The translations under genes and the position numbers were made by a program. Source: Mytilus edulis (lineage: Eukaryota). From it: a DNA stretch of 64,000 bases. Shown here piece after piece: positions 1 through 64,000 of the stretch. A model generated the notes under the pieces. It did no database searches, had not been told where the DNA came from, and saw only the letters and a program-made list of their open reading frames with translations. The first letter of the stretch is position 1. Each line of letters starts with the position of its first letter. The DNA is taken from assembly GCF_963676685.1 (NCBI RefSeq), contig NC_092356.1, forward strand, positions 64,666,001 to 64,730,000, written 5' to 3'.

Positions 1-14
1 ACAAACAATTACTG

Positions 15-570
15 GGTCCGTGTATATCTGCGTCCAATCGTTTTTCGTTTTGAAATATCAAAAACAAAAAACAAAAAACGAAAGTGTTCTCATTTTTCGT
101 TTTTGATTTCATAAAAACCAAAATGAAAAACGAAAGTGTTTTCATTTTTCGTTTTTGATTTCTTATAAACCAAAATGAAAAACAAAAGTGTTTTCGTTTT
201 TCGTTTTTGATTTCACAAACAAAAAACGAAAAACAAAAGTATTTTCATTTTTCAATTTTGATTTCTCAAAAACTAAAATCGAAAAATGAAAGTGTTTTCA
301 TTATTCAATTTTGATTTCACAAAACAAAAAACGAAAAAAGAAAGTGTATTTATGTTATCTTTCCAACACAGTTTAATTGTCATTCCAAAAATGACAATGT
401 TGTCATTTGTCATTCATTTAAAGGTCGTTAAAGTATACATGCACAGCGGTTGTCAGATCAATACTACTTTAATCGAAGATAATGTAGACGGATGCAAAAG
501 TCTTTATCAATCGAAACAATAAGGGTGCGTGATCTTTAATTTTAAGTTTGGAGAGGTTAATCGAAGATGA
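15..570 (+). repeat. Left TIR with ~6 copies of a ~52-bp internally palindromic tandem unit
   Basis: GATTTC recurs at 105, 157, 209, 260, 313. Similarity to the right TIR fades near 570. Confidence 0.85.
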
Positions 571-1662
571 TAATACTGTAGCGTAACTAGCCTCTTTTAC
601 AAATAAAGCAAACTTTATATTGTTGGCGAGGGAAGGGCTCAAGGACTCCAGAAGAACTGGAAAAAATGATACAAAATCTTTCAGACCCTTTCTTAATCTA
701 AAGCGCAAGTTTTAATTTATCTATTTTATTATGTTCTGGTCTCGGAGCAAAATATATAGATACAGTGTAAGACTTTTAGTATTGACATGTATGAACAATA
801 TCAAAAGACATATGTAGGATGATGAAAAAAATAATGTAATCCACAAAGTCAAGTGTGTGGCTATTGTTAGTTTGGATTGGAAATTTTCTCACCGGAACGG
901 TGATCGAACCAGGAACTTATGTTTTTGTATAGTCCGATGCATTAACCTATGTTAATTTTGTATAATGAGGATCAATGGTCTAGTTCCTCGTTGAAGACCC
1001 TCCAGCTCCTTTCAAGATGAAGAACAGACATAAAAGCCCTGTTCATTAATAATTTGTATTTTTTCTATATATTGTGTGCGATTTTGTCCCGTGTACATTT
1101 ACTCCACATCTCTTTATTTTCTATTTCGGACCTGGACATGGCTCAATGCTAGTTTAGACCTCCAATGTTAAAGGTCATATGTTTTTTTTTAATTATTTGA
1201 TGCCGTGGGATTGGGATTTGTATTTACAGCCAAGATGGCCAGTTTTGTGTTCTGTAATATACTGTATCAGTTTAATTTTACTTGTCCGGTACTTCTCAAA
1301 ACATCTTCCGAACAATATCTGGACGTCGGTGTCGTGGGCATGTACAATTGCTAAACCACACATGAACGTTCTTTAGTCTTCGTAGATCTATTCCAACTTG
1401 AAGTCTTTTGAGTCTACGACAAGCAGAATATGATATTTTATACCATTAAATATTGAAGCCATAGTCATGAAGATCGATTACTTGATTGGTGTTCCGTTAA
1501 CGTAGCCGCAGAACAAAAACGCGAGAGCTATTTTTGAATATTTCTACAATTTTAAGTAGTTCTCCACTCACAAACACAATAATATTTTCAACATTTATTA
1601 AAATCTTTTTTTTTACACTTTTTAACTTTTATGTTGTTTTAAAATATCAATTTGACTTGAAT

Positions 1663-1992
1663 TTGGGATCCCGCTAACATGTTTAACCCCGCCACATTCA
1701 AAATGTATGTGCCTGTCCTAAGTCTGAAGCCTGTAATTCAGTGGTTGTCGTTTGTTTATGTGTTACATTTTTGTTTTTCGTTCAATTTTTGTGCATAAAT
1801 TAGGCCGTTTGTTTTCTTGTTTGAATTGTTTTACATTGTCATTTCGGAGCCTTTTATATATGACTATGCGGTATGGGCTTTGCTCATTGTTGAAGGCCGT
1901 ACGATGACCTATAGTTGATAATTTCTGTGTTATGTTGGTCTCTTGTGGAGAGTTGTCTCAATGACAATCATACCACATCTTCTTTTTTATAT
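1663..1992 (+). repeat. Dispersed repeat family A (GGGATCCCGCTAACATGTTTAACCCCGCC...CCACATCTTCTTTTT)
   Basis: Other copies at about 21636-21954 (-), 48352-48782 (-) and 59800-60033 (-). Partial or diverged copies near 2370-2830, 10510-10680, 31330-31570 and 34170-34290. Confidence 0.85.
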
Positions 1993-3718
1993 TTATATGA
2001 GTATATTAAATAAACATGTATATACCAAGCTAAGTCAGTTTATATCTTGTTTTTCGTCTGAATATACAAAAGGCGAGGAGAGCTACTTTGATAGATCAGG
2101 TTGACTGATAAGCTGTCTATATAAAGTAATGGGACAATGCATGGCATGAAGACATCACCAAATCACCGTATGCAATACTCAAAAAGACATCCAGAGCTTA
2201 CCATATAGTCATCAACTACCCACCAACAGGCCGTGAGTTTTGGTTGGCTCTTAACTCAAATCCAAGAGCACAGCAAAATGTCAAAATATTCTATTCAAAC
2301 TAGGTGACCTGGGAGAAAAACATTGAAATTTCCAAAGAAACACACACACCCTCAACTTTTAATAAGGAGATTTGGTATTAATGCAAATGAGTCAACTATC
2401 CATCAAAGTTCAAATGTAGTGGATGTAAGCAATTATATATAGGCAACCATATAACCTTCAACAATGAGAAAATGAAAACATACGGTATTGTCGGCTACAA
2501 TAGTCCATGAATTGAAAAATATGAAACAGTTCAATTGAGAAAAATAACAGCCTATTTTAAAACAACATGAATTACGAAAAACACATATAAAAGACATCAA
2601 CAAACGAAAACCGTTGAACTAAATGCTCCCGAGTTGGAGCAGGCACATGCAATATATTGTGGCGTTTAACATGCTTGTAAACAGCCGGGACAGTTTTGTT
2701 ACAGCACAGCATAAGAACAAACTATACAAATCAGTGGAAAAGGGCTTAACGTATGAGATAAATACAAAACAGAAGGAAAAAAAGGTCTAACAAAGACAAA
2801 TACCGAATGTGGCAGGGTATTTTTACCTCATTTTCAAACAACCAAAGTACTGAAGTACTGAACATCGAATGACTGCAAGTTCTTTTGGATTGTCACAAGC
2901 ACTTGTCTCAGAAAAAAAATCACATCTCTATTCTTGAAAGTGAAGTTAATGTACAGATATATTTTTTTGAAACTCAGTACACATATACTATATCATATGA
3001 TCTTTTTAATTTCAATGCCAAATATAGAGTTCTGACCCTCAATTCCACGGTCCACTAGACATGGAAAATGATAGTGCGAGTGGGGCATTTATGTGGTATG
3101 GACACATTCTTATTCAAATCCTTTATTAAAGAAGTCAGTAAATTTACTACAGATAACACTACATTTGTAAATTAGACGCACTAATCTAATTAAAAGGTAT
3201 ATCTCTGATTTCGTAATACTTATGTGTATGAGAAAATTAATATATATATTAATTTTGATAAGATTGTTGAACGAACGCGTTAAATCTTAGGATTTTATTC
3301 TTGTCAATTTTTCCGACCGAGCAGAGCGAGTCGAAAACAATTAAATAGACGTCTTTCAAGCCAAAGTTAATATGTTTGCTATACACACATATGATTTTAT
3401 TAAACTTGGTTATCAATTATTAATAAAAAATACAGTCCTAGATAATAAAAAATCATGAAATATTTGGTCTAGTTATAAAAAAAATCACACAAAAAAACAG
3501 TAGTTGTCGTTTGTTGATGTCGTTCTTGCTTCTCGTTTTTTAGCTCACCTGGCCCGAAGTGTCAAGTGTGCTTTTCTCATATCTTGGCGTCCGTCGTCCG
3601 TCGCCGTAACTTTTACAAAAATCTTCTCCACTGAAACTACTGAGCCAAATTCAACCAAACTTAGCCACCATCATCATTGGGGTATCTAGTATAACAAATC
3701 TGTCCGGAAGAGCATTGA

Positions 3719-4050
3719 GGACTCATCAGTGACGCTCATATCAAAATATTTATAAAGCCAAACAAGTACGAAGTTGAAGAGCATTGAGGATCCAAAATTC
3801 CAAAAAGTTGTGCCAAAAACGGCTAAGGTAATCTATTCCTGGGATAAGAAAATCCTTAGTTTTTCGAAAATTCAAAGTTTTCTATTCAGGAAATTTATAA
3901 AAATGACCACATAATTGATATTCATGTCAACACCGAAGTGCTGACTACTGGGCTGGTGATACCCTCGGGGTCGAAACGTCCACCAGCAGTGGCATCGACC
4001 CAGTGGTGTAAATAGTTATCAAAGCTACCAAGATTATAATTTAGTAAGAC
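3719..4050 (-). mobile_element. Retrozyme-like / PLE-associated repeat, truncated within its minimal type I hammerhead
   Basis: The minus strand reads GAGCGTCA-CTGATGA-GTC and then breaks. The body matches 34903-35198. Confidence 0.65.
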
Positions 4051-4286
4051 ACGCAAGAATAAAAAAAAATATTTGGCCTTCAATGTCTCAACCTTTTTTA
4101 ATGTGAGTAACTTCATTGTTCACTTAGATTTCGATTTTGATATTGTTTTTGCTAGTTTCCATAATAGATAATTCCGGTAATTGTTCTTCATAAAACCCTA
4201 TGGGAAAGCACATTAACTAAATTTTCCAAACGTTTATTGGAACCCAATGATTTGGCAAGGTGTTGCAACCTGTAATGTAAAAAAGT

Positions 4287-4537
4287 TACAGCCGATTGCA
4301 CTGAGTGTGTAGGCAAAGGTAGCATATCCTTGGTTAGCTTGCTTGTATTATTAGGTTAGGTAAACTACCCTCCTTTAAGAGTAGACTAGTTCGACAGATA
4401 ACCAATCAATCTGTCCGTAGGACTAGGCTCCTTCTACAGGAGGGTGGTATACCTACCTAGTTACTTCATAGTTCAACTAACAAACAAGCGATCCAAAGAT
4501 ATTATCTTTGTCTACACACTCAATGTAATCGGCTGTA
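4287..4537. repeat. ~250-bp imperfect palindrome (long hairpin)
   Basis: TACAGCCGATTGCACTGAGTGTGTAGGCAAAG pairs with CTTTGTCTACACACTCAATGTAATCGGCTGTA. Inner arms ACTACCCTCCT/AGGAGGGTGGT and GACAGA/TCTGTC also pair. Confidence 0.8.
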
Positions 4538-4744
4538 GTGAAAATGCGGAGTTTGTGAGACCAGGCTCAAGCAGCCAGTCGGTAGCAGTCAGTTTTCAAA
4601 TATATAAAAACAAACATTGCATAAGACTCAAACGTACTGCAAATGTTTTTATTAATATATAACCACTGTATCATCAGTTTTTAAAATATAATTCAGCAGT
4701 CAAAGACACTTTTCAATGAATATTAAAATTTCATTTCTGGTTTA

Positions 4745-5095
4745 TTTAAGAATTGAATGCTTTTTTTTGTTACTTCATTGAGGTGTAAAGCGATGACCGA
4801 AATACATTTTGTATGAAAAGCAGAAGCGTTTCATTCTGAAAATGTACGCACGGTCAACGCTTTTACAACCCTATGAAGTTACAAAAAGAAGCATTCAATA
4901 TTTATAATTACATGTTTTAGCTAGGATCATGAAAACACGTTTTTTATGAAGTTTTTATTAAATTCACCTTTGCACTTTATTGTGGGACCTCGTGTCATCA
5001 TGAATAATGATTTTCGTTGTGTAATGTAACATGAGATGTGCAGTTAGCCAATCAGAATAACGAATTATAATGAAACATACATCTTATGTTATTAT
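4745..5095 (+). mobile_element. Short non-autonomous element with terminal long hairpin and CCAATCAG motif
   Basis: Palindrome at about 4750-4900 (ATTGAATGCTT...AAGCATTCAAT), followed by AGCCAATCAG at about 5046. Confidence 0.5.
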
Positions 5096-6582
5096 TAGTT
5101 ATATAAAGCCAAAATCAATCGCTTTCGATATATTACACAGCGTACTGCCCGCTTTACATTTTAAATAGTCAACACTTGGAGTGTTTATAGAATCGTAAAT
5201 AATTATGATTTTTCTTCATGATGGCAAAATTGCACTAATGGGTGAAATAGCTTTCCTTATTATCGGCATCCTGTCAAATAGTTCATGAAAAGTATTAATA
5301 ATTCTGCATTAAAAGAAAAGAAAGTTGCACTCGTGCTTTAACTTTTTTTTGCCACACAAAACTGTTTTTACAAAACATTCTACCTCTGAACTAGTGGATT
5401 TCGCTTAAATATGACTGGACAAAAGGTTTATTTTTTGTATTCAAAGTATGGTGGGCAAATAAATTATTTATTAGCTTAAAAAAGATTGATCCGTGCTATA
5501 AATTAACTTGTAATTTTGATCAAGTAGGCCCTAGATCTCTAGCTTACGTTCTCACCTAGTGCAGATAAAAGTATTGCCGCAGAATTTTTTTATTACCTGT
5601 CTGGTAAGGGTTTTTATAGGGTATACGACCTCAACTTAAGACCTACTTTAGAAGACAAAAACTAAGCAGAACAACACCCTGGATTTTTTACTGTAGATCC
5701 CAGCTACCCAGCTTCCCTTTGTAACTAGTGAGGACAATTTTTATTACATTTTCGGTAAGGATGGGGTTCGGTGTTCGACCCCAACTTTGGACCTATCTTT
5801 AAAAAAAATAAGCTGAACATCAACCTTGATTTTTTTCTCCAGCAGACATCAGCTACCAAGCTCCCCTTTACACATTGTTCGGACAGAAGTATTTCCGTAG
5901 ACATTTGTTTATTAACTTTTAAGTAATGATGGGGTAGGGTGGGTAACTGAGGTCCACTTGAAAAAAAAATACAGGGACTCCAATGTGGTGTGGTCTATTA
6001 CCGAAAATCTATGGTAGTTTGCAAAATAATAGTCTTTTTTTATAATGTGATATGTAAAATGTTGGTAAATAATGAAAGCACGATTCTTAATTAATAGACA
6101 TAGAAATAAAGAGAAACCGTATGATAACAAATACCAATCTCCCAGAGACAAACTAACGTTCATTAAGGCAACTAGTATGATGGTCTTGATTCGGGGTTCT
6201 TAATTTCTGTATTCTTTGATATTTTATGCCACATTTCTCTATTCTTTATACTTTTTGACAATTATTCTCTTATCATTACATTTTGACACCATTATTCTAG
6301 CTATTTTATTTATTTCTTGGTGCATTGTCTCTATTATTTATATTTTTTGTCCCCTATTCGCAATTCCATAATCCCCCATCAACAACCTCTAGTTAATATC
6401 ACCTTATAGTCTTCACAAATAAGCAAAATTAATACCTTATAGGCTCCTAATGACAAACCAATTTAATATCCCAGTTTGAATTGTGAAATTGCGGAAATTT
6501 TGAAAATTTGATCAAGCAAAATACATTATCGTCCTCGTAGTTCGTAAAATACTGGCAGATGGATCTTGGTCATCAATTCTAA

Positions 6583-7190
6583 TAATCTTGGATCGACCTT
6601 TCTAAACCTAAAAGTAATAAAGTTCACGCACCCATATTGTTCCGATTGCTAAAGACTTTTGCATCCGTCGACATTATCTTCGATTAAAGTAGTATTGATC
6701 TGACAACCGCTGTGCATGTATACTTTAGCAACCTTTAAATGAATGACAAATGACAACATTGTCATTTTTTGAATGACAATTAAACTATGTTGGAAAGATA
6801 ACATAAATACACTTTCGTTTTTCATTTTTTGTTTTTGTGAAATCAAAAATGAAAAATGAAAACACTTTCATTTTTCGATTTTAGTTTTTGAGAAATCAAA
6901 ATTGAAAAATGAAAATACTTTTGTTTTTCGTTTTTTGTTTTTGAAATCAAAAATGAAAAACGAAAACACTTTTGTTTTTCATTTTGGTTTTTAAGAAAAA
7001 ACGAAAAATGAAAACACTTTCGTTTTTCGTTTTGGTTTTTAAGAAATCAAAAACGAAAAATGAAAACACTTTCGTTTTTCATTTTGATTTTTATGAAATC
7101 AAAAACGAAAAATGAAAACACTTTCGTTTTTTGTTTTTTGTTTTTGATATTTCAAAACGAAAAACGAATGGACGCAGATATACACGGACC
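6583..7190 (-). repeat. Right TIR of the foldback element
   Basis: Reverse complement of 15-570, including the 52-bp subrepeats. ORFs 286..522 and 6649..6846 translate near-identically. Confidence 0.85.
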
Positions 7191-10063
7191 TTACTGACAT
7201 GGCAGCTTTATACTTCAATCAACGAAATTGTCATATTATGAAAGATACAATTAAACCCTACCCACAACGCCATGATTTCTATAGATCCAACAAAAGACAG
7301 ACTGCCCGTACAAGGCGCACAAATACAGAAATATAAAAAAAATAAATTAAAAAACGCAAATAAATTGTATCGTATCATGTCAATTGATAGTGATACTGGT
7401 TGCGATATCAAAGTACATTTAAGAATGGATACGGGGATTGTGTCAAAGAGAAAACCCGATTAAACGGAACTAGGCACCAATATGTATTCGGCGCAGCGAC
7501 AGTTGTGCACCCAGTCGTAGGCTTCAGTTTGTCATTTAACAAGGATGTGTTAAACTCTGAAGCATATAAATGAACAAAAAAACTATACAAGACTAACATG
7601 AGTCAGAGGCTGACGACTTGAGAAATGTACATACATGGGTCAGAGTAAAACATGTTTTGTCAGCAATCAACCCTTCCCAATACCTCTAGCCATTTTAGAG
7701 TAAACAAGCACACAGCAATAAACATAGTAAAACTCGATTCAAAATAAATGTGACGCCTTTTTCGCTACACATACACATAATGTCACAAAAACAGTTTTGT
7801 CAAGGGCATGATTGTATTACTATATTTTCAAGGTAGAAATAGTTCTTTATGAACTTTCAAATTAAATTTGCACAATGTACAACTTGTGGTTCAGCAAATA
7901 ATTTCAACAATGTTTTAATTTCATTTCAATCGAAACTACAATCACTTTGAAGGATTGCTAACTTGAAGTACATTTTTGTTATCATCATTATAGTTTCCTG
8001 CTGTAGCTTGTGCTGGCACACCTCAAAATTTGATATATTCAAAAAATGGTTCTTTTCACAACTGATTATCGGTTTATTTTCAAAACTGTAAACAATGTCA
8101 TTTCTTATTTTAAGTATGACCAGTTTTTATTGGTTTGGCAACTAAACAGTAATTTAAAGTGATAAGTGATAGATAATGCGTTTATCATGAATCGATTAAC
8201 TATAAGAATATCTTTATAAGAAGCTTATGTAATGTAAATCTATGTGGCATTTTTATTTTATCTACGAAACTGTAACGAGGTCAAAACAGTCAAAACATTT
8301 ATAAAAAGGTGAACATACAACAAGAGTTAAATAAAGGTCAAAAGTTGAAGATGAACAAACACCATCTTAGATTTGAGCGTTTCTTGAGAGTGTCAATTAG
8401 GAACAGGCATAAAATTTATAAATCGGTATTTCCAATTATCGTCCAGCTTGGCATATTCTACTTGTTGCTGGAAGTGATAAATTATTATTATAAAAGGGAA
8501 TACATAGATATAGATAAATATCAGATACTTCGCTTATTGTATGCTTATATACTATGAAATAAAGGCTTAACAAGTTTAAGCCTATTAATTAAAGATAATG
8601 GTTGAATTCATGAGATATTCTGCATAAATGTATCTGTCGGATAGTTGTCTCACTGTCAATTATACTGCATTTCTGTATCTTATATAATAACTTTTTTCTT
8701 TATTTCTTCTATTTCATAAAAAACCCACTGACGAATTCGTTAGTCCTTTAAGAAAATATCTGCATTAATCAAACATCACAAAATGTAGAATCCATATATT
8801 TATAATGCTCTTATTTACTCCTTACACAATATTAAGTCCATGTTTGTTTGTAAAGATTTAAAATAAAATGTCAAAGAATGCGGTATTTTTCCAAAATCAA
8901 TGTATTACTGCAAATCAAATGTAGGCAGTTTATATAATTCCAACTTTTGTCGATAATCGTGACATATTTTTAAACCTTTGATAAACCACTTCTTCATTAT
9001 AAATAATTGATTTCACAGTTCAAATTTAGTTATGTCAATTGAGATAAAATGAGTTATGTAAAATTACCTAACTGTGTTAAATGTTACTATACTTGATTTA
9101 ATAATGAGTTATCTGTTTAATGCATAGGAAATAGGTAAACATTAATCAAGCAGAGATACACGATTACAGTTAGAAACAATTTTATTTTTATGTCATTATT
9201 AGAAAAAACAAAGGAAGTTTGAAATTAGAATGCGTTCTGTTATGCTTCTCTTTTTTTCTTATAATTGATGCATTTTAGTAGTTACAATTATAAGTCCATT
9301 TAGCTACCGAACAAAAATAAAATACAATTAACACTAATTAATCTAATTAATTTGCAATACTTTATAGTTATCAATGCGTTTTACCCCGCTGCATGTTTGA
9401 CATATTCCAAATTACCATTCTCAACTTTATTTACTTATTATGCAATAAATAGTTTAATTGTCGTAAGTTATCATGCTTTGTTGTATTAGATTAACAAAAC
9501 TGTTCATTTGAATTTCATTTTTCTATTTATCTTTTTTTTAACACTTGAATATAGATTTTTTTGCACTAAAGCAATGACCTTATCGCTACAGCTTTAAATT
9601 GTAAGGTACTCCAAAATTGTTAACATCTACAAAAAGCAGGATTTTATACAGATAAATATTATTTTTTGATATTTCATTTTAGAATTGTACAACAACAAAA
9701 TGTAAATACAATGTTCAATAATATTATGATATTAATCCGAAGTTTTTATCTACTGTTTTTTTTTAAATTAAATACAAAAATGTATACTAGGTTTCATATA
9801 GATAAGTATTATCTACGCACGTTTTATATAACCATAATACAATTAAATGCAATGTTCAATAATGATATAATACACTAAGCCGAAATTTAGCAATGGTAGA
9901 TATTTGAGAGTAAGTGTGTATGATTTTAATGCTGTACGGCTAACAGAATATGGACCTCAATATATGCAGGTTAAAACTTTGACTTCTTATGTTTGCATTC
10001 CATAATGGAATTGTTGTGTATACATGGCGTGTTCATACATGTAAACGAGATTTATAGTAAAAG

Positions 10064-10443
10064 TAATCGCCGTATTTGAATATCAAAAATAAGACAACGC
10101 GTGACCGAACGACGCATGGATTAAACGAGTGCGCAGCACGAGTTTAATCCATAGCGGCGTTCGGTCACAAGTTGTCTTTTTTTTATATTCAAATACGGCG
10201 ATTAGTTCTTCTTATTATTACATTGGCAAATGGCCTTTTTTATAAAATTAATGTAGAAAATGTAAGGAACTATATATTTTCCTACGCATTGACAATCTGT
10301 TTTGATCCGACGTTATCGACGTCTTGACAACGCCTACTGTTGTATGACGTCAGAGGGTGAAATAACCACGTTTATTTCACATGTGAAATTATCGGTTTTT
10401 ATCTAACTGGGAAATCAATGTAATGCATTGCAACCAATGTAAT
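10064..10443 (+). mobile_element. Short non-autonomous element: 140-bp terminal hairpin plus TGACGTCA
   Basis: TAATCGCCGTATTTGAATAT...ATATTCAAATACGGCGATTA (10064-10204) is a near-perfect palindrome. TGACGTCA lies at about 10345. Confidence 0.6.
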
Positions 10444-13400
10444 CAGTTGGTTTATTGTTAGATAATTTGAAAAAGGGACATTTGAAAAAAAAATCATATA
10501 GATCAGAACGTTTGTTTTCCCGTTAGAATGGTTTTACATTACTAATTTTGGGGCCCTTTATAGCTTGCCAAGGCTCAGTGTTGAAGGCCGTACCTATAAT
10601 GGTTTACTTTCATAAAGTTTTATTTAGATGGAGAGTTGTCTGATTGGTATTCATACAACATCTACCACATCTTCCTATATCTATGAACAAACTAAAAAAA
10701 ACATAGATTTAATCAATCATGTCTGAGAAAGTTGGAACCTACATTTGGACAAAAAATGTTCCTGGAACTATGTTTTTAGTACTTTAAGGATTAATGAAAT
10801 GTTACCAAATTGTATGCATTTTAAAATGTCATTAAATGTATCTCAGCCATCTGATATGGGAGGATATTAACTCGTGTAATATGTGTCAATTCTTTGACAG
10901 CGACATGAAGCAATAAAAATAGATTGCCTTCATCAGGCATACTGTATCACAAAGTATGGTTTGGTGGTTTAAAATGTGGTGCAAATATATCTACAATGTA
11001 TTGTACATATGCAAAACAAATGTAGTCCTGCACGAAATAATGATTAAAGTATCAATCAATACTTTGATGATGAGAATTCCAATATTTTAATCAAATGTTA
11101 AAATTAAAAATAATTGTACGCAATCAATATCAATGATGCAAAGAAGAGAATCAGGAAGAAGAGAAAATTAAGACAACAAAATTAATACATGTTCTATAAT
11201 AATGTTTTGGATAAATTGATATAACCGAAAGGCTCCAAGGCGCGTGATTCACTAATCTAGTAAACCTTCTATTTTGATATGAATATAATAATTAGGACTA
11301 AATAATGTTGGATTTATATTGCCAAAATCATGGCTTCATGTTATCTATTAATGTTTTAGACTAAAAGGGAACATTTGTCACTAGTAACTTAACTTCAATA
11401 TAGTTAGAGTATTATCAAACTGTTTCATTCATTATTAGACTGTATGTGTTGACGAGAGGCGAAAGATACCAGAGACATATTCAAATTCATAAGTAAAAAA
11501 TAAACTGACAACGCCATGGCTGAAACAAACACACAAACAATAGTACACACAACACAACATAGAAAACAATAGACTAAGCAACACAAACCCCTTTATAAAA
11601 CTAGGGATTATGTCATGTGCTCCTAAAGAGTTTCAAATATGGCATCCCTCATGTTAGTACAAACCAAGTTATATGTCCAAAATCGAAAGGTCCCATTGAT
11701 ATCAACCATTTGACATTTTGGTGATCTTGTCTAGTTGATCATTGTTACCGTTATAGTTTTCAAAATTGCACCAAATGTTTTTAAATCATTGAGGGTAATG
11801 ACTCCTGTCCAATCAGAACGTAAGTGGGTAGTTATTTGCAATCTTAATTCAATATTTTGTTACAATGTTTTCATAGACACGCTACCTTCTTTAGGCAAAA
11901 TAAATATGAAAATTAGTCAAAGTAGACCTTGTTTCATATGTCTATAATAAATTTTGGATAAAGAGTCACATAACAAAAATTACGAAAATTAAATAAAATT
12001 CCAAACAAAAAGTCATTATAAAATAGCAAAATCTGAAGCCCAAAACAATCTAACGAATGGAAACACAACTTCCATATAATGACTTGGTAAAGGCATTTTC
12101 TTCTGTACAGAATAATCGATTAAACATGGTTTTATACCTAGCTTAACTTTTCACTTGTTTGACAGGCGTTAAAAATTAGTATAGCAAATATAAACTTTTT
12201 CTAAGTATAAAACACAAAATAAAAAAACAATGCCATAATTGCTGATAAAGTTAGTAGAAGAATAACAATGTTCAAAGCTCGTTGGATTATTTTGTTGACA
12301 ATATATGTCGTATGTAAGTTGGACATATGTCAACATTTGCACCAATTATGTTCGTCCTGCTTTTGATATGATGGTATTGTGTAGTATTTTATTTTGTCGA
12401 CATTAGTACAACTCTATTTACTTTCATCAAGATACTCAAACTAATCAGCTATAGTTTGTGTAAAGTTGTTTACTATTTTTAGAGAATATTTGTTTTAAAT
12501 GTCCTTCGACTGATGATGACAAACCCTGAGTGATGGCAAAAGTTCTTTACATGCTCTTTGATAGTAATGATTGTTTTCGAGTGTGAGTCCTCATTTTACA
12601 GCATGTCTTTTAATTATGAAAGTGTACACAGTCTATTTAGGACGATAGCAATCCAATTCGTTTTAATTTACTAAAACATCACAACAACTATAACAGATAT
12701 GCAATTAGAATCACTGCGATTAAAAGGTGCATGATTGAACGATACCTTTGATATAATTCAGTAGGAACTAATGAGATTTTAAAGATGTCATTTATTGATG
12801 TGTTGATAAAAAACAAAAAAGATACAATTACATGTTGTCACTGAGCACATTCTGATTTCAAGCGTACAGCCTAAGTTTATGCACAATGTAGTTCAAAAAA
12901 AAATATGCTTTTTTCTATGAGTAAAAACCGTCTTTCTAATGGCATTTAGTAAAGGTGTTTCTAAAGTTTTGTGCATAGAATTGATCTGATGAATTCAGAC
13001 TATTCAAGTGATAACAAAAGTTTCTTCTCATGTTTTGTTCCACCATTGTTTTAAGAAAGGGAAATGATTTAACCCTTATTACAATGTTAACCTCCGCAAA
13101 GTTTTTACTATGCTTACAATGTGGTATTGCTTTTTTCGTACGATTTATTGCTAGTAGTTGTCAATAGTTTGATATTTTGGTAAATGCCTAGTTTATCTAA
13201 TAGGCTACTTGTCAAAAACAACACAAAGCAAAACGTTTAAGTTTGTTAGAATCAAACACATCTTTTTTCCTAATTGAAGTAAACATATTTGTTTGAAAAT
13301 AGCGGCAGACTGATGTTATCATTCGTCAACTTATATATTATTAATGTCAGGTCAAAGTTACTGGTCAGAAACCATAAAATATCCTTTAGTATATAATTGT

Positions 13401-15889
13401 TATTGCAATTGTTACTGATGATGAAAAGATAATTTCAAAGAATTAATGTGCTTAATGTGAGTATTTATAGCATAAAGTGCGCACAGATAATATCACGCAT
13501 AATCATTGATTTATTTTCTTGATGAAAATTTTGCTTTGAAAAACAACATACAATTTCTTTGTTTAAAACGATAATTGCTGTAAAAAGATATTTATGTCCA
13601 TTTTTAACGGAATTAAAGTCAGTCATTGAATTTCCCTATAGTATTATAAACATAATGCTTAACGATTAGTAGGAATAAACTTTAGGACTATCAATCAGCT
13701 CAATACTAACCATAAGTATCGTAATAAAACAGACTATAATCCACTCAAAGGAATACGAAACATGAGAACATCATTATAACTAGAATGATTAATAAATGCC
13801 TAAAACATAAAGCTCATAACGACATTTATTTGAATGGTGTCGTTAATGTCTAATTTGCTTAAAAGTTTTATTGTATTAACGAGAGTAATACAAACATGTT
13901 AATCTATGTATGCATGATACATGCTTAATTGTGTTGTTATTAAGCATTTTTTTTATGTTTTACCTTGTAATATTTATAAATGCAGCGCCTGTGATGCGTC
14001 TTTAAGTATATAATTAATTTTAATTTATTATGTTAATGACATTTCATATTTTTCTCTAACATTCACAATCAGTGGCTGATTGGAAGGAAAAACTTCACAA
14101 TTATTAAAGATTAATGAATATAAAAAGTATAAAGCTCATAGGGATAGTTGTATAATCGGCAGTTATGCCACATAACTGTAAATAATAAAGCTTATATCAT
14201 AGTTTTGCCTTTCTATGTATCTGTTAACCAGCCGAAGAATCAGTTTATAGCATAATCATTTAATTTTGGTTGTAACGCGTCTTCTGATTGGCTGACGTTG
14301 TTTTGTTTATCAGCCCATAGACATAATTGTGTCATGTGACCGTGACGTCAACAACGTTTTTAATGATTTACGCCGGTTTAAAATCAAATTTGGAATTAAA
14401 TTATAAGAAATGACTGTTATTTTTTTTATTCAGTGTGCACCACATGTTGTATGTTATTCGTCATAGACAGAAAAAATATTACAGTCATTCCTCAAATGGT
14501 TCAAACAGGAGGAATATTTAAAAAAAAAAACACATTTATAATTTTCTTTATTGTTGATTTAATGTACATTTAGTGGATTAAAGTCATATACATAAATATT
14601 AATGCAATATATATTTAAATGACATATTATTAACCAAAATAGTTACTAAACATGAAGAAATAAAAATCTGTTTTACAAACGTGAATAAAAAAGGCATCAT
14701 TCTCGTTATGAAACATATGACACTTTTCATATCACCGTGCATAAACACTTTAAAAAAAAGACGAGAAGGCGTATTTCAGTTAGTTTGTTTTGGTTATTGG
14801 AATTAAGGTCATATTCCATGATGGCAAAAATTTAGCAGCAATATTTAACATGTAATAGTAAAATGAATTAGATTCACATACACTACTAGTTGAAGTACTG
14901 GTTTTTGATGTTTATATGTGTTTGTGTGTAGTTTGTGAATGTCTCATTGACATTTGTCATCACGTAGCCTTCATGCATCTACTTCATTATATTACATATA
15001 GGTGTGGGCGAACTAAATGTTTGTAAAAATACTTGTTATACAATTAAACTCAATCATTCTAGATAACGCAGACACGATATCCATTTCTCGGAACTGGGTT
15101 ATTGATGTCTTGGGAGTTTGTAGGAGGCATTGGGCTTATGTATACCTACGCATGAAGCTGTACAGCCTAATACCATTAGGAAACATTATTTTATTATCAT
15201 CATGTAAAGTTTTGATCTAGTAACGGTTCAACTCAAATGACATGGTTATATTCTTAAAGACTAAGTGATAAAAGCGACATCTCGATCTTAAAACGGATGT
15301 CAAACATTTTGTAGGTAAATCTATCAAACAAATTGAATGAAATATTACATCATGATGTCCTAAAGTTAGTTTTAGTTAATATGGCGCGTTGTGATTGTTA
15401 ATTGAACATCTATCGAAAGACCATGGACAAAAATGTGAACAATTGCATGTTATCGTAAAGCGCCCCACAATAAGTAAAACTTATAAGAAAACTTGGCTAT
15501 GATCATTCAATAAAATAAATAATAACATTATTATTATCATACGGCAACCGAATATAGTTTTGTGTGGTTAAACTTACCTTTAACAATATCTATGGCTAAA
15601 TATATATAAACACAACATATTTTTAGCTTTTATACGAAAGTGTTCAAAACCAAGTTATTCCTGCTTGACTTCATGTTGTCAATTTAATTAGTGAATGTTA
15701 ATTTGAATGTGAGTTTTAGTCATTAAAATGTGACGTCATTTTATGTGATGTTTTAGAATTTCAAATGTGACGTCATTGTGTGTGCTTTTTTACAATTTCA
15801 AATGTGACGTCACTTTATGCGTTGAGGTTTTGGCTTATTGGATGTTCTTTTGTGCTGGATTATGTTGGTTTATTTAAGATATTCGTTTT

Positions 15890-16505
15890 TTATTCTGTAG
15901 TTGTTTATACTTCGGTTTTATCATGTATATCTATTATATAGTCATTTTATCAAATTTACTGTTTGCAAAAATATAAATTATTCTAAATAACAAGGATGTT
16001 CTTATCCCAAGCAGAAAATCCTAGCCGTATTGGGCACAACTTTTTTGAGATTTTGGTCCTCAGTGCTTTTCAACTTTGTACTTGTTTTTGGCTTTCGAAC
16101 TTATTTCATCTGAGCGTCACTGGTTAGTCTTGTGTGGACGAAATGCACTTCGGGCGTATCAATTTTTTACCTGGTGCCTTTTGTTAGCTATTATTCGTGT
16201 GTTTCTCAGTCCTATATGTTCTCCTTTTTATTTGTATTGTAGTCCTGTAATGTTATGTTGTCATGTTAATGTTATATCCAAAATCCATGTATTTAGTTTT
16301 GATGTTATATTTGTTATTCTCATCGGATTTTGTCTAATGCTTAGTTCGTTTCTGTGTGTGTTACATTTTAGTGTTGTGTTTCTGTTGTGTCGTTGTTCTC
16401 ATCTTATATTTAATGCGTTTCCCTCAGTTTTAGTTTGTAACCCGGATTTGGTTTTTTCTATCGATTTATGAGTTTTTAACAGCGGTATACTGCTGTTGCC
16501 TTTAT
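15890..16505 (+). mobile_element. Non-autonomous PLE-associated repeat with decayed minimal type I hammerhead
   Basis: GCGTCA-CTGGTTA-GTC ttgtgtg GAC-GAAA at about 16113-16143. Ends CAGCGGTATACTGCTGTTGCCTTTA like copies at 39205-39635, 40190-40470 and 41828-42682. Confidence 0.65.
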
Positions 16506-16869
16506 TTATTAAACAAAAGTTAAAATATTATTAAATGTTAACCAACTGTTAAGGTTGTCACTATTGAACCATTGTTATCGTTTATTACTTAAAGAAAATA
16601 TGTTAGCAATTCGGATTGACAATTAGACTTATACTATTTAAATGTTTTATTTGCACTTCTTATGCAAATATGTTTTACCAACAACACGACTTTCTTGTTT
16701 ATAAATTTATATTGCATAATGTGGCGTTCCTTTTGTCTAGGCTATATTTGGCAACGGTAAAAACTTATCTTCGATCACTGTATTTATCATTGTCCCTTGT
16801 AGTGATTTTATTCTTTTCTTGCCGCTAACATATATAGTGAATAAAAGTATAATATCAAAAATGGGTTAA

Positions 16870-17403
16870 AGAAACCAGAGGAACAGACAAACTCATAAAT
16901 CGAAAATAAACTGACAACGCCTTGGCTAAAAATGACAAAGACAAACAGACACATATAAGTACACAAGAAACATCATAGAAAACGGAAGAGTGAGCAACAC
17001 GAACCCCACCAAAAACCTGGGTGATATCAGCTGTCCTGGATTGGTAAGCAGATCCTGCTTCTTATGTGGCACCCATCGTGTTGCTCATGTTGTTACAAAT
17101 CCGGTAAAAAGTCCAATTCGGTAGGTCATATTCATGAAAAAGGGAGGGGATTTTAGTTACGACGTTAGAAACATATATCATCTGTGAAACGGTTATTCCA
17201 TGATGGTCAACAAACTCGTGATGGCGTCTGTAAAATTTACGAAGGGATGATTTCAACTTCACCATTCGCAAATCTTGGTTTCAAAGCTTCCTTGTCAGCA
17301 GCAACCCTCTATCAAGGACATTATGATAGGAAATAGAAGCGCGGGAATATCGTATCAAATGGGAGATTTATACTACTTATGCAGGCGCTGCCCGAATGTT
17401 GTT
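16870..17403 (-). pseudogene. 3-prime fragment of a Penelope-like RT plus 3-prime UTR
   Basis: The minus strand gives ISHLIRYSR..., DRGLLLTRKL and KLKSSLRKFYRRHHE (PLE thumb region). Paralog at 44834-45060. The short UTR end recurs at about 11455, 18935, 23003 and 38980. Confidence 0.75.
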
Positions 17404-20400
17404 AAAGTTCACCTTAAATAGATTTCACTTGTTTAACTACATTATACTTAAAATAATTGCATCACTTTACTGATTGATCAATTTAATGCAAAATACAAGA
17501 ATGGTAGGTTATGTTCACAATTATTACATATATCGCAAAAGGACAAAGTTAGGAAAACATATTAACTAATGGCCTAAAATACTTTTTCTGTTTTCCTTTA
17601 ACTGTCCTGGGAAAATATTGAGTTTGATTGTTTTAGCTGTCCTAATTTAATCTTTAGTTACCTTTCCATTTAAAAATGTTGTTTACATGTAAAAAATCGA
17701 GTATTTTATCTACTTCTGAATGTCGCATGTGTAAGATTTTCATGATTGTAACATGTATCTCTATTTCTAACTATAACCTCTCATTTGAATTTCAAATTGA
17801 TGATATCTTCTTCAGACAACTTTTATCTTAATTAAAAAAAGAATGAGTTTTCTGAAATATTTTTATCTGACCAGACTTGTTAAAATTTCCTCATATCTTT
17901 GGAAATGGGATATAGCTTTCTCGTTTCAAGGAGTAAATATGTTTTTAATTGTAAACTAACAGTGTTGTTACAAAGATATAAAAAAAATGAGGTATACTTT
18001 AGGATGACTGTTACGTTGATGTACTTTTACTGCTATTCATATGAGATTACTCATCATTATTCACTTTAATTATAATTTTTCCATAGTTCGTAAATGCATG
18101 TCATGAATCTTTGTTTGAATTGGTAAGCAATGTACCGGGACTACAATATATTACAATAGTATCAGATTTCTTTTATTATTGTAAACTGTGTTGTTCGACA
18201 ATCATACAAGTGAAAGGTTTTACAAGCAATAGAACCAGGGTTGATCTACCATTTCTACATTAGAAAATGCATGTACCAAGTCAAAAGTACAACCGTTGAT
18301 ATTTATCCTTTTCATATGTTTTAGCATTTGAATTTGCCATTTGATGAGGGTATTTTCGTTTTAAACTTCCCGTGGAGTACGATTTTTTTTTTTATACTTT
18401 TTAGCTTTCAAAGTGTGTTATGTGTTTTCTGACTTGCTGTTGTTTGCAAGTGACAAAAGCTACATGTATTCTATGAAAGGAAAAACAACAATAATCTGGA
18501 AGCTGTTTGTTCACAAAATAAAATTCCACTCAAAAGCTAATACAACTTTTAAGATAACTTCTCCAAAAAGATTGTTACAAACAAGACAACTTTAGATTTA
18601 AGACGTATACAAAAAATGACATTCATGATACATGCATTAACATATAATCACAAAAATGTTAAACAGGTTTCCCATCTGATTTGCTGAAATTCAATCGTGT
18701 TACATAATGCATATCTGCTTCACTTATAAATTGTATTCTAATAAACATATTTGGTTGATTCCCCTTCACAACAATGCTTGTGTTTTGATGGCGTCTCTCA
18801 TGAGTCCCGGAAGTTGTCCACAACCTATATGTATGACGATGATAAGAAATACTGATTAAATCGACAACGGTTCTCATCTTTAAATTTCAATGATATTAAG
18901 ATAATAGATCCTTATCAATCATTCGCATTACCTAGTTTTAGGTGGTGTTCGTTTTTCTTATTCTTTAGTTATGTTGTGTCATGTGTACTATTGTTTGTCT
19001 GTTTTTCTTTTTCATTTTTAGCCATGGCATTGTCAGTTTATTTTCGATTTATGAGTTTGACTGTCCCTCTGGTATCTTTCGTTCCTCCTTTATAAGCTTT
19101 TTTTTTATACTTTTGTAGTTAATAAAAAGTAAATCTTTAAGTCTGTTATCAATAACACTGCACATATTATCTAGTATTAAACTAACTAACTTGATTTTAC
19201 TTTTAGGTGAAATTTAAATTGCTAATTGACAATTTGACGCAATACTTAAGTGTGTTTATAATTCCTGATTGATTCTTTGAAACATTGCACATGTTTATGT
19301 CTGCATGCACAGTGTATGCTGTTACTTAAATATCCTCTTTAGAGAGTAGCAACCGATGTTAAATATAGCACGGTCTCATATCTTATCATACTTATTATCA
19401 CATTTGTATCTCCATCTTCCCTCAACTGTCCCTTTATAAATAAGAGCGGCAGCTCAAAACCAAGGAATTGAGTTGATACAGATTTTTTATTTGTTAATAA
19501 AAAAAAAAATAAAGACATACACTTTTAGAATTACATTCTAACCGTATTCAATTTTAATATACCTAATTCAAACCTAAAAAAAATTGCATTGCAATCAAAC
19601 GGCATTTTACTTCACAGTTAATGCACAGGTTGTTTTTTAAATACAAAACACCTTTGGGATGAAAGTAGTTATTAATAGTTGTTTGTCATGACTTTTTAAT
19701 GAAAAAAAGACATACACTTTTAGAATTACATCCTAACCGTATTCAATTTTAAAATACCTATTTCCAACCTAAATGATAATACATTGCAATCAAACGGCAT
19801 TACTTCACAGTTACTGCGTATTAAATTATAATCCTGGTACCTTTGATAACTATTTTACTGCACAGGATGTTGTTTAAATAAAAAACACTTTTGGGATGAA
19901 AATAGTTATTAATAGTTGTTTGTCATGACTTTTTAATGAAGCATTTCCTAATTGTTACCATTATTCATAAAATTTTAATTTAATTAAAAATCACTTCTTT
20001 AATTGGCAATCACAATTGCAGCACCAAGGTATTTTTCTGTTCTTTTATAGTTAAAGAGAACGAAACGTATTTATTTTGCGTTGCATGTGTTTAATTAAGT
20101 TGTTTTGTTTCATTTACAGCACTTTGCATCGTATAGATACTTGTATATGTTACTCAAAAATAACAGATTTGTTAATTTGGTACGCCATATTAGCATTTCG
20201 TCTACATGAGACTCATTGATGATATCAGAATTAGAACAGATGGAAAAGCAAATCAAATACAACGCTGCTGGTTATGAAAATCTAAAAATTACACAGAGTA
20301 AGGCCATATGGAAAAGCAATATACATGTAATTGTGTCTGTTAAAATCCTAGTAAAATTAAAAGCAAATTGGTTTTTGAAACATAACTTCCAAAAGTTGTA

Positions 20401-21199
20401 CATTTTATCAAGTTATGTAAATGGTTATTCAATAGATAAATTTTTCGTTTGTTACATATATTCAAATAGCTCTGCTTTACTGCACGTAATGTATATTGAT
20501 TGATTTATTGATTGGTGTTAAACGCCATTTTGGTCAGATTTTATTGGTCGAGGAAGACGCAATACCCGGATAGAACAAACAACCTTCGATAGGAACGGAG
20601 AAAGTATAAAATCGCATTTACGTCTGATCGTGATTTGAAGGAATTAACAATTTAATAGAGATTTTTAAAAAAGAATAGCATAAATTTAAGTATAAACTTG
20701 AGCATGGAATTGGGGAATATGTAAAAGAAAAAAATAACCCGACCAAAGAGCAGACAACAGTCAAAGGCTACCAAAAGGTCTTCAATGCAGCGAGAAAAAT
20801 CCCGCAACCAAGGGTGGTCCTCAGCTGGCCCCTATATATAAAATTATGTACTAGTTCGGTGAGAATGGACGTTTGAATATGTAATTTTCTAATATACAAA
20901 GTAATGATTCCATTTCGGTCTAAATAAACGATATGCAACTTTCAATAGGGCAAATGAATACATTTCACACTATATTCATTGACATTGTTTTAACCTAATA
21001 TCCCATTACTTTGCAAGCTTCCTATATGTTCCTATTTAAGACTTATCCTTTTCGAGTGCAATATTAAATGTCTTTTCTAAACTATATGTCACCGTTAATG
21101 TTACTTCGTCAATATTGAAGTTATTGTACATTCAAAGTTGACATGGCGTCTGCTAATCAAATAAAGCCTACATAAATTCATCACTTATGATCATATATT

Positions 21200-21400
21200 G
21201 GATAACATCAAAACAACATTTCAGTAAACAATTATGTTACCACCTACAAACCTTGTTGACATCATGACACTTACATTGATTGTTTGTTTTGAATGCTGGT
21301 TAGGATATTGACTTCATCTGAGAAAGTCTAAGCTGTCGATTTATCTTATCATCTAGTGACAGACATTGCTTACGTACAATAATGTTTCATTTTCTCTTAG
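21200..21400. promoter_or_regulatory. Highly conserved block between duplicates (candidate enhancer and/or 43-nt minus-strand exon 21275-21317)
   Basis: Only about 7 differences in 200 bp vs 58793-58990, against a much more diverged background. Confidence 0.5.
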
Positions 21401-23689
21401 GGAAACCTGATCTTTCTGTTATCAATTACAAATTATAAATGATTTACTTAAAGCAACCATGCCACAATCGTTAAATTAAATGCATTTTCGAACCCAGGAA
21501 TATAGATATCTTAGTTATATCTGAAACAACCTTTCGAAATGTTGATCCTCAATGCTTTCCTCCCTCATACATTTTTTAGCCTTATTAACCTTTTCTAATG
21601 TAACTAATGAGTGTCAATGTTTTTTTAGACAAAACATATAAAAAAGAAGATGTGGTATGAATGCTATCCACAAAAGACCAAAATGACACAGACATTAACA
21701 ACTACAGGTCACCGTATGGCATTCAACAATAAGCAAAGCCCATACCGCATAGTCAGCTATAAAAGGCCCCGATAACACAATGTAAAACAATTCAAACGAG
21801 AAAACTAACGGCCTTATTTATGTAAAAAAAAATGAACGAAAAACAAATATGTAACACATAAACAAACGGCAACCACCGAATTACAGGCTCCTGACTTGGG
21901 ACAGGCACATACATTAATAATGTGGCGGGGTTAAACATGTTAGCGGGATCCCAAAACGCATGTTTGGTGAACAATATAAAATCAATAATGCATATTGCTT
22001 ACACAATGTCAACTTTCTGCATGCTTATGAAAATATAATTATAGGTTTCATAACGACTGAGAATGGGATATCGCTTAATATCAACTCAAGTATAAATACA
22101 TACAGGTAGCTCCTTTAAAAGATTAAAAAAACCCGATAGAATGAATACTATATTCAAATGATTATATTTATTTGGTGTGGGGTAGAGGTATATAGGTCAT
22201 AGATTATATAACATGTACATATGTACAAAGATAGACGTGCATTATTATTCTTAATTGAAGGTCCCCCCCCCCCCCCCCGATAAATGAGCCTGTAAAAATC
22301 AGTGGACCCTTAGTTGCTTCCCTGGGCAACTTATGGTTTGAGTAACAGGTGATTATTATCAAAATATGTTTAAAATTTAAAAAAAACAAAAAAAAATCGA
22401 GTATTTTAAAATTCAGCGAAATGATGATCTAGTCTTTTACACATTCCAGTTAAACGTCAAAAATCTTTTTCCGGTGTCAAACTTCAAAATTTAACATTTT
22501 AAGATCTTTTGTTTTTGTAGTCTTCAGAATATGATACGATTTGAAAAAAAGAAGATTGTTTGTGAAATTTGTAAGTGTTTTGTATATCGTTGAAAAATCA
22601 AAAATGTTCTTTGCCATTGCGAAATGTACATCGTCTTAACTTTTGAAAGTCACCAATGACCTACTTTTTTAAAATACCTTATTTAAAAGCCGTAATATCG
22701 TGTTGCGATTCTAGATATGCCAATCAAGTTGACGCAGATTTTCGTATCACTTTTTCGTTTGACACTCCGTGCAATGTGATACGTGAAATATATATCTATG
22801 CAATAAAAGGCTACAATCATAAGATAATAAAAAGTATCTCATGACTAATCTGCAAATCGCAAAACTTATTCGTCAAAAGTAAGTAATCCAAAGTTAGCGA
22901 AAAGGTCAATGAATATAGGTTGAAATGTATTAAAATGTTTAAAGGATATTTGTTAAAAAGGATTTAAATAGGAATGAGTAATGTGTCGCCTTTATGACAG
23001 TAAAAGAAGGACGAAAGATACCAGAGGAGGAGACAAACTCATAAATGGAAAATAAAATGACAACGCCATGGCTAAAATAAAAAGACAAACAGACATAGAA
23101 TAGTACAGAAGACACAACAATAATATGCATTAGGACTAAATAACATACCATGCATTTTAAAAATATTTTGTTTTCTGCAGGAGCTTTTTTATTAACATAA
23201 TACGAAAATTAAAATTTTCTTGTTTATCTTCGATGCACAAAGCTATCATCGAAGTCAAACCATTTTCATTTACTGCACGCTACTACATGATGTTCTTGAG
23301 GCGCATAGCTATCTTTTAAATGCTGATATCGAACACAACCCCTATTTAAATAAAAATCACCTACAGGAAGACCCAATACATTTCTGTGATAATTTAAAAT
23401 CATTGCAGAGAACATTACATAATTAATATTAGATTACAATAGTGTCAATTCTATATTTGAATTTGATGTAAAACACTGACATATATGTATCTAACACCAC
23501 ACAAACATTAATTCAACGCAGAGCAATTGCTATGACTCGGGATCTGTTGTCTTTAACTCAGCTATATCTGCATAGACGATTCGAATTACAATATTCATTT
23601 CTTATAAAGTGCTCGTTAAAACAAGTTAACATTCATAACTTGTTTGTACTGTTTCGAAAATGAGACCACCTCCTGTGTATGATGCGGTT

Positions 23690-24440
23690 CCTGTTGAGTA
23701 GACTTGTTGTGACATGTTTAGGTTTGTTCGTGTTGATTAGAATAAAGTTGTTACATGTTTACGTTTGTTCATGTTGATTAGAATTAAGTTGTTACATGTA
23801 TAGGTTTGTTCCTGTTGATTAGACTATAGTTATTACATGTTTAGGTTTGTTTGTGTTGTTCATACTTAAGTTGTTACATGTATAGGTGTGCTCATGTTGC
23901 TCAGACTTAAGTTGTTACATGTTTAGGTTTGTTCGTGTTGGTAAAATTTAGGTTGTTCATCGTTCATTTACGCCCACAATCTGCATTCGGAAGAAGCATA
24001 CATTTTTGTAAAGATACTTTTTTTCTGTTGAACAAAGAGAAAAAACAGAGGTAATATCGAAATATAAAAAGAAGTAAATTACAGAAATCGCTCATTTTAT
24101 AATAGTTTAGGTTATGAAACTATAGGTCATCGATGGTTAAAAAAAAGATATTTCAATTTTAATGCAACAAAAAGGGCATTTTTGCACCAAAGGGAAATAA
24201 TTTGGAGCTTTTTCAATGATAAATACATTTTAAAAGTCATCGGAGGCCAGAACGAATTGATTTTTAATGAGTTTTGTACCATATGATAAAGTTACAACTA
24301 GTAAAGTAATAAATAAAATGTGAAATGAAAAACAATGTTTAATTTTTTTTCTGAAATTTGTATACCTTCGAGCCTTCTTAAGTTGTTACATGTTTAGGTT
24401 ATTCGTGTTGCTAATACTTAAGTTGTTATATGTGTATGTT
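23690..24440 (+). repeat. ~39-bp minisatellite (GTTGTTACATGTTTAGGTTTGTTCGTGTTG...) interrupted by a ~415-bp insertion (about 23960-24375)
   Basis: Direct tandem periodicity. A shorter uninterrupted paralog lies at about 60230-60400. Confidence 0.8.
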
Positions 24441-25405
24441 TGTCATTTTGGTGGTTTCACTTTTTTTGCCAAGTAGCTGTTAGTTTATCATCAACCTATG
24501 AATTTGAATTTCCCTTTGATATCTTTAGACTCTCTGATATTATTTAAAAGTAAATGTGCTAGTTTCTTTCTCAATAATATGACAGCTAAAAGCTATTTAC
24601 AAAATTCCTGTTAAACAAATACAAGATCACAATATTGTACTTTAAATTAAATCACGCTGATGACTCACATGATAAAAGTGTTTATTTTCCTTTTTTCCCT
24701 TTTTTCTGATTAACGTTTCTTCAAAATGAAATCGTATGACTGAACATGTAAAAGATTTTAAAAAAGATCAATCGGAATACGACTTAATGCTTCCTTTTAA
24801 AGCTTTATGATACCATTATGTTTTACAAACATCCATAAACTTTTTTCTCTTTCCTCTACATCAAAGTTAATTCACGTAATCAATACGCACGATCTTGGTT
24901 AATTGACTGAATTAATGATTTATCTAAGTTCTTGTTAATTAATTCCCTGAAGATTAGACAAATATATTTTGCATGATTTTTTAATAAAAGGGACTCTGTT
25001 GTCGAATTCATGTCTATCGTCGACATTCGATACATGGTCTAGATAGAAAAACAGGGGGTTTGACTTATTACGGAAATCAATTCAAACCTCAACCACCAAT
25101 TGGCTTGCCGGTACCATGTCTTATTACCTAGACAATTGATTGTTCGATGTTGTTTGTCTCGGTTAGTATTTTTCTTAAATGTGTCGATGGAGTTGGATAT
25201 TGGTGGCATGTTATTGATACTGAAAATTTAATTTTGGTAATTTCGATTATGTATAAAATTCTTTCTATACATCACTTATAAATAGGTTCCATCATAAAAT
25301 CAACATGAAGGTAATGTCAGCAATGATAACTAGTTCCATAACTATAGAAATAAGTAGATGATGTATGATTATCAATGAAATAGCTATCCATTAAAGTATA
25401 TTAAA

Positions 25406-25700
25406 GTGGATGTTAGTAACTGTAGTTTCATACTTGATCTTTTCCTCAATATTGACAGAGATAGACGACTTCACACTAAAATCTATGCCGAACGGAATAA
25501 TTTCATCTTTTCAATTGTTTTTCTCAGCAGTAACATACCCACTTTTCTATCGTTGTTATTTATCAAGTTTGATATTACTCGATTTATTCACTTGACTGGG
25601 CGCGGTTTAACTGGTTCGCTCATAATAAACCAGTCCATCTATAGATGGGTGTTTTAGGATAAACTCATCAATGAAGTGTCCAGTCATTCTTTTGTAAATT
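25406..25700 (+). pseudogene. Highly decayed PLE RT fragment
   Basis: FILDLFLNID...LHTKIYAERNNFIFSIV-FLSSNIP resembles FLDLDI...KIYDKIDDFSFPIVN of the RT at 42681-43217. Confidence 0.55.
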
Positions 25701-28529
25701 TCTTTGATGGCACTGATAGGTGATTAGAAATCAACAATAATTATAACGGCAATCATCCTTATCACACACATCTTCAAATAGACTGTCCTAATGCAATTTA
25801 AAACGTAACCTCCGCCCGATCAGTTAAAATAACATTGGAAATAATTGCAACTTAAATTTAAAGAATAAATGACGTTAAGCATACCGATGTCCTTCATTAC
25901 TTATTTTATAGTCCGAATTCTACATTTATAATATAAAAGCTAAAAGGATATTCAAAATGATAAAATAATAAATTTGAAAAGAAATAATGGTAATTCCTTG
26001 CATTGCGTCGAATTAACTGACTTCATCGAAGAATTGTAAATTTTACTCCTAAAAAATTTTAAATTGGAAAATTAACGTTCTTCTGGTTTATCCTAAGAGA
26101 TAAACATACTATCGTATTTATAACAATAAAAATTCACGTTGTATGACACATATTTAACAAGGAAACATTAATATCCATTAAACAATACGTAGTAAATTAA
26201 TGTCATCATTTTGTTTTCATTTAATATATTTAAGGAAGTGTTCTAGTAAGAACGAGTGGCTGTGGAATATATAACCTAGACATATTCCTTGTGTCAACTT
26301 ATTGATTAGAGTTTAAGAAAGACGAATGAACAAAGTTGGCATCTCATGACTTCTAGCAGTATAACGAAGGACTATTATTTGAAATTAAACATTTATTTCC
26401 GTAGATCCCTTGAGACTTACAAAATCGCTGTTAATACATAGAGGAACAAACAATTTTCTACACCATAATTATAACTTTCATTTTGCTGTCAGGAGTAGCT
26501 TTGTCATTTAAATGATATGTTTAAACAGTTGTGTCACTTTTCTTGCCCAAAGGATTTCATTTTGTGTTTTTTTATTTAAAAATGAGTTTAATCGTTGTGA
26601 TCAAAGTACTGCCGTGTCTACAGAGAAACAATTCATCGAAAAGTGTCATGGTATCATTACGCACTAGTATTTCCAAACAAGTTTCAAGATTTCCAACTGA
26701 TTGTGGTTTATTCGATTACAGCTTTGATGCTTTTCAAAACAGGTTTTGATCTAAAAAGCAATAACTTGCGTCGAATTAAAGTTTAGATTAAATTTTAACT
26801 GCATTATGCACCTGTTAAGTTTGTATTGTTATAAAAAGATGTTTACTTGGGACGGAAAGACGAAAACTCATTAACGTAAGAACAATGAACCTTGCTGAAT
26901 TCAGTACTGAATAAACCATTCGCACGCATTTTTTGAAACAAACCAAACAAATATGGCAAGATAACAGCAAGGGTGCGTTTATCTAAAGAAACTTAATTCA
27001 ATGAATAATTGACAGGGCAATGAATTAATTTAAATTTAAATTAAGCAATGATTTAACGTGTTATTTGCCTAAATATAATACATTGGAGTTTGAAAAACAT
27101 TAATAAAACATGTTGAGATTGTTTTCAACTTGAACAATCTAGATCTGTATTTCAAGACAATAATATAATGAAGTACATGTGTATCGTGAGATAAAGTGAG
27201 ACGATTATCTCATTGACCGAATACTGAACCCATTAAAAAAAGGGAAAGCATTAAGAGAAATTGTTATACCGTACGCAAATAATAATTAATACGATAGTTA
27301 AAAAAGGACTTATTTTTCCATTATTAAACCGTTTGTTTGCGAACTGTCATTACAGATCTTATATTTTCGTTGAACATTGTAGATTGCAGTTCAATAACAT
27401 AGTAACAGGCATTGCTGGTTACACGGTAACAATAGAATAATTTAACAACCTAGTTTAAGAACTTAGAATATCAAATTGTGTTTTTAATATTCATGATATT
27501 GATGACACTATTTGAAACAACAATACTATTATGGTTTCATCTGTCAATTGTTCCATTAGAGAAAAAAAACGTGCAAGATTTTTTATCTTTCTTTAAACTA
27601 TATCGATAAAAATAATACATGTTATGAATGTAAGTTATATACATTAAATCACTACATTAACAGTAATACAAAACATCCTCGTATATTTAGAGGAGACAAT
27701 AAATTATCGACGATGTTTCTTGTAGTTTATGTTGACAAAATTGTACCAGACTGGTTGCTATTGACAAAAGATAATTTCAAAATCTCCCTATTACAAGTGT
27801 TGAAATATAAAAAGTTCCATGATCTTAATGTGTGTATTCATCGTAGCTTAACCCCTGTTATAACTGTTCTCTAAAATGCTAAAGTAATATGAGTATATGT
27901 GTAAAATGAAACAGATTTCAAATGTGGTTAAAACCCATGATGAAACTTCCATGTAAAAAAAGAGAGTCTTTCTTTTTTAGTCATCTATTGCGATTAGTTT
28001 GTGTATTTTTGTGGTACTAGTAAGTGACGAATAATTCTTCCTTTCCTGATGAAGATACGGGGACTTTTCGGATACTGTGTTTTTTACATAGAAATAAACT
28101 AGTTTACATAATTCAGCCAAATTCGCATAACACATACCAAACTAATGCATGCGATGTAAAGATTGATTTACAAAATGTTAAGCTTTAAATCTACTAACTG
28201 ATCATGCCATAATTTTGTTTTATATTATTTATTTCTGATATTTTTAAAACATCAAGCAGGGAAAACGGGAAACTATTTTATTAAGAACTTATTGAAGATT
28301 CCAAGCTAATAATTTGATATGCCAGACGAATCTTTCATAAGACTTATCAGTAGTGCTCTATTCGAAACGATTGTAGAAAAACAACAAAGAACGAACTTTA
28401 CAAACAATACTAATCAAATGTAAACACGAGTCAAATATGGCTAGGGCATTTTACATAACTGAGTTAGTATAAGATTAACGATCTTAACATAACAGTTAAT
28501 AAACATTACAAATATAAAAATATGAACAC

Positions 28530-29155
28530 ATTCAATGATATTTCACGACAGCGCAAAACATAAAAAAAAATATTTTGTGACAGCACAAAACATGAAATTA
28601 ATATTTCACGACAGCGCAATACATGACAATGATATTTTATGACAGCACAAAACATGACAATGATTTTTTATAATAGCACAAAACATGACAATGGTATTTT
28701 ATGACAGTACAAAACATGACAATGATATTTCACGACAGCGAAAACATGACAATGATATTTCACGACAGCGCAAAAAATGACAATGATATTTCATGACGGC
28801 ACAAAACATGACAATGATGTTATGACAGCATAAAACATGACAATGATATTTCACGACAGCACAAAACATGAAAATGATATGTCATGACAGCACAAAACAT
28901 GACAATAATATTTTACGACAGCACAAAACATGACCATGATATTTCACAACCGTAAAAAAAAACATGACAATGATATTTTACAACAGCACAAAACATGACA
29001 TTGATATTTCATGACAGCGCAAAACATGACAATGATATTTCATGTCAGCACAAACATAACAATGATATTTTATAACAGCGCAAAACATGATTATGATATT
29101 TCATGACAGCGCATAACATGATAATGATATTTCATTATAGCATAAACGTGATATA
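28530..29155 (+). repeat. 31-bp minisatellite, ~20 copies (GACAGCACAAAACATGACAATGATATTTCAT)
   Basis: Unit starts at 28641, 28672, 28703, 28734 and onward. Confidence 0.95.
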
Positions 29156-32100
29156 ACCAAATGTTATGATACCATCAGGATTGTACACCCACCAATTGCG
29201 GTGCAAACGACGTCGTAGATTTTAAAACTCGTCAAAGATACCAGGTTTATAACTGATTATCCTGCCAAATTATAGAACGAAAGAAGGATGTATTTAATTA
29301 AAAGAAAGTTAACGTGAACTTGGTATCTGACTATCTACTGTTTTCATTATATTCGTGTGTTAGTTCCATGATTATAAGTTTAAAAAAATAATTAATTTAC
29401 TACAAAGGAAAACTAAATGTCGGAGAAAATCTAAAGTAATTAAGAATTCAATTCCTTCATGTTAACATGAGAAAGATAGCTGTGAACTAGTGTTTGAAAG
29501 TTATGATTTATCTATTTTTGGTTACTTACAACCTTGGTTTAAATCTTCAATTAGCAAATTTATTTATCATTTATAACCTATCCTCTCGTATAACATGTAC
29601 AGCAACACGTACGTTTTGTAAAGTATACTGTCATAACTCGATCCCCAAAGTCACTTGCACATAAACCGATTTTCCTAAAAAAAAACATTGCTTACGATTC
29701 ACTTAGAAAAAGAGAAGTTGATCATAAAAAAATATGTCATATAATTCATTTGTTTCTAAATCCAGAAAAGATCTTCAGACGCATAACACTTACAAAAAAA
29801 TAAAATTTAAAATAAACTTTTATCGGGTAGATATAGCTGATAGTTGACTATAAGTCTCCGAGGATATCTTCAGCTAAATAGTCATTATCTTGGTACTGAC
29901 ATGATTTATAAAATACCATCTTACATGTGCTCATATAAATGTAGAAATCATGAAGATACTAGGGTTCTAACTGTTTAAACGAAAGTTGATCTGAAATGGA
30001 TGTGGCTGTAGTATTTATGTACCTTTTGCACATACAGCTCTTGACGTGGTCGGTTCTTATGCATCTTGGTCTTTTAAGTACTGGGCTTGACGCTTACTTG
30101 CATTTTTAAAATAAAGTAAATTGTAAAAAGGGAGATATTGATTAAATGTCATTTATGATATAGCACACGAATTGCAACCTGACATTTAGCGGTTTATAGA
30201 CAGTTTCCAATATTAGACACGGTTCACACAGAAAAGGTCTTGGTACATTGTATTTGATTTCCTAACAATAAACATTTTGATAATATGAATATGTGACATG
30301 ACTCAATGTCATAGGAATGTATTCAATAATTTTGCTACGTTAGAAAATGTTTTAAACAATAGTACTGTTAACAAATTTAATTCAACAAAAAAAAATATAC
30401 CATTATATTTGTTTTAATATTTTTCTTTTTTTCAACATTTATACGTTTAGCCTACATTTAGTGGAGTCATATTGTGTTTTACACCTGATGAATTTTTTTC
30501 AACAATAAACTAGACGTATAATAATATTTTTTGCTGAAATACCTGTTCCACTCTTTCGTTAGTGTTGGATTGCAACCTCAAAGCAAACTAAGTTTAAATC
30601 AATTTAAAAACGCAACAATTATATATTTAAGTTCACCCAAAAAGAAAAAGAACGGTGATTTCGTATTTGAGAGAATTATAATTGTGCTTTAGCATTTTCA
30701 ATAATAATCTATTTTTAAACCATTCGATGTAATTAAACAAATCACATCACATCACATCTGATAATTTTATAGACGGTGACTGAACATTTGTTTGTTTACT
30801 CAAATATAGTTTATTAATCAAAGTAGTTGTTTACATTGTAAATTAACACAGTTTTTCAATGGTATAGGCCTTGGTTCTACAGATAAAAATGACCTGAGTA
30901 CAATTATGTCATACAGAGGTAAATATCTGCAAAAATGTTGAAACAATGAATTCTGGTCTGCAGTCGAAGAAGTCGTTCATCAAATATCATTAATACTTTG
31001 TAAATAGAAAAAAAGTGTTTTGATTCTATCTGATACAGTCTATACACATGACTCAACCCTATTGTAGGTTCTATATCTATGGCAAATTCATAATCTACGT
31101 TAAATGTGACGTCACAAATGCCAATACAAGTCTTAAATATATGGAAGTGTTTTTTTTGTTGTTAAAAAAAACAGAAAAAAAAGAATGCACTACAATGTCT
31201 ACCCAACAGCTAACATATAGAAGGAAAATGAAATGCCAGTTTTTAAGCACCCTTATGCTTAAATCATTATTTCAGAAATTTGAGTTTACGGTGTCGAAAT
31301 TACCTCTAAATGGAAACATACGGTTGCCGTGTGTTTCTGTTTTAATTATATATTGTTTTTTCGTTTATGATTTTAAACAAAAATTGTGCCGTTGGTTTTC
31401 TCTTTTAAATGGTTTTACATATGTCATTTCGAGGCTTTTAATTGCTGACTACGCGATATTGGTTTTGCTCATTGTTGACCGCTATACGGTGACCTGTAGT
31501 TGAACATTTCTTTGTCTTTTTTGTCTCTTGTACAGAAGTGTCTTATTGGCAATCATACCGTATCGTCTTCACCTTCTTTACATTTTTGTGATTTAAAATG
31601 AAGTGGAGAAGAAACAGTATAGCTACGGAAATTACTTTCTGTCTGCTACAGTTTTCAAGTTCTTATTTTTCAACCCTTGTCAAACAGACTGCTGTCTAAG
31701 CCGCAAAACTCCTTATGTCCTTGTTAAGATTTACAAAATGACTGGAAAAAACATTTTATGATTTCCTTAACCTTTCATATTTTATGACTATCATTACTTC
31801 TCGCACGTATTTGGGGATGGTTGATTTATAATTGCTGAAATGCAGCTAATTTATTGTTTTGTTATTTATTGAAAACATTTCAGACAAAGGTTTCTGATGT
31901 CTTTTTCCATTCCTTAATAAAAGCATTTATAAATCATTACCGCAATTACTAGTGTTTTTTTAAACGGTTTAATACCACATCATCACTGACAGATTTATTA
32001 CTTATCATTCTGTTGTCAAATAAGCGACTTTTATTTATCTCTGTTTTGTCATTTTTTAAGGTCTCAATTTGTTAAACGAACTTTTCAGAACGTTTAAATA

Positions 32101-32159
32101 AAGTAACTAAAAACAACAGTTAATCAATTGTTTACTCAATGCTAAAACAAGTTCTTACG

Positions 32160-32540
32160 GGAGAAATAAATATAGGTTCCACAACTGCAACAAGTGTATT
32201 ACCATATTTCTCCACTCGAGACAGTTAAATTTTAATATTTAAATAATTAAAATTTAACTGTTGAGAGTGGAGAAATATCGCAATACACGAGTTACAGTGG
32301 TGGAATCTGTTTCTCTTATGATTTGTATCCTTCCTTTTCAAAGATTTGAGGAAAGTTGTGTACTTTTGATATGACGTCATCAGGCATGGTCGCCTTTTTA
32401 CATCGTCTCAATAAGAAAATTCAGAAGAAAACAAGAAAATTCAACGTCACAATTAAATTTTAACCAATCATTTGCCGAGAACAGATTTTTCACTAGTGAG
32501 GAGAAATATTTTTCTCACACTGGTCAGGAAATGTGAAAAT
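32160..32540 (+). mobile_element. Short non-autonomous element: ~155-bp terminal hairpin plus TGACGTCA and CCAATCA
   Basis: Palindrome centred near 32240 (ATATTTCTCCACTC...GAGTGGAGAAATAT). Absent from the duplicate near 35510. Confidence 0.65.
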
Positions 32541-34015
32541 AGAACAAACATTTGAAAATCGTTCATCTTCAATTGAAATTGAAGTAGAAAGTGAGAGATT
32601 TAGCCAGTTTTAATCGACCATTTTCTACATAAGAAAATGTATGTACCAAATAAGGAATATGGCAGTTGTCATTCATTCGAATAATGTGTTTGAGCTTTTG
32701 ATTTTACCATCAGATTAAGGACTTTCCTTTTTGAATTTTCCTTGGAGTTCAGTTTTTTTTGTGATTTTAGTTTTTTCAAACAGCAGTGGTATCGAACACG
32801 TGGTTGCAAAACGCAATAAAGGTACCGAGCTGTTAACTGAGTATCTTGTCAAATTATAAAACGAAAGAAGGATGCATTAAATCAAAAGAAAATAATTAAC
32901 GTGAACTTGATCTCTGACTATCTTTTGTTATCATTATTTTCCGTGTGTTAGGGCCATTATGATCAGTGTCCAGGTAATAAATCAAATACAAAGGAAAACT
33001 AAAGGTCGACGAAAATTAAAAGTAATTTAAAATTCAATTCCTTCATGTTAAGATGAGAAAAATGACTTACTTCCTTGGTTTAAATCTTCAATTGGCAAAT
33101 GCATCTATGATTTTAACCTATCCTCTTGAATAACATATATATCATCACATATTATTTCTAAAACAGACTCATATAGGGGTTGTTCAAAACATTTTGGCTG
33201 GATAGCAGACATAAATATGCAGCTCAATCCTGTTTCTATTCTTAGTGAGTTTCACCTTTAGGATAAGAAAACAGAATAAATCGATTTTTTAAATTGTTGC
33301 TTAAGATTCATAAATAAATACAAATATAAATATAGATATCGTTGCTTGTTCACTATTAGTCCTCGAGGGAACAATCAGCTATATGGTCATTATCTCGGTA
33401 CTGACGTTGATTTATTTGTAAAAATAGAAATTATGAGGAAACTACGGTTCTTACTGTCTAAGCCATAGCTGCATGATCTGAAAAGGATAAAGCAGCTATT
33501 ATTTTATGTACCTTTTGTGCATATAGCTCGTGACGTGGTTTGGTTCATATACCGAAGTAAACGTTTGCGAAAATGATGAAACAAATAATGCTGGTTTGCA
33601 GTAAAAAAAATCTCGTGCATTAAAACATCATACAGATATTGCAAATACAAAAAAGTGTTTTGATATTACCAAAACAGTCAATATGTTAGACGCAAATATA
33701 TGGTGGGTTCTAGATATATGGCAAATGTTTAATCTACGTTACATATGACGTCACAAAATGCCAAAACAAGTTCAAGATCTTTTGCAATCTTTTATTATTT
33801 GTTTGTTTCCAATTTTAATGCAAAAAAACTACAAGGTCTACGACACGGGTAATAGTTTATTCCCCAACCCTGTAAAAATGGAAAATAAACTGCCAGTTTC
33901 CAAGCACCCTAATTATATAACTCATCAATTATTATTTCAGAAACGTGAGTAAACGGTGACAAATAAAAAATAAGCCTGTCGTGTTTTGTTGTATTACATT
34001 TTGTTTTGTTGTTTG

Positions 34016-34185
34016 TGATTTTGTACAGACATAAGACCGTTGGTTGTTCATGATTTTGTACAGACATAAGACCGTTGGTTGTTCATGATTTTGTACAGAC
34101 ATTAGACCGTTGGTTGTTTATGATTTTGTACAGACATTAGACCGTTGGTTGTTTATGATTTTGTACAGACATTAGACCGTTGGTT
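34016..34185 (+). repeat. 35-bp tandem repeat x5, amplified from within repeat family A
   Basis: TGATTTTGTACAGACAT(A/T)AGACCGTTGGTT starts at 34016, 34051, 34086, 34121 and 34156. Confidence 0.95.
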
Positions 34186-34943
34186 TTTCTCGTTTGAATT
34201 ATTAAACATTTGTATTCTCGGGGACTTTTATAGCTGACTATGCGATTTATGAGCTGTTCAGTGTTGAAGGTCATACAGTAAACTATATACACCTGTGTGC
34301 TCATTAACGATAACAGATTTTTAATTGTGTTTTTAAAAAGTTTCGATTCGCTGTCTCTGTTCGTTTGAATGTCCCACTAGTTCTTTTGCCTCTCTATCGC
34401 ATGTTTAGAGTAACATTCTACAGAACATTATACACTGTATTGTATTTAACATATCTGCATGTAATATGTTAGATGAAATAAACACAGATGAGATAATTTT
34501 TCTTGCTATCTCTACGTGGAAATGCCTGTTTTTTTCCAAAACTAGTCAAAGGACTATTTATTTTTCTAAAGAAAACTAGACAAATTATCTCCATTTAAAG
34601 TTTAAGAAACAAAAACTTTAACCCTTCCTATCTTCTTGTGATTATAATTGATATTGAGAAGAAAGATAGAGGCTATGGAAATTACCATCTGTCTGCTTAC
34701 GATTTCAGGTATGTATTCTTCAACTCTTCTCAATCAAGCTGATGTCTTAGCCGCATACTCTATGTGAGATTGTTAATATATTCGAAATGACTGGACAAAT
34801 AGTTTGGTTTCCTTAACCTTCAATATTTTATGACTATCATTTCTATTAATTTTTGTTTTGTGATAGTTCATTTATAATTGCTAGAACGCAGCCAATTTAG
34901 AAATAAACTCATCATTGATACCAGGATCGAAATTTTATATTTC

Positions 34944-34986
34944 CACCAGAGTCGAGTTTCGTCTACAAAAGACTCATCAGTGACGC
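34944..34986 (-). ncRNA. Minimal type I hammerhead ribozyme (stem III degenerate) within retrozyme-like repeat 34903-35198
   Basis: Minus strand: GCGUCA-CUGAUGA-GUC uuuugua GAC-GAAA-CUCGAC-UC-UGGUG. The core is intact but the 15.2-16.2 pair is lost. Confidence 0.65.
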
Positions 34987-36794
34987 TCGAATAAAAAAAA
35001 TGTTAAGAAAGCCAAATAAAGTACGAAGTTGAAGAACATTGAGGACCAAAAATTCCTAAAAGTTTTGTCGAATACAACTAAGTTAATCCCGAAGTAGAAA
35101 AGCCTAAGTATTTCAAAATTCAAAGTTTGTTAACAGGTAATTTATAATTATGAACATATCAATGATAACTCAAGTCAACACAGGAATGCTGACTACTATT
35201 CTGTTATTTATTGAAAGTATTTAAGACAAAGGTTTCTGTTTTTCACTTCCATTCTTTCATAAAAGCATTATAAATCATCACCATAATAACTAGTTATTTG
35301 TTATACGGTTAAATACTTCATCATCAGAAACAGATTTATTACTTATCAGTCTGTTGTCAAATAAGCGGTTATCATTTATCAGTCTGTTGTCAAATAAGCG
35401 GTTATCATTTATCTCTGTACGCTTTTTTTAAGGTCGTAATTTGTTAAACGATCTTTTTACAACGTTTAGATAAAGTAGCTTAAAACAACAGTTAATCGAT
35501 TTTTTAATTAAAATTAAAAAAAGCTAAAACCAAAGAAAAAATAATTGTCCTTCTTCATTTGAAATTTAGAAAGAAAGTGAGAGGTACTGTTAGCTACAAA
35601 AATGTTTTTAATCCATTTTCTCTACAGAAGAAAATGTCTGTACCAAGTTAAGATAAATAAACGTCCACCTGTCTTATTCTTTTCAAACAAACTGCTTTTT
35701 GGGGTTGTAACGGACTCGGTTAAATTACAGTCTCAACCAAGTACAATGCACAGATTTGGGAAGTTGAATTATCTCGGAGTACATAATTCAAAGTCTTTAT
35801 GATTGTAAGTCACCTCCCTTCTAAGACAATTCTGTTGTTCTCGTCACTATCTTGTTGACTTTTATTCAAATGATGCCTGCTTAACAAAAGAAGTCAAGAG
35901 ACTTCTTTTAATTGAAAATGATATTGAGAAAAAATAATAAAGCAACGAAAACTACTTTCTGTCTGCTAAAGATTTCAACTTTTTTTCAAAACAAGCTGCT
36001 GACAACGCTGTAAACTCTGTATTAGGAGATAAGAAATATATGGGGGGAAATAGTTTATGATTTCCTTATCCTTCCATATTTTATGACTCATTATAATCAT
36101 TTTCGTTTTGTGATGGTTGATTTATAGTTGCTAAACCGCAACTAATTTAGTATTTTTAAGGCAAAGGTTTCTGTTTGTTTATTTCCATTCGTTCATAAAT
36201 CATCACCATAATTACAAGGTATTTGTTAAACGTTTGATTACTTTATCATCGTTGACAGATTGATTGCTTTTGAGTCTGTTGTCAAACAAGCAGCGATCAT
36301 TTATCTCTGTTTTGTCTCGAACAAACATTTGTCCTACTACGTTTAGAAAAAGTTACAAAAAACAATACTCCCATTATTTCTAACTCTCAATTTCTTAGCG
36401 TTTACTTTACATTTGTTTGTGGTGTCCATTTCACCTAACTGAATATAAAAGTATGATTAACATTACACACAATTTTGCAGTGGAAAAACGTCATCTATAT
36501 CGCATATTTAAAGTAAAATAGATAATACTAGTTTGCATTTCCTATTGCAGCCTCTGTCATATGTTTGTACTATTTCGGGGAACATATTTGCCAGAAGTTC
36601 AGAATAGAGTATGTAGATCCTACACAAAAAACCAGAACCATATCAACAATAATATTAAATGGTTTCTATAAAGTTAGTTTCAAAATATTTCTCTAATGTT
36701 TACAGATTTTTCAGTTACTGTTGTGTACATTGTCTGTGTTCGGATTAATAGAGTAACATTATAAAAGGAACCTTTTTCAAATTTGACAAATCGT

Positions 36795-37416
36795 AACGTA
36801 ACAGTACCCAAATTGCACCGAGTACCCAAATTGACCTATTTAGCAAAAATAGCAGCGAAAATCTTTCAAGATTTCCTAGAGACTAAACAATTTGTATTTT
36901 TATGATTTGATACTATGCACGTCTTTCAACATAGGTAAAAATATTTAGATATACACAAAACGTTCACAGTATTTATCAACAGATGAAGTGTTTACTGAAA
37001 AAGCTAAATGGACCGAAACGTCGCCATGCGACGTCATCAAAACGTCATCATTTTAAAATGAGCAAATACAATATGTTTCAAGTATCCATTTCTTAAAAAA
37101 TGAAGAGTAAGCATGGACAAGTATCCAATTGCTTAAATATTTGAAAAAATTAAACAAAAGCTCTGTTATTCGACTTTTGACGATGCGAATTTACTCATGT
37201 ATGGAATTTGGGTACTCCTCGTTACAGAATCATTGATGGTTTGGAGGTTAGTTCAGACCAATTTTTCTATGATTTAATATGGATTAAAAATCTAACTGGT
37301 ATATAATAAAGAAGGATACGGCTACAAACTTAACACAAAATGGAAATTGTTTTGATTATAAAAAAACGTAGTTGAAAAAACTGTCAAAATAGATGCAATT
37401 TGGGTACCGTCACGTT
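36795..37416. mobile_element. MITE with ~23-bp TIRs
   Basis: AACGTAACAGTACCCAAATTGCA ... TGCAATTTGGGTACCGTCACGTT, with internal GTACCCAAATT subrepeats. No clear TSD. Confidence 0.7.
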
Positions 37417-40400
37417 GAGTATGACAGTGGGAATAGATATTAATAATATATTTTATTTCAAGATATATTTATGTAAGCTTTTCGAAAAAAAACACATCAC
37501 AAAATTTCAACCTTCCCAACCTGCTTATAAATATAATGGTGATAAGAAAGATTATTGGTACGCAAATTAATTTCAGTCACTAAAAACTTTCAATTATGAA
37601 CTCTGCATCACGTCAATAAATAATCTGCTATGCATGCCATATTTTCATGGTGACATTGCTTATATAAAGAAAATGGTTTGACTACCGGTAACTAGTATAT
37701 GATTGCTTAAACCTTCTAAAGTTTATGCATCATGTCTTTGTCTTTTTGCTCTTGGGACGGTTGGTTTATTAAGTATAAAAAGGTAGCAAATTAGTATTTT
37801 TTTATTTATCGAAAAGAAATACGACGGGTGCTTCTCTTATTTATTCCCATTATTTCATAAAAACATTTATAAAGCATTACCATATTTACCAGTTCTTGGT
37901 AAAGCCGATAGATAATATATATAATCATTCAAAGCATTTATACCTTTATGGTCTGCAATAAACAGATTACCATGTATCTCTTTTTTCTTACTTTTGGGAT
38001 TATGTTTTAGTTGAACGATCGAATGTCCTAATCTTTTATCATAAGAAAGTGACTGGTGACTGATAGTAGTAGAAGCTACTTATTTTACTCGAGTGTAAAC
38101 GTTTTGTTACGATGACAAATGACTAGTATTATTGATCTTTAGATTCAGATTGAAAGTACGAAGTTTTACGTTAAAACGAACTAAATTGCAATGTATTCAA
38201 ATAGTCGGATCAACTATACCAAAAACAAATGTGTTTCCGATCAAAGATTGGCTTTGTCACTAATCTTTTGTTTAAAAAATGATTAAACCCGGATGAACCA
38301 GAGCTTTAAAGGTGAAAGTATGCAATCAATTTCATTGAATAGATATAGTTTCCGTTTTACTGACAAGATATCACATGATGACATATGAAAGAATCTTATA
38401 GCAAATGAAAACATCCAAATACCAGAATCATTTAATGGTATCAGGGACGATTATCACAAAAATCTATTATCCAATGATACATGATGTTGGTTTAAATGGT
38501 GGTGCAAAAATATCTACAATGTATTGTACATATGCAAAGCAAGTGTAGTCCTCCACAAAATAATGATTAAAAGGTCAATCAATATCTTGATGATGAGAAT
38601 TCTAATTAGATATTTAATCAAATGTTAAAATTACAAATAATGGTACGTAATCAATACCAATGATGCAAAAAAAAAGAGAATCAGGCTAAATTAAGTCAAC
38701 AAAGATAATTTATGTTCTAAAATAATGTTTTGGATTAATTGTGAACACGAAAGGTTCAATGGCGCGTGACTCACTAATCTAGTAAACCATACTATTTTGA
38801 TATAAATATAATAATCAGGACTAAATAATACTGGACTTATATTGCCAAAAACGTGGCTTCATGCTATCTGTTTATGTTTTAGACTAAAAAAATACAAAGC
38901 AACGTTTATCACTTGTCACTCAATTTTAGTATCGTATTCTCAAAATTCCTCAGTCATTATTAGATTGTACGTGTTGAAGAGAGAAACGAAAGATACGATT
39001 TTATTCAAACTCATAAGTAAAACATAAACTGCCAACTTAGTGGCTGAAAACGAAAAAGACAACCAGACAAACAATAATACACAAAACCAGAGGAATTTAT
39101 AATATATAATAATAAAAACGTATAAACGTTATGATCTATAATACTAAAAGATTCTTCCAAAATGAACAGGTAAATTAAATGCTATCGTATCGTATATCGT
39201 ATCGTAAACAAAGTGCGAGGTTTGGCATGCCACAAAACCAGGTTCAACCCACCATTTGTTCTTTTAAAAATGTCCTGTACCAAGTCAGGAATATGGCCAT
39301 TGTTATATTATTGTACGTTTCTGTGTGTGTTACATTTAAACGTTGCGTCGTTTGTTTTCTCTTATTTATGAGTGTAAATTCACATTGCGATAAGACGTGG
39401 CACGGTACTTGTCTATCCCAAATTCATGTATTTGGTTTTAATGTTATATTTGTTATTCTCATGGGATTTTGTCTGATGCTTGGTTCGTTTTAGTGTGTAT
39501 TACATTTTAGTGTTGTGTCGTTGTTCTCCTCTTATATTAAATGCGTTTCCCTCGGTTTTAGTTTGTTACCCCGATTTTGTATTTGTCCATGGATTTAAGA
39601 GTTTTGTACAGCGGTATACTACTGTTGCCTTTATTTATGGTCCTTCATTTTATCGATACTTTAGTTTTTGCAATGTACACTAATGTTTTTCAAATAATGT
39701 TTATGACGTCTGTAGATTAAATTAGAAAAGTCATGGAGTCGATTTCACAAAAGTACTTAGGACTAAGATCGATTTTAAGTCAGGAACAATTCAGTATCAA
39801 TCTTAGTCGTAAGTTCCTTTCTGAAGTCGAATCCTAATTTATATGCAGAAGGGGAAGTTTGCTTTTTCATTCGTTGAAGCAGTATAATTTATTAACTAGA
39901 TCCAATCAGGTTATAGTTGGTGTTAAGTCGTTCGTTTATATTTTGAGAATATTTGTTTTAAATGTATTAACTGATGATGACAAAGTGATGGCAAAAGTTC
40001 GCCATAGCCCTTAGCCTTTTACATGCTCTTTGATAGGTTTCGATTTTACAGCATGTCCTTTAATTATGAAAGTGTACATAGTTTATTTAGGACGATAGCA
40101 ATCCAAATCGTTTTAGATTACGAAAACATCACAGCAACTATTGCAGATGTGCAATTAGAATCACTGCGATTCAAAGTCGTAAAATGTTGTCATTTTAATG
40201 TTATAGTTAACACTGCCATTAAAGCGGGAGGTTTGGCATGCCACAAAACCAGGTTCAACCCACAATTTTTCATAAAATGCCCTGTACCAAGTTAGGAAAA
40301 TGTACTTTATTGTTCGTTTCTGTGTGTTTCACATTTCGGTGTTGTGTCTATATTGTGGCGTAGTTCTCTTATATTTGATACGTTTGCCTCAATTTTAGTT

Positions 40401-40933
40401 TGTAACCCGGATTTGTATTTTCTCTATCGATTTATGAATTTTGAACCGCGAAATACTACTGTTACCTTTATTCATGATTGAACGATACCTTTGATATAGT
40501 TCAATAAGAGCTAATGAGATTTTAAAGATGTCATTTATTGATGTGTTGATAAAAAACATGTTGTAACTGAGCATATTATGATTTCAAGCGTGCAGCATAG
40601 TAAAATATGATTGATATAAGTTATTGCAAAATAAAGCTCTATTAAAAATATGCTTTTAACTTTGAGTAAAATCATTCTTTCTAATAGCATTTAGTGAAGG
40701 TATTTCTAAAGTTTTGATCTGATGGATTCAGCCTATTCAAATGATAAGAAAAGTGTCTTCTCATGTTTTGTTCCACCATTGTTTTAAGAAAGATTAATAA
40801 TTTAACCCTCATTACAATGTCAACCCCCGCAAAGTTTTTACTATAGTTACTATGTCGTATTACTTTTGTTGTACGATTTATTGCAAGTAGTTTACCATAG
40901 TTTAATATTTTAGTATATGCCTAGTTTATCTCA

Positions 40934-43424
40934 TAAAATGGAGAATGGAAATGGGGAATGTGTCAAAGAGACGACAACTCGACCATAGAACAGGCAACAG
41001 CAGAGGGTCACCAACAGGTCTTCAATGCAGCGAGAAATTCCCACACCCGGAGGCGTCCTTCAGCTGGCCCCTAAACAAAAATATCTACTAGTTCAGTGAT
41101 AATGAACGCCATACTAAACTCCAAATTGTACACAAGAAACCAAAATTAAAAATAATAAAAGTAACAAAGGTACATGTAAGAGGCTCCTGACTTGGGACAG
41201 GCGCAAAAATGCGGCGGGATTAAACATGTTTATGAGATATCAACCCTAACGCTATACATCTAGACAATGTAGAAAAGTAAACGCATAACAATACGCACAT
41301 TAAAATTAAGTTCAAGAGCAGTCCGTGTCTGATGTCAGAAGATGTAACCAAAGAAAATAAACAAAAACGACAATAATACATAAATAACAACAGACAATTA
41401 GCAGTTAACTGACATGCCAGCTCCAGACTTTATTTAAACTGATTGAAATATTATGTCTTCATCATATGAATATCAGGCACAATCCTTCATGTTAGGGGTT
41501 TAGTATCAGACCATCATAACATATATGAGAAGAACATAACCCGTGTCATGCCAACAACTGGTTTTTAAATAAATATGTTTAGTTCCGATGCAAAGACCCT
41601 ATAAGTGAATCAATATTAACGGCAAAATATGCAATCTTTAGTTACCTGACAACAGTATTGTAACTATATCCCATCTTAATAAGTCTATTTAAAGGTTTTG
41701 CTAGCTTCTTGGGTGAATACTTACATTTTTGTACTTTATAAACAATATTTCCATAAAAGATTGGATGTGAAATACCTGAACAAATACGAAGTCTGCATGT
41801 AGAGCTATATTATCGAATGATGTCCTTTTGTGTTTCAAATGTCTGGTTATGTAAATGTATTTCAGTTGTTTCCTGTAATTAGTTAATACTTCAGCTTTAT
41901 CATGTACATCTTTTGAATATTCATTTTATTAAATTTACTGTTTGCAAAAGTATAAATTACTCTAAATTATAGGGATTTTCTGGTAACTTAACGGAAAACC
42001 CTTGCCGTTTTTGGCACAACCTTTTTGATCTTTTGGTCCTCGATGCTGTTCAACTTTGTACTCGTTTCGGCTTTCAAACTTTTGTATCTGTGCGTCACAC
42101 ATAGGTCTTGTGTGGACAAAATACACTTCTGGCGTATTAAAATTTTGAACTTGTTGCCTTTTGTTGGCTGTTGTTCGTGTGATTCTTTGTCAATTGTGTT
42201 CTCCAATTTATTTATATTGTAGTCCTGTGTTGTCATTTTGATGTTATATTTCACATGGCCATAAAAGTGCGAGGTTTGGCATGCCACAAAACCAGGTTCA
42301 ACCCACCATTTTTTCCTTTAAAAATGCCCTGTACCAAGTCAGGAATATGGTCATTGTTATATTATAGTTCGTTTCTGTGTGTATTACATTATAACGTTGT
42401 GTCGTTTGTTTTCTCTTATTTTTGAGTGTAAATTCACATTGCGATAAGACGTGTCACGGTACTTGTCTATCCCAAATTCATGTATTTGGTTTTGATGTTA
42501 TATATATATGTTATATTTGTTATTCTCGTGGGATTTTGTCTATATGTGTTACATTTTAGTGTTATGTCGTTGTTCTCCTCTTATATTTAATGCGTTTCCC
42601 TCGGTTTTAGTTTGTTATCCCGATTTTGTTTTTTGTCCATGGATTTATGAGTTTTGAACAGCGGTATACTACTGTTGCCTTTACTTATACCGATGATAAA
42701 ATTTAGAAAATGTTTTGACAAGTTTATGATATCGAAAACCCTGGTGTAATAATTTTTCAGAAATATATAAATTTCTCTCGTTGAAATCTAAAACGTTGTT
42801 ACATACACGAGCGAATCGTGCAGGTTGAGATACATAAACACCGTAAGATAATGACAAGGGAACGTTACCATCTAAAAATGAATAATTAACGATTGGAAAT
42901 GAAAAATCATCTATTTTATCATAAATTTTAGCATTAAGCTTTTCGTTAATGATATAGATATCAAGATCGAGGAAAGGGCAGTGGTCATCATTGGTATTAG
43001 CTTTATTAAAAGTAAGTTCAACAGGATAAATGTCTTTAGTATACATACTGAAGTTGTCATCATTGAGAGCCAAAATATCATCCAAATATCTAAAAGTATT
43101 ATTAAATTTTTGAATCAGATGTTGTTTCGATGGGTCTTTGTTGATTTTTGTCATACATTGTAACTCATAGCAATATAATAACAGGTCCGCAATAAGTGGT
43201 TCACAGTAAGTCCCCATTCGAATTCCGATAACCTGACGATATACGGAATCTCCAAAGCGAACAAAAATGTTATCTAGTAAAGATTCAAGGGCAGATTCAA
43301 TGTCAAAGCATGTCCAATTGACATAGTTCTTTTGTTTATTGCTACTAAAAAATGACCTAAAAGAGTCTGAACATATATATTCACATTCTGACTTTTTAAA
43401 TGCCCATTTGATTAGGTGTGTGAA
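40934..43424 (-). mobile_element. 5-prime-truncated Penelope-like element (RT at ORF C-terminus, Naiad/Chlamys-like), 8-bp TSD TTATCTCA
   Basis: RT remnant 43424-42683 (LLDNIFVRFG..YRQVIGIRMG, FRYLDD, FLDLDI, YGVYVSQ, KFYHRYK) resumes at 41827-41579 (DIIR...LIGSLHRN stop) after a nested insertion. TSD at 40926-40933 and 43425-43432. Empty site at about 44104-44115. Confidence 0.8.
41828..42682 (+). mobile_element. Nested non-autonomous repeat splitting the RT (same family as 15890-16505)
   Basis: Interrupts ...HRYK|DIIR.... A decayed hammerhead-like segment lies at about 42090-42137. Confidence 0.75.
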
Positions 43425-45956
43425 TTATCTCAAGGGTATTTGTCAAAAACAACATAAAGCAATGACGTTTTCCGTCGACCGAGGTTTTCCGAACTCGAAA
43501 CGTATGGTCCTTTATCTTATCGATACTTTAGTTTTTGCATTGTACACTAATGTTTTTCCAATAATGTTCATGACGTCTGTAGATTAAATTAGAAAAAGTT
43601 GCAATTAGAATCACTGCGATTAAAAGTTTCATGACTGAACAATACCTTTGATATAATGCAATAGGAACTAATGAGATTTTAAAGATGTCATTTATTGATA
43701 AAAAAACCAAAAAGATACAATTACATGCTGTAACTGAGCATATTATCATTTCAAGCGTGCAGCATAGTAAAACACGATTGATATAAGTTATTGCACAATG
43801 TAGCTCAACTAAAATATGCTTCTTTCTTTGAGTAAAATCTTTCTCTATAATAGCATTTAGTAAAGGTGTTTCTAAATTTTTGTGCTTAGAACTGATCTGA
43901 TTGGTTCAGCCTATTCAAATGTTAAGAAAAGTTTCTTCTCCGGTTTTGTTCCACCATAGTTTTAAGAAAGGAAAATGATTTAACCCCATTTCAATGTTAA
44001 CCCCCGCAAAGTTTTTACAATGCTTACAATGTGGTACTGCTTTTTTTGTACGATCTATTGCAAGTAGTTTTCCATAGTTTAATATTTTGGTATATGCCTA
44101 GTTTATCTCATAGGCTACTTGTCAAAACCAACACAAAGCAATGAAGTATTTTATTCGACCGACGATTTCCCAACTCAAAACGTACAAAAGCTTGTTAGAA
44201 TTAAAGACATTTTTTTATAATTGAAGTAAACATGTATGTTTGAAAATAGTGGCAGAATGATGTTATCATTCGTCACCTAATATAATATTGATGTCAGGTC
44301 TAAGTTACTCGTCAGAAACCAGAAAAGGTCCTTGAATATTAAAAATTAATATCATTTAGTAAATAATGGTTATTGCAATTGTTACTGATGATGAAAAGAC
44401 AATTTCGAAGAATTATTGTGCTAACTGTGAGTATTTATAGCATAAAGTGCGCATAGATATTATCACGCATAATCGTTGACCGTCTGTTTATTTATTTTCT
44501 TGATGAAAATGTTGCTTTGACAAACAACATACAATTTCTTTGTTTAGAACGATAATTGCTGTAAAAAGATATTTATGTCCATTTTTAAAGTAATTAAAGT
44601 CAGTCATTGAATCTCCCAAAAGTATTCTAAACATAATGCTAAACGATATATATGAATAAACTTTAGGACTATAAATCAGCTCAATGCTTACCATAAGTAT
44701 CGTAATAAAACAAAATATAATCCACTCAAAGGAATACGAAACATGAGAAGATAATTATAATTAGAATGATTAATAAATGCCTAAGACAAATGACTCATAA
44801 TGACATTTATTTGAATGGCGTCGTTAATGTCTCCCATCTGTGAAACGGTTATTCCATAATTATGAACAAACTCGTGATGGCGTCCGTAAAATTTATGAAG
44901 GGGTGATTTCAATTTCACCATTTGGAACTCTTGGTTTGAAAGCTTCCTTGTCAGCAGCAACCCTCTTTCAAGGAAATCAACAATGGTAATACAAGCGTGG
45001 GGATATCGTATCAATTGGGAGATACGTACTCCGAATGAAGGCACTGCTGGAATGTTGTTTAAGTTTATCTTAAATTGATTTCACTTGTTTAACCACCTTA
45101 TTCTTAAAATAATTGTATTACTTTACTGATGCAGGTTCATGCAAAATATAAGAATGGTTTGTTATTTTCACAATCATTACATATATTTGATAGGGACAAA
45201 ATAAGGAAAAACATATTAACTAATGGCTCAAAATCCTTTTTTGGTTTTTTCCTGGGAAAAGATGAGTTGATTGTTTTAGTTGTCCTAATTCAAAACTCTA
45301 GTCTCCTTTCCATTAGAATACTGTTGGTTATAGTTTCATATTCTAAGTGTCCACAGCATTATAGTATGTTTTTTCTACTTCTGAATGTGATATATGTAAG
45401 TATTTCCTGATTGTATCATGAATCTCTTTTTCCCTCTAGTAAGTCCTCTCAATTGATATTCCAATTTATGATATCTATGTCCGACAACCTTTTATCTTAA
45501 TTCAAAAAGAATAAATTGTCTGACCCTCAATAACAATTTTATCTGACCTGACCTGTTTGAATTCCCAAATATCTTTGAAAGTGGAATACACCTTTTCTCG
45601 TGTCAAGGAGTAAACATTTTTTAATTTGTCAACTAACAGTCTTGTTACAAAGATATGTGAAAATATGATGTTCTTAGGATGACTGTACGTTAAATTGCAG
45701 CAACATTAAGACTTTTGTTTTTATGTTTCACATAACTATTCCCCATGCTCAAGTATAAAACTAACTAATTTGATATTACTTTTTGATATAATTGAAATCG
45801 CTAATTGACAATTTGAAGCAATACTGAAGTGTGTTTATGATTCGTTATTGTTTGTTTTAAACCTTGAACATGCTTATGTTTTCATGCACAGTGTATGCTG
45901 TTTACTTAAAACATATTCTTTTGAGAGTAGCAACTGATAGTTAAATATTATAAGTT

Positions 45957-47120
45957 ATATGGTTCGCTACTGACCCCCTAGGGATCCATAGAGGATTAGT
46001 AAAATCCATATTGATTTTATTCACCCTCTATGTTCCGTATAGGGTCAGTAGTTAACCGAAAACGATTTTATCACACGCTGGACTTTTTCTGCTGCGTTGT
46101 ATTGAAAAAAAGCCAATGAAACACAACAACATTAATAGATGACGTCACCATTAAACAGTAGAAGTGACGTCATGAACCCGGCCCCTATAAAATATACTAA
46201 CCTCCTACAGTCCCTTAGGGGTCACCAAGTGAAGGCTTTGAACCAAACAAAACGCGATAATTACCCCGAGGAGCGATAAATATAGAATAATACATGGCAA
46301 AATCCGTATCGCATACTGTATCACCACGAGAAACCAATATCAGTCCAGAGGGCTGATATTGGTCGAGTGGTGATACAGCATGCGATACGGATTTGCCATC
46401 TAATATTCTGTTTATCATATATTTAAATAGAATCTTGGGATATCCTTTTTTTAATCGTCTGAAATAATAAGCTTGAAAAGAACATTATGATTTTCCTGTA
46501 TTTTTTCAGCTGACTTGTTTTTTTATATAAACTTCCTTTTGTGTTTATTACCCACATCGTAAAATCTGTATACGTTAGACCATGTATAAAAATGCATCCA
46601 CTAACGATACTATTATTTCAACTTAAATTAATATTTATCAAATAAGTATCATAAGATGTAGAAATGTTTAAAGTTTTATTGTTTATTTGGCGATGATATT
46701 ATTCATGATCATTTTTGTTTTCTGACGAAGTGAACAGCAAGTAAAATATTTCTTGAAAAGTTTGCTATCTATTGTAACCAAATTAAAATCGTAAAAATTT
46801 TGAATTTGTGTTTAATCTATCAGGTAATGAAAACAAACTTCACGAAAATTATAACCAGATAAATCGTTATAAAACTTCAGATAATTATACATCTTATTTT
46901 TGGGGGGGATTCATTTGTTCCTATGCCATGAAATACTGACGTCATAGATCAAACTTTGACGTCATTCTAATCATTACATGTACGTCACACCAGGTATGCC
47001 ATACGAGTTTTGCTATGCGATACGTGTTATGCGATACAGATTTAGCCATGCGAAACGGGTTTAGCCATGCGATACGGGGTATGCCGTTTGTGGTACAGTG
47101 TAGGTGATACAGACTGGAAA
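45957..47120 (+). mobile_element. Two adjacent hairpin-plus-TGACGTCA short elements (about 45957-46270 and 46283-47120)
   Basis: Palindromes CTACTGACCC...GGGTCAGTAG and TGGCAAAATCCGTATCGCAT...ATGCGATACGGATTTGCCA, each followed by TGACGTCA motifs. Confidence 0.55.
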
Positions 47121-47137
47121 AAAACCTTTATTACATA

Positions 47138-50100
47138 TAGCACGGTGACCAGACCCAATATTTTTAAAATTTAATCGTCAAACATACTATATGGCTATAT
47201 CATATATCATTGGATTCGGAAAAATTAGTACTTTTGGAATATCGATGTCGTCAAAAAGAAATGTGTAACAGTTTTGCATAAATTAAGGTCAAAGATCAGC
47301 ACACTGTTTTCTTTTTTTCTTTCTGTATCTTCACAATTGAAAGATATCAGCAGCATTTTGTGTTAAATTTCAAATCAATAGAACATTATCCCTGAACTAG
47401 TATATATTTGTTTAGGGGCCAGCTGAAGGACGCCTCCGGGTGTGGGAATTTCTCGCTACATTGAAGACTTGTTGGTGACCTTCTGCTGTTGTTTTTTTTT
47501 CTATGGTCGGGTTGTTGTCTCTTTAGCACATTCCCCATTTCCATTCTCAATTTTATCTCGAAAATGTAAACAAAAAAAGGGAACATATTACTTAGTAATC
47601 GGTTAATTCTGAAAATTGGCGTTTTTCAACACTTGTTCTATTATACAAGATCAATACAAATTCCGTTAAAGTTACAGTAGTTACCTTGCCGGGTAACATT
47701 CAACCTCAGCAATAAAAGATAAATGTTGTTTTCAAGTAAAGCCTTCTATCCTGAATGTTGATTTTGAAAAGGCTCATGCATGTAATTCATTGCAACCAAA
47801 ACTACTAAATAGCTCGAAGAACATTAAAAAATCCAATCAAAATGATCAGAAAACAGATTTCATCCAGGAGTATCTTCTGATTCATATGTCAAGGAATTTC
47901 TACATAATTATTACCCTTGAAAGGAGCAAAGAACCGTACTTGTAAGGTTTTGTTGTGAACAAACACTTTTCACATGAAGATTTTCCCTAACATGAACACA
48001 AAAGAGCCTGCAAGAATTCTGCTGACATATGCCCTTTAAAATAAACCGGGTGTAATGAAATAATTAATTTTTCGCCAACCGTATTATAAAGCTGACGAAA
48101 CAGGGGGTTTAGCAATGTTTTATGCGGTAAAAATTTCCGCTTCACAGAGAGGTAACCTGACTAAACATACTTTTTACTGGTGGCAAGCTTGACGCGAATT
48201 TTATTAATATCGTGATGGAATGATTTAAAGAGATCATTCCTCAGATCATACATCTTCGAAACAAAATTCTTACACAAACAAGGGCTTCATCTTCGTCAGT
48301 ACTCCCAAAACTCTGTAACTACAATAGTCGTGTGTGTCCTTTCAAGTCTTTTGTAAAAACAATTCAAACGAGAAAACTAACGGCCTCATTTATATAAAAA
48401 AAATGAACGAAAAACAAATATGTAACACATAAACAAACTACAACCATTGAATAACAGGCGCCTGACTTAGGACAGGCACATACATAAATAATGTGACGGG
48501 TTTAAACATATTAGCGGGATCCCAACCCTTCCCCCTAACCTGGGACAGTGGTATAACAGTACAATATAAGAACGAACTATAAAAATCAGTTGAAAAAGGC
48601 TTAACTCATCAGATGGACAAATATACAATTTGACGTAGCCGAGTACTTGTACATCCAAACAACAAAAAGACACTAGGAACAGATCTGAGAGTACTCGCAG
48701 TTATCTGACAGCTATCTCAAAGCCACTAACAACTAATAAATCATTCATGTAAGACTAAACTAGCAATCCGTACATATCCAACTGCGCCTACAACTCGCAT
48801 GCATGTGTTATTTGTTTGCAGTACTGAAAACACAGAACAATCACACCCGTATCAGAGGTCCTTAGGAGTATTCTGTCGCTCTTTCCCTTTTCTGTTAACT
48901 TCATGTCAAAGTATAAGGCATTAATTAGCATACGAGTATTGGCCCTTGGTGAGTGCTTAAGCAAGTTACAACAGTCATTAACATTATTGTCTTAAATAAC
49001 TTCGACAATTTCGGATTTACAAACGTTCCAGCTGAGTAAAGCTCACTATAAGGTGGAATCATAGGGGATTTGTCATAGTTTTAAAAAAGAAAAACTACCA
49101 AAGAAATTAGGGAGAGGCTGTTGGTTTTCTTTAACAGAAAGAAACTTCTTCCAGTCAGTATCCTTCTCCCTTCAATAATCTGATACACTTTGGTTGAAGG
49201 TGTACTCTTTGTACGGCTTTCCTTTTCAACAGACAACTTTATTGAGCTTTTTATGTCGTAGCGGTAAAAATATGTCTGCTACTGTGTGCGCTAGCGAAAA
49301 GCATTGGGTCATATTTTTATAATAATCACCTGCAAGGTCACCCTTTTTTTGCGTTTTTGTTATCATCAATACATTTCAGCAATGCCATACCACCTCTCAG
49401 ACTGGTGTAAGTTGTGAGTGATGGGCCAAAGGAAGGTAGGGAAAGTGCACACGAGGCATCAGAATTGAATTGGTTCACCAAATCAGGTTCAACAAACGAC
49501 CCATACTCTACAACACATTGCTGGCAGATTCCATCATTTAGTCTTTCAACAGAACTTAATTAAGAAGCAACGTTTACTCTTTACAGTAAAGGAGGTGACT
49601 GATTCAGTACTTATTCTCTGTCATACGATACAGTTTTCAAAATTAAAAGCCATGTGTTGCCTTTTTTAACTACTAGAACCTACTTGTAAAGGACTTCCTA
49701 GTTCAAACATTTTCCAGATAACTACATGTCCAAATTCAGACTTGGTTCCTAATTTTTGAAATGCATAAAAAGAAAAAAAACCCATATCAAATAAACATAC
49801 GAAAATATGAAATCTTTTAAAAAGACATAAAAAAAAACACGATCACCAACACGAAATGGGACCATAAACTATCCAAAAAAATCGAATTGAACAAATGTTA
49901 GCCATGAAAAATCGTTGTGATACAAAATATCATTTATAGATTAAAATAATAGTATCGGTCCGGTTCAATTTTTTTTACAAGTCGAATTTCAAGTGGAAAA
50001 CCAGCTTCAATTTGTAGTGTATATTTTGTTTCAATGCACAAGTTGAAATAATGCTTCTGAGATAAATGATTTTGAAAGTTTTGTTCAATAAAGGTTTGAA

Positions 50101-50533
50101 ATATCATATAAATGTTGTTTATTTTACATTTTGCGTAAAAATAAATGATGAAAATGAATTGAAACGTACTCTATTAAATGCAAAATATTCGTAGTATTCA
50201 ATTTTTACAAAAAATCATCAATAACGGATTAATTTTGCTAAACTTTGTTTGAAATTGTTAAAATAATGTGTTGCAACAATGTATATAATAACAAAAAGCA
50301 TATCCCGAATGTTCTTTTAGAATGTAGGCCAACAATCTTTTGAAAGTATTTTTTTCTTTAAAGTAAGAGAACGAACTTCAAAGCCCATTTTACAAAAATT
50401 GCACCGTACGAGTCAAGTCAAAATGTGAAGTGTAACCTTTGAACTACCAATACTGTGATTTACAGCCGTATAGTCCGAATGACGATTAAACTCCTTAAAT
50501 AAGCGACTTTTCCTTACTTGGTCACCGTACTTA
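47138..50533 (-). mobile_element. Decayed Academ-like (XPG-nuclease type) DNA transposon
   Basis: Minus-strand remnants STHQ/ANTRMLINA...ILLRTSDTGVIVL (HEEADTR...DTDV-like, about 48830-48960), MYD...DINKIR, RLPLC...YGW and LLCSCxGKSSCEKC (about 47960-48300). Candidate termini TAGCACGGTGACCA / TGGTCACCGTACTTA. Many stops, frameshifts and nested repeats. Confidence 0.6.
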
Positions 50534-51470
50534 TATACAAAATTGCTGTATTTTGTACTAAATATATGACAAAGAACGGTATCATGTTTCATCATTCTAA
50601 TTTCATTCATATTTATCTCAATCTTCCCTCAATTGTCCTTTAAAAATGCGTGTGGCTGCTCAAACTAGGAATTGAATTGATACAGATTATTCATTTGTGA
50701 ATGAAATAAAGACATACAATTTTAGAATTACAATATAACCGTATATAATTTTTAGATACATAATTCCAACCTACAAAATAAAACACTGCTACCAGCGGTA
50801 TTTGACTTCACAGTTACTGCACAGATTGTTGTTCAAATACAAACCCCCATTGGGATGAAAGCAGTTTTTAATAGTTGTTTGTCATGATTTTTAATATAGC
50901 ATTGCCTAATTCATACCATTATTCATACCATTTTAACTTTCATTAAAAATCACTTCTTTAATTGTCAATCACAAATGCAGCACCAAGGTATTTTTCTGTT
51001 CTTTTATAGCTATAGAGAACGAAACGTATTTATTTTGCGTTGCATGTGTTTAAGTAAGTGGTTTTGTTTTATTTATATTACGATGCACTACATTTTGACT
51101 TGTAAAGAAAAACTCAAAGATACCAGGTTTATTATTGTTTATTAATAAATCTGAAAATAATAAAAAGTTAGACCATAAGGAAAGACAATATACATGTAAA
51201 CCTGTCTGATAAATTTAAACAAATTGTTTTTTGAAACATAACTTACAAAAAAGTGGGTACATTTTATATAAATTGTTATTTACTCAATAACTTTTTCGTT
51301 TGGAACATTCACTCAAATAGCTCTACTTTACTGTACGTAATGTATATTGATTGATTTATTGATTGGTGTAAAACGCCACTGTCAGTACTAATGTGCTATT
51401 TTATGCGGTCAGCTTTTTTCGAGGAAACCGCAAAGCCCAGACAAAACAAACAACCGTCGGTAGGACAGGA

Positions 51471-51570
51471 AAATGTATAAATTCGCATTCATGTCTGATC
51501 GTAATGTGAGGAAATTAACGTTTAAATATAGATTAAAAAAAAGGAATGGCATAAATTCCTGGATAAAATT
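51471..51570 (+). repeat. 100-bp target-site duplication, left copy
   Basis: Identical to 58191-58290. Single copy at the paralogous empty site, about 20600-20700. Confidence 0.95.
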
Positions 51571-51616
51571 TTTCAATAAATCGTTGTCAAAGCCTATCCC
51601 AGCACCCCAACTCCAT

Positions 51617-51769
51617 AGATCATAAGGTGTTTCGAACATCTATTTAGACCAATTAGAATTAACTAATTGATCATGGCCATGTCCATCGTCAGGAGCCCAA
51701 GCCATTGCATAGTGACACTTATTATAAAAATACTGTACCTTTTATTAGGGGCTCGACACCTCATGATCT
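51617..51769 (-). ncRNA. Type III hammerhead ribozyme (copy in left arm)
   Basis: Reverse complement of the same fold as 54507-54659. GUC cleavage predicted between 51755 and 51754. Confidence 0.88.
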
Positions 51770-51865
51770 GTCTGACTTATATTTTTCTATACTCTTTATC
51801 TACTTAACCTTGTTTATCAATTTAATGAACAAAGTATAGAATCTATTTTCATAGTCTGCAACATA

Positions 51866-53824
51866 TTAATTATTCAGAGTTGCTGATGTTACTATGTCTT
51901 TCAAGTTTTTATGCCTACGGAAAGCAAACAGAGGTCTTTTATCAAATAACAGTTTTGCCTCTTCGTCATCCTTTAATTTATCCCAGTGTTTTAAGATATT
52001 GTTCTTTATGTATGATTTCTGTCTTGAAAACACTGTGGAGAATACCAAGGGAGGCGACTGTAATACAGATTTGGGCTTTACCATTAATGTGTCTATTCTT
52101 TGTTTTGCAGTCACTTCCTGCATAACAGTTTTAATTTCATTTTTTGGATATCCCCTTTTAATGAGGCGCTCAGAAAATAACGCATATTGTGTTTGCAAAT
52201 CTACTGGATCGTTCGTACATCTCTTAAAGCGAAGCATTTCTCCTTTAATTATGCCTCTGAAAGTAGAGGATGGGTGGCATGAGGATCTCTCTAAATACTG
52301 ATAATTTTCAGTCTTTTTTCGGAATGTCGTGAGGTCTAAGATTCCTGTTTCTCTAAATCTTAGACCTTTGAATACCAGCACATCTAAAAACTGCATTTTA
52401 GTTTGTGATTTCTCGTGTGTAAACTTTAGAAGTGCATGTTGTCTATTAGCATGTTCAAAGAATTGTGATATTTCATCATCTGTACCTTCATTGTAAATAA
52501 AAAAGCCATCGTCCCTAAACCTGTAGAGACTTGATATTTTTTGTTTATGTTGAAAAGTCCTTAAAATACTATTTAAGACTTCATAAACTCTCAGATCCGT
52601 AATTTCTGGTGATAAACTATTTCCCATTGGAACTCCAGTTGAAGTTTTATAAAATTTACCATTGAACATAAATTCATTATTTTCAAGAACTATCTTCAGA
52701 AGTTCCACTATATATCGCAACGGAGGCAAAAGTATCGTATGTTTACATTTAATTATCGTAGGCCAAGCATGCTTGACTGCGTCAATCATTTCTACATGGG
52801 ACATATTGTTGTACATTTCTTTTATGTCAAAACTGACTAAGTAGGCGTCAGGTTTTACCTGCAATTTCTCAATAATATTTATAAATTCTAATGAGTCCCT
52901 TAAATGTGTTTCTTGTTTTAATACTGCTGGAAGCATGAATTTATCCAAATACTGCCCTATTCTCTCTAAAACAGTACCCGATAATGAAACAATAGGCCTT
53001 CCTTGAATTCTGACATTTTTATAAAGCGTAGGATTCTGTTGAACGCTTTCTATTAGTTCAGGATCAAGTTTGTGCAATTTAGGCAGAAGATACAACCTTC
53101 CTGGTTTGAGATCTCTCTTAGCAGAAAGATATTTAAAGGAGATTTCATCCATGACCCCTTTTCTATGCATTTCAAAGATAATAGTATTGATTTTTTGGTT
53201 AGTCTCTATTATGTTTAATTTTGCAATTTCCATGAAGTGAGTAGCACTACTTAATTGCCTCAGACCTTCATTTATATATTCTGTTTTATCCCAGATCACT
53301 GTGGTGTTATTTTTATCTGCTTTTCGAATAACTATTTTTTCGTTTCGTTTGAGGGAAGAAATTGCCTTTCTTTCCAGCGTAGTGAGATTATCGTGTGCTT
53401 TATTAATTGTTATATTATCTATCTCAACCTTAGTTTTGAATATATATGTCTCAATGGCATTATTTGCAAGTTCCGGTTTATATCCGGATTTTGTTAAAAA
53501 GGGATGACGTTTGAAAATATCACCCTTGTCAAAATGATATTTACATCTTAGTTTTCTTGCAAATTCATTGAAATCTGATGCAATACTAGATTTTGCAAAT
53601 TTCGTCGAGGGAGACGGTATATATTTTAATCCTTTACTGAGTAACAAAATCTCATCCTCTTTTATTTTTTCAGTGGTGAATATTTTAACATATTCACGTG
53701 CTTTTTCAATTGATTTTTTCCTCTTGAGAGAGCGAATCTTGATCTTTCTATTTTTCTGATAGAAGGCCTTTTTCATGATAGCCTTTTTTGTTTTTTTCGC
53801 TCTCTTAAAGTGTCTGTTAGCCAT
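51866..53824 (-). CDS. Penelope-like (Neptune-type) reverse transcriptase, no GIY-YIG; 652 aa from AGCATGG (open frame extends to 53917)
   Basis: Motifs LLSKGLKYIP, IRKADKN, LYLLPKLHK, GRPIVS, LVSFDIKEMY, GVPMG, YRFRDDGF, FLDV, SCHP, RGYP and AFRRHKNLKD followed by a stop. Confidence 0.92.
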   Translation of the reverse strand: MANRHFKRAKKTKKAIMKKAFYQKNRKIKIRSLKRKKSIEKAREYVKIFTTEKIKEDEILLLSKGLKYIPSPSTKFAKSSIASDFNEFARKLRCKYHFDKGDIFKRHPFLTKSGYKPELANNAIETYIFKTKVEIDNITINKAHDNLTTLERKAISSLKRNEKIVIRKADKNNTTVIWDKTEYINEGLRQLSSATHFMEIAKLNIIETNQKINTIIFEMHRKGVMDEISFKYLSAKRDLKPGRLYLLPKLHKLDPELIESVQQNPTLYKNVRIQGRPIVSLSGTVLERIGQYLDKFMLPAVLKQETHLRDSLEFINIIEKLQVKPDAYLVSFDIKEMYNNMSHVEMIDAVKHAWPTIIKCKHTILLPPLRYIVELLKIVLENNEFMFNGKFYKTSTGVPMGNSLSPEITDLRVYEVLNSILRTFQHKQKISSLYRFRDDGFFIYNEGTDDEISQFFEHANRQHALLKFTHEKSQTKMQFLDVLVFKGLRFRETGILDLTTFRKKTENYQYLERSSCHPSSTFRGIIKGEMLRFKRCTNDPVDLQTQYALFSERLIKRGYPKNEIKTVMQEVTAKQRIDTLMVKPKSVLQSPPLVFSTVFSRQKSYIKNNILKHWDKLKDDEEAKLLFDKRPLFAFRRHKNLKDIVTSATLNN

Positions 53825-54274
53825 GCTTACAGATCGGAGGAATTCGCCAGAAGGCAGTGTGCAATTCATTTCTTGATGTAATATTGATTCTTTATCAAGC
53901 CTGTATGAACTCACCAACCAATCAGATATCAGTTACTCATTAGGAAACTAAATAAGGGGAAGAGGAGAACATCCCTCTAGACATTGCAACCAATCACCAT
54001 TCATTGCTCTATAAACTGACACGTATACTAGATGTATTTTGACAATTTGACTTTTTAATTTATCAGACACTCAAAAACCATGCATTTTTGTTTTGCAAAT
54101 CTCAGCACTTTATTATCAACTTATTCCACTCACTAAACTCTGACGTATTGGTTTTTACATTTACTTTCCCTGTATTATATAGGTATTATAACTTTAATAT
54201 TTCAATAAATAATAAATCAACCTTTTTAGCTTTCGGTAAAGATATTTTTCACATTTAATATCTATTTTGACAGA

Positions 54275-54705
54275 AATATCTTAAATCAATGGGATACATT
54301 GAAGGATGACGAAGAGGCAAACATTTTATTTTATTTGATAAAAGACCTCTGTTTGCTTTCCGTATGCATAAAAACTTGAAAGACACAGTAACATCAGCAA
54401 CTCTGGGTAATTGATATGTTGCAGATTATGAAAATAGTTTCTAAACTTTGTTCGTTAAATTGATAAACAAAGTTAAGTAGATAAAGAGGATAGAAAAATA
54501 TAAAACAGATCATGAGGTGTCGAGCCCCTAATAAAAATTACAGTATTTTTATAATAAGTGTCACTATGCAATGGCTTGGGCTCCTGACGATGGACATGGC
54601 CATGGTCAATTAGTTAATTCTGATTGGTCTAAATAGATGTTCGAAACACCTTATGATCTATGGAGTTGGGGTGCTGGGATAGGCTTTGACAACGATTTAT
54701 TGAAA
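54275..54705 (+). repeat. 5-prime pseudo-LTR: diverged direct copy of the element 3-prime end (57760-58189)
   Basis: Contains a decayed RT C-terminus (DDEEA...FDKRPLFAF), the 3-prime UTR and the hammerhead. Confidence 0.92.
54507..54659 (+). ncRNA. Type III hammerhead ribozyme (5-prime pLTR copy)
   Basis: Stem III AGAUCAUGAGGUGU/ACACCUUAUGAUCU (14 bp), C17 at 54521, stem I GAGCCC/GGGCUC, core CUGACGA, extra U, stem II GGACAU/AUGUUC, then GAAA. Confidence 0.9.
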
Positions 54706-55015
54706 GAAATCCTTGCTTGAGGAGACAGAGCGAATGATAGGTCGTGGAAGTGCAGAAGAAGGCGCTTGTCTAAAAAGGTTGACATTCCTAGTAAAAGAAA
54801 AGAAAGAGATATGGAACGAACGATATCTGAGGGCTATTCGAAACATGTCGACATCTAGTACCGAGAAACCGGAAACTGAAGCAAATACTATATCTAAACT
54901 CCAGGATGAGTTACGAGAGCTGAGAGGCTTCCTTGAACCATCCCATCGAGGACGAGGCGGACGTCGATTTAATCGTGGAAGGGGGAGGGGAGGAAGAAGA
55001 TTTCCCTCCGTTTAA
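54637..55015 (+). CDS. ORF1: small helical protein with C-terminal RGG/RG tail; probably 124 aa from ATG 54637, frameshifted here by GAAAGAAA at 54702-54709
   Basis: GC-richer, open 100-codon frame 54713-55015 (ISKLQDELRELRGFL...RGRGGRRFNRGRGRGGRRF). The upstream frame MFETPYDLWSWGAGIGFDNDLLK joins it if one GAAA is removed. Confidence 0.6.
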
Positions 55016-55762
55016 GAATTAAACAGTATCGAACAATATTGAAATGACTTTGTACATAACTCATAACTTTTACTTTTATCGGAAAATAAATGATTTAACT
55101 TAACTGTGTAACTTCAGACAAGTCGTTGGAAGATGATAAAACATTTAACGCGTGCCTATACACTTAGTTAGTGATGTTTTTTGACAAACAGCTGTAAAGT
55201 GTGTGAATAAAAGTGTAATATCTTATCAGTTCTTGAGTTACGCTTAATTTATAGATAATTGATATAGCAGAACACAGGAGGTTAGTTTATCAATGAACCC
55301 AATGCAATTATGATAATAAACAAATGTTTACAAATATATCTTTATTTAAAGTTGAGAAATAAAGCTATCAAAGATAATTTTTGGTAATTCGTTCACGTTA
55401 AGTGGTCAGAATTAATACATTATAATTAAATGCAACGGTTATAATCGGCTAAAGCAATAGTTCATTGCCAATATGTTTCTTATTTCTGTCAAAATAGATA
55501 TTAAATGTGAAAAATATCTTTACCGAAAGCTAAAAAGGTTGATTTATTATTTATTGAAATATTAAAGTTATAATACCTATAGAATACAGGGAAAGTAAAT
55601 GTAAAAACCAATACGTCAGAGTTTAGTGAGTGGAATAAGTTGATAATAAAGTGCTGAGATTTGCAAAACAAAAATGCATGGTTTTTGAGTGTCTGATAAA
55701 TTAAAAAGTCAAATTGTCAAAATACATCTGGTATACGTGTCAGTTTATAGAGCAATGAATGG

Positions 55763-55844
55763 TGATTGGTTGCAATGTCTAGAGGGATGTTCTCCTCTTC
55801 CCCTTATTTAGTTTCCTAATGAGTAACTGATATCTGATTGGTTG
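55763..55844 (+). promoter_or_regulatory. Candidate internal promoter for RT: two TGATTGGTTG (inverted CCAAT) boxes 72 bp apart
   Basis: The 10-mer occurs at 55763 and 55835, 90-170 bp upstream of ATG 55935, and is mirrored in the left arm. Confidence 0.35.
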
Positions 55845-55983
55845 GTGAGTTCATACAGGCTTGATAAAGAATCAATATTACATCAAGAAATGAATTGCAC
55901 ACTGCCTTCTGGCGAATTCCTCCGATCTGTAAGCATGGCTAACAGACACTTTAAGAGAGCGAAAAAAACAAAAAAAGGCTATC

Positions 55984-57894
55984 ATGAAAAAGGCCTTCTA
56001 TCAGAAAAATAGAAAGATAAAGATTCGCTCTCTCAAGAGGAAAAAATCAATTGAAAAAGCACGTGAATATGTTAAAATATTCACCACTGAAAAAATAAAA
56101 GAGGATGAGATTTTGTTACTCAGTAAAGGATTAAAATATATACCGTCTCCCTCGACGAAATTTGCAAAATCTAGTATTGCATCAGATTTCAATGAATTTG
56201 CAAGAAAACTAAGATGTAAATATCATTTTGACAAGGGTGATATTTTCAAACGTCATCCCTTTTTAACAAAATCCGGATATAAACCGGAACTTGCAAATAA
56301 TGCCATTGAGACATATATATTCAAAACTAAGGTTGAGATAGATAATATAACAATTAATAAAGCACACGATAATCTCACTACGCTGGAAAGAAAGGCAATT
56401 TCTTCCCTCAAACGAAACGAAAAAATAGTTATTCGAAAAGCAGATAAAAATAACACCACAGTGATCTGGGATAAAACAGAATATATAAATGAAGGTCTGA
56501 GGCAATTAAGTAGTGCTACTCACTTCATGGAAATTGCAAATTTAAACATAATAGAGACTAACCAAAAAATCAATACTATTATCTTTGAAATGCATAGAAA
56601 AGGGGTCATGGATGAAATCACCTTTAAATATCTTTCTGCTAAGAGAGATCTCAAACCAGGAAGGTTGTATCTTCTGCCTAAATTGCACAAACTTGATCCT
56701 GAACTAATAGAAAGCGTTCAACAGAATCCTACGCTTTATAAAAATGTCAGAATTCAAGGAAGGCCTATTGTTTCATTATCGGGTACTGTTTTAGAGAGAA
56801 TAGGGCAGTATTTGGATAAATTCATGCTTCCAGCAGTATTAAAACAAGAAACACATTTAAGGGACTCATTAGAATTTATGAATATTATTGAGAAATTGCA
56901 GGTAAAACCTGACGCCTACTTAGTCAGTTTTGACATAAAAGAAATGTACAACAATATGTCCCATGTAGAAATGATTGACGCAGTCAAGCATGCTTGGCCT
57001 ACGATAATTAAATGTAAACATACGATACTTTTGCCTCCGTTGCGATATATATTGGAACTTCTGAAGATAGTTCTTGAAAATAATGAATTTATGTTCAATG
57101 GTAAATTTTATAAAACTTCAACTGGAGTTCCAATGGGAAATAGTTTATCACCTGAAATTACGGATCTGAGAGTTTATGAAGTCTTAAATAGTATTTTAAG
57201 GACTTTTCAACATAAACAAAAAATATCAAGTCTCTACAGGTTTAGGGACGATGGCTTTTTTATTTACAATGAAGGTACAGATGTTGAAATATCACAATTC
57301 TTTGAACATGCTAATAGACAACATGCACTTCTAAAATTTACACACGAGAAATCACAAACTAAAATGCAGTTTTTAGATGTGCTGGTATTCAAAGTTCTAA
57401 GATTTAGAGAAACAGGAATCTTAGACCTCACGACATTCCGAAAAAAGACTGAAAATTATCAGTATTTAGAGAGATCCTCATGCCACCCATCCTCTACTTT
57501 CAGAGGCATAATTAAAGGAGAAATGCTTCGCTTTAAGAGATGTACGAACGATCCAGTAGATTTGCAAACACAATATGCGTTATTTTCTGAGCGCCTCATT
57601 AAAAGGGGATATCCAAAAAATGAAATTAAAACTGTTATGCAGGAAGTGACTGCAAAACAAAGAATAGACACATTAATGGTAAAGCCCAAATCTGTATTAC
57701 AGTCGCCTCCCTTGGTATTCTCCACAGTGTTTTCAAGACAGAAATCACACATAAAGAACAATATCTTAAAACACTGGGATAAACTAAAGGATGATGAAGA
57801 GGCAAAACTGTTATTTGATAAAAGACCTCTGTTTGCTTTCCGTAGGCATAAAAACTTGAAAGACATAGTAACATCAGCAACTCTGAATAATTAA
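55984..57894 (+). CDS. Penelope-like reverse transcriptase, second copy (636 aa); an extra A at 55970-55976 disconnects the upstream ATG at 55935
   Basis: Same motifs, 7 amino-acid differences from the minus copy. A7 here vs A6 in the other arm (could be a homopolymer error). Confidence 0.9.
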   Translation: MKKAFYQKNRKIKIRSLKRKKSIEKAREYVKIFTTEKIKEDEILLLSKGLKYIPSPSTKFAKSSIASDFNEFARKLRCKYHFDKGDIFKRHPFLTKSGYKPELANNAIETYIFKTKVEIDNITINKAHDNLTTLERKAISSLKRNEKIVIRKADKNNTTVIWDKTEYINEGLRQLSSATHFMEIANLNIIETNQKINTIIFEMHRKGVMDEITFKYLSAKRDLKPGRLYLLPKLHKLDPELIESVQQNPTLYKNVRIQGRPIVSLSGTVLERIGQYLDKFMLPAVLKQETHLRDSLEFMNIIEKLQVKPDAYLVSFDIKEMYNNMSHVEMIDAVKHAWPTIIKCKHTILLPPLRYILELLKIVLENNEFMFNGKFYKTSTGVPMGNSLSPEITDLRVYEVLNSILRTFQHKQKISSLYRFRDDGFFIYNEGTDVEISQFFEHANRQHALLKFTHEKSQTKMQFLDVLVFKVLRFRETGILDLTTFRKKTENYQYLERSSCHPSSTFRGIIKGEMLRFKRCTNDPVDLQTQYALFSERLIKRGYPKNEIKTVMQEVTAKQRIDTLMVKPKSVLQSPPLVFSTVFSRQKSHIKNNILKHWDKLKDDEEAKLLFDKRPLFAFRRHKNLKDIVTSATLNN

Positions 57895-57990
57895 TATTTT
57901 GCAGACTATGAAAATAGATTCTATACTTTGTTCATTAAATTGATAAACAAGGTTAAGTAGATAAAGAGTATAGAAAAATATAAGTCAGAC

Positions 57991-58143
57991 AGATCATGAG
58001 GTGTCGAGCCCCTAATAAAAAGTACAGTATTTTTATAATAAGTGTCACTATGCAATGGCTTAGGCTCCTGACGATGGACATGGCCGTGATCAATTAGTTA
58101 ATTCTAATTGGTCTAAATAGATGTTCGAAACACCTTATGATCT
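57991..58143 (+). ncRNA. Type III hammerhead ribozyme (3-prime pLTR copy)
   Basis: GUC 58003-58005, CUGACGA 58068-58074, GAAA 58127-58130. Stem I is 5 bp in this copy. Confidence 0.9.
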
Positions 58144-58190
58144 ATGGAGTTGGGGTGCTGGGATAGGCTTTGACAACGATTTATTGAAAT

Positions 58191-58290
58191 AAATGTATAA
58201 ATTCGCATTCATGTCTGATCGTAATGTGAGGAAATTAACGTTTAAATATAGATTAAAAAAAAGGAATGGCATAAATTCCTGGATAAAATT
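58191..58290 (+). repeat. 100-bp target-site duplication, right copy
   Basis: AAATGTATAAATTCGC...GGATAAAATT is identical to 51471-51570. Confidence 0.95.
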
Positions 58291-61200
58291 GAGAATGGAA
58301 ATGGGGAAATAGTCAGAGAGAAAATAACCGAACTAAAGAGCAGACAACAGCCGAAGGCCACCAATGGGTCTTAAATGCAGCGAGCAAAATCCAGTACCAA
58401 AGGGTGGACCCTATATATTATATATATTTTGTACTAGTTCAGTAAAAATGAACGTTTGCCTGTGTTTTTTTCTTATATCTAAAGTTATTATTCCATTTCG
58501 GTCTAAATAATCGATATGCAACTTTTTTGTATTCGTGTCAATAGGGTAAATAAATAAACCCCTTGGAGTCTTTTTTAACACTAATATCATATTATTTTGC
58601 AAGCATCATATATGTTCATATTTAAGATCTATCATTTTCTAGTGCAATATAACATGTCTTTTCTAAACTATATATCACAATCATTGTTAAATATTCAAAC
58701 CATCAATGTTGCTGTTGTACATTCTAAGTTGACATATTATCTCCTAATCTTATAAAGCCCACATAACTTTATCACTTATCATCATATATTGCATAACATC
58801 AAAACAACATTTAAGTAAACAATTATGTCACCACCTACAAACCTTGTTGACATCATGACACTTACATTGATTGTTTGTTTTGAATGCTGGTTAGGATATT
58901 GACTTCATCTGAGAAGGTCTAAGCTGTTGATTTGTCTTATCATCTAGTGACAGACATTGCTTACGTACAATAATGTTTCATTTTCTATTAGGAAAACTGA
59001 TCTTCCTTGTTTTTGAACAAACAGTAACACTTTCAATTAATAGATGATTTACTCATTGCAACCGTTTCACAATCTCATTTGTATTTTCTAACTCACGAAC
59101 ATATATCTTAGCTGTATTTGACACAACCTTTCGTACTATTGGTCCTGAATGCTATTCAACCTCGTACTTTATTTGTCTTTTCTAACTTTTTTGATTCGAA
59201 TAACACTTATTCTATGAGTCTTTCGTAGAAGCGCACAAGGTTAACACAATTTTAATCCTTGTATCTATGATGAGTTTATATTAATACAAAATATTTATTC
59301 TACTAAACTATATCACTTTAGAAACAAATTAAATAGATAGGAATAAATAAATAGATATTAAAAGAAGAATTCAAAATAATGCATATTGTTCATCAATGCC
59401 GACGTTATAAATTTATATGCACATATACAGTGTTGAAGTTGAATTTCCATTTCTAATGAAACAAATGCAGAAAATGTTTCGGTTATGAAATATCTTCAAA
59501 AACGTCAATACGCATCGTTTAAACTGTAGTAGAGTCTTATGGGATTTATATTGAGCAATACTCAAAGGATATCAAACAAAAAGAAATATTCCTTATAACT
59601 AAATAACTCACCATGCTATTTATGGTCTTTTTTCCTTTTCATTTAACATAACTCGAAAAATTTAACTTGTTTGTTAGCTTAAACTAGCAATGTACACTGC
59701 TATCATCGAAATCAAAATATTTTCTTGTACCGAATGCCACCAGTTATTAGGCTAGGCGCACAACTATCTTTTCGATGCTGATATCGAGCACAACCATATT
59801 TAAAAAAAAATACCAGGTTGAACCAATACATTTTTATAATAATATGAAATCATTGCAGAAGCCCATACCGCATAGTCAGCTATAAAAGGCCCCGAAATGA
59901 CAATGTAAAACAATTCAAACGAGAAAACTAACGGCCTTATTCATATAAAAAAAATGAACGAAAAACAAATATGTAACACATAACCAAACGACAACCACTA
60001 AATCACAGGCTCCTGACTTGGGATAGGCTCATACCACACAAACAGTCAACTCAACGCAGAGTCATAGATATGACTTCTGACATGTTGTCTTTAACTTAGC
60101 TCTGCTAAAAATCCGCATAGACGATTTGAATTAAAATATGAATGTCTGGTAAAGTGTTCATTTAAATATGTAAATATTCTTACATTGTTTGAACTGTTTC
60201 GAATATGGAACCACCTGCTTATGGTGTGGTTCCTGTTGTGTATACTTTAAAAGTTGTTACCTGTTGAGGAGAGTTTGTGTTGCTTTGACTTTAGTTGTTA
60301 CATGTTTAAGTTTGTTTGTGTTGATTAGACTGAATTTGTTACATGTTTATGTTTGTTCGATTATTCGAGTTGCTAAAACTTAAGTTGTTACATATTTGTG
60401 TTTGTCATTTTGATGGTTTTCCTTTTTTGCCAAGTAGATGTCAGTTTCTAATTCCATTTGCTCTATTCAGCTTTTCTTCTATCATTTGAAAGTATATGTC
60501 CTAGTTTCTTTCTCAATAATATAACAACCAAAAGTTATTGATTTATCAGAAACAAAATATCTGCTAAACAAATATAAGATCGCATTATTGTACTTGAAAT
60601 GAAATCACGCGGATGACTGACATGATAAAAGTGTTTATTTTTCTTTTTTCATTTTTTACTGATTAACGTTTCTACTAGATGAAATCGTATGACTGAACAT
60701 GTAAAAGATTTAAAATAAGATCAAACAGAATCCGACTTAATGCTTCCTTTTAAATCTTTATGATACCATTATGTTTTACAAACATGCAGAAAATTTTTCT
60801 CTTTGTTTTTAAACTGTCCTCTAGATCAAAGTAAACTCACGTAATCAATACCCACGATCTTGATTAATTGACTAAATTGATGATTTATTCAAGTTCTTGT
60901 TAATTAATTCCCTTAAGTTGATACAAATATATTTTGCATGATTTTGTAATAAAAATGGAATCTGTTGTCCGTTGACATTCCATACATGGTCTTGATAGGA
61001 AAAACAGGAAGGTTGGTCGGACGGACAACAATTTAAACCTCAACCTCCAATTGAATTTCCGGAACCACGTCAAATTACCTAGACCATGGATTGTTCAATG
61101 TTGTTTGCCTCTGTTAGTATGTCTAAATTTTTAGATGGAGTTGGATATTGGTGGTTTGTTATTTATACTGTAAATTCATTTTTTGTAATTTCAATCATTC

Positions 61201-64000
61201 ATTTTATGCATAACGTATGTAACATAAAATCGACATGAATAAAGGTAATGTCAGCAATGCTAGCTAGTGCCATAAATATAGAAATAAGTATATGATGTGT
61301 GGTTACCAATGAGACGGCTATTCACTATATTATTATGGATGTTAGTAAATATAGATCTTTTCCTCAAAATTTACAGAGATGGACAGAATTCTACGCTTAT
61401 GACACCAAAACTATAACGATATTCACAATGATGCAAAAATATTTTGTAAAGCAATTCCATTTGGTAGTTCCGTGCATTAAACGTCAAGTTAACCGATTAA
61501 ATAAAGTATTGTATAGTTTACTCCTATAAACATTTTTGAAGGAAAATTAATGTTTGCCTTGTTTATCATACGAAATAAACACACAACCGTATTTATTACA
61601 ATAAACATTCACGTTGTATGACACATATAACAAAGAACCACTAATATCCATTAGATAATACGTAGTAAATTAATGTCATCATTTTGTTTTCATTCAGTAT
61701 ATTTAGGTAAGTGTTCCAGTAAGGACGAGTTGTTGTTGAATATATAACTTAAAAATATTTCGAGTGTCAACTTATTGATTAGATTTTAAGAAAGACGAAT
61801 GAACAAGGTTGGCATCCCCTGACTTCTATCAGTATTACGAAGGTCTATTATTTTACGTTTCACTTGTTCCCTAGGGACGTACAAAATCCCCGTTAATACA
61901 TAGAGGAACAAACATTTTTCTACACCATAATTATAACTTTCATTTGGTTGTCAGGAATAGCTTTGTCATTTAAATGATCTGCTTAAATAGTTGTGTCACA
62001 TTTCTTGCCCAAAGGATTTTCTTTTGTGTATTTTATTTTAAAAAAGAGCTTAATCGTTGTGATCAAAGTACTTCCGTGTCCACAAAGAAATAATTCATCG
62101 AAAAGTGTCATGGTAATTACCCAATAGTATTTCCAAACAGGTTCCAAGTTATAAAACTGATTGGGGTTTATACGATTTTAGCTATAAGGCTTTGTAAAAC
62201 AGGTTTTGTTACAAATGCAAGCAATAACTTGCGTCTAATTTATATTTAGATTAAATTTTAAGTTCATTATGCATCTGTTATATTTATTTCCTTTAAAGAT
62301 ATTTACTTGGGAAAGAAAACCGAAAACCCATTAACTTAAGAACAATGAACTCTCCTGAATTCAGTACTGAATAAACCCTTCGCACGCAATGGTTGAAAAA
62401 AAACCATGTATTTAATGATCCTAAAATATTACAAGATAACAGCAAGGGTGCGTTTATAAAACGAAATGAATAATTGACAGGGCACTGGATCAATCTGAAT
62501 TGAAAATAAGCAATGCTATACCATGTTATTTTCCTAAGTAAAATACATTGGAGTTTGAAAAACAATAATAAAAGTTGTTGAGATTATTTTAAGCTGGAAC
62601 AATCTTGATCTGTTTTTAAAGACAAGAATGTAATGAAATACATGTGTATCGTGAGATACAGCGAAAAGCTTATCTTGTTGAATATATCTTTTATCTATTT
62701 ATATCTTACCGAATGCTGATCCCATAAGAAGGAGAAAGCACTAAGAGAAATTGTTATATCGTACATAAATTTTTAATTTACACCATTGTTTAAAAAGGAC
62801 TTATGTTCCAATTATCAAACCGTTTGTTTGCGAACTGTCATTACATATCTTATAATTTTTCCCGTTGCACATAGTAGATTGCATTTCAATAACATAGTAA
62901 CAGGAATTGCCTGTTACACGGTAACAATAGAATATTTTTATCAACAGAACTTGTAATATCAAATTGTGTTTTAAATGTTGATGACATTATTTGGAGCAGA
63001 AATGCTATTATGGAATGTTCCTGTCAATTGTTTACTCAGAGAGAAAAAAACGTTCAAGATGTTTTATCTTTCTTCTTATATCTATATCGATCAAGATAAT
63101 ACATGTTATGAATGTATGTTATATGTCACTACATCAACAGTAATACAAAACATCCTCATATATTGAGAGGATAAAATAAAGTATCGGCGATGTTTCCTGA
63201 AGTTTATTTTGACAAAATTGTACCAGACTTGTTGCTATTGACAAAACATAATTTCAAATTTCTCCTTAGTACAAGTGTTGAAATAGAAAAAAAAACACCT
63301 TAATGTTTGTATTCGTCGTAGCTAAGCTCTTTTTTTTAATTGTTCTCTAATATGCCTAAAGTAATATGAGTCTATTTGTGAAAGGAAACAGATTTCATAT
63401 GTGGTTAAAACCCATGATGAAATTTCCAGATTATAAAAGATACATTTAAATGTTACTCAAACCACGAAAATTGATACCCACGAATTAAAGTACTTCCACA
63501 GTAGTCTTCTTTTTTGGGGTCGCCTATTGGGAATAATTTGTGTATTTTTTGTGGTACTAGTAAGTGACGAATATTTCTTCCTTGTTAAAGATACGCGGGC
63601 ATTATCGGATACTGCGTATTTCACACAAATATAAACTAGTTTAAATAAATTAACCAAACTCGCTAAACACCAATCGACACACACAAAACTAATTCATGCG
63701 ATGTAAAGATTGATAAACAAAATGTTAAGCTTTATATCTACTAACTGATTATGCAACATGTTTTATATTATTTATTTGTGATATTTTTAAAACATCAAGA
63801 AGAGAAAACGGGAAACTGTTTTATTAAGAACTAACTGAAGATTCCAAGCTAATATTTTGATATGCAAGTCGAACCTTTCATCAGTTGGAAGGCAAACGCC
63901 TGAATCTGACAGATAGAGGTCAATTTGTCGACAAAAAAAGAACCCGTATGTAAAATGTTTACGCCCACAAACAGCGCCACCTATAATTTTTTCTACGGCA

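What the first reader, a model, noticed from the sequence alone, without database searches (positions are those of the whole stretch)
51571..58190. Candidate new retroelement system: endonuclease-free PLE RT + RGG ORF1 bracketed by type III hammerheads (possible 3.5-kb circular RNA)
Seen: same-strand ribozyme cleavage sites after 54521 and 58005 delimit a 3484-nt unit containing a small RGG-tailed ORF and an RT ORF with no nuclease. After cleavage, the 14-bp stem III would pair the 3-prime end of this unit with its 5-prime region, holding the two ends together. Established: PLE pLTRs usually carry minimal type I hammerheads, while type III motifs typify viroids, satellite RNAs and plant retrozymes that form circles. 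The EN-less PLEs I know (Athena, Coprina) are telomere-associated, and I see no telomeric repeats here. Inference: an interstitial, recently mobile RT-encoding element with a self-processed, possibly circular RNA packaged by its own RNA-binding protein. I cannot confirm novelty without database searches.
Basis: partly seen in the sequence, partly recalled or inferred. Interest (0 to 1): 0.92.

Follow-up and report, generated by a model that had tools for sequence, protein, structure and literature searches.

The report
Endonuclease-less mussel Penelope retrotransposon with hammerheads

Summary
The sequence features are real, but the proposed unit is not. Window 51571-58190 is one insertion flanked by a perfect 100-bp duplication. 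It consists of two 5'-truncated copies lying head-to-head.

- **Hammerheads.** Three type III-topology hammerheads sit at the stated sites. Chance expectation is 0, and Rfam misses them.
- **No endonuclease.** The RT stops exactly where endonuclease-bearing (EN+) relatives begin their Cys linker and GIY-YIG domain.
- **True unit size.** The full element, seen in tandem arrays elsewhere in this Mytilus genome, is 4262 nt with a 266-aa ORF1. The window's 100-aa "ORF1" is its truncated C-terminus.
- **Chimeric origin.** The upstream hammerhead (54275-54705) comes from a different, ~2.07-kb non-autonomous derivative RNA (99.5% identity, against 92.5% to the autonomous unit). The 3484-nt "unit" is therefore a template-switch chimera.
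- **Cleavage in vivo.** Template-switch junctions at three or more loci, and in a second family, begin exactly at the predicted cut. Insertions end 184-189 nt downstream of the cut.
- **Wider clade.** The RT belongs to a well-supported clade of ~640-aa endonuclease-less (EN-) PLEs. It holds at least 40 clusters at 50% identity, found in mussels and oysters, nested among EN+ PLEs. Other members carry type I hammerheads.
- **RNA.** Three raw-read RNA runs gave 62, 5 and 3 reads, and nothing indicates circles.

Endonuclease loss inside EN+ PLE clades is already published. I class this as a new variant of a known kind.

The parts
51471..51570 (.). Left copy of the 100-bp target-site duplication
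   Evidence: Identical at 100/100 positions to 58191-58290, and both copies abut the element ends.
51571..54278 (-). Left arm: a 5'-truncated copy (unit positions 1739-4262 followed by 1-189) with its 3' end facing outward
   Evidence: Reverse complement of 55481-58189 at 99-100%. Mapped onto the 4262-nt unit.
51617..51769 (-). Hammerhead ribozyme of type III topology; cut between 51755 and 51754
   Evidence: Scanner hit with stems of 6/6/14 bp.
51866..53917 (-). RT ORF of the left arm (683 aa from TTG; first ATG at 53869), intact, with no endonuclease
   Evidence: The same open frame of 688 aa is present in at least 11 other genomic copies.
54275..54705 (+). 3' end (RT tail plus pLTR) copied from the ~2.07-kb non-autonomous derivative RNA, joined to the left arm through a 4-nt overlap
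   Evidence: 99.5% identical to the non-autonomous arrays on C12, against 92.4-92.6% to the autonomous unit. The overlap of arms is at 54275-54278.
54507..54659 (+). Upstream hammerhead (type III topology); cut after 54521
54706..54711 (+). 6-nt filler at the template-switch junction between the pLTR 3' end and the truncated ORF1
   Evidence: Read directly from the sequence. Unit position 978 corresponds to 54712.
54712..58190 (+). Right arm: a 5'-truncated autonomous copy (unit positions 978-4262 followed by 1-186)
54713..55015 (+). C-terminal 100 codons of ORF1, carrying the RGG/RG-rich tail; the N-terminal 166 codons are missing
   Evidence: The full 266-aa ORF1 is present in C7, C9 and C2 copies. 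Homologues were found only in Mytilus.
55984..57894 (+). RT ORF (636 aa from an internal ATG). The upstream 31 codons are out of frame because of a 1-nt length difference in an A-run
57991..58143 (+). Downstream hammerhead (type III topology); cut after 58005
   Evidence: stems of 5/6/14 bp.
58191..58290 (.). Right copy of the 100-bp target-site duplication

Best explanation
Window 51571-58190 is one recent integration event of an active, endonuclease-less Penelope-like element family of Mytilus. The family's full unit is 4262 nt and reads: 5' UTR, 266-aa helical ORF1 with an RGG tail, an ~820-nt spacer, a ~667-aa RT, then a pLTR carrying a hammerhead.

How the insertion formed (inferred from its anatomy):
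- Both DNA 3'-OH ends of a break staggered by 100 bp primed reverse transcription. This gave two 5'-truncated copies lying head-to-head with their 3' ends outward, plus a 100-bp target duplication.
- On the right side the RT reached a premature 5' end inside ORF1. It then jumped to the 3' end of a second RNA, the ~2.07-kb non-autonomous derivative of the same family, and copied 431 nt.
- The two cDNAs joined through 4 nt of microhomology.
- This jump created the upstream 'pLTR'. The 3484-nt spacing between the two hammerheads is therefore accidental.

The hammerhead: it is a genuine, monomeric self-cleaving ribozyme. It is homologous to the type I hammerheads of sister families (shared GAAACAC...GUGUC|G, and a bulged U before a 5-6-bp helix II) but circularly permuted to type III.

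Its likely role (inferred): it cuts read-through or tandem transcripts to give template RNAs a defined 5' end. The RT starts cDNA synthesis at a site 184-189 nt downstream of the cut, so a template must carry an uncut 3' hammerhead. The cut-off 3' fragments (unit 1-189) are themselves reverse-transcribed and appear as mini-units at junctions.

Integration without its own nuclease most likely uses pre-existing DNA ends or nicks. Help from the many co-resident EN+ PLEs cannot be excluded.
For: Anatomy of the insertion:
- Inverted arms and direct repeats.
- Mapping onto the 4262-nt unit taken from the C7 array.
- The 266-aa ORF1 in full copies.
- Chimeric origin of 54275-54705.

Head-to-head arrangement and target duplications:
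- 3' ends face outward at all 8 family-A loci where both sides are visible, and in family B.
- The window has a 100-bp TSD, the C6 locus has ~19-23 bp, and C5 and C7 have none.

Hammerhead:
- Motifs at three sites, against 0 expected by chance.
- Among 21 sequence variants the helices are invariant. Most substitutions fall in loops, and two single copies carry changes at conserved core positions.
- Sister families keep a hammerhead directly after the RT stop codon, but with different helix sequences. Helix I: GAGCCC/GGGCUC vs GGACCC/GGGUCC vs GGCCC/GGGCC. Helix II: GGACAU/AUGUUC vs GGUAG/CUACC vs GGAUU/AAUCC.

Cleavage in vivo:
- In family A, four junctions at three loci read '...gaaatatt+N|gagcccc', so the new piece starts at the first nucleotide after GUC.
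- In family B, two junctions read '...|gggtcc'.

No endonuclease:
-.
- Only ~300 nt (family A) or ~230 nt (family B) lie between the RT stop codon and the element end.

Clade:
- FastTree gives 100% SH-like support for about 40 proteins of ~640 aa, including the window RT. The clade sits among EN+ proteins with CX5CxxC linkers.
- 77 proteins end within 25 aa of the KNL motif, 40 of them 50%-identity cluster representatives.

Recent activity: at least 13 uninterrupted full-length RT matches at 99-100% identity.
Against: - No biochemical test of cleavage was possible.
- There is no compensatory covariation inside the young family.
- Rfam's hammerhead models do not match.
- What creates the RNA 3' end at unit position 184-189 is unknown. 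I found no poly(A) signal and no known ribozyme there. If the RT enters internally at that site, circular or unit-length templates would fit the same DNA data.
- Many 5' ends fall at unit positions 75-137. These could be transcription starts rather than RT stops, which would reduce the role of the ribozyme in 5'-end formation.
- The 100-bp 'TSD' was not checked against an empty allele.
- RNA depth was too low to see RNA ends.
- The tree was made with FastTree and midpoint rooting, without named reference PLEs.
Confidence: 0.7

Rival explanations
1. Tandem or partial-tandem copies are transcribed and the hammerheads cut out unit-length RNA: 4262 nt for the autonomous element, ~2.07 kb for the non-autonomous one, and 3484 nt from this particular locus. 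The 14-bp helix III holds the two ends together for ligation by a host RNA ligase. The RT then enters the circle internally at unit position ~189 and copies it by rolling circle, producing pLTRs and tandem arrays. This would be an autonomous 'retrozyme'.
For: - The topology is type III, with a long, stable, open helix III, as in viroids and plant retrozymes.
- There are seamless tandem arrays whose units match one reference unit at 99.8-100% identity: 6 units on one arm and at least 3 on the other on C7, and 2-3 units in the non-autonomous arrays.
- Insertion 3' ends lie at a fixed internal position relative to the cut. This is what internal RT entry on a unit-length or circular RNA would give. 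Linear monomers would then yield exactly the observed 1-189 mini-units.
- Mussels do accumulate small hammerhead circRNAs from retrozymes (PMC7229834).
Against: - No RNA evidence supports it. Only 62, 5 and 3 reads were found in three raw RNA runs, and much of the pLTR signal is read-through from a flank elsewhere.
- A junction-spanning read cannot distinguish a circle from a tandem copy.
- End-to-end junctions with a variable extra nucleotide after '...gaaatatt' look like jumps onto a free RNA 3' end.
- Sister families have type I hammerheads with closed helix III and build the same arrays, so type III topology is not needed for array formation.
- The window's own 3484-nt product would lack an intact ORF1.
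Confidence: 0.15
2. The family is not self-sufficient for integration. It relies on the GIY-YIG nuclease of co-resident EN+ PLEs acting in trans, so the head-to-head structure and the TSD are made by that nuclease.
For: - The same genome holds many intact EN+ PLE ORFs (869-980 aa open frames covering RT plus GIY-YIG). Several are also in head-to-head pairs.
- Inverted 5'-truncated partners and variable TSDs are described for EN+ PLEs (PMC8557442).
Against: - The EN- architecture has been kept across at least 40 divergent clusters and several bivalve genera, with intact ORFs. This suggests a stable, self-sustaining strategy.
- TSDs of 0, ~20 and 100 bp are more irregular than expected from a dedicated nuclease.
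- To my knowledge, no trans-complementation of PLE endonuclease has been reported.
Confidence: 0.15
3. The hammerhead is a selfish passenger or relic with no role in the element's cycle. The junctions at the cut site reflect incidental cleavage.
For: - Craig et al. (PMC8557442) note that Naiads thrive without hammerheads and suggest hammerheads may simply parasitize PLEs.
- Two family-A copies with core-inactivating changes exist.
Against: - A hammerhead with an intact core is kept directly after the RT stop codon in at least four families whose RTs are only 36-43% identical, with helix sequences changed in a compensatory way.
- It is also retained in the non-autonomous derivative, which has lost most of the coding sequence.
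Confidence: 0.1

Closest known systems
EN- offshoots inside EN+ PLE clades (Neptune-like MjPLE01 of kuruma shrimp; Chlamys PLE-X), as summarised in PMC8557442
   Same: - A PLE RT that has lost the C-terminal GIY-YIG domain.
- Not telomeric.
- Nested among EN+ relatives; here the nearest EN+ proteins carry a CX5CxxC linker, as Neptune and Nematis do.
   Different: - Here the loss founded a large, diversified clade: at least 40 clusters at 50% identity, in mussels, oysters and pearl oysters.
- The clade has very recent activity.
- This family also has a separate ORF1 and a full-size type III hammerhead.
- I could not place MjPLE01 itself in my tree.
Athena / Coprina (telomere-associated EN- PLEs)
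   Same: - No endonuclease.
- An upstream ORF1 with long helices (coiled-coil-like).
- Hammerheads with a large helix III that can act as monomers, as in fungal and protist Coprina (PMC4209133).
   Different: - Insertions are interstitial.
- The 3' end has no run of reverse-complement telomeric repeats.
- TSDs reach 100 bp.
- The RT groups with C-terminal EN+ animal PLEs in my tree.
Canonical EN+ PLEs (Penelope/Poseidon, Neptune, Nematis)
   Same: - RT domain layout.
- pLTRs formed by partial tandems.
- An inverted 5'-truncated partner and variable TSDs.
- A hammerhead in the pLTR with a 6-bp helix II and a bulged 5' base.
   Different: - No GIY-YIG domain.
- The hammerhead is full-size with all three helices (14-bp helix III) and type III topology, rather than the minimal type I form that works as a dimer.
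[quoted passage not shown]
   Same: - Hammerhead-delimited repeat units, in tandem arrays.
- A non-autonomous ~2.07-kb derivative that keeps the ribozyme and is co-mobilised with the autonomous element. The window insertion contains pieces of both.
   Different: - The main element is protein-coding and 4.26 kb long.
- No circRNA has been shown.
- Insertion ends do not coincide with the ribozyme cuts.
HDV-like and twister ribozymes at the 5' ends of non-LTR retrotransposons (R2, L1Tc, RTE)
   Same: The proposed role is the same: self-cleavage frees the element RNA 5' end from upstream transcript.
   Different: - A different ribozyme class and a different element class.
- Here the same ribozyme also sits near the template's 3' end and must stay uncut there.

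Membership tests
Penelope-like elements (PLE) | PLE-type RT (N-terminal DKG-containing region, RT motifs, C-terminal HTH/thumb ending in the RxKNL motif) | tested here: met
   - 28% identity over 560 aligned positions (query residues 88-636) to an RT+GIY-YIG protein.
- Relatives carry PF28514, PF26215 and PF00078.
- The ADKN and FRDD motifs were read in the translation.
Penelope-like elements (PLE) | Pseudo-LTRs from partial tandems, often with an inverted 5'-truncated copy | tested here: met
   compared with the Fig. 2 legend of PMC8557442.
Penelope-like elements (PLE) | Hammerhead motif in the pLTR with a long helix II and a bulged 5' base | tested here: met
   the hallmark is described in PMC4209133.
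Canonical EN+ PLE | C-terminal Cys linker plus GIY-YIG endonuclease | tested here: not met
   - No PF01541 hit.
- The ORF ends before the linker.
- Only ~300 nt separate the stop codon from the element end.
Athena/Coprina-type telomeric EN- PLE | Telomeric location and reverse-complement telomeric repeats at the 3' end | tested here: not met
   - No TTAGGG/CCCTAA dimers in the window.
- A single CCCTAA hexamer lies in helix I, and about one per 4.3 kb is expected by chance.
- Copies lie at interstitial coordinates on many chromosomes.
Athena/Coprina-type telomeric EN- PLE | RT groups phylogenetically with Athena or Coprina | not testable with these tools
   No named reference sequences were available. 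In my tree the clade sits next to C-terminal EN+ proteins.
Neptune-derived EN- PLE (MjPLE01-like) | RT nested in the Neptune clade (EN+ members with a CX2-5CxxC linker) | tested here: inconclusive
   EN+ relatives such as P0068 and P0070, in a neighbouring branch, have CX5CxxC linkers. No named Neptune reference was included, and only FastTree was used.
Hammerhead ribozyme, type III | Core CUGANGA...GAAA, NUH cleavage triplet, three helices with helix III open | tested here: met
   There is one extra U between A9 and G10.1, shared with sister families.
Hammerhead ribozyme, type III | Match to the curated Rfam covariance models | tested here: not met
   No hammerhead hit at the gathering threshold or at E<=10. 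The likely cause is the 50-nt loop 1 and the 39-nt insert in helix II.
Hammerhead ribozyme, type III | Self-cleavage at the predicted site | tested here: inconclusive
   The support is indirect. Genomic junctions start exactly at the predicted first nucleotide in two families. No biochemical test was done.
Retrozyme (hammerhead circRNA retroelement) | Non-coding unit delimited by hammerheads and accumulating as circular RNA | tested here: inconclusive
   - A ~2.07-kb hammerhead-delimited non-autonomous derivative exists in arrays.
- RNA reads were too few to judge any form.
- The autonomous element is protein-coding.

The most novel reading that the evidence does not exclude
The 4.26-kb coding element and its 2.07-kb derivative are cut out by their full-size hammerheads, ligated into circles through the 14-bp helix III, and copied by rolling-circle reverse transcription from an internal entry site at unit position ~189. 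That would make this the first autonomous, protein-coding 'retrozyme' in animals and would explain how PLE pseudo-LTRs and tandem arrays arise.
Probability: 0.15. Interest if true: 0.85.

Novelty: new variant of a known kind. Interest (0 to 1): 0.55.

Why it matters
The role of hammerheads in Penelope-like elements is openly described as a mystery (PMC7761336). How endonuclease-less retroelements colonise chromosome interiors is also poorly understood.

This Mytilus family offers a young, multi-copy, apparently active system with several useful properties:
- The ribozyme is full-size and should work as a monomer.
- Its cleavage leaves readable footprints in genomic template-switch junctions.
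- Sister families carry the same ribozyme in the permuted type I form.
- A non-autonomous partner is co-mobilised.
- The endonuclease has been absent across a large bivalve clade.

Together these make the questions "what does the PLE hammerhead do?" and "how does an EN- PLE integrate?" testable with ordinary assays.

Tried and rejected
- **Rfam.** I scanned the window at gathering threshold, then the window region and the full-length unit at E<=10. No ribozyme family matched, including at the 189|190 boundary where I looked for a second ribozyme.
- **A second hammerhead at the 3' end.** I considered a minimal dimeric hammerhead at '...GAAAUAUU|' as the source of the RNA 3' end. I rejected it because no CUGANGA lies upstream.
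- **Discrete 5' end at unit position 190.** I considered this and withdrew it. The pieces run continuously across 189|190.
- **Covariation within family A.** Uninformative because the copies are too young.
- **ORF1.** No Pfam hit. Homologues occur only in Mytilus. The AlphaFold model has pLDDT 47, too poor for a fold search, so none was run.
- **ESM Atlas.** It gave only generic PLE RT clusters.
- **RNA reads.** Too few to map ends or judge circles. The library strandedness is unknown, so sense and antisense cannot be told apart.
- **IQ-TREE.** The run did not finish in time, so FastTree was used instead.
- **More distant PLE contigs from metagenomes.** My descriptor found no full-size hammerhead in them. 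It does not detect minimal helix-III-less forms.
- **Tool limits.** I therefore could not read the other M. edulis EN- families, or the diverged family-A relatives on C14, C8 and C11.
- **Assembly artefact.** Rejected. The same architecture recurs at at least 8 loci, and the element is held by runs from 11 studies.

Full report
**What is in the window**

The region 51571-58190 is bounded by a perfect 100-bp direct repeat, 51471-51570 and 58191-58290. Inside, 51571-54278 is the reverse complement of 55481-58189 at 99-100% identity. Each arm holds a reverse-transcriptase ORF: 51866-53917 on the minus strand and 55984-57894 on the plus strand.

Between the arms lie a short plus-strand copy of the RT 3' end plus terminal repeat (54275-54705), six filler bases, and a 100-codon ORF ending in an RG/RGG-rich tail (54713-55015).

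The best protein matches are 99% identical to Mytilus edulis database entries. The window is at 64.67-64.73 Mb of a 75-Mb contig in a 1.37-Gb assembly.

**The hammerheads are real motifs**

Reading the sequence and applying a descriptor I wrote both give three identical-architecture motifs. Their cuts are after 54521 and 58005 on the plus strand, and at 51755|51754 on the minus strand.

Each motif reads as follows:
- a 14-bp helix III whose 5' strand ends in GUC|
- a 5-6-bp helix I closed by a 50-nt loop
- CUGACGA plus one extra U
- a 6-bp helix II (GGACAU/AUGUUC) extended by a 10-bp distal stem
- GAAA
- the 3' strand of helix III

This is type III topology. Twenty simulated windows gave no hit. 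The 161-nt stretch folds with a z-score of -5.0, and helices I and III appear in the minimum-energy structure.

Rfam finds no hammerhead at all, even at E<=10. The large inserts in loop 1 and helix II probably explain this.

Among 21 distinct genomic variants the three core helices never vary. Most substitutions fall in loops. One copy changes only the free core position N7, and two single copies carry core-inactivating changes. There is no compensatory change, so within-family covariation says nothing either way.

**The '3484-nt unit' and the 'small ORF1' are junction artefacts**

Elsewhere in the genome the family forms tandem arrays with a 4262-nt period, for example six units on one strand and at least three on the other on contig C7. 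I numbered the unit from the first base after the cut.

| Unit position | Feature |
|---|---|
| 1-189 | terminal segment; insertions end at 184-189 |
| ~190-480 | 5' UTR |
| 481-1281 | ORF1, 266 aa |
| 1282-2099 | spacer |
| 2100-4151 | RT open frame (first ATG gives ~667 aa) |
| 4262 | cut site |

The window's right-hand copy begins at unit position 978, in the middle of ORF1.

The upstream terminal-repeat piece (54275-54705) is 99.5% identical to a ~2.07-kb internally deleted, non-autonomous derivative (unit 1-497 + 1349-2544 + 3891-4262). That derivative forms its own arrays on C12, C5 and C13. The same piece is only 92.4-92.6% identical to the autonomous unit.

So the two plus-strand hammerheads derive from two different template RNAs, joined at 54705/54712. 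The left arm is a third piece, truncated at unit 1739 and joined through a 4-nt overlap at 54275-54278.

Neither copy in the window is a complete element:
- The left arm has an intact RT frame but no ORF1.
- The right arm has a truncated ORF1. A one-base length difference in an A-run also puts the first 31 RT codons out of frame.

**No endonuclease, and this is a clade property**

Pfam reports only RVT_1, marginally below its cut-off. The ORF ends at ...FRRHKNLKDIVTSATLNN. This aligns with residues 698-717 of an 872-aa relative, which continues into a CX5CxxC linker and a GIY-YIG domain at 770-838.

Only ~300 nt separate the stop codon from the element's end, and the hammerhead occupies that space.

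Nearly all of about 40 database proteins of ~640 aa, at 35-48% identity, end within a few residues of the same KN(L/I) motif. They come from Mytilus edulis, M. trossulus, M. galloprovincialis, Saccostrea and Pinctada, plus many unnamed assemblies.

In a FastTree phylogeny these proteins form one clade with 100% SH-like support that includes the window RT. The clade lies next to EN+ proteins.

Across both protein searches, 77 proteins that cover the RT to its C-terminal motif stop within 25 residues of it, and 40 of these represent 50%-identity clusters. Another 34 continue for at least 90 residues, and 25 of those carry a GIY...YIG pattern.

The same genome also holds many intact EN+ PLEs.

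**Sister families carry the same ribozyme in type I form**

Family B is a second family, found in the M. edulis proteome and this genome. Its RT is 40% identical, its period is 2566 nt, and it has no ORF1. Directly after its stop codon it reads:
- GGACCC
- CUGAUGA plus U
- GGUAG...CUACC (helix II)
- GAAA
- an 8-9-bp helix III hairpin
- GUC|GGGUCC

Two further families on environmental contigs (36-40% RT identity) show the same layout with other helix sequences (GGCCC/GGGCC and GGAUU/AAUCC). A third, seen by eye, has a 4-bp helix III, and its helix II does not pair canonically.

All of them share GAAACAC...GUGU(C/U)|G. All but the third share the bulged U. A 6-bp helix II with a bulged 5' base is the published hallmark of PLE hammerheads (PMC4209133).

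The window's type III motif is therefore best read as a circular permutation of the clade's type I ribozyme. This is an inference; a tandem duplicate of the motif would generate it. The changes of helix sequence across families, with the core conserved, are the covariation that the young family itself lacks.

**Footprints of cleavage**

Family-A insertions end at '...ttattgaaa' plus 0-5 bases of 'tattt'.

At three loci (four junctions) a new piece follows '...gaaatatt+N' and starts exactly at GAGCCCC, the first base after GUC. One of these pieces continues as a complete non-autonomous unit, and the others are 184-189-nt mini-units.

Family B shows two junctions of the same kind, '...|GGGTCC'.

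With roughly 20-25 junctions spread over a 4.3-kb unit, three independent hits on one predicted nucleotide are far beyond chance. My estimate is below 1e-4, even if junctions are confined to the 200-nt repeat. This is indirect but specific evidence that both ribozyme forms cut in vivo, and that cut RNAs serve as templates.

**Integration**

At all eight family-A loci where both sides can be seen, and in family B, copies lie head-to-head with their 3' ends outward.

Target duplications are 100 bp here and ~19-23 bp on C6. None was detectable on C5 or C7.

The geometry fits priming of reverse transcription from both 3'-OH ends of staggered breaks. The same arrangement is described for EN+ PLEs (PMC8557442) and seen for them in this genome. 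It is therefore not diagnostic of nuclease-free integration. Pre-existing breaks or nicks are my preferred source of primers, and an endonuclease supplied in trans remains possible.

**RNA**

No indexed run that holds the sequence is on record as RNA. I laid three raw-read RNA runs of the same species label on a full unit. They gave 62, 5 and 3 reads from 1.2-1.8 Gb sampled per run.

Most reads were 95-99% identical, so they come from other copies. Part of the terminal-repeat signal continues into foreign flanks, which indicates read-through. No pile-up of ends was detected. This neither supports nor excludes circles, but it shows no abundant RNA species in those samples.

**ORF1**

ORF1 has no Pfam family. 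Homologues occur only in Mytilus, at 66-92% identity over aligned columns. A low-confidence model (pLDDT 47) shows long helices at 127-240 and a disordered RG-rich tail. RNA binding or packaging is a reasonable guess, not a result. Family B lacks ORF1 altogether, so ORF1 is not a clade feature.

**Comparison with what is known**

[quoted passage not shown] An interstitial EN- PLE therefore has precedent.

PLE hammerheads are described as minimal type I variants. Metazoan hammerheads are described as mostly type I, and the role of PLE hammerheads is called a mystery (PMC7229834, PMC7761336).

In the papers I could search, I did not find any of the following:
- a large bivalve EN- clade
- a full-size type III hammerhead in a PLE
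- junction footprints of PLE hammerhead cleavage

This is absence in a limited library. I had no access to Repbase or Dfam.

**Verdict**

It is wrong about the unit and ORF1, and unproven about circles. I class it as a new variant of a known kind, of moderate interest.

Earlier notes of this scan on the same window agree on the extra core U, the 100-bp double-primed TSD and the RT stopping before the linker.

Noticed in passing
G000 C12:50.10 Mb (L052), C5:74.11 Mb (L048), C13:19.39 Mb (L050): A ~2.07-kb internally deleted, non-autonomous derivative of the family (unit 1-497 + 1349-2544 + 3891-4262) forms its own tandem arrays. It is 91-95% identical to the autonomous unit. It keeps the hammerhead, the 5' UTR and the whole ORF1-RT spacer, which suggests the spacer has a cis-acting role.
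   Followed up: partly
L053-L064 (G000 C8:63.78 Mb, C8:78.28 Mb, C12:50.11 Mb): A second EN- PLE family (RT 40% identical, 2566-nt period, no ORF1). It has a type I hammerhead directly after the RT stop codon. Its insertions end 55-58 nt past the cut, and its units are ~98-100% identical.
   Followed up: partly
window ~34900-35000, minus strand: A small type I hammerhead-like motif (gagcgtca-CTGATGA-gtcttttgtagac-GAAA...). It resembles the motifs seen near L063 and L064, and the type I retrozyme hammerheads reported for Mytilus. Here its helix III looks degenerate.
   Followed up: no
window 54526-54531 and 58010-58015: A single CCCTAA hexamer, the reverse complement of the TTAGGG telomere unit, lies directly after the hammerhead cut, within helix I. 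About one such hexamer per 4.3 kb is expected by chance, so it is probably a coincidence.
   Followed up: partly
family-A loci, unit positions 75-137 of the upstream pLTR: About nine copies have their 5' ends clustered inside the 3' half of the hammerhead. These could mark a transcription-start cluster or RT stalling at the folded ribozyme.
   Followed up: no
G000, e.g. C3:19659724-19666151, C13:14671169-14677626, C11:43828358-43834079: Many intact EN+ PLEs (RT plus GIY-YIG, open frames of 869-980 aa), several in head-to-head pairs like the EN- family.
   Followed up: no
window 60252-60333: Two tandem 41-nt units, 76% identical, about 2 kb downstream of the insertion. They appear unrelated to it.
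   Followed up: no
family-A and family-B 3' termini: Both element 3' ends share TTTATTnnAA (A: ...gatttattgaaatattt; B: ...gttttattataacaaaa), with no poly(A) tail and no AATAAA. This may be an RT entry or priming motif.
   Followed up: no

Follow-up and report, generated by a model that had tools for sequence, protein, structure and literature searches.

The locus described here raises the question of whether a long sequence in the terminal repeat of a retroelement, at 54507-54659 (+ strand) of the 64,000-nt stretch of Mytilus edulis DNA under analysis (the window), gives rise to an RNA that cuts itself, and what such a cut would contribute to the propagation of the element. The preliminary description of this DNA had read the sequence as a large type III hammerhead ribozyme, present in three copies, with an additional nucleotide in its core and a pseudoknot between loop I and the stem II region. 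Our analysis leads us to propose that it is likely to be a monomeric type III hammerhead, active and part of a Penelope-like element (PLE) of M. edulis that lacks an endonuclease, the activity being predicted from sequence.

The host is a unit of 3484 nt with 380-nt pseudo-LTRs, as delineated by repeat analysis, which is the classical PLE layout. The upstream pseudo-LTR occupies 54331-54710 and the downstream one 57811 to approximately 58190-58194 (both on the + strand), with the element 3' end at approximately 58190. The last 189 nt of the upstream repeat (54522-54710) extend from the predicted cut site to the element 3' end, and this same segment recurs elsewhere in the genome as free-standing tandem units. 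A PLE reverse transcriptase (RT) of 636 aa is encoded at 55984-57894 (+); it is 99% identical to M. edulis proteins, matches only RVT_1 in Pfam, lacks a GIY-YIG domain and terminates immediately past the conserved ...RRHKNLKDIVTSA motif. In 54600-56100 there was no sign of a GIY-YIG-like ORF, the nearest RT relatives (from Mytilus, Saccostrea and Pinctada) are all approximately 640 aa long and without PF01541, and the EN+ PLE proteins that do carry PF01541 are only approximately 28% identical to this RT. The C- or N-terminal GIY-YIG endonuclease that defines a canonical EN+ PLE is accordingly missing from the element, while the position of the hammerhead motif, within a pseudo-LTR of an element that codes for a PLE-type RT, is the one by which PLE hammerheads are recognized. 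Upstream of the RT, a small ORF (54713-55015) encodes 100 aa from a UUG start with an Arg/Gly-rich C-terminus (RGRGGRRFNRGRGRGGRRF); it has no Pfam match and is possibly a nucleic-acid-binding ORF1.

The element in the window is part of a composite insertion. An inverted, 5'-truncated element copy (51571-54278, - strand), 99-100% identical to 55481-58189 and containing its own RT ORF (51866-53917, -), adjoins the partial tandem, such that element 3' ends face outward on both sides, and the whole is flanked by a perfect 100-bp direct target duplication (left 51471-51570, right 58191-58290, +). The duplication suggests two priming events at a widely staggered break, a reading that is of interest for an element with no endonuclease of its own. 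As a separate observation, the downstream flank GAGCUAUUAUCACGYUGUCAGCYUGAGAAUUG... is common to at least seven insertions of the family to which this element belongs, family A (L002, L004, L009, L010, L032, L033 and L096), and could be a preferred target repeat, co-mobilized 3' sequence or a segmental duplication.

Within the window, a pattern search for the hammerhead core plus its flanks returned exactly three matches, at 54584 (+), 58068 (+) and 51675 (-). The middle copy (54507-54659, +) lies in the upstream pseudo-LTR, with ORF1 and the RT ORF following it, and would be cut between C54521 and G54522, the right copy (57991-58143, +) lies in the downstream pseudo-LTR 97 nt past the RT stop with its predicted cut at C58005/G58006, and the left copy (51617-51769, -) is inside the inverted, truncated element. 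The order of elements is stem III 5' strand, GUC, stem I hairpin, core, stem II hairpin, GAAA and stem III 3' strand. With loops on stems I and II, an open stem III and a cut site near the 5' end of the motif, the topology is type III. Inspection of the downstream sequence in family A revealed no type I alternative. In the middle copy, with all features on the + strand, stem III pairs 54507-54520 with 54646-54659 (14 bp, one of which is G-U), followed by the GUC site with C17 at 54521 and a 6-bp stem I, GAGCCC/GGGCUC (54522-54527 with 54578-54583), closed by a 50-nt loop I (54528-54577). The core sequence CUGACGA (C3-A9, 54584-54590) is succeeded by an unpaired extra U at 54591 before G10.1, then by the 6-bp stem II, GGACAU/AUGUUC (54592-54597 with 54637-54642), and GAA (54643-54645). 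Of the two putative pseudoknot strands, AUGGCU (54571-54576) is at the 3' end of loop I, one nucleotide before the stem I 3' strand, and GGCCAU (54598-54603) is immediately 3' of the stem II 5' strand. Stem II is extended by a 10-bp hairpin (54604-54629), and a conserved unpaired UAAAUAG (54630-54636) forms the 3' side of the stem II internal loop. The conserved core is complete: C3 U4 G5 A6 N7 G8 A9, G12 A13 A14, the A15.1-U16.1 pair (A54646-U54520) and an H17 that is not G (C54521).

Pattern search and alignment confirmed that all three copies carry the features first attributed to them, and the alignment also bore out the differences listed between copies. In the right copy, a G-to-A change at 58062 abolishes the top stem I pair and weakens this stem (RNA reads carry G at this position), and GGCCGU replaces GGCCAU; in the middle copy, the hairpin has two A-to-G changes that retain wobble pairs. 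The extra core nucleotide, which was said to be tolerated in natural hammerheads, proves to be a published hallmark of PLE hammerheads (PMC4209133).

That the motif is a chance likeness to a hammerhead, or a decayed and inactive relic, is in our view hardly credible. A type III descriptor scan gave three hits in the window vs 0.03-0.07 expected by chance per dinucleotide shuffle of it, and when a stem III of at least 8 bp was required none of 60 shuffles gave a hit; conservation with covariation across families and the cut-site footprints, both discussed below, likewise favor a working ribozyme. The argument for chance or decay is the silence of Rfam. The hammerhead models (RF00008, RF00163 and RF02275-7) have no match in the whole window at the gathering score, none at E up to 10 on 12 kb or on the 191 nt around the motif, and none at the sister-family loci. 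We attribute this to a limit of the models, and not to an absent defining feature, because of the 50-nt and 44-nt insertions and the extra U. Large hammerheads of this kind escape both standard Rfam models and short-loop descriptors, and type III motifs may outnumber reports of them in animal genomes. Folding gives a z-score of -5.0 for the + strand and of -2.7 for the - strand. Stems III and I are retained in the nested minimum-energy structure (-48.9 kcal/mol), in which the stem II region pairs otherwise, and the hammerhead-constrained fold (-44.5 kcal/mol) lies 4.4 kcal/mol higher before the pseudoknot duplex, worth approximately -6.9 kcal/mol, is counted.

The comparative evidence comes from paralogous families of one genome (M. 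edulis, 1.37 Gb), where further families were found by a diverged-RT search and the DNA 3' of each RT stop was inspected. Family A numbers at least 59 near-identical copies, plus older decayed ones, and the RTs of the sister families are 40-51% identical to P0027, a family B protein. Families A, F, F2 and G have type III hammerheads; in families B, C1, C2 and D/E the hammerheads are of type I, begin within approximately 20-50 nt of the RT stop and possess a stable 5-8-bp stem III hairpin, unlike the minimal or dimeric published form. The full conserved core is present in all eight families, and so is a common plan: a pseudoknot strand is separated by 1-2 nt from a stem I strand, next come CUGAYGA (replaced by CUGAAGA in G) and, in most cases, one unpaired U, and a stem II of 4-6 bp is set off by 0-2 nt from the second, complementary pseudoknot strand. 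The extra U occurs in A (U54591), B, C, D/E and G and is absent from F and F2. The sequences of stems I, II and III differ between A, F, F2, G, B, C1, C2 and D/E, and complementarity is kept. The original type III reading thus finds its support in the complete core and in the same architecture recurring in seven diverged families. Pairing holds in 93.7% of cells across the family A superfamily, where one pair of stem III occurs as U-A (n=20) and C-G (n=8), though such within-family covariation is weak evidence because dead, decayed copies drift neutrally.

The two topologies separate along the RT phylogeny. In a quick FastTree reconstruction of 15 rows, the type III families form one subclade (support 90), the type I families together with oyster proteins form the other (96), and both nest in a 100%-supported endonuclease-less clade. 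As far as these sequences indicate, the split is consistent with a single permutation event. An assignment of family E to type III, with a 3-bp stem III, was considered and rejected; it is type I, with the substrate strand downstream. Several further features of these loci are recorded here for their own sake. Type I motifs with the extra U and a 5'-tail pseudoknot occur at L035 (reverse, 0-based 3441-3640), L047-L054, L068 and L069, and stem II of family B encloses an insert of approximately 120 nt. The family G hammerhead (L055:3840-3953:+) is a compact type III of approximately 100 nt with CUGAAGA and an A17 cut site; it has a U-U mismatch at the base of stem II and its activity is uncertain. 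At the same locus, on the strand opposite the RT (reverse, 0-based 774-835), is a 61-nt canonical-looking type III hammerhead of sequence unrelated to the large ones and below the Rfam gathering score.

The complementarity of AUGGCU and GGCCAU proposed at the outset is real, comprising five Watson-Crick pairs and one G-U pair, and comparison between families supports the pseudoknot that was predicted from it. A pseudoknot helix of 4-7 bp can be drawn at the same architectural position in all eight families with four unrelated sequence solutions. Among the type III families the pairs are AUGGCU/GGCCAU in A, CAAGGCU/GGCCUUG in F, AGGCU/GGCCU in F2 and ACGUGG/CCACGU in G, and among the type I families UGACAG/CUGUCA in B and AUAUAGG/CCUAUAU in C1 and D/E; GGCU/GGCC is therefore one solution beside ACGUGG/CCACGU, AUAUAGG/CCUAUAU and UGACAG/CUGUCA. 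Between families A and F one pair is swapped from U-A to A-U, and the RNAalifold consensus of the 3' domain is the pseudoknot helix. Against composition-matched shuffles, the P value per family ranges from 0.0004 to 0.29 (0.0004 in D/E, 0.016 in F). The family A pseudoknot taken alone is not significant (P approximately 0.10), and the case for it therefore rests on the between-family comparison. This lack of significance is one reason to consider that the hammerhead is active while the pseudoknot does not form, with other loop contacts or an element protein joining stems I and II instead; GGCC is also palindromic, such that CAUGGCCAUG can self-pair, and the Anolis PLE hammerhead has been reported to require its protein (PMC11167929). 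We regard this as unlikely in view of the four unrelated complementary pairs at one position in eight families, the low P values for D/E and F and the U-A to A-U swap, and such pseudoknots are experimentally required in other hammerheads (PMC3088659). A pseudoknot that covaries in four ways alongside a natural permutation would make these families a compact system for studying how peripheral structure follows the rewiring of a ribozyme. As a side observation, the unpaired segment at the position of 54630-54636 is near-invariant in A, F and F2 (UAAAUAG/UAAAUGA/UUAAUAG) despite changed helices, and this side of the stem II loop may be engaged in a tertiary contact to the pseudoknot or in protein binding.

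Shortened copies of these elements carry what appears to be the record of cleavage. Genome-search matches were found to start at query base 23, one base past the predicted cut, and in family A the 189-nt tandem units run from G1.1 to the element 3' end; at the junctions between them, '...UUGAAAUAUU' is followed by a single variable base (U, G or A) and then by GAGCCCC. Among the 59 exact copies of the sequence just past the cut, 52 are preceded by the normal GUGUC, two by point variants of it and all remaining five by such a junction; a sixth junction of this form (L034) is on a copy with one base change. Other 5' truncations are scattered. In L096, an inverted 189-nt unit terminates exactly opposite G1.1 and continues into GGGCUC CUGACG, as would be expected if a cDNA that had run off the cleaved end snapped back on itself. 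The remaining families add boundaries of their own: '...UUAAUAAA|GUGCCC' at least five times in family F (L056, L094), a solo copy beginning at C1.1 in family F2 (L058), 82-nt units beginning at GGGUCC in family B (L037) and a unit boundary within 2 nt of the cut in family E (L053). Units at the predicted cut, tandem or inverted, are therefore found in five families, one of which (E) places the boundary within 2 nt. Junctions within one tandem array are non-independent events, and the GAGCCCC junction of family A could involve up to 3 nt of microhomology because ...AUAUUUGAG precedes unrelated flanks at some of the 3' ends in this family, an ambiguity that is absent in F, F2 and B. Element tails have also given rise to short tandem arrays, with units of approximately 340 nt in family E (L053) and of 451 nt and 258 nt in family F (L094), which resemble non-autonomous retrozyme-like repeats born from a 3' cleavage product.

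The position of these boundaries relative to the ribozyme is instructive. They lie 5' of the ribozyme body in the type III families and 3' of it in the type I families, and therefore track the scissile bond and not the structure. Read in this manner, copies that begin at the predicted cut indicate that the ribozyme cuts in living cells, and the DNA junctions argue that RNA ending at N1.1 has been used as a template for reverse transcription: the DNA 5' boundary is the first base after the cut, and it is therefore the downstream product (189 nt in family A) that would serve the RT as template. DNA boundaries alone cannot tell how an RNA end arose, and the fold could be real while the G1.1 boundary marks a transcription start or an RT stop site with no RNA cleavage involved. 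We consider this improbable. The boundary follows the predicted cut in five families of different sequence and changes sides with topology; for a transcription start to fall on H17/N1.1 in both topologies would be a coincidence, and an RT that has reached G1.1 has already copied the stem III 3' strand, which therefore leaves no helix at that point to stall it.

Four raw-read RNA runs were mapped on 54711-58290 with 59 reads in the best run, and at this very low depth no piles of read starts or ends are reported at the cut site. In one run, depth increases stepwise on passing the cut site (1.8, 5 and 15.3), for which solo units inside host transcripts are another explanation; library strand is ambiguous, and many reads continue into foreign flanks and may thus come from such solo units. 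Reads of two studies contain an inverted joint that links 58007 to 58170 over a 4-nt microhomology and is absent from the assembly. Its position at 58007 is suggestive of a cDNA that ended at the cleaved 5' end, though it could be a polymorphic genomic junction. A local peak at 55671-55790 (depth 9 in run X20) has fixed differences at 55733 (A>T) and 55759 (A>C), and its reads are probably those of a related transcript or a further copy rather than of full-length element RNA.

Taken together, we propose a mechanism in which the transcribed pseudo-LTR would fold into the 14-bp stem III, 6-bp stem I and 6-bp stem II around a standard core, and a pseudoknot of 5-7 bp, in which the 3' end of loop I pairs with the strand immediately past stem II, would hold stems I and II side by side. 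The RNA would then cut itself between C17 and G1.1 (54521/54522 and 58005/58006), and the element RT would copy the downstream cleavage product, run off the cleaved end and either jump templates or snap back. The role that we infer for the ribozyme is to give defined ends to the transcripts of tandem and partial-tandem copies by trimming those that are read-through or multimeric. A cut in the upstream pseudo-LTR would yield a coding RNA that is terminally redundant over 189 nt, and cuts in both pseudo-LTRs would release an RNA of unit length that bears 5'-OH and 2',3'-cyclic phosphate termini and could be circularized; either route could feed template jumping and help to build tandem arrays and pseudo-LTRs. 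Whole-unit tandem arrays do exist in the genome, with a 4262-nt period repeated at least seven times on C7, a 4349-nt period on C9 and a 2566-nt period in family B. These arrays fit a role in which the double-cut 3.5-kb RNA is circularized as in retrozymes and rolling-circle reverse transcription builds the arrays, in place of linear end trimming. Hammerhead products bear ends that are joined by tRNA ligase, and mussels accumulate hammerhead circRNAs of another family (PMC7229834), both of which speak for a circular intermediate. We hold this to be possible while placing it below an even chance; a circle junction would be identical to genomic tandem sequence and hence uninformative, whereas the short units point to linear cleaved RNA as the template. 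For the clade as a whole, we offer more tentatively, at slightly short of even confidence, that endonuclease-less PLEs of bivalves share one pseudoknotted monomeric hammerhead, circularly permuted once (from type I to type III or the reverse), whose products in vivo template short repeats as well as inverted arms and possibly also the pseudo-LTRs. The cut site would in that case behave like the boundary of a retroviral R region, and the junctions would be the first direct genomic evidence for a hammerhead role in PLEs.

Much of the groundwork for this proposal is already published, namely hammerheads in PLEs, hammerhead pseudoknots and the extra core nucleotide. PLE hammerheads (min-HHR and variants) were published in 2014 by Cervera and de la Pena and are all described as type I, those of metazoans being minimal, having hardly any helix III and low activity in vitro, and presumed to work as dimers (PMC4209133). 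The family A hammerhead is like them in its location in a PLE pseudo-LTR, its long stem II and the proposed processing of tandem transcripts. It departs from them in its monomeric type III form with a helix III of 14 bp, in a loop I of 50 nt, in the 44 nt by which stem II is extended and in its pseudoknot, and it belongs to an element without endonuclease. Neither for PLEs nor for bivalves did our literature searches yield a type III hammerhead, and the hammerheads of animal genomes are reported to be mostly of type I (PMC7229834); the families described here add a natural permutation between type I and type III inside one retroelement lineage. A 2024 study of the Anolis PLE did not find RNA ends or reads at the cut site (PMC11167929), while in M. 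edulis the genome appears to record the cut in five families.

The pseudoknot has precedent in the work of Perreault et al. (2011), who predicted a Watson-Crick helix of 4-7 bp between the stem I loop and stem II in approximately 40% of hammerheads and found it to be needed for fast cleavage at low Mg2+ (PMC3088659). As in those ribozymes, a helix from the stem I loop to sequence adjacent to stem II replaces the classical loop-loop contacts. Here, however, the second strand is in the internal loop of a long interrupted stem II and not in a terminal loop or tail, and the plan is kept through a type I/type III permutation within one retroelement clade. Among animal type III hammerheads, the discontinuous one in the 3' UTRs of mammalian Clec2 (Martick et al. 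2008, cited in PMC6155905) is similar in topology, in the very large insertion that closes stem I and in its 3' UTR location, but it is an element of a host gene with a 150-1500-nt insert, and neither a retroelement nor a pseudoknot is described for it. An extra core nucleotide is known from a viroid (cited in PMC6155905).

The type III hammerheads of plant retrozymes and viroid-like RNAs resemble the present one in topology, in monomeric action, in their location in retroelement terminal repeats and in the possibility of unit-length or circular RNA products. Plant retrozymes are, however, LTR elements that are non-autonomous and whose compact hammerheads have the classical loop contacts, whereas the host here is an autonomous animal PLE. 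HDV-like ribozymes are found at the 5' ends of R2 and other non-LTR retrotransposons, and the parallel with family A is that a self-cleaving RNA sets the 5' end of a retroelement RNA within a longer transcript. The ribozyme class and the retroelement class are both different.
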